Below, piece after piece: positions 1-6,457 of a stretch of 6,457 nt of DNA; positions within the stretch are counted from its first letter, which is position 1; every line of letters starts with the position of its first letter. Location: IMG/VR virus record IMGVR_UViG_3300029310_000158; one strand, given 5' to 3'. The translations under genes and the position numbers were made by a program. The stretch is from a virus. Its lineage: Duplodnaviria; Heunggongvirae; Uroviricota; Caudoviricetes. The notes under the pieces are model-generated. The model was not told where the DNA came from. It worked only from the letters and a program-made list of their open reading frames with translations, and ran no database searches.

Positions 1-114
1 ACGAAAGAAGCACTAAGGATTTGGTGAAAGCAGCAGTATCGGGATGGCTGGGCACTGCGCTTGAATTTATGGATTTCAAGAGTCATACGTGTCAACTATT
101 TGATAAATATTAAA

Positions 115-1410
115 TTAATTTTTCATTGCTTCGTTATGGGGCATGGTTGGGGCAAACTCGCTTAACTGTGTATTTAACAAAGCTACCTGTGCATTATTGT
201 TTTCAGACATCCATTTTCCGTATACCTGAAATACCATTTGCGCATCTGCATGGCCCATCTGGTTTGCTATAAATGCCGGGTTAGCACCAGCTGTCAGCGA
301 CCAGCAGGCATAAGTATGTCTCGACTGATATGATTTTCGATGGCGGAGTCCGGCACGTTTTATCGCTGCGTCCCACATCTGCCTTATTGAGTCAACGGTA
401 AAATGGTCACCATAATTTTTTACTCTCGCTGACACTTCAGGTTGAAAAACAAAGGTGCATTTTTGTTTTTCTGTTCTGCCATACTCTCTGAGGTGAACAT
501 CAATGATATGCTCTTTGCTCAGTCTCGTTAATGTCATCTGACTCCGGAGAGCGTCGATTGCTGGCTTAATAAGATGAATGACCCGATTGGTTCCCGCCTG
601 TGTTTTTGGTACCGTGAAACGGTCTTTTGCTAAATTTCTCCTGATCATCATTGTTCCATTTTTCAGATCTATGTCCTCCCATCCAAGTGCACACAGCTCA
701 CCAGGGCGAACTCCAGTATAAACAGAAACACACCATAAATTTTTTGCTTGCTGATTTCTGCACGCATCGATAAGACGGATAAATTCTTCCCGCGAAAGAG
801 GATCCGGAATGGTTCTTGATTCCTTTAATGGCGAGATCCCCTTAAACGGATTATCTGCCAGGTAACCGTTATCAACACCAAACTGGAACACGGCGTTAAG
901 ATTTGTCATGTAATTATTTACAGTTACAGCCGATCTCCCTGGTTGTGTAACAATATAGTTACTTTTGGGGATCTGGTATCCAGTCAGTAACTCTTTACGA
1001 ACCTCCAGTAATTTTTCTTTATTAATCGATGAGGCAAGATTTTTTTCACCGATTATGCTCAGGATATTTTTGATGACGGCACGGTATGTGTTGAGTGATG
1101 TTTTGGCGACTTCAGTTTCTTTCAGTGCCAGAAATTTTTCAGCCAGTTCTTTTATGGTTAAATCTTGTCGGGCCTCACCAAATTTTTCCAGATTGCGTGA
1201 GGAGGGAAACTGTTTTGCATAGTCGAAAACACCAGTTTTTATTGCGTAACAAACAGAGGAGCGTAGTTCACCTGCAACGCGCCTGTTTTTTGCTGTGTCA
1301 GGAACCCCCAGATTTTCCCTGACTCTTACGTCTTTATAAACAAACCAGATACGTAATTTCCCTCCATGGTTTTCCACGCCTGTCGGATATTTCATTTCAA
1401 CTTCTCTCAT
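115..1410 (-). CDS. int: Phage tyrosine integrase (lambda Int family site-specific recombinase)
   Basis: 431-aa ORF with stop TAA at 115-117. C-terminal catalytic core carries TGVRPGEL (box I Arg), SRHTYACWS (Arg/His box) and GHADAQMVFQVYGKW (His then Tyr nucleophile). The N-terminal ~60 aa resemble an arm-type DNA-binding domain. Lies directly downstream of the excisionase-like gene. ATG at 1408-1410; an alternative ATG at 1393-1395 (MKYPTG...) has a purine-rich stretch upstream. Confidence 0.92.
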   Translation of the reverse strand: MREVEMKYPTGVENHGGKLRIWFVYKDVRVRENLGVPDTAKNRRVAGELRSSVCYAIKTGVFDYAKQFPSSRNLEKFGEARQDLTIKELAEKFLALKETEVAKTSLNTYRAVIKNILSIIGEKNLASSINKEKLLEVRKELLTGYQIPKSNYIVTQPGRSAVTVNNYMTNLNAVFQFGVDNGYLADNPFKGISPLKESRTIPDPLSREEFIRLIDACRNQQAKNLWCVSVYTGVRPGELCALGWEDIDLKNGTMMIRRNLAKDRFTVPKTQAGTNRVIHLIKPAIDALRSQMTLTRLSKEHIIDVHLREYGRTEKQKCTFVFQPEVSARVKNYGDHFTVDSIRQMWDAAIKRAGLRHRKSYQSRHTYACWSLTAGANPAFIANQMGHADAQMVFQVYGKWMSENNNAQVALLNTQLSEFAPTMPHNEAMKN

Positions 1411-1429
1411 TAGTTAGTGTGGCTTTTAG

Positions 1430-1681
1430 TCAAGTAAGATGACGTCTTGGTCTCGCTGATGCCTGGCGCTCAATCCAGCGATCAATTTCTTCCAGGTTGT
1501 AAAAGCATGGACTGTTATCCCATGGCATACCGTCATGAGCGACATGCTTATATTCCCTTCCTTCCATAAACGATTTTTCCCGGGCCTTTTTTAACGTACC
1601 TTTTTTTATTCCTTTCAGCGCAATTAACTGCTCTTCGGATACCCATTTGCCGGGAGAGACAATCATGATTACTTCGCTCAT
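1430..1681 (-). CDS. xis: Excisionase-like small DNA-binding protein (Xis / DUF1233-type)
   Basis: 83-aa basic ORF ending 20 nt upstream of the integrase start and co-oriented with it. Size, charge and position match a directionality factor. Its start region is weakly supported (no strong SD); an alternative ATG lies at 1664-1666. Confidence 0.72.
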   Translation of the reverse strand: MSEVIMIVSPGKWVSEEQLIALKGIKKGTLKKAREKSFMEGREYKHVAHDGMPWDNSPCFYNLEEIDRWIERQASARPRRHLT

Positions 1682-1710
1682 CGATTTCTTTATCTCTTAC
1701 ATCAGACGAG

Positions 1711-1742
1711 CGCCGGTTGCAGAATACCAGTCACAACCGGCG
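1711..1742 (-). repeat. GC-rich inverted repeat (9-bp arms CGCCGGTTG / CAACCGGCG, 14-nt loop) in the spacer between the exonuclease-like gene and xis
   Basis: Read directly from the sequence: cgccggttg (1711-1719) and caaccggcg (1734-1742) are perfect reverse complements. There is no U-tract after it on the transcribed (minus) strand, so it is not a canonical intrinsic terminator. Confidence 0.6.
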
Positions 1743-1753
1743 ACAGTTGAACA

Positions 1754-4225
1754 TTAAGAATCAGCCTGACTCGGGATCAGTTTTTGCCAGATAACTGAAA
1801 CGTATTTTGCCTGGTAACGGGCGTCATCAAGTGCATTATGGCGCTCACCTTCGAATGGAATAGCCGTTCTGGCATCGAAGTCTATGGCTTTCCCCAGCTC
1901 AACGATTGTGCGTACATCGCGATCGTTGTAGTAACGCCACGGGCAGGGGATCCCCTGCCGTTCGTATGAACGGCGCAAAATCGTGTTGTCGAAGTTGGCT
2001 CCATTTCCCCAAACCTGAACAAAAAATTCACCGGAGTTTTCGTCGATAAATTCTCGCAATTGTAACAGTGCATCATCTAACGGGATTTCATCGGTCATAA
2101 TGGCAGATTGCGCTTCGCGTGATTGCTTAAGCCACCATTTAATGGTGTCCCGATCAATGACTCCGCCAGCAGTTTCCAGATCGATAGTCTTACTAAATTC
2201 CGGTCCCATATCTCCGGTTTGCGGATCGAAAAATATTGCACCTATTGAGATGATCGGGGCATCAGGATTTTTTCCCATGGTTTCAAGGTCGATCATTAGA
2301 TGGTCACACGTCCTGCTGGTGGATGTGATTTCGTGATGACCGTTCACCTTAATTGGGTGATCTGCCGTCTCGCCAGTTTCATTATCGCTATTGTGATGCT
2401 GATTGCCGCCAGTGTTCTCCTTGTGTGGATGTTCAGCGCCTTCCATTTCCTCCGGATCATCTTCCTGAACTTCAACCTGATACTCTTCATCGAATGTTTC
2501 TTGGTATGTTGCGTCGCCCATCACCGCGCCACAATCAGGGCAGTTGCCGCCGCCGGTCTGACCGCAGGCGGTGCAGACTTTTTCCACTTCCTGTTGCGCT
2601 ACTGGTTCAGGCTGTTTCGTTTCTGGCTCGTTTTGTAACGCATTTGGACTGTTTTGTTCCGCTTTTTGGTAGTTCCGTTCCGATTCATGCTGGTTCTGGT
2701 TCACAGAATCGCGGGTCTGGAGCCCCTTAACCCATTTCGGATCATTCGGGTCACTAATCCCTTCAACAAATTCACCACGTGATGCAGCAAGCAACTTATC
2801 GGCGTCAGGCTGGCTGATATTGGCTGCCTGCATAATTTTGTTTACTTCGTCAGCGGTAACTTTTATCGGCTCTGGTTGTTCTGAATCTTCAGCGGTATCT
2901 ACATTTTGCGGTAAGCCCGTGTATGTGCCATTTTTTCGGGCAAAATATTCTTCTTTTGTGATTTCAGTGGCGCCAGCAGCCAGTGCCTTATCCAGACCAG
3001 AGAGTTTGTTTGCGCGACCGTATTTTTCTCCGTCCTTATCTGCGAAGAGGAAATAGAACGGCCCCTCACGCTCTACAGATGGTTCAGCTTCCGGCGCGGT
3101 TTCATTTTTTGGGATATCAGATACCTCAGTTTCCACTGCATCAGTTTGTGTTTCTGATGACTGGAGAACATCAACAGTGCCCAGGTCTGTTTCTTCATTC
3201 TCAAACACGCCCTTTGTCGTCAGGTATTCGCAGATATATTTGTTCAGTGCTACGGGATCTTTGTGAATGTCGATCGGACGCTCACGGACAAGGCCAAAAA
3301 TAGTTTGGCGGTCGTAGCGAAGGGCATCAGGCTGTTTGCGCATTGATGCCGAGATACGCTTCCAGTCTTCGCGGTCGTTGTCGATAACTTCTTTTTTTGC
3401 CCAGCGATGGATGCTGCCGTCAATGTTTCCGGCATCCACATCACTAGGCCAGAGAGCGTAGGCCAGTTCGTCATCCAGTGTTTTCCATGTCTGCTTGTAT
3501 TCGCGATGAATGGCAGCAATGACCGGGCTGATTTTTCCTGTTGAATTTTCAGTGTACTGTTGATTGGCTCTGGCGCGGGCGAGATCAACAACAGACGTGT
3601 ATTTTCCGGTTTCCTTGCGTTCACCTTCGCGACGTTTTTTCCAGATGCGCATCTCTGCCTGAATTTCGGGCCATTTAGCACCAGGAATACATTTATGCTT
3701 AACCCACCCAATGGCGTGCAACTTAAGCTCCGGATACATGGCGTTAACTTCTGGCATTTTCATCAACGCTTCAACGATATGTCCGTCGAATGTTGCCATG
3801 TCTTCCTGCAACAATTCCTGTGCGCTAATAACCATATCAACGGTGATGTTTTCACATGTGTCGAACTTAACCATGACAGCGTTCTGTACTTCAGGGGCCA
3901 GCTTGTCAAAAGTGACGTTCATCGGATCGGATTCAGTCTCAACCGGGACAAAAGAAGCAGACTCCTCATCCCAGCGGTTTTCCTGCATATATTCAGCATC
4001 CCATGAATCGAGGGCAGGGCGGGGTATGCCAGGTTTATCCTCGCAGACAATAAATTTATAAGCGCAGTCCTGAGCAGCCGGATAATGTTCCAGGAATTGC
4101 CAGTGAAATTTTGCTCGAGCACGGCGTTCGTCGCCAGCTTCAATGGCTGTGGCTACAGCCACAGCGCCTTCTTCCCTTGTTGCCAGTTCGTCAGGAATAG
4201 CGGCGCAAATAAAGACTTTACTCAT
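1754..4225 (-). CDS. Large multidomain prophage protein (probable full-length YdfE-like protein): N-terminal domain of unknown function, acidic low-complexity linker with a CxxC-x7-CxxC zinc-ribbon motif, His-rich segment, C-terminal DEDDh (DnaQ-like) 3'-5' exonuclease domain
   Basis: Single ORF 1754..4261 (835 aa from a TTG). The most likely start is ATG at 4223-4225, preceded by GAGGT with an 8-nt spacer (823 aa); ATG at 4238-4240 is another option. Exo I motif MIDLETMG is at about 2282-2290, Exo II WGNGANFDNTIL follows, and Exo III ERHNALDDARYQ is at about 1837-1860. The zinc-ribbon motif CTACGQTGGGNCPDC maps to 2531-2575. By synteny it sits where ydfE lies in K-12 Qin, immediately downstream of ydfD. 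Confidence 0.8.
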   Translation of the reverse strand: MSKVFICAAIPDELATREEGAVAVATAIEAGDERRARAKFHWQFLEHYPAAQDCAYKFIVCEDKPGIPRPALDSWDAEYMQENRWDEESASFVPVETESDPMNVTFDKLAPEVQNAVMVKFDTCENITVDMVISAQELLQEDMATFDGHIVEALMKMPEVNAMYPELKLHAIGWVKHKCIPGAKWPEIQAEMRIWKKRREGERKETGKYTSVVDLARARANQQYTENSTGKISPVIAAIHREYKQTWKTLDDELAYALWPSDVDAGNIDGSIHRWAKKEVIDNDREDWKRISASMRKQPDALRYDRQTIFGLVRERPIDIHKDPVALNKYICEYLTTKGVFENEETDLGTVDVLQSSETQTDAVETEVSDIPKNETAPEAEPSVEREGPFYFLFADKDGEKYGRANKLSGLDKALAAGATEITKEEYFARKNGTYTGLPQNVDTAEDSEQPEPIKVTADEVNKIMQAANISQPDADKLLAASRGEFVEGISDPNDPKWVKGLQTRDSVNQNQHESERNYQKAEQNSPNALQNEPETKQPEPVAQQEVEKVCTACGQTGGGNCPDCGAVMGDATYQETFDEEYQVEVQEDDPEEMEGAEHPHKENTGGNQHHNSDNETGETADHPIKVNGHHEITSTSRTCDHLMIDLETMGKNPDAPIISIGAIFFDPQTGDMGPEFSKTIDLETAGGVIDRDTIKWWLKQSREAQSAIMTDEIPLDDALLQLREFIDENSGEFFVQVWGNGANFDNTILRRSYERQGIPCPWRYYNDRDVRTIVELGKAIDFDARTAIPFEGERHNALDDARYQAKYVSVIWQKLIPSQADS

Positions 4226-4317
4226 TTGTTTTAACCTCATGACAGATTTAAGGATGAACAAATCCCTGCCATTGCTGGCATATAAGAATGAAACCGGATA
4301 TTTATTACGGAACTGTT

Positions 4318-4509
4318 TTAAAGACCTGCCGGGATTTCGATATTATCCTGGTGAATAACTTTATCGACCGGGTAACAGTTACCGGGAATTTTCTGTTCGG
4401 TTGCTGCAGTCATACACTCCTGCATTGTCCTGTGAACACTGACTGCAATATCAACTGGCTCTCCGGAAACAAGAAAAACTGTCAGAACAAGCACAAATGC
4501 TGAATTCAT
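4318..4509 (-). CDS. ydfD: Small membrane/lysis protein YdfD (63 aa)
   Basis: 63-aa ORF MNSAFVLVLTVFLVSGEPVD... with a hydrophobic N-terminal segment. Its ATG (4507-4509) overlaps the dicB stop by 4 nt (ATGA), and aaAGGA lies 8 nt upstream. Matches my recall of K-12 YdfD in sequence and length. The ORF track's longer 81-aa form starts further upstream without support. Confidence 0.85.
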   Translation of the reverse strand: MNSAFVLVLTVFLVSGEPVDIAVSVHRTMQECMTAATEQKIPGNCYPVDKVIHQDNIEIPAGL

Positions 4510-4694
4510 TGTGCACATCCTTTTGGCATCAGACGTAAACGAGCCAGCATTGAAACAATGCATATTTTATTTAATAGCTCCCGTTCTTGTTTTCTCTTGT
4601 TAATGGCATCTTCAGTAAATACAGGGTTACTGATAGTGACACCAATTTCAAAACAACCTTCAGACGTATTAACGTTTGGTAATAACGTTTTCAT
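4506..4694 (-). CDS. dicB: Cell-division inhibitor DicB (62 aa)
   Basis: ATG at 4692-4694 preceded by GAGGG with a 7-nt spacer. The 62-aa product MKTLLPNVNTSEGCFEIGVTISNPVFTEDAINKRKQERELLNKICIVSMLARLRLMPKGCAQ matches my recall of E. coli DicB. The 97-aa ORF in the track is an in-frame upstream extension with no RBS. Confidence 0.9.
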   Translation of the reverse strand: MKTLLPNVNTSEGCFEIGVTISNPVFTEDAINKRKQERELLNKICIVSMLARLRLMPKGCAQ

Positions 4695-4863
4695 TATCGC
4701 GCCCTCAACAATGAGTTTTGTGATGCGGTGCCTGGTGCCTCCAGGTGACGTTAACCAGTTAACAATTAACGCCGGATACAGAGAATCCACCCATAACACT
4801 GTTTTTGGTTTTAACTGTTCCGCGTGCGCTCAGCCGCATTCACCACATCACAAAATTCACTTT

Positions 4864-4906
4864 AAAAAGGGCGGCAGAGCAGTCACGGAGTAAAACTGAT
4901 ACCGCC
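4864..4906 (-). terminator. Rho-independent terminator forming the DicF 3' end (GGCGG...CCGCC stem, then U5)
   Basis: On the minus-strand transcript, GGCGG pairs with CCGCC (with an internal CAG/CUG helix) and is followed by UUUUU (plus-strand aaaaa at 4864-4868). Confidence 0.7.
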
Positions 4907-4921
4907 AAACGTCACCAGAAA
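4869..4921 (-). ncRNA. dicF: DicF small regulatory RNA (53 nt; antisense regulator of ftsZ and other mRNAs)
   Basis: The reverse complement of 4869-4921 reads TTTCTGGTGACGTTTGGCGGTATCAGTTTTACTCCGTGACTGCTCTGCCGCCC, followed by TTTTT. This matches my recall of DicF, and it lies between ydfC and dicB as in Qin. Confidence 0.85.
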
Positions 4922-5262
4922 ATTGATAACAGAGGGCGTTGCAGCGGGGTTGTCACTTAAGCGTATGGTCAACCTGACAACCCGGTGTCCTCAACGGGGG
5001 AAGGAATAACCCCGCCATACTTACCGCCGCGCCATTTCGCGGATTGCCACAACCGGAAGCGCACGGTCGACGAAAATTTAACGACAGGCTATCTATGAAC
5101 CAGCTACCTCGCCGTGCGCTTTCGCGTTATGGTCTGACTTTTCAGGGAAATATCCTTTCAGTAAACTGTCAGTGCCGGATGCTCACCCGTGTCCGGCGCA
5201 CGCACTCCACCTCACCCGTGGAGAACTCCTTAATTACTAACCTTAGCTTTGTTGATTAGCTA

Positions 5263-5481
5263 CTAACGCGGGTATGTAATCATTCTGGCAATGCTTAATG
5301 CCGCTGCTTTTTCCAGATTGGTGATATCCTGCTCCAGAGCGGACAGATTTTCAGCCTGCTTAGCCCTGGCTTCATTAGCCCATTTCAGATCCTGCGCTGC
5401 ATTAATTTTCTGGCGCATCCACTCATAAAGTTCATCATCGGTATAGTCTGGCGCGATGATGACGGGTTCTCGTTTCTGCAT
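5263..5481 (-). CDS. ydfC: Small prophage protein YdfC (72 aa, predicted helical/coiled-coil)
   Basis: 72-aa ORF MQKREPVIIAPDYTDDELYEWMRQK... with ATG at 5479-5481 and AGGA 6 nt upstream. Position and length match K-12 ydfC. Confidence 0.85.
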   Translation of the reverse strand: MQKREPVIIAPDYTDDELYEWMRQKINAAQDLKWANEARAKQAENLSALEQDITNLEKAAALSIARMITYPR

Positions 5482-5510
5482 ACTGATTCCTCGCGGTGCT
5501 GTTTCGCTTA

Positions 5511-5639
5511 TCAGCCGTTAGATTTTGCCGAACTGGAAAGCGCCTGTTTAAACTCACTGAAGCTGAGAGCTTCTTCGCCTTCGGCAAGGCCTTCGAAGTA
5601 TTCTTCGTAAGCCTTTTCCATGATTGTGTCGAAATCCAT
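5511..5639 (-). CDS. ydfB: Small acidic prophage protein YdfB (42 aa)
   Basis: Absent from the supplied ORF track because it is short; translated by hand. ATG at 5637-5639 is preceded by AGGTGAG with a 4-nt spacer. Product: MDFDTIMEKAYEEYFEGLAEGEEALSFSEFKQALSSSAKSNG, stop TGA at 5511-5513. It starts 1 nt after the ydfA stop. Length matches K-12 YdfB. Confidence 0.75.
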   Translation of the reverse strand: MDFDTIMEKAYEEYFEGLAEGEEALSFSEFKQALSSSAKSNG

Positions 5640-5640
5640 A

Positions 5641-5796
5641 TCACTCACCTGAGTTTCTTTCCAGCCAGCGACGGGCACCATTTTCGGTTTTAAACGTTTT
5701 GCTTTTGGTATACGTCATTGCGGTGAACGTGCCGTCCTGGTTTGGAAACACGCCGTACACCAGAGATTCGTTGTTGCCAAGATCGATAGTATCCAT
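5641..5796 (-). CDS. ydfA: Small prophage protein YdfA (51 aa)
   Basis: ATG at 5794-5796 preceded by GAGG with a 5-nt spacer. Product: MDTIDLGNNESLVYGVFPNQDGTFTAMTYTKSKTFKTENGARRWLERNSGE. It is the first gene of the dicB operon. The track's 77-aa form uses an upstream TTG with no RBS. Confidence 0.85.
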   Translation of the reverse strand: MDTIDLGNNESLVYGVFPNQDGTFTAMTYTKSKTFKTENGARRWLERNSGE

Positions 5797-5962
5797 GCTG
5801 ACCTCATTTCCCCTTAACGCTGGGGTAGCGGAACTGTTTGCTGAGAACACCGTGCGGTGTGTTGATGCAAACAAGATTAGCCATGACTAACATATCGGTC
5901 AAGTGATTTTGTATGCTATAGCTAACATAATTGATGTGGTAAAAGATAACTCATTGATGATG
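5797..5962 (-). promoter_or_regulatory. dicB-operon promoter/operator region (PdicB) between the dicA stop and ydfA
   Basis: Candidate sigma70 elements on the minus strand: -35 TTGACC (plus 5897-5902), 17-nt spacer, -10 TAATCT (plus 5874-5879). An operator-like 6-4-6 imperfect palindrome ATTAGCcatgACTAAC (5876-5891) overlaps the -10 and matches 13 of 16 positions of the palindrome in the dicA-dicC region. A second palindromic cluster GCTATAGC/TAGCTAAC lies at 5915-5926. Confidence 0.5.
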
Positions 5963-6334
5963 TTATCTTTTATTTGTCCGCTGACGGGCTTTTAGTAATT
6001 CTTCAAAGAGTTTATTGAAGTTTTTTACTCGAGCTCGCATTTCGGCGAGCTGGGTATCCTGTTCTGATTCTGGCAGTGCATTAAACAGCTCAAGGAGCTC
6101 TAGTTCTTTGGGGGATAAGGCAACTGGCTTCTCAACAGGTGGTGTTGGTTGCTTGTCTTCATCGCCANNNNNNNNNNAAAGGTTCTTCCCTGTAGGTTCA
6201 CTATCACCCCGTTCCCATTGTGATACAGACACATGGGAGATTTTCAGGGCTTTAGCAAGAGACCTTTGGGTGTGTTTGAGGTTTTTCCGACGATACCTGA
6301 TGCGTTCGCCGATAGTTAAATTTTTTGTTTCCAT
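5963..6334 (-). CDS. dicA: Prophage repressor DicA (HTH XRE family, P22 C2-like), reading frame interrupted by an N run
   Basis: ORF METKNLTIGERIRYRRKNLKHTQRSLAKALKISHVSVSQWERGD... has an HTH motif and the C-terminus ...KNFNKLFEELLKARQRTNKR. It matches my recall of DicA (135 aa); here it is 123 codons, 4 of them X from the 10 N at 6168-6177. No obvious SD precedes the ATG at 6332-6334. Confidence 0.88.
   Translation of the reverse strand: METKNLTIGERIRYRRKNLKHTQRSLAKALKISHVSVSQWERGDSEPTGKNLXXXXGDEDKQPTPPVEKPVALSPKELELLELFNALPESEQDTQLAEMRARVKNFNKLFEELLKARQRTNKR
6168..6177. other. Run of 10 ambiguous bases (N) - assembly gap or masked segment inside dicA
   Basis: Ten literal n characters in the sequence. 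The flanking frame is preserved, but the ORF is about 12 codons shorter than the DicA length I recall, so real sequence (roughly 46 nt) is probably missing. Confidence 0.95.
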
Positions 6335-6417
6335 AGTTAGCTAATGCTAAATCGTATTGACTATGTTTTTGTTAACATCTATCTTGTTAGTTATGACTAA
6401 CAATAAAGGTGTTTTAA
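6335..6417. promoter_or_regulatory. Divergent dicA/dicC promoter-operator region
   Basis: Plus-strand candidate dicC promoter: TTGACT (6357-6362), 17-nt spacer, TATCTT (6380-6385). It is immediately followed by the palindrome GTTAGTtatgACTAAC (6386-6401). A second palindrome, TTAGCtaatGCTAA (6337-6350), sits 3 bp upstream of the dicA start codon. Confidence 0.6.
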
Positions 6418-6457
6418 ATGCTTAAAACTGACGCTCTTTTGTATTTCGGTTCAAAAA
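6418..6457 (+). CDS. dicC: Cro-like regulator DicC, 5' end only (truncated by the window edge)
   Basis: ATG at 6418 preceded by AAAGGTG with a 6-nt spacer. The 13 codons MLKTDALLYFGSK match my recall of the DicC N-terminus, and the gene is divergent from dicA as in Qin. Confidence 0.65.
   Translation, partial: MLKTDALLYFGSK

What the first reader, a model, noticed from the sequence alone, without database searches (positions are those of the whole stretch)
1754..4261. Orphan multidomain DEDDh exonuclease-like protein in the position of a recombination exonuclease, with no annealase partner
The slot between the host-killing genes and xis usually holds a 5'-3' exonuclease plus a single-strand annealing protein (Red exo/bet, RecE/RecT). 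Here there is one large protein. Its C-terminal ~190 aa carry DEDDh motifs typical of 3'-5' proofreading-type exonucleases, which is the wrong polarity for generating 3' recombinogenic tails. No RecT/Bet/Erf-like gene is present. Upstream of the nuclease domain are a long acidic, Q/E/T-rich linker, a CxxC-x7-CxxC zinc ribbon and a His-rich stretch. The architecture points to a function other than classical recombination, such as anti-defence, degradation of host or competitor nucleic acid, or RNA processing. To my knowledge the family is essentially uncharacterised.
Basis: partly seen in the sequence, partly recalled or inferred. Interest (0 to 1): 0.6.

Follow-up and report, generated by a model that had tools for sequence, protein, structure and literature searches.

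The report
RecE-like phage protein, swapped nuclease
This is the intact form of the E. coli prophage gene ydfE, a large early phage protein built on the same scaffold as the recombination enzyme RecE but ending in a DNA-trimming domain of opposite polarity, with no annealing partner gene; it occurs in most E. coli genomes, and I found no test of its function.

Summary
Window 1754-4225 (-) encodes one 823-aa protein; the true start is the ATG at 4225, not the TTG at 4261. Its last 183 aa are a DEDDh 3'-5' exonuclease (Pfam PF16473, 226 bits; D646, E648, D746, H796, D801). The CxxC-x7-CxxC ribbon, His-rich stretch and acidic regions are all present, and no annealase gene lies in the window.

The protein is not an orphan. 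Residues 1-256 are identical to the IS2-truncated K-12 pseudogene ydfE. Residues 262-627 are homologous to RecE 278-592, part of the RecE region outside its nuclease domain. Only the RecE PD-(D/E)XK nuclease is replaced.

Relatives join the same scaffold to different heads: RecE nuclease (followed by recT), DEDDh, a Rad52-type annealase, or an unknown head. In 60 DEDDh loci from many genera, none had a RecT, Bet, Erf or Rad52-like gene within 7 kb.

The DEDDh head occurs in 4223 of 5426 complete E. coli genomes; the K-12-type RecE head occurs in 1743. dN/dS is 0.1-0.35 in most domain comparisons.

I favour a scaffold-tethered 3'-5' DNA exonuclease expressed from the DicA-repressed early operon that processes DNA ends. 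This function is inferred, not shown. I rate it a new variant of a known kind, of moderate interest.

The parts
1754..4225 (-). Gene for the 823-aa protein (intact ydfE; stop codon at 1754-1756). Start is the ATG at 4225 with a GAGG ribosome-binding site, not the upstream TTG at 4261.
   Evidence: ORF list. Start and RBS. 100% identity over 255 aa to the K-12 ydfE remnant. 100% identical CDS in phage PhiR42_1.
3458..4225 (-). YdfE-type N-terminal region (aa 1-256). AF2 gives a confident alpha/beta subdomain at aa 1-95 and a less confident helical subdomain at about 105-205. This is one of two alternative N-modules in the family; the other is the RecE type.
3191..3457 (-). Conserved helical 'core' (aa 257-345), equivalent to RecE 278-365. 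It is the part shared by nearly all family members whatever their head.
   Evidence: BLASTP against RecE. phmmer architecture table. pLDDT 86-92 over aa 247-340. Invariant residues A257, P260, D262, R274, K277, S292, R296, L302 and others in alignment A6. dN/dS 0.12-0.13.
2921..3070 (-).
   Evidence: Shared with relatives that carry Rad52-type and unknown heads, such as P0126 and P0131.
2711..2815 (-). Conserved motif region ...LLAASRGEFVEGISDPNDPKWVKG... (aa 471-505), shared with K-12 RecE and more distant relatives.
   Evidence: BLASTP against RecE. Present in P0255 and P0252.
2501..2581 (-). CxxC-x7-CxxC zinc-ribbon-like motif (C551, C554, C562, C565), nearly identical in K-12 RecE (CNACGQTGGDNCPDCG).
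2306..2500 (-). Acidic, His-rich connector (aa 576-640; 28% D+E, 7 His). Homology to RecE ends here, at RecE residue 592, so this is the junction where the nuclease head is exchanged.
   Evidence: At the DNA level, 78% identity to recE ends at gene nt 1867.
1757..2305 (-). DEDDh 3'-5' exonuclease head (aa 641-823) of the DexA/Rv2179c family, with catalytic residues D646, E648, D746, H796 and D801.
   Evidence: Pfam PF16473, 226.5 bits. PDB 8KEL (T4 DexA), E 1.5e-6. DexA catalytic residues from PMC12153337. Conservation in alignment A6.
4318..5874 (-). Upstream genes of the same early operon, given as context: ydfA (5641-5874), ydfB (5511-5681), ydfC (5263-5481), DicF sRNA (4869-4920), dicB (4506-4694) and ydfD (4318-4509).
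   Evidence: Pfam and NCBIfam hits. Rfam DicF, 76.7 bits. Same gene order as K-12 Qin. Polycistronic transcription from dicBp, repressed by DicA (PMC10448788).
115..1681 (-). Excisionase (1430-1681) and integrase (115-1410) directly downstream. Only 72 bp separate the exonuclease stop from xis, which leaves no room for a partner gene.
   Evidence: Pfam DUF1233, Arm-DNA-bind_2 and Phage_integrase. ORF list.

Best explanation
The gene is the intact form of ydfE, the last gene before xis-int in the early-left (PL-like, DicA-repressed) operon of Qin-type lambdoid phages. Its product belongs to a modular family that also contains RecE.

The family shares an N-terminal scaffold: a YdfE-type or RecE-type N-domain, a conserved helical core, then variable linkers with short conserved motifs and a Zn ribbon. 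This scaffold carries an exchangeable C-terminal 'head'. Here the head is a DnaQ-like DEDDh exonuclease of the DexA/Rv2179c family instead of RecE's PD-(D/E)XK 5'-3' nuclease.

Proposed mechanism. After prophage induction the protein is made together with DicB, DicF and YdfD. The scaffold places or tethers the head where full-length RecE would act, at linear DNA ends. The head then removes nucleotides from 3' ends by two-metal catalysis (D646, E648, D746, D801, with H796 as general base).

The outcome would be trimming or resection of phage or other linear DNA that leaves 5' overhangs. These can pair by single-strand annealing, or be handed to host functions, without a dedicated phage annealase.

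What is shown: the architecture, the homologies, the catalytic residues, the operon position, the absence of an annealase, the abundance and purifying selection. What is inferred: that the substrate is DNA, that the scaffold targets DNA ends, and that the role is recombination or end processing.
For: Architecture:
- PF16473 matches end to end.
- RecE aa 278-592 are homologous to aa 262-627 (E 2e-61), and the NCBIfam exoVIII model matches at positions 271-600 only.
- The N-terminus is identical to K-12 ydfE.

Modularity:
- A HMMER scan of 1.84e9 representatives finds only 171 clusters.
- The 65 long representatives divide into 15 with a RecE nuclease head, 11 DEDDh, 19 Rad52-type and 13 with an unknown head.
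- Phage 813R8 joins a RecE-type N-domain to the same DEDDh head, 97.8% nt-identical over 1112 nt.

The Rad52 head was verified:
- Stand-alone relatives are 45-50% identical to it (E about 1e-57).
- Five of them pass the PF04098 gathering score.
- An AF2 model of one (pLDDT 90.4) hits human RAD52 N-terminal domain structures in all 26 top ranks, with a best E of 1e-6 and probability 1.00.

The slot tracks the head:
- RecE-head genes are followed by recT.
- DEDDh-head genes are followed directly by xis.
- 0 of 60 DEDDh loci in many genera have an SSAP, Exo, Gam or Abc2 gene within 7 kb, and all positive controls were detected.

[quoted passage not shown] An E. coli homologue, EcD, degrades T4 DNA (PMC12153337).

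Full-length RecE differs from its nuclease domain alone in boosting linear-linear SSA recombination, and its N-terminal region is otherwise of unknown function (PMC11611040).

There is a precedent for annealase-free joining driven by a 3'-5' exonuclease in E. coli, namely XthA (PMC6379578).

The gene appears functional:
- dN/dS is 0.11-0.35 in most domain comparisons with the two E. albertii copies, with one value of 0.41 in a nearly identical segment.
- It is intact in five sequenced Escherichia phage genomes in GenBank: Tritos, HannyBb, Evi, mEp460_ev081 and PhiR42_1.
- Full-length-type matches occur in 3489 of 5426 E. coli genomes.

Operon: the dicBF transcript covers ydfABC, dicF, dicB and ydfDE and is repressed by DicA (PMC10448788).
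Against: - No biochemical or genetic data exist for this protein.
- The founding member of PF16473, Rv2179c, is described as an exoribonuclease, so an RNA substrate is not excluded.
- Sharing a genomic slot and a scaffold with recombination proteins is circumstantial. Mosaic exchange in lambdoid phages can place unrelated functions in the same slot.
- The mid-region conserved with RecE is also conserved at the DNA level (78%), so part of that conservation may reflect recent recombination and not function.
- A 3'-5' nuclease destroys the 3' tails used by RecA or RecT for strand invasion.
Confidence: 0.5

Rival explanations
1. It is a weapon against other phages or foreign DNA, like the 'HREX' exonuclease EcD. 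The DEDDh head would degrade invading (possibly modified) phage DNA, giving superinfection exclusion or an advantage in competition during induction.
For: Plasmid-borne EcD, an E. coli DexA homologue, degrades 5hmC-containing DNA and the T4 genome and protects against T4 (PMC12153337). DicB in the same operon already blocks some phages (title of PMC6832061). The head is very abundant in E. coli prophages, up to 8 copies per genome.
Against: The operon is repressed by DicA in lysogens and switches on in only about 1% of cells (PMC10448788), so the protein would be absent when an infecting phage arrives.

The residues that paper uses to define EcD-like enzymes are not matched. The DexA D90 position is Asp (D718) here, whereas EcD has Ala. 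DexA W152 aligns with Y766 (alignment).

EcD is a different sequence: its primers give MIDTET... and ...TIPETYD. PADLOC gives only a 23-bit generic DEDDh hit. This reading also does not explain the RecE scaffold.
Confidence: 0.2
2. It breaks down host DNA or salvages nucleotides during lytic growth, which is the first described role of T4 DexA.
For: The catalytic domain is homologous to DexA. DexA's role in host DNA scavenging is described in PMC12153337. The gene is co-expressed with the host-damaging products DicB, DicF and YdfD.
Against: From general knowledge, lambdoid phages are not known to degrade the host chromosome. No endonuclease partner that would create ends is present in the operon. 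An 640-aa scaffold is unnecessary for a scavenging enzyme, and stand-alone heads of about 190 aa exist.
Confidence: 0.1
3. It is an RNA 3'-5' exonuclease, like M. tuberculosis Rv2179c, acting on phage or host transcripts, for instance in processing or turnover of the dicBF mRNA and DicF.
For: The Pfam family is named after an exoribonuclease. RefSeq sometimes names the protein '3'-5' exoribonuclease domain-containing protein'. DicF is cut out of the same transcript.
Against: DicF processing is attributed to RNase III and RNase E (PMC10448788). By sequence the head is closer to the DNA enzyme DexA, which phmmer finds in the PDB at E 1.5e-6, while no Rv2179c entry appears at E<=0.01. The scaffold's other heads (RecE nuclease, Rad52) act on DNA.
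Confidence: 0.07
4. It is a conventional RecE-type (exonuclease VIII) 5'-3' recombination nuclease, as many records annotate it.
For: It is annotated 'exodeoxyribonuclease VIII' in PhiR42_1, Tritos and 813R8. The central region really is homologous to RecE.
Against: There is no PD-(D/E)XK domain: no PF12684 or PF06630 hit, and the BLASTP alignment stops at RecE residue 592. The NCBIfam exoVIII score is 281.6 against a cut-off of 1269. No recT follows.
Confidence: 0.02
5. It is a decaying mosaic remnant without function.
For: The K-12 copy is cut by IS2E. Some copies are interrupted by IS3 (hit H1) or frameshifted (L015, L065). A deletion variant exists, P0002.
Against: dN/dS is 0.1-0.35 in most domain comparisons. 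The catalytic residues are invariant. The gene is intact in five sequenced phage genomes and in thousands of bacterial genomes.
Confidence: 0.03

Closest known systems
RecE (exonuclease VIII) of the Rac prophage, E. coli K-12
   Same: Same slot in a lambdoid early-left operon, upstream of xis-int. Homologous central region, RecE 278-592, about 39% identical overall and much higher over the last ~160 aa. That stretch includes the AASRGEFV.GISDPNDPKWVKG motif, the Zn ribbon and the acidic, His-rich connector. The overall layout is also shared: a large non-catalytic N-terminal part with the nuclease at the C-terminus.
   Different: RecE's PD-(D/E)XK 5'-3' nuclease (aa 564-866) is replaced by a DEDDh 3'-5' nuclease. 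The first ~256 aa are of another type, although the RecE-type N-domain combined with a DEDDh head also exists (phage 813R8). No recT follows. The score is far below the NCBIfam exoVIII cut-off.
T4 DexA (exonuclease A; PDB 8KEL/8KEN) and the E. coli homologue EcD ('HREX', Kang et al. 2025, PMC12153337)
   Same: The catalytic domain belongs to the same family (PF16473). The DEDDh residues align (DexA D7, E9, D119, H186, D191). Both are phage or prophage encoded, and the characterised members act on DNA 3' ends.
   Different: DexA and EcD are single-domain proteins, whereas here the domain is the head of an 823-aa scaffold protein. DexA W152 aligns with Y766, and the D90 position is Asp and not EcD's Ala. 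EcD's termini (MIDTET......TIPETYD) differ from this domain (MIDLET......LIPSQADS). That paper never mentions a prophage (0 occurrences) and, in the sections read, no multidomain architecture.
Rv2179c of Mycobacterium tuberculosis (founding member of Pfam PF16473)
   Same: Same Pfam family with the DEDDh motifs.
   Different: Rv2179c is a stand-alone chromosomal protein described as an exoribonuclease. No PDB entry for it reaches E<=0.01 in a search with this protein.
YdfE of E. coli K-12 (Qin prophage pseudogene b1577)
   Same: It is the same gene: 255 of 255 aligned residues are identical, with the same neighbours dicB and ydfD.
   Different: The K-12 copy is cut after about 256 codons by IS2E. 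It therefore lacks the core, the mid-region and the nuclease head, so studies in K-12 could not see the function.
Scaffold-Rad52 fusion proteins (e.g. the 710-aa 'hypothetical protein' WCS67724 of Stenotrophomonas phage BUCT708; PHROG 2489)
   Same: The same YdfE-type N-domain and core, in the same early-operon slot before xis/int.
   Different: The head is a Rad52-type single-strand annealing domain instead of a nuclease.

Membership tests
DnaQ-like DEDDh 3'-5' exonucleases, Rv2179c/DexA family (Pfam PF16473) | Profile match above the curated cut-off over the whole domain | tested here: met
   226.5 bits against a cut-off of 27, profile positions 2-177 of 177. PF00929 RNase_T scores only 21.4 against 24.
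DnaQ-like DEDDh 3'-5' exonucleases, Rv2179c/DexA family (Pfam PF16473) | Exo I/II/III motifs with D, E, D, D and the His of the DEDDh subtype | tested here: met
   D646 and E648 (MIDLET), D746 (GANFDN), H796 and D801 (RHNALDD) align with DexA D7, E9, D119, H186 and D191. They are invariant or at least 90% conserved in 10 homologues.
DnaQ-like DEDDh 3'-5' exonucleases, Rv2179c/DexA family (Pfam PF16473) | 3'-5' exonuclease activity, and whether the substrate is DNA or RNA | not testable with these tools
   Needs enzyme assays. Only homologues have been assayed (PMC12153337).
RecE / exodeoxyribonuclease VIII (NCBIfam NF007259; Pfam PF06630 and PF12684) | Full-length equivalog score | tested here: not met
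   281.6 bits against a cut-off of 1269. Only model positions 271-600 of 877 match.
RecE / exodeoxyribonuclease VIII (NCBIfam NF007259; Pfam PF06630 and PF12684) | C-terminal PD-(D/E)XK 5'-3' nuclease domain | tested here: not met
   No PF12684 or PF06630 hit. BLASTP homology ends at RecE residue 592. phmmer with RecE 564-866 hits only the shared His-rich connector.
RecE / exodeoxyribonuclease VIII (NCBIfam NF007259; Pfam PF06630 and PF12684) | Homologous non-catalytic central region (core, RGEF motif, Zn ribbon) | tested here: met
   E 2e-61 over 366 columns. 78% nt identity over gene nt 1425-1867.
Two-component phage recombinases (exonuclease plus single-strand annealing protein: Red, RecET, and similar) | An adjacent SSAP gene (RecT/Bet, Erf or Rad52/Sak type) | tested here: not met
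   None in the window. None in the whole phage PhiR42_1 for RecT, Bet and Rad52-like; Erf was tested only on the other loci. None in 60 related loci within 7 kb, while the controls Rac, mEp237, a Klebsiella phage, lambda, P22 and BUCT708 were all detected. Limit: single-sequence phmmer queries, and other SSAP types were not tested.
Two-component phage recombinases (exonuclease plus single-strand annealing protein: Red, RecET, and similar) | An SSAP domain fused or embedded in the protein itself | tested here: not met
HREX / EcD-type 5hmC-DNA-specific defence exonucleases (Kang et al. 2025) | Loss of the tetramer-forming Asp (DexA D90; Ala in EcD) | tested here: not met
   The HMMER alignment puts D718 at DexA D90 and P715 at S87. 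The alignment is only moderately confident in this stretch.
HREX / EcD-type 5hmC-DNA-specific defence exonucleases (Kang et al. 2025) | Conserved 5hmC-recognition residues (DexA W152 and D169) | tested here: inconclusive
   W152 aligns with Y766, which is aromatic but not Trp. D169 lies beyond the aligned stretch.
HREX / EcD-type 5hmC-DNA-specific defence exonucleases (Kang et al. 2025) | Protection against modified-DNA phages | not testable with these tools
   Needs infection assays. The operon is DicA-repressed in lysogens (PMC10448788).

The most novel reading that the evidence does not exclude
The N-terminal part shared by RecE and YdfE is a general delivery platform for exchangeable DNA-transaction heads: a 5'-3' nuclease, a 3'-5' nuclease, a Rad52 annealase, possibly a ParB-like HTH, and an unknown head. 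The DEDDh version is the commonest in E. coli. It would define a third kind of phage recombination or end-processing function that works by 3'-5' resection without any phage annealase. This would at last give the 'unknown' RecE N-terminal region a testable role, such as targeting to DNA ends, to the replisome or to a host partner.
Probability: 0.25. Interest if true: 0.7.

Novelty: new variant of a known kind. Interest (0 to 1): 0.45.

Why it matters
RecET is a workhorse of recombineering, yet a 2023 review still calls the 560-600 aa that precede the RecE nuclease 'of unknown function'. Two observations change the question about that region. The same scaffold carries three different DNA-processing heads in nature. 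The form with a 3'-5' exonuclease and no annealase is several times commoner in E. coli than the K-12-type RecE head (9040 against 1835 genomic places).

The question is no longer 'what does the N-terminus add to a 5'-3' nuclease' but 'what does this platform recognise'. Head-swap experiments can test that directly.

There are three further consequences:
- It flags a widespread mis-annotation ('exodeoxyribonuclease VIII').
- It explains why K-12, whose copy is cut by IS2, gave no clue to the function.
- It places the bacterial 'DexA homologues' recently proposed as defence enzymes in their probable genomic setting, since most Escherichia matches to this domain lie in prophage exonuclease genes.

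Tried and rejected
- **EcD identity.** I tried to identify EcD (HAK9828821.1) and see whether it is this domain. Its cloning primers give MIDTET... and ...TIPETYD. The 23-mer is absent from IMG/VR and from the metagenome collection, and neither primer matches any fetched locus with up to 3 mismatches. The gene may have been codon-optimised, so this stays unresolved.
- **Rad52 head by sequence alone.** A PDB profile search found nothing. The question was settled by Pfam hits on stand-alone relatives and by AF2 plus Foldseek.
- **Diverse homologues for the N-terminal MSA.** Both homologous-protein runs were swamped by E. coli fragments. The AF2 model therefore rests on 15 sequences, and its middle subdomain is weak.
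- **Promoter and terminator scan.** Fewer promoter-like sites than in shuffled sequence, and nothing upstream of the gene on the minus strand. This is consistent with read-through from dicBp but says nothing on its own.
- **PADLOC.** Only a 23-bit generic DEDDh hit.
- **Literature.** One literature search was lost to a word-start match ('full-length receptor').
- **xis/int context in other genera.** Single-sequence phmmer was too insensitive to judge it.


Full report
**What is in the window.** The window is the left arm of a Qin-type lambdoid prophage of E. coli, read on the minus strand. In order it holds:
- a DicA/cI-like repressor (5963-6334, containing a 10-N masked run);
- ydfA, ydfB and ydfC;
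- the DicF sRNA (4869-4920; Rfam 76.7 bits);
- dicB and ydfD;
- the large gene, then xis (1430-1681) and int (115-1410).

Gene order is the same as in K-12 Qin and in the sequenced phages PhiR42_1, Tritos and 813R8. A published study shows that ydfABC, dicF, dicB and ydfDE form one transcript from dicBp. DicA represses it, much as cI represses lambda PL (PMC10448788).

**Check of the observation.** The ORF lister gives 1754-4261. The ATG at 4225 has a GAGG 9 nt upstream and yields 823 aa starting MSKVF. This agrees with the K-12 ydfE remnant and with the CDS length annotated in PhiR42_1.

The C-terminal 183 aa match Pfam PF16473 over the whole profile (226.5 bits). They also match the solved T4 DexA structure 8KEL (E 1.5e-6). 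The catalytic residues named for DexA (PMC12153337) correspond to D646, E648, D746, H796 and D801, and these are conserved in ten homologues of 33-58% identity.

The CxxC-x7-CxxC motif, the His-rich stretch and the acidic, Q/E/T-rich stretches are present as described. No annealase gene lies in the window or in the complete phage.

**What the protein really is.** It is not an orphan.
- Residues 1-256 are 100% identical to the K-12 pseudogene ydfE, which is cut there by IS2E.
- Residues 262-627 are homologous to RecE 278-592 (E 2e-61).
- The NCBIfam exoVIII model matches only at its positions 271-600 and far below its cut-off.
- Homology to RecE stops exactly at the connector before the nuclease. 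At the DNA level it runs at 78% identity up to gene nt 1867.

The protein therefore shares the middle of RecE's non-nuclease region, behind an N-domain of a different type, with the nuclease exchanged. A 2023 review states that RecE's N-terminal region is of unknown function and that full-length RecE specifically boosts linear-linear single-strand-annealing recombination (PMC11611040).

**A modular family.** An exhaustive HMMER search with aa 1-345 against 1.84 billion representative proteins gave only 171 clusters. I classified the 65 long representatives with phmmer and Pfam. All share the helical core (aa 257-345 here), preceded by either a YdfE-type or a RecE-type N-domain. After the core they carry different heads:

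| Head | Representatives |
|---|---|
| RecE-type PD-(D/E)XK | 15 |
| DEDDh | 11 |
| Rad52-type annealase (Pfam-less in the fused proteins) | 19 |
| Pfam-less acidic domain | 13 |
| Truncated | 7 |

Both N-domain types occur with both nuclease heads. Phage 813R8 has a RecE-type N-domain and a DEDDh head that is 97.8% nt-identical to the window's.

I recognised the 19-member head as Rad52-like from its motifs and then tested that reading. Stand-alone relatives are 45-50% identical to it (E about 1e-57), and several sources name them Rad52/Rad22 family proteins. Five of them pass the PF04098 gathering score. An AF2 model of one (pLDDT 90.4) hits human RAD52 N-terminal domain structures in all 26 top ranks (best E 1e-6, probability 1.00). 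A phage example is the 710-aa protein of Stenotrophomonas phage BUCT708, which sits in the same slot.

**The partner gene follows the head.** RecE-head genes are followed by recT in Rac, mEp237 and a Klebsiella phage. DEDDh-head genes are followed directly by xis.

I scanned 60 DEDDh loci from species-representative genomes, including Escherichia, Klebsiella, Kluyvera, Citrobacter, Enterobacter, Dryocola, Leclercia, Erwinia and Providencia. About 25 hold scaffold-DEDDh proteins and about 35 hold stand-alone heads of roughly 190 aa. None has a homologue of three RecT types, Bet, Erf, the Rad52-like profile, lambda Exo, Gam or Abc2 within 7 kb, whereas all positive controls were found. The limit of this test is that the queries were single sequences and other SSAP types were not covered.

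**Abundance and selection.**
- The whole gene has megablast matches in 4800 of 5426 complete E. coli genomes, and matches covering at least 80% of it in 3489.
- The head alone occurs in 4223 genomes at 9040 places, up to 8 per genome.
- The K-12-type RecE nuclease head occurs in 1743 genomes at 1835 places.
- RefSeq calls the protein 'exonuclease' or '3'-5' exonuclease'. Phage records often call it 'exodeoxyribonuclease VIII', which the domain content contradicts.
- PHROG 2082 is exactly this protein. Precomputed Pfam accessions PF27430 and PF27432 cover the N-terminus but are missing from the local library.
- Against two E. albertii copies, dN/dS is 0.11-0.35 in most domain comparisons, linker-rich middle included. 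One value reaches 0.41, in a DEDDh segment with almost no differences.

**How it most likely works.** What is shown is a scaffold shared with RecE and with Rad52 fusions, an intact DEDDh active site, a position in the PL-like operon and the lack of an annealase.

From this I infer the following. After induction the protein is made with DicB, DicF and YdfD. The scaffold brings the head to linear DNA ends, or to whatever full-length RecE recognises. The head then trims 3' ends.

[quoted passage not shown] The 3'-5' polarity rules out making 3' invasive tails but not annealing of complementary 5' overhangs. E. coli XthA does this in in vivo cloning (PMC6379578).

I put about 0.5 on 'scaffold-tethered 3'-5' DNA exonuclease for end processing or recombination'. 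The identity and architecture part is near certain.

**Rival explanations.**
- Defence or competition (0.2). EcD is a precedent. Against this, the operon is repressed in lysogens, the residues said to define EcD-like enzymes are not matched (D718 at DexA D90, Y766 at W152), and EcD is a different sequence.
- Host-DNA scavenging (0.1).
- RNA exonuclease (0.07). The family's name supports it, but the protein is closer to DexA by sequence, and DicF processing is assigned to RNase III and RNase E.
- Conventional RecE (0.02), refuted by the domain content.
- Decaying remnant (0.03), contradicted by dN/dS and by the intact copies in sequenced phages.

**Novelty and interest.** The head family and the RecE scaffold are both known, the gene is annotated in thousands of genomes, and PHROG and Pfam have entries for it. 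I found no experimental work on the full-length protein. I also found no description of the head-swap pattern: a RecE review treats the N-terminus as unknown, and the DexA/EcD paper does not mention the prophage context.

I rate it a new variant of a known kind. Interest is 0.45: not astonishing for mosaic phage proteins, but it turns the long-standing question of the RecE N-terminal region into a testable head-swap problem and corrects a common annotation.

Noticed in passing
window 4869-4920 (-): DicF antisense sRNA, a full-length Rfam RF00039 match (76.7 bits, E 3.7e-16), lies between ydfC and dicB as in K-12 Qin.
   Followed up: partly
window 6168-6177: A run of 10 N (masked bases) lies inside the DicA/cI-like repressor ORF (5963-6334, -), so that protein cannot be read completely.
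   Followed up: no
window 4318-4563 (-): The 81-aa ORF for the DUF1482 protein (ydfD) probably starts at the internal ATG at 4509. That gives 63 aa, as in K-12, and overlaps the dicB stop codon by 4 nt.
   Followed up: partly
relatives P0131, P0159, P0255 and others; L007 4974-7106 (Stenotrophomonas phage BUCT708): Proteins of about 700 aa with the same N-terminal scaffold end in a Rad52-type single-strand annealing domain. Databases label them 'exonuclease' (PHROG 2489) or 'hypothetical'. In BUCT708 the next gene encodes a Gp157-family protein.
   Followed up: yes
relatives P0126, P0214, P0252 and others (13 of 65 representatives): A fourth head class is an acidic C-terminal region of about 250 aa with no Pfam hit (phrog_26058, unknown function). 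A short motif, G-D/E/N-G-x-F-S-V/I-x-N/G-L, precedes the heads in the third and fourth classes and appears in the consensus of the aligned DEDDh proteins. Its role is unknown.
   Followed up: no
P0390 (Enterobacter cloacae, 555 aa): A scaffold protein with precomputed Pfam PF17762, named 'ParB/RepB/Spo0J family partition protein' by UniRef. It may represent a fifth, non-nuclease head.
   Followed up: no
P0002 (527 aa); compare window aa 386-640: A natural variant joins aa 1-385 directly to the DEDDh head and lacks the whole middle region, including the RGEF motif, the Zn ribbon and the His-rich connector.
   Followed up: no
L010 3991-4563 (E. coli plasmid pEND_Eco 18005); about 35 of loci L013-L072: Stand-alone DEDDh proteins of about 190 aa (about 60% identical to the head) occur among ead/Ea22 and DUF551 genes of other prophages and on a 205-kb plasmid. 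The head therefore also circulates on its own.
   Followed up: partly
E. coli complete genomes: The DEDDh head is found at 9040 places in 4223 of 5426 genomes, the K-12-type RecE nuclease head at 1835 places in 1743 genomes. Several phage and genome records (for example PhiR42_1, Tritos, 813R8) label the DEDDh protein 'exodeoxyribonuclease VIII'.
   Followed up: partly
L016 (contig binned as a Veillonella parvula MAG), L034 (Geobacteraceae MAG), L056 (Streptomyces), L059 (Chryseobacterium): Enterobacterial-type copies of the gene or head (57-69% identical) sit in assemblies labelled as unrelated taxa. This looks like mis-binning or contamination and not true distribution.
   Followed up: no

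Follow-up and report, generated by a model that had tools for sequence, protein, structure and literature searches.

The spacer between ydfC and dicF in a 6,457-nucleotide viral DNA (referred to here in its entirety as the window) is probably the 5′ untranslated portion of the DicF precursor, and it can be divided into three modules (A, B, and C) for which roles are proposed below. We further suggest, tentatively, that module C belongs to an undescribed class of self-contained, pseudoknotted phage RNAs that has moved between P1-like phage-plasmids and phages of the lambdoid group, and that it binds a conserved host component, for example RNA polymerase, an adaptor of a ribonuclease, or some other protein that binds RNA. 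The 190-nt "precursor" of DicF would then be functional itself, and cleavage by RNase III would be the switch that lets module C close. The anatomy, conservation, covariation, and terminator coupling were computed here; the dependence on RNase III and RNase E is taken from the literature. The features are collected in Table 1.

Table 1. Positions of the features in and around the ydfC-dicF spacer
Feature	Positions	Strand	Basis
ydfC CDS, 72 aa	5263-5481	minus	ORF list; RefSeq "protein YdfC" in 98-100% identical matches
SD-like AAGGAG	5226-5231	minus	sequence; just 5′ of hairpin H1
Module A, three small intercistronic hairpins (H1, H2, H3)	5134-5223	minus	folds
Hairpin H1, CUCCAC - GGGUGAG (7-nt loop) - GUGGAG	5205-5223	minus	fold, -9.2 kcal/mol, z -2.65
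Hairpin H2, GCCGGA - CACGGGUGAGCA (12-nt loop) - UCCGGC	5174-5197	minus	fold, -11.6 kcal/mol, z -1.93
Hairpin H3, nested stem CUGAC...GUCAG	5134-5172	minus	fold
Module B, long imperfect stem, predicted RNase III substrate	5047-5132	minus	inverted repeat and fold
Predicted RNase III cut, 5′ end of 190-nt DicF	5055-5058	minus	two estimates
Module C, 119-nt RNA domain with five helices and a pseudoknot	4937-5055	minus	covariance model R1, covariation, folds
Helix P1 of module C	5053-5046 with 4945-4938	minus	module C helix
Helix P2 of module C	5042-5038 with 5031-5027	minus	module C helix
Helix P3a of module C	5025-5023 with 4986-4984	minus	module C helix
Helix P3 of module C	5014-5010 with 4999-4995	minus	module C helix
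Helix P4 of module C	4983-4975 with 4955-4947	minus	module C helix
Pseudoknot, GUAUGG 5020-5015 (P2/P3 junction) with CCAUAC 4968-4963 (P4 loop)	4963-5020	minus	99-100% paired
DicF sRNA (53 nt), intrinsic terminator, and U-tract	4864-4920	minus	Rfam RF00039; terminator hairpin in fold

Locus and Coding Capacity of the Spacer

The Rfam model RF00039 places DicF on the minus strand at 4920-4869 (76.7 bits, E 3.7e-16), and the stop codon of ydfC, the upstream neighbor, adjoins the spacer. Because DicF lies at these positions and ydfC at 5481-5263 on the same strand, the spacer (5262-4922) is located between the two genes, directly 5′ of a bona fide DicF. The operon order is ydfABC-dicF-dicB, with DicB (PF05358) and a YdfA-type DUF1391 domain found by Pfam, and the locus is 98.9% identical to K-12-like genomes. 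The description of the spacer in the initial annotation as non-coding, structured, and cotranscribed with the operon was upheld.

The K-12 dicBF precursor is derived from the same locus, and the same 190- and 53-nt species are expected here, with an RNase III stem and an RNase E site in the spacer. [quoted passage not shown] The same portions present the region as an extended untranslated segment (Faubladier et al. 1990; Ragunathan et al. 2023, bioRxiv 10.1101/2023.04.14.536235). The covarying stem, the strand common to module B and helix P1, and the pseudoknotted domain presented below were not found in the parts of the dicBF literature covered (bioRxiv 10.1101/2023.04.14.536235).

The spacer contains no convincing ORF, as had been claimed: the minus strand offers a short ORF of 31 aa at most, and the plus strand offers ORFs of 37 and 71 aa. 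The AAGGAG at 5231-5226 had been reported to lack a usable start codon, which is correct for AUG, absent nearby, but a GUG (5215-5213) lies 10 nt downstream and begins an ORF of 10 codons whose end falls in the second copy of the repeat discussed in the next section. This small ORF at the hairpins, the 71-aa ORF (with a TTG start), or a promoter could make the spacer, or a part of it, coding sequence or a regulatory region serving an opposite-strand gene. "Hypothetical proteins" are annotated here in some phage records, and several groups of phages have a plausible gene on the opposite strand (sieB-like and others) that starts 25-40 nt from module A or the leader. However, the 10-codon ORF is not conserved, and its GUG is abolished by the common loop variant GGGUCAG (20 loci). 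The 71-aa ORF is disrupted by stops or frameshifts in several homologues, the indels in homologous spacers have lengths that are not multiples of three, the Pfam search of the spacer ORFs gave no match, and no sigma-70-like promoter was found on either strand of the spacer. The compensatory changes and the strand-specific G·U pairs of module C point instead to an RNA structure on the operon strand. A protein-coding spacer was rejected on the negative Pfam result and the lack of conservation of the antisense 71-aa ORF, and we consider the coding or regulatory-DNA explanation as a whole to be highly improbable. A second small RNA, which had also been suggested, can be retained only in so far as the 190-nt species forms a conserved unit. 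A separate promoter is absent.

The spacer was also said to be much more GC-rich than its surroundings. It is richer than its flanks (52-56% versus 43-53% in 100-nt windows), but the excess is modest. The GC-rich stretch, flagged only for its composition, coincides with the most remarkable part of the spacer, the covarying, pseudoknotted domain of module C.

Hairpins of Module A

The 10-nt direct repeat CTCACCCGTG is exact and occurs at 5182-5191 and 5211-5220, with a spacing of 29 nt. When one mismatch or fewer was allowed, shuffled sequences gave a mean of 0.20 matches per window, and two matches were reached in 4 of 200 shuffles. Folding reproduced stems H1 and H2 where they had first been drawn. 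Each copy of the repeat had been placed in the loop of a hairpin, which does not hold fully for H1, where the last three bases of the copy (GTG on the plus strand, 5218-5220) belong to the stem; in the RNA these bases are the CAC that opens CACGGGUGAG. Because three bases of the repeat are stem in H1, the loops of H1 and H2 are not equivalent.

The proposal of GGGUGAG as a shared loop motif fared less well: the motif is not conserved, with this loop present in only 59 of the 127 loci that have H2. The H2 loop is CACGGAUAAGAA in 28 of these loci and ..GGGUGAACA in 13; its alternatives in relatives include GGAUAAG, GGGUGAA, and the GGGUGCG of K-12, and in K-12 types the loop reads ..GGGUGCGCA and the closing pair is broken. 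The loop of H1 is GGGUGAG in 63 loci and GGGUCAG in 20, and H1 itself is lineage-specific: an unrelated hairpin takes its place, or its 5′ arm is missing, in about 35 of the 127 loci. The sequence between the repeats is deleted in two loci. The H2 stem is widely conserved in sequence around a variable loop. A compensatory change was never seen in the stem of either hairpin, and for this reason a function of the H1 and H2 stems at the RNA level stays putative. The apical part of H3 reads C(C/U)CUGA-AAAG-UCAG(G/A)G in relatives, with the compensatory variants CCCUGA/UCAGGG and CUCUGA/UCAGAG.

It could be argued that the twin hairpins form a two-site platform at which two identical factors, or a protein dimer, recognize the GGGUGAG loops in the manner of boxB and N or of a coat protein and its operator. 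An identical 10-nt sequence in two stably folding hairpins 29 nt apart is rare by chance, and the H2 stem sequence is retained in many phages, including Stx phages. This explanation is nevertheless very unlikely. The loops vary freely (GGAUAAG, GGGUGAA, GGGUGCG, GGGUCAG) and are unequal in size (7 versus 12 nt), while H1 can be replaced, reduced to one arm, or fused to H2 by deletion of the sequence between the repeats. In the K-12 copy, on which the biology of DicF was established, the two loops differ and the closing pair of H2 is broken, and the window is without an N-type gene. Judged from these homologues, the twin hairpins do not qualify as a conserved motif pair and should not be given the status of a motif.

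A lambda-type nut site consists of boxA and a boxB hairpin with a conserved loop, and the operon also carries an N gene. The spacer does not fit this pattern: the loops of H1 and H2, of 7 and 12 nt, vary between relatives, and none of the window proteins tested matched the N_peptide profile, which does match the N protein of a relative (L147). No boxA string was seen by eye in the spacer. H2 occurs alone between genes of the Stx phages P13374 and phi367. In related phages an opposite-strand gene begins beside module A, and that DNA could serve another purpose. In the arrangement that we favor, the hairpins of module A would act as barriers to 3′-exonucleases that keep the ydfABC mRNA stable after downstream cleavage of the transcript.

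RNase III Stem and Proposed Strand Exchange in Module B

Module B is a long imperfect stem whose arms (5132-5112 and 5066-5047) form about 20 bp with one bulge and one A·C mismatch beneath a variable top of 45 nt. Its predicted folding energy is -37.6 kcal/mol (z -3.54), and none of 200 shuffled sequences folded as well. The same long stem is built of different sequence in Cdt-type, Salmonella, Erwinia, Trabulsiella, and Rac-type prophages, which amounts to covariation. Two independent estimates of the cleavage position were obtained. Counting 190 nt back from the 3′ end of DicF (4868) leads to 5057, and the published cut at +813/+814 (in the portion of bioRxiv 10.1101/2023.04.14.536235 drawn on here) corresponds to 5056/5055 of the window when the transcription start is read by eye from TTGACC-17-TAATCT in a K-12-like locus (L004). 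Both estimates, which rest on arithmetic and on a promoter read by eye, fall 1-4 nt before helix P1, and the interval 5055-5058 lies inside or at the base of the module B stem, which offers about two helical turns. Module B thus appears to hold the published RNase III cut that yields 190-nt DicF, at about 5055-5058.

The initial annotation had proposed, as one possibility, that the region is the processing platform that releases DicF. The spacer does contain such a platform, in line with the published dependence on RNase III and RNase E. The site of RNase III cleavage does not coincide with the twin hairpins but lies in the long stem 5132-5047, 120-170 nt downstream of them.

The octamer GGUUGUGG (5054-5047) belongs to two structures: it is the 3′ strand at the base of module B, and it is also the 5′ strand of helix P1. 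In the uncut RNA, GGUUGUGG would pair with the upstream CAUAAC. Cleavage of module B by RNase III at about 5055-5058 would create the 5′ end of 190-nt DicF and remove CAUAAC, and GGUUGUGG could then pair with the downstream GCUGCAAC. Because helix P1 draws on nucleotides that also form the base of module B, P1 should become free to form upon cleavage by RNase III. The new pairing would close module C and bury the fresh 5′ end in a helix.

Long imperfect RNase III duplexes are found in the early-left transcripts of lambda, in the N leader and at sib, and their cleavage alters the fate of the flanking RNA. The stem of module B differs from these in that its basal 3′ strand doubles as the 5′ closing strand of the next domain, and because the two strands are one, cleavage should trigger refolding. 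To our knowledge, no equivalent of such cleavage-triggered strand sharing has been described.

Structure, Distribution, and Possible Roles of Module C

Module C is the body of 190-nt DicF. The covariance model R1 scored the copy in the window at 143 bits. A structure-conservation analysis, one of the checks proposed at the outset, supported the domain: among 65 distinct copies, 95.9% of the cells are paired, and 15 of the 36 pairs change on both sides, compared with 2-4 when the partners are slid. Across alignments the corresponding values are 91-96% paired cells versus 33-56% with slid partners, and 10-15 versus 0-5 pairs with two-sided changes; the alignment fitted to the covariance model is biased toward that model, and since the homologues are close kin, part of the covariation rests on a few lineages (P1/P7, Izhakiella, and one metagenomic variant). 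The single-sequence minimum free energy fold gave the same helices, and RNAalifold gave P2, P3, P4, and P3a. The helices covary and the junctions between them are invariant. In phage P1 the pseudoknot is GCAUGG/CCAUGC, a compensatory change, and helix P1 is rich in G·U pairs that are compatible only with the operon strand.

Searches against Rfam 15 gave no match in 4922-5262 at E values up to 1, or in the homologous stretches of phage P1, cdtI, F1055, and one further locus (L275) at E values up to 0.1. A tRNA-like nature of module C was rejected: ARAGORN, run on related loci, recovered the tRNAs of phage P1 and nothing at module C, the Rfam tRNA model had no match in the window, and CCA-like strings after helix P1 have no fixed position by eye. 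Mimicry of the 5S rRNA loop E, suspected by eye, was dropped when the local alignment score to E. coli 5S rRNA was reached by 363 of 1000 shuffles. The string GGCGGUA, which resembles the RfaH ops element, is present in module C and in the terminator; we take the eighth base, which differs, to be one that the ops hairpin needs.

Module C was found in 4315 of 5426 complete E. coli genomes (about 80%) and in 510 plasmids. The E. coli genomes with module C, K-12 included, hold one to eight copies each. No annotation covers it among the matches listed, and no earlier description of the domain was found in literature searches. Apart from three chance matches, pattern scans of genome, viral, and metagenome collections returned only P1-like elements and prophages of Enterobacterales. 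Conservation in phage records is modular. Lambdoid phages carry the domain, as does the ban-operon leader of P1/P7; in phage P1 it begins about 25 nt past the ban promoter. The copy in the P1/P7 leader scores 87-91 bits, is a true homologue of module C, and has a strong terminator behind it. The "dicF-like region" of phage P1 (AF234172, 68791-68892), so named by the depositors for its similarity to dicF, spans only the 3′ half of module C and the terminator, and the conserved part is the domain upstream of DicF rather than the DicF seed. Each phage carries one module C, with a single match in the complete cdtI genome and in each locus searched, and an intrinsic terminator follows 50-107 nt past the P4 loop in 310 of 317 loci.

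Module C is dispensable for making a DicF-type RNA: its place is taken by a mini-hairpin of 16 nt in Rac-type phages and in phages that carry N. Because it is dispensable in this sense, a pure processing or stability role fails to explain the approximately 100 nt with invariant unpaired bases. Most likely, the closed module C is the structured 5′ body of a long RNA of the DicF family, and it probably binds a conserved host factor. It may govern the stability of the long RNA and its maturation by RNase E to the 53-nt sRNA.

A different role would be that of a cis-acting processive antiterminator. The put RNAs of HK022 consist of about 70 nt folded into two stems (Hwang et al. 2022, PMC9378689). 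Like them, module C is a cis-encoded structured RNA, located in early operons before terminators in phages without an annotated N, and an enterobacterial host ligand would be needed. By this account the nascent domain would bind RNA polymerase, as put does through the beta-prime zinc-binding domain, and would act in cis to let the polymerase read through the terminator of DicF and later ones. Expression of dicB and of the genes for recombination and integration would then need no N protein. Module C does stand in repressor-controlled early operons just before the first strong intrinsic terminator that blocks the downstream genes, and in some prophages this terminator overlaps the start of the next ORF. 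The N gene is not annotated in the module C phages cdtI, Ayreon, mEp460, pPE4, F1055, P1, and P7, and none was found in the window, whereas two close relatives that carry N are without module C; a strict anticorrelation was rejected, since Rac-type phages lack both. Invariant unpaired bases common to unrelated phages would suit a ligand in the host machinery.

The differences from put are nevertheless considerable. There is no similarity by sequence or covariance model, the model being silent on the HK022 putL/putR region at E values up to 10. Homology was rejected, the only shared string being the 9-mer GCGCGGCGG, for which a rough estimate of a chance match is 0.03-0.1. The architecture of five helices and a pseudoknot in 119 nt is unlike that of put. 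Rather than one copy in each of the leftward and rightward early operons, module C is present once per phage, with none in the rightward operon. A terminator almost always follows immediately, and this tight coupling (25-60 nt) is not needed by put. Action as an antiterminator of the put kind is unlikely, in our assessment.

Module C might alternatively be the sensor of a riboswitch-like attenuator, in which a ligand or factor decides the fate of the terminator and sets the balance between the short RNA and read-through into dicB or kil. A pseudoknotted, multi-helix junction with invariant bases directly before an intrinsic terminator is the typical anatomy of such attenuators, and a conserved structured sensor domain is present. 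In the equilibrium fold of the 190-nt RNA of the canonical DicF class, GGCGCGGCGGUAAGUA of module C is predicted to pair with the 3′ arm of the terminator and the 3′ strand of helix P1 with its 5′ arm, with a mean terminator-pair probability of 0.15. However, 25 sequence classes were folded from helix P1 to the U-tract, and of the 23 that could be scored only 3 showed an alternative fold: the canonical class, pPE4 (0.02), and one P1-like metagenomic variant (0.27). In most of the other classes the terminator forms independently (probability 0.72-1.0). A riboswitch-type switch was therefore rejected as a general feature; no conserved pairing that excludes the terminator was found. The linker between helix P1 and the terminator is a freely exchangeable sRNA "seed" of 8-45 nt, the Rfam riboswitch models had no match, and the gene context points to no ligand. 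A sensor of this type is quite unlikely.

DicF was among the first bacterial sRNAs to be found, and its 190-nt form has been regarded as a mere intermediate. If module C is functional, about 80% of E. coli genomes carry an unannotated structured RNA, as do phage-plasmids of the P1 type and several of the Stx- and Cdt-converting phages. It is located at the entry of operons for the cell-division inhibitors DicF, DicB, and Kil and for recombination, and in phage P1 for tRNAs and the Ban helicase; it could set the output of toxic functions upon derepression of the prophage. If the proposed mechanism is true, the strand exchange triggered by RNase III would be a simple example of RNA refolding coupled to processing.

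Organization of the spacer and of module C

The GC-rich part of the spacer between ydfC and DicF, which the initial annotation had noted only for its composition, is a widespread, unannotated, predicted structured RNA, referred to here as module C. The window is a segment of a Qin-like lambdoid prophage with its early-left operon on the minus strand. Of 5426 complete E. coli genomes, 4328 match the 441 nt around the spacer (98.9% identity in K-12-like genomes), and the RefSeq annotation under this match is limited to ydfC.

Features of the operon and the spacer (window coordinates)
Feature	Position	Strand	Remarks
dicA-like repressor gene	6334-5963	-	
ydfA, ydfB, ydfC homologues	ydfC 5481-5263	-	downstream of dicA-like gene
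Spacer	5262-4922	-	between ydfC and DicF
Module A	5223-5134		small hairpins H1 (5223-5205), H2 (5197-5174), H3 (5172-5134)
Module B	5132-5047		RNase III stem
Module B stem	5132-5112 with 5066-5047	-	~20 bp, one bulge, one A.C mismatch, 45-nt top
Module C	5055-4937		pseudoknotted domain
Helix P1	5053-5046 with 4945-4938	-	
Helix P2			CCGCG/CGCGG
Helix P3a			GGU/ACC
Helix P3			hairpin, length variable
Helix P4			GGGUUGUCA/UGACAACCC
Pseudoknot			junction GUAUGG with CCAUAC in P4 loop
DicF	4920-4869	-	Rfam RF00039, 76.7 bits
3' of DicF			in order: STnc100-like stretch, dicB, ydfD, intact 835-aa exonuclease, xis, int

The dicA-like gene is broken by a run of ten Ns (6168-6177) that resembles an assembly gap or masking. 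The prophage arm looks less decayed than that of K-12 Qin, because the 835-aa ORF (1754-4261, minus strand) is intact and xis and int are full-length ORFs; the K-12-like locus L004 has at this place an exonuclease pseudogene beside an IS2-family transposase fragment. The stretch from the DicF terminator to dicB (4717-4857, minus strand) resembles the Salmonella sRNA STnc100, although its score (38.4 bits) is under the gathering score of 47. In Rac-SA53 a comparable stretch (43.8 bits) lies 3' of a DicF-like terminator, and P1 has a weak one upstream of tciA; these stretches suggest a second conserved structured leader before division-inhibitor genes.

The spacer had been described as GC-rich and non-coding. 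The GC excess is present but small (52-56% versus 43-53% in the flanks). No credible ORF was found, since the short ORFs lack a Pfam match and several relatives have breaks in a 71-aa antisense ORF. The AAGGAG element is present, and a GUG 10 nt downstream would open a frame of 10 codons, but this GUG is gone in a common variant.

Distant BLAST comparisons against 50,697 phage records divided the spacer into three independently occurring pieces, modules A, B, and C. The hairpin region occurs by itself in an Oslovirus Stx phage and together with the middle part in N-carrying phages (N, the lambda-type antitermination protein). The GC-rich 3' part occurs by itself in cdtI, Ayreon, 2H10, Stx2c phages, a Salmonella phage, phage pPE4, and the P1/P7 family. 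Clean deletions fall between short direct repeats, either the two CACGGGUGA copies that form the H1/H2 repeats (L026 and L145) or two CGCGAAA(G/U)GCGC copies, one each in modules B and C (L312), which argues that such repeats drive rearrangement of the leader.

Structure and covariation of module C

The conservation of structure across homologous prophages, proposed earlier as a check with covariance models, identified the GC-rich 3' part as a covarying domain. Alignment of the window with P1, pPE4, cdtI, and the K-12-like copy gave long invariant runs broken by compensatory changes. Approximately 320 loci were then collected by pattern scans of one-genome-per-species bacteria, IMG/VR, and metagenomes; the bacterial loci are from Escherichia, Shigella, Citrobacter, Trabulsiella, Erwinia, and Izhakiella. 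For 25 non-redundant sequences aligned with MAFFT, pairing holds in 91.4% of the cells versus 33-51% with slid partners, and 10 pairs changed on both sides versus 0-5 in the slid controls (0 of 500 shuffles). With 65 distinct copies aligned by a covariance model, a model-fitted alignment that favours structure, 95.9% are paired and 15 of 36 pairs changed on both sides versus 2-4.

Compensatory changes were found in P4 (Izhakiella, GGGUAACCA/UGGUUACCC; a metagenomic variant, GGAUCACCA/UGGUGAUCC), in the pseudoknot of phage P1 (GCAUGG/CCAUGC), in P3a of P7 (GGC/GCC), and in helix P1 of cdtI (GUUGUGGU/ACCACAAC). RNAalifold recovered P2, P3, P4, and P3a unaided, and all of the nested helices are present in the minimum-energy fold computed from the window copy alone. 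The G.U pairs frequent in helix P1 are compatible with the operon strand only. The most divergent copy comes from a metagenome (L275; positions of interest 1517-1636 and 1867-1991, minus strand) and is fully compensated in P1 and P4. It has no terminator within 150 nt; a tRNA-like sequence is situated ~230 nt upstream of it, and ~700 nt devoid of convincing ORFs lie on its downstream side. The anatomy of module C would also fit a riboswitch, but a conserved switching helix is absent, and we consider this assignment improbable.

Hairpins, RNase III cleavage, and strand exchange

The twin hairpins H1 and H2 fold as first described, and the exact 10-nt direct repeat CTCACCCGTG lies at 5182-5191 and 5211-5220. 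Comparison of 105 distinct upstream sequences and 127 H2-containing loci did not bear out the shared GGGUGAG loop as a conserved recognition element, and no compensatory change was found in either stem. The H2 stem GCCGGA/UCCGGC is nearly invariant among the 127 loci, with loops CACGGGUGAGCA (n = 59), CACGGAUAAGAA (n = 28), ..GGGUGAACA (n = 13), and, in the K-12 form with its closing pair broken, ..GGGUGCGCA (n = 9). H1 has a GGGUGAG loop in 63 loci and a GGGUCAG loop in 20; in one phage group an unrelated hairpin (ACCACACG-UGACAG-CGUGUGGU) takes its place, another has H1 without its 5' arm, and Stx phages carry a solitary H2 between two same-strand genes. Because the loops vary, H1 is replaced, armless, or deleted, and the stems lack compensation, the common motif is a lineage-specific duplication, real in the sequence but ordinary. 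The apical part of H3 covaries in relatives (CCCUGA/UCAGGG versus CUCUGA/UCAGAG).

The most economical reading of the module A hairpins is that of intercistronic stem-loops. PNPase and RNase II are blocked by 3' stem-loops. Ragunathan et al. (bioRxiv 10.1101/2023.04.14.536235) report no detectable ydfA-containing fragments when rnc is mutated, and they suggest that the upstream part is stabilised through processing by RNase III. Together these points lead us to infer that module A would guard the 3' end of the ydfABC fragment once the transcript is cut. In six loci (L010, L036, L038, L041, L151 at 4663-4863, and L342 at 3338-3949) an opposite-strand gene, sieB-like or encoding an unknown protein of 64-95 aa, lies immediately upstream of module A/B, its start codon only 25-40 nt from the hairpins or leader.

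Module B folds with -37.6 kcal/mol (z = -3.54; as good in 0 of 200 shuffles). Stems of equal length and position and of different sequence, such as GAUGAGAGCAUUG/CAGUGCUCUCUUC and AGGUAAGAGCAUUCC/GGAAUGCUCUUUCC, are found in Rac-type, cdtI-type, Salmonella, Erwinia, Izhakiella, and Trabulsiella prophages, all closed by CA(C/U)AAC...GUUGUG. In the Salmonella F1055, Erwinia, and Izhakiella prophages (L008 at ~2370-2500, L024, L025), the variable apical part contains sequences resembling a tRNA T-arm (GGUUCGAUUCC, GGUUCAAUUCC); ARAGORN called no tRNA at these tops.

[quoted passage not shown] The same preprint places the 5' end of the RNase III-dependent 190-nt DicF between +813 and +814 and attributes its conversion to the 53-nt form to RNase E (bioRxiv 10.1101/2023.04.14.536235). 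With the start site set by a TTGACC-17-TAATCT promoter that was identified by eye in the K-12-like locus, this end maps to window 5056/5055; a length of 190 nt measured from the DicF 3' end leads to 5057. Both positions are in the lower portion of the module B 3' arm, 1-4 nt before GGUUGUGG.

This strand serves twice, at the base of the RNase III stem and as the 5' partner in helix P1, and its upstream (CAUAAC) and downstream (GCUGCAAC) partners are near-copies of each other. Since the upstream partner is preferred in the fold of the whole spacer and helix P1 forms in the 5'-trimmed RNA, we propose that the RNase III cut would trigger a strand exchange in which module C closes and the new monophosphate end is buried in a helix. 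The 5'-end-dependent attack of RNase E is slower on a paired 5' end, and a buried end would account for the 190-nt species as a discrete, accumulating RNA awaiting RNase E. In the canonical DicF class, the equilibrium fold of the 190-nt form (4864-5057, minus strand) pairs GGCGCGGCGGUAAGUA of module C with the terminator 3' arm and places the DicF seed within a hairpin, with a mean predicted terminator-pair probability of 0.15. Because this predicted fold sequesters the seed, the long form of this class may be inactive before cleavage. Similar disruption is predicted for pPE4 (0.02) and one P1-like metagenomic variant (0.27), and most other cassette classes lack it.

The burial of the 5' end does not account for the ~100 nt, invariant unpaired bases included, that unrelated phages conserve; this pattern suggests a host ligand.

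Distribution of module C and a family of DicF-type cassettes

Of the 5426 complete E. coli genomes, 4315 contain module C (at most 8 copies each), as do 510 plasmids, most of them P1-like; among the matches listed (5 and 12), none has an annotation under module C. No Rfam 15 family matched module C in the window or the homologous loci, and neither Rfam nor the literature searched yielded an account of the covarying stem, of the shared strand, or of the pseudoknotted domain. The sole prior hint is a P1 annotation, "dicF-like region", over the 3' half of module C.

In phage P1, module C begins ~25 nt past the ban promoter; a strong terminator (UUCG loop) comes next and then tRNA genes. It lies ~290 nt into the leftward leader of Ayreon/cdtI and ~110 nt past a 5'-terminal hairpin in mEp460-type phages. 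This position, and the absence of N from the module C phages examined, would fit an antiterminator RNA like put of HK022. That reading is unlikely, however: similarity to put is missing, module C occurs as a single copy per phage, and the Rac-type phages are a counter-example. In Rac-type and N-carrying phages, module B and the seed-terminator are present and a 16-nt mini-hairpin, GGUUGUG-AAUA-ACAAC, replaces module C. Module C thus behaves as an optional, enlarged version of the hairpin by which the processed RNA is closed at its 5' end.

In 310 of 317 loci, the P4 loop is followed at 50-107 nt by an intrinsic terminator, and most of the others have a longer terminator hairpin. In L008, L022, L024, L025, and L264 (~60-150 nt past module C) the terminator is a long hairpin with the Shine-Dalgarno sequence and AUG of the next ORF in its loop, so that termination would truncate the next gene after ~10 codons. 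The linker from helix P1 to the terminator is a variable single-stranded "seed", such as UUUCUGGUGAC (DicF), CCAUGUUGAUUACC, AUUGCUGUGUGUAG, or ACUGCUUU. The window (4869-4936) and L003, L009, L026, L053, L075, and L147 keep the terminator GGCGG...CCGCCCUUUUU and the downstream sequence, and their seeds differ. The locus is thus a family of DicF-type cassettes with a common domain and terminator. These cassettes imply sRNAs that would act on different targets from the same position.

What the first reader, a model, noticed from the sequence alone, without database searches (positions are those of the whole stretch)
5511..5796. Tightly coupled tiny genes ydfA and ydfB; YdfB is strongly acidic (possible mimic or inhibitor)
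The ydfA stop and ydfB start are 1 nt apart. YdfB (42 aa) has 10 Asp/Glu against 3 Lys, a composition reminiscent of small phage inhibitor or DNA-mimic proteins. As far as I know, YdfA, YdfB and YdfC have no established function although they lead the dicB operon. They are plausible unexplored host-takeover or anti-defence factors.
Basis: partly seen in the sequence, partly recalled or inferred. Interest (0 to 1): 0.4.

Follow-up and report, generated by a model that had tools for sequence, protein, structure and literature searches.

The report
Conserved acidic early microprotein YdfB
ydfA and ydfB are real, selected small genes at the head of the repressed dicB operon of a Qin-like prophage, and the acidic 29-residue core of YdfB also turns up in the first-expressed genes of virulent SP6-like phages and in the first-transferred region of conjugative plasmids, which fits (but does not prove) a role in helping invading DNA establish itself.

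Summary
On the minus strand, ydfA (5796..5641, 51 aa) ends in TGA, one T follows, and ydfB (5639..5511, 42 aa) starts. YdfB has 10 Asp/Glu, 3 Lys, 0 Arg and pI 4.05. The DNA is identical to E. coli K-12. The searchable literature up to 2024 gives no function for either gene.

Both genes are under purifying selection: dN/dS is 0.09 for the YdfB core and 0.16 for ydfA, against about 0.8 or more in four of the five control frames (0.17 in the antisense frame that shares third codon positions).

The ydfA-ydfB coupling is a local arrangement, not a conserved partnership. YdfB-like genes occur without ydfA in 67 of 137 contexts, and roughly half of ydfA-like copies in E. coli lack ydfB.

The conserved unit is a 25-29-residue acidic helix-loop-helix, YExYFxSLxEGEExLSFxEF. 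It sits behind at least 53 different prophage repressors. It is also the first or second early ORF of SP6/K1E-like and Astrithr-like virulent phages, and a domain in proteins about 1.6 kb inside the leading region of IncX4 and IncU plasmids.

Best reading (about 0.45): a non-toxic, early-made protein-binding inhibitor that serves establishment or anti-defence. The target is unknown and DNA mimicry is untested. The resemblance to an EF-hand is sub-threshold.

The parts
5641..5796 (-). ydfA: 51-aa DUF1391 protein and first gene of the dicB operon. The AF2 model shows three beta-strands followed by a C-terminal helix.
   Evidence: PF07151 match, E=1.7e-28. phrog_751. dN/dS 0.16. AF2 pLDDT 76.5, with strands at 15-18, 24-27 and 32-35 and a helix at 38-49. 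No significant PDB fold match.
5511..5639 (-). ydfB: 42-aa acidic helix-loop-helix microprotein
   Evidence: D+E = 10, K = 3, pI 4.05. phrog_2061, E=1.3e-27. No Pfam, NCBIfam or PADLOC family. AF2 pLDDT 85 with helices at 3-16 and 27-39.
5535..5621 (-). Conserved 29-codon core of YdfB (residues 7-35, MEKAYEEYFEGLAEGEEALSFSEFKQALS). This is the unit shared with stand-alone 27-33-aa proteins of other prophages and virulent phages, and with domains of plasmid proteins.
   Evidence: Alignments A1 and A2: Y14, F15 and G21 are invariant; Y11, L18, E23, S26 and E29 are conserved in at least 90% of members. dN/dS 0.088. Profile scores of 47-57 bits for SP6, K1E, Astrithr, IncU and IncX4 proteins.
5637..5649 (-). 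ydfA-ydfB junction: GGTGAG (Shine-Dalgarno of ydfB, inside the last ydfA codons), then TGA, T, ATG
   Evidence: Conserved in all 89 ydfA-ydfB loci that matched the junction pattern.
5801..5805 (-). Shine-Dalgarno sequence GAGGT of ydfA
   Evidence: Sequence.
5874..5902 (-). Promoter-like site upstream of ydfA (TTGACC, 17 nt, TAATCT), overlapped by a TTAG-N6-CTAA palindrome at 5877-5890. Two more such palindromes lie between dicA and dicC (6337, 6387). This is the likely position of the DicA-repressed dicBp.
   Evidence: Sequence. The consensus scan did not call it, because the -10 hexamer matches only 3 of 6. Published dicBp initiates upstream of ydfA and is repressed 22-fold by DicA.
5963..6334 (-). 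dicA: HTH_3 repressor gene. It contains a masked run of N at 6169-6178.
   Evidence: PF01381 match, E=1.3e-10. Sequence.
5263..5481 (-). ydfC: 72-aa third gene of the operon, starting 29 nt after ydfB
   Evidence: phrog_1744, E=1.6e-39. Follows ydfB in nearly all E. coli-type loci.
4869..4920 (-). DicF sRNA
   Evidence: Rfam RF00039, 76.7 bits.
4506..4694 (-). dicB: cell-division inhibitor
   Evidence: PF05358 match, E=1.9e-40.
4318..4509 (-). ydfD (DUF1482). Homologues accompany YdfB-like genes in Citrobacter, Enterobacter, Klebsiella and Pectobacterium prophages.
   Evidence: PF07358 match. tblastn across loci.

Best explanation
ydfA and ydfB are two independent, translated small genes at the 5' end of the DicA-repressed early-left (dicB) operon of a Qin-like lambdoid prophage.

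YdfB belongs to a family defined by a 25-29-residue acidic helix-loop-helix, Y-E-x-Y-F-x-S/G-L-x-E-G-E-E-x-L-S-F-x-E-F. Different mobile elements place this unit where it is made first after their DNA becomes active in a cell:
- behind the repressor gene in many lambdoid prophages;
- as the first or second early ORF of virulent SP6/K1E-like and Astrithr-like phages;
- about 1.6 kb from the nick site in the leading region of IncX4 and IncU conjugative plasmids.

The most likely mechanism is inferred, not shown. The peptide, probably as a dimer or by folding onto its partner, would use its invariant aromatic face (Y11, Y14, F15, F27, F30) and its ring of glutamates to bind and block a conserved enterobacterial protein that threatens incoming or newly induced DNA. 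That makes it an establishment or anti-defence factor.

It is not toxic by itself. Its close spacing to ydfA reflects ordinary translational coupling in a compact operon rather than a two-protein system. YdfA (DUF1391, predicted as three beta-strands plus a helix) is a separate lambdoid-prophage protein of unknown role.
For: Shown here:
- Both ORFs are under purifying selection in their annotated frames only.
- The acidic and aromatic residues are the conserved ones, and net charge is -5 to -10 across the family.
- The AF2 model is a confident helix-loop-helix, pLDDT 85.
- A profile built only from prophage sequences finds SP6 gene 0.6, the K1E and Astrithr ORFs and the IncU protein at E = 1e-3 to 1e-6 against a 1.84-billion-protein library. 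A broader profile gives the IncX4 and IncF proteins 47-48 bits.
- Foldseek against viral models returns SP6 0.6, mutPK1A2, a Providencia phage and Shigella phage Buco with probability 0.97-1.0.
- In SP6 the gene lies at 998-1099, before the ocr-like position and the RNA polymerase gene. In K1E and Astrithr it is an unannotated ORF directly ahead of the first annotated gene.
- In prophages it lies 135-500 nt after at least 53 different repressor genes, of both the HTH_3-only and the S24-peptidase types.
- 581 plasmid records carry the motif, 521 of them conjugative.
- In IncX4 and IncU plasmids, a TATCCTG|C nick motif abutting a long inverted repeat sits about 95 nt upstream of taxA or ddp1 on the opposite strand. 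This puts the YdfB-like gene in the first ~1.8 kb to enter, with the transferred strand as its template.
- Anti-defence genes are known to concentrate in exactly that location and orientation (PMC11541004).
- Expression of ydfABC without dicF and dicB is harmless.
Against: - No target, binding partner or phenotype is known, and no known anti-defence or defence family matched.
- No solved structure resembles it.
- Early position is also compatible with other establishment functions such as replication, recombination or gene regulation.
- The family is confined to Enterobacterales elements: only 82 representatives among 1.84 billion proteins.
- Many E. coli copies are truncated. About 18% of genomes with any ydfB match lack an 80%-length copy, and NCBI lists many partial entries. 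Cryptic prophages therefore do not always keep it.
- The oriT assignment in the plasmids rests on a consensus motif plus an inverted repeat, not on an experiment.
- Translation of ydfB in vivo was not checked with ribosome-profiling data.
Confidence: 0.45

Rival explanations
1. YdfB acts on the phage's own developmental switch. It could be an anti-repressor, a helper of the DicA-type repressor, or a CIII-like protease inhibitor made first from the early-left promoter.
For: - It is always next to the immunity region in prophages.
- Ragunathan et al. raised the possibility that a product of the dicBF operon helps maintain DicA repression.
- Lambda CIII is a small helical inhibitor encoded in the pL operon (my knowledge).
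Against: - The same motif follows at least 53 unrelated repressors of two architectures.
- It is present in strictly virulent SP6-like and Astrithr-like phages and in plasmid leading regions, none of which has such a switch.
- Rem, not an operon product, is the identified DicA anti-repressor.
Confidence: 0.1
2. The ORF is mainly a translated leader. Its translation, rather than its product, keeps the 5' end of the early transcript ribosome-covered and feeds ribosomes to the next gene by coupling.
For: - It is usually the first ORF of the transcript.
- It overlaps the next start (ATGA) in many prophages, SP6 and K1E.
- The downstream genes are unrelated to one another.
Against: - The amino-acid sequence, not just the ORF, is conserved across genera and element types (dN/dS 0.09, invariant aromatic residues).
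- In the window it is the second gene and is followed by a 29-nt gap.
- In plasmids the motif is fused as an N- or C-terminal domain of 72-103-aa proteins.
Confidence: 0.07
3. YdfB is a single degenerate EF-hand that pairs as a homodimer, and it may bind a divalent cation. This is a structural reading and is compatible with the main explanation.
For: - hhalign against eight canonical EF-hands aligns EGEEALSFSEF to loop positions 3-12 plus the exit helix (P = 7e-4, probability 26%).
- 16 of 19 sub-threshold PDB profile hits are EF-hand proteins (alpha-actinin CaM-like domain, CHP1, calcineurin B, MICU2), best E = 0.054.
- The second AF2 helix starts at residue 27, which corresponds to loop position 10.
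Against: - No Pfam EF-hand model matches at E <= 10.
- Calmodulin scores only 8-10 bits against the family profiles.
- Loop position 1 is a near-invariant Leu instead of Asp, and position 6 is Glu instead of Gly.
- Foldseek against the PDB gave no EF-hand.
Confidence: 0.12
4. YdfB is a DNA mimic in the strict sense. Its carboxylates would imitate a phosphate backbone to trap a DNA-binding enzyme such as a type I restriction enzyme or RecBCD.
For: - Strong, conserved negative charge.
- Same genomic timing as Ocr in T7-like phages and ArdA in plasmid leading regions (my knowledge).
Against: - The core is only 25-29 residues.
- The invariant positions are as much aromatic or aliphatic as acidic, which looks more like a protein-protein interface.
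- K1E already carries an annotated ocr-like gene in the same early region.
- Nothing structural could be tested here.
Confidence: 0.12
5. YdfA and YdfB form an obligate two-protein system, which would be the reason for the 1-nt spacing.
For: - The junction is conserved in all 89 ydfA-ydfB loci that matched the junction pattern.
- In one locus (L170) the two are adjacent in the opposite order.
Against: - 63 short-form and 4 long-form YdfB contexts lack YdfA.
- No YdfA homologue was found in the Citrobacter, Enterobacter, Klebsiella, Pectobacterium or Pantoea loci.
- E. coli genomes hold 8731 ydfA-like places but only 4135 ydfB-like places.
- Rac pairs YdaF with the unrelated YdaG.
- A published survey notes that strain ATCC 8739 has ydfA without ydfB.
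Confidence: 0.05

Closest known systems
Ocr (T7 gene 0.3) and ArdA (plasmid leading regions): acidic anti-restriction DNA mimics
   Same: Strongly acidic. Encoded where the element's DNA is expressed first, either the first early gene of a podovirus or the T-strand-templated leading region of a conjugative plasmid. Not toxic to the host.
   Different: Ocr and ArdA are 116-166 aa with defined DNA-like folds. YdfB's core is 25-29 aa, has no sequence or fold match to them, and its conserved positions are largely aromatic. K1E carries an ocr-like gene in addition. No function has been shown for YdfB.
T7 gp5.9 (about 52-aa acidic helical RecBCD inhibitor) and T4 Stp (26-aa anti-restriction peptide). 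Both recalled from memory, not tested here.
   Same: They show that very small phage peptides can act as stoichiometric inhibitors of host nucleases. gp5.9 is also acidic and helical.
   Different: No similarity was tested or detected. The timing, the phages and the targets differ, and YdfB's target is unknown.
Lambda CIII, Kil and DicB: small effector proteins of lambdoid early-left operons
   Same: Same operon type and size class. DicB lies in the very same operon.
   Different: Those proteins have known host targets (FtsH, FtsZ, MinC) and are toxic or filament-inducing. ydfABC expression is harmless. Unlike them, YdfB is also found in virulent phages and plasmids.
EF-hand helix-loop-helix motif
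   Same: Helix, then a loop of about 10 residues, then a helix. The sequence G-x-x-x-L-S-F-x-E-F-V matches the second half of EF-hand loops and the exit helix. Sub-threshold hits are dominated by EF-hand proteins.
   Different: It fails the family models. It lacks Asp at loop position 1 and Gly at position 6. It is a single motif rather than a pair.
PHROG families phrog_2061 (YdfB) and phrog_751 / Pfam DUF1391 (YdfA)
   Same: The window proteins are full-length members.
   Different: These families carry no functional annotation.

Membership tests
DUF1391 (PF07151), for YdfA | Match to the Pfam model above its gathering score | tested here: met
   98.5 bits against a cut-off of 27.3, E=1.7e-28, full length.
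YdfB family (phrog_2061) | Full-length match to the family profile, with the motif YExYF..L.EGEE.LSF.EF | tested here: met
   phrog_2061 E=1.3e-27. 100% identical to K-12 YdfB. Motif residues are conserved in A1 and A2.
EF-hand | Significant match to an EF-hand family model | tested here: not met
   No Pfam EF-hand hit at E <= 10 for any of 17 members. Calmodulin scores 8-10 bits against the YdfB profiles. hhalign probability is only 26%.
EF-hand | Canonical 12-residue loop with Asp at position 1, Gly at 6, a hydrophobic residue at 8 and Glu at 12 | tested here: not met
   In the hhalign register, position 1 is L18, position 6 is E23, position 8 is L25 and position 12 is E29. Two of the four features are met.
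EF-hand | Helix-loop-helix geometry, paired with a second motif | tested here: inconclusive
   AF2 gives helices at 3-16 and 27-39 around a 10-residue loop. Pairing or dimerisation could not be modelled. Foldseek against the PDB returned no EF-hand.
DNA-mimic proteins (Ocr, ArdA, Gam, gp5.9 type) | High density of surface carboxylates and a low pI | tested here: met
   24% D/E, pI 4.05, net charge -7. The family range is -5 to -10.
DNA-mimic proteins (Ocr, ArdA, Gam, gp5.9 type) | Carboxylate spacing that imitates a DNA backbone, and competitive binding to a DNA-binding protein | not testable with these tools
   No complex prediction or binding assay was available. There is no sequence or fold similarity to known mimics.
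Plasmid leading-region early genes (setting of the plasmid homologues) | Location within the first kilobases after the oriT nick, with the transferred strand as template | tested here: met
   TATCCTG|C on the minus strand abuts an inverted repeat about 95 nt upstream of taxA or ddp1. The YdfB-like gene lies 1.5-1.8 kb on the leading side and on the plus strand, in both IncX4 and IncU plasmids. The nick site is inferred from the MOBP consensus, not mapped.
Known anti-phage defence components (PADLOC) | Match to a defence-system protein model | tested here: not met
   No hit for YdfB, YdfC or YdfD. YdfA has only a chance-level AbiEi hit, E=0.009 at 13.7 bits.
Toxic host-takeover effectors of the dicB operon (DicB, DicF type) | Growth inhibition or filamentation on expression | not tested
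   Not tested here; the published evidence argues against it. Published data show that a Plac-driven operon with ydfABC but without dicF and dicB gives normal growth, viability and morphology.

The most novel reading that the evidence does not exclude
The YdfB motif is a previously unrecognised, very small (25-29-residue) establishment or anti-defence module. It would be shared by temperate phages, virulent podoviruses and conjugative plasmids of Enterobacterales, always made first, and it would neutralise one conserved host barrier. It may be the smallest stand-alone inhibitor of its kind, and it is built on a degenerate single EF-hand-like fold.
Probability: 0.3. Interest if true: 0.8.

Novelty: new variant of a known kind. 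Interest (0 to 1): 0.5.

Why it matters
ydfA and ydfB are among the still-uncharacterised 'y' genes of E. coli K-12. ydfA-like DNA is present in 78% of 5,426 complete E. coli genomes and ydfB-like DNA in 60%.

Showing that the YdfB core is also the first early ORF of SP6/K1-type phages, which are used in phage therapy against K1 E. coli and Salmonella, turns an anonymous prophage ORF into a testable candidate. The same applies to its presence in the leading region of IncX4, IncU and IncI2 plasmids, the main carriers of mcr-1 and other resistance genes. The candidate would be a shared factor that lets foreign DNA establish in enterobacteria.

If it blocks a defence system or nuclease, it would point to that host barrier. 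It would also give a 29-residue tool or target for manipulating phage infection and plasmid spread.

Tried and rejected
- **Family and structure searches for YdfB.** Pfam, NCBIfam and PADLOC scans found nothing. PDB sequence search and Foldseek against the PDB gave nothing significant. For YdfA, PDB and Foldseek returned only chance-level hits. The 'head-DNA stabilization protein D' label in some phage records reflects an E=0.38 similarity to gpD.
- **EF-hand membership.** This was pursued with hhalign, a PDB profile search and a calmodulin control, and was left as an unproven resemblance.
- **Specific anti-repressor of DicA.** Rejected because of repressor diversity and the presence of the motif in virulent phages.
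- **Obligate YdfA-YdfB pair.** Rejected on distribution.
- **Rac YdaG as a YdfB homologue.** It is not.
- **A conserved downstream partner across element types.** None was found.
- **Viral-contig scan.** The first scan returned only identical E. coli copies. It had to be repeated with a divergent first sequence.
- **Literature.**
  - ydfA, ydfB, ydaF, ydaG, DUF1391 and the dicBF operon give no function.
  - 'ydfB' in IncI1 and IncK plasmid papers is an unrelated positional gene name.
  - The plasmid proteins' accessions are absent from the supplements of the leading-region study.
  - The papers I read on IncX plasmids do not map oriT.
- **An early guess corrected.** I first placed DicF right after ydfC. 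Rfam corrected it to 4920..4869.
Full report
**What the window is.** The minus strand carries the left arm of a Qin-like lambdoid prophage, in this order:
- dicA (6334..5963, HTH_3);
- a promoter-like site overlapped by a TTAG-N6-CTAA palindrome (5902..5874);
- ydfA (5796..5641);
- ydfB (5639..5511);
- ydfC (5481..5263);
- DicF (4920..4869);
- dicB (4694..4506);
- ydfD (4509..4318);
- an intact 835-aa exonuclease gene, then xis and int.

The best phage match is Escherichia phage PhiR42_1 from strain ECOR13. The ydfA-ydfB stretch is 100% identical to K-12.

**The observation.** It is correct in every detail.
- ydfA ends in TGA (5643..5641), one T follows (5640), and the ydfB ATG is at 5639..5637.
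- The ydfB Shine-Dalgarno sequence GGTGAG is made of the last two sense codons of ydfA.
- YdfB has 42 aa, with 10 Asp/Glu, 3 Lys, no Arg and pI 4.05.
- The junction is present in all 89 ydfA-ydfB loci that matched the junction pattern.

**Are these real genes?** Yes.
- Across 50 distinct nucleotide versions of the 29-codon YdfB core, the median NG86 dN/dS is 0.088 at a median dS of about 1.4.
- The other five frames give 1.0-1.8. The exception is 0.17 for the antisense frame that shares third positions, which is an expected artefact.
- For ydfA the value is 0.16, against 0.79-0.93 in shifted frames.
- Published Northern blots detect a ydfA-containing transcript from dicBp, and DicA represses that promoter 22-fold.
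- I could not check ribosome-profiling data.

**What is known.** In the library I could search, ydfA, ydfB and ydfC are described only as small proteins of unknown function. Their Rac relatives ydaF and ydaG are likewise uncharacterised.
- One informative experiment exists. When the chromosomal operon is driven from Plac with dicF and dicB deleted, so that ydfABC and ydfD remain, growth, viability and morphology are normal. YdfA and YdfB are therefore not toxic effectors like DicB.
- ydfB appeared in an ASKA over-expression screen for H2O2 and HOCl tolerance. I give that little weight.

**The pair is not a pair.**
- In complete E. coli genomes, ydfA-like DNA occurs at 8731 places in 4210 genomes. 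ydfB-like DNA occurs at 4135 places in 3233 genomes.
- One genome per species across GTDB gave YdfB homologues in Citrobacter, Enterobacter, Klebsiella, Pectobacterium and Pantoea. None had a detectable YdfA next to it.
- The 137 distinct genomic contexts break down as follows:

| YdfB form | YdfA position | Contexts |
|---|---|---|
| 42-aa form | directly upstream | 69 |
| shorter form | absent | 63 |
| 42-aa form | absent | 4 |
| other (49 aa) | downstream (L170) | 1 |

- In Rac, the YdfA homologue YdaF follows YdaG, a 44-aa protein unrelated to YdfB.
- A published survey had already noted a strain with ydfA but no ydfB.
- The 1-nt spacing is therefore ordinary operon compaction and translational coupling.

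**The conserved unit.**
- Homologues in other genera are stand-alone proteins of 27-35 aa that begin at the equivalent of Met7 of YdfB.
- The family consensus is MxxAYEEYFxSLxEGEEALSFxEFxxALS.
- Y14, F15 and G21 are invariant. Y11, L18, E23, S26 and E29 are conserved in at least 90% of members.
- Net charge is -5 to -10 in all members examined.
- AlphaFold2 gives a confident helix(3-16)-loop-helix(27-39) model, pLDDT 85.
- The family is small: 82 representatives at E <= 1e-3 among 1.84 billion clustered proteins.

**Where the unit sits: prophages.**
- It lies 135-500 nt downstream of, and co-oriented with, the repressor gene.
- I counted 53 different upstream proteins, nearly all repressors. 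A sample of ten scanned against Pfam gave five short HTH_3 proteins of the DicA or Gifsy type, two LexA-like S24-peptidase repressors, two without a match, and one ParE toxin inserted between repressor and ydfA.
- The short forms are typically the first ORF of the early-left transcript. Their stop overlaps the start of the next gene (ATGA), and those next genes are unrelated to one another.

**Where the unit sits: virulent phages.**
- Foldseek against predicted viral structures returned SP6 '0.6', mutPK1A2, a Providencia phage and Shigella phage Buco at probability 0.97-1.0.
- tblastn found 53 phage records, mostly SP6-like Zindervirus and K1E-like Vectrevirus. The 11.6-kb Astrithrvirus group also appears.
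- In SP6 the gene (998-1099, MYDELYEAYFNSLDEGEEVLSFADFVEARGGAE) is the second annotated ORF from the left end. It lies ahead of the gene-3 position and the RNA polymerase gene.
- In K1E, gene 3 is annotated as ocr-like. In K1E and Astrithr the YdfB-like ORF is unannotated and lies immediately ahead of the first annotated gene.
- A profile made only from prophage sequences scores these ORFs at E = 2e-6 to 7e-5, even with the 1.84-billion database size.

**Where the unit sits: conjugative plasmids.**
- 581 plasmid records match, 521 of them predicted conjugative.
- In 33-kb IncX4 plasmids (the mcr-1 type), and in IncI2 and IncF plasmids, the motif is the C-terminus of a 72-103-aa protein (...YEKYFDSLKDGDECLSFKDFIECL).
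- In IncU/IncX5 plasmids it is the N-terminus of an 82-aa protein.
- These proteins score 47-57 bits with the broad family profile. Calmodulin scores 10 bits.
- In both the IncX4 and the IncU locus, the MOBP nick consensus TATCCTG|C occurs on the strand opposite to the genes, about 95 nt upstream of taxA or ddp1. It abuts a long inverted repeat, which is the canonical oriT layout.
- That makes the strand complementary to the genes the transferred strand. It places the YdfB-like gene within the first ~1.8 kb to enter the recipient, oriented so that the incoming single strand is its template.
- Samuel et al. (PMC11541004) showed that anti-defence, SSB, methyltransferase and toxin-antitoxin genes concentrate in exactly this location and orientation.
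- The plasmid neighbours here are HicAB or RelBE, an HTH protein and a DnaJ-domain protein.
- The nick site is inferred, not mapped. Papers on IncX plasmids that I read do not locate it.

**Interpretation.**
- A peptide conserved at the amino-acid level, and placed by three unrelated kinds of mobile element where it is made first, is most simply an establishment factor acting on the host.
- Its conserved aromatic face and glutamates suggest a protein-protein inhibitor.
It argues against a role in the prophage's own switch, because the motif follows many repressor types and occurs in virulent phages and plasmids.
- It also argues against a pure leader-peptide role, because the sequence is conserved and the motif is fused as a domain in plasmid proteins.
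- The target is unknown. I put the establishment or anti-defence inhibitor reading at about 0.45 and strict DNA mimicry at about 0.12.

**A structural lead.**
- The second half of the motif (EGEEALSFSEFVxA) resembles the end of an EF-hand loop plus its exit helix.
- hhalign against eight canonical EF-hands picks that register (P = 7e-4, probability 26%).
- 16 of 19 sub-threshold PDB hits are EF-hand proteins, best E = 0.054.
- However, Pfam EF-hand models do not match. Loop position 1 is Leu and position 6 is Glu. Foldseek against the PDB shows nothing.
- I therefore do not file YdfB as an EF-hand. The resemblance does suggest that the motif may pair, as single EF-hands do.

**YdfA.**
- It is a full-length DUF1391 member.
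- AlphaFold2 predicts three short strands and a C-terminal helix, pLDDT 76.5. Foldseek found no significant PDB match.
- In the searches run here it turned up only in Escherichia, Shigella and Salmonella sequences and enterobacterial prophage contigs.
- I have no mechanistic proposal for it beyond 'independent early prophage protein'.

**Verdict.** The interest is moderate.

Noticed in passing
window 6169-6178: A run of ten N lies inside dicA. It is masked or unresolved sequence, so the DicA translation has four X residues.
   Followed up: no
window 1754-4261 (-): An intact 835-aa exonuclease gene with a C-terminal Rv2179c-like 3'-5' exoribonuclease / RNase T domain. A K-12-like E. coli genome (L002) keeps only the first 268 codons before the int remnant, so this window is a less decayed Qin-like element.
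   Followed up: partly
window 5877-5890, 6337-6350, 6387-6400: Three TTAG-N6-CTAA palindromes. One overlaps the promoter-like site upstream of ydfA and two lie between dicA and dicC. They look like the operators of the DicA/DicC switch.
   Followed up: partly
L175:2648-2827 (E. coli S40, Rac prophage): YdaG (MVHYEVVQYLMDCCGITYNQAVQALRSNDWDLWQAEVAIRSNKM) occupies the first position after racR, ahead of the YdfA homologue YdaF. By eye it looks like a UBA / EF-Ts-N-type three-helix domain, and it is unrelated to YdfB.
   Followed up: no
L170:3980-4300: In this viral contig the order is reversed. A 49-aa YdfB-like gene comes first and overlaps the start of a 55-aa YdfA-like gene.
   Followed up: partly
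L178:965-1060 (phage K1E); L177:152-235 (phage astrithr, reverse complement): The YdfB-like ORFs of K1E (31 aa) and Astrithrvirus (27 aa, GTG start after GGAGG) are not annotated in the reference records.
   Followed up: yes
L166 and L174, 4004-4561: A 185-aa ORF begins with the YdfB core and continues into unrelated, Cys-rich sequence. It matches the 205-position phrog_35040. It could be a frameshift fusion or a real longer variant.
   Followed up: no
L023, L032, L034 (upstream of ydfA): In some prophages a ParE-type toxin gene (PF05016) is inserted between the repressor gene and ydfA.
   Followed up: partly
L003 (JAIIUG010000151.1): A 2.5-kb contig binned as a 'Collinsella sp.' MAG carries dicA-ydfA-ydfB-ydfC at 97-100% protein identity to E. 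coli. It is almost certainly mis-binned E. coli prophage DNA.
   Followed up: no
PV340562.1, ON470583.1 and other phage records: YdfA is annotated as 'head-DNA stabilization protein D' in several phage records. The only basis I could find is a chance-level similarity to gpD (E=0.38).
   Followed up: partly
P0269 (1412 aa) and P0290 (219 aa): Two long repetitive proteins hit the YdfB profile through repeated '...EGDRGRSFAEF...' or '...ICLSFSEFVQTIASL' segments. These are probably motif-level coincidences in repeat proteins.
   Followed up: no
L179:1201-4916 and L181:2438-6346 (IncX4 and IncU plasmids): A conserved, co-oriented block lies upstream of the inferred oriT. It runs DnaJ-domain protein, a 180-aa protein, an 83-aa protein, a small HTH protein, the YdfB-motif protein, a 116-aa or 70-aa protein, then HicAB or RelBE. 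Most of these have no family assignment, and the block may be an uncharacterised leading-region island.
   Followed up: partly
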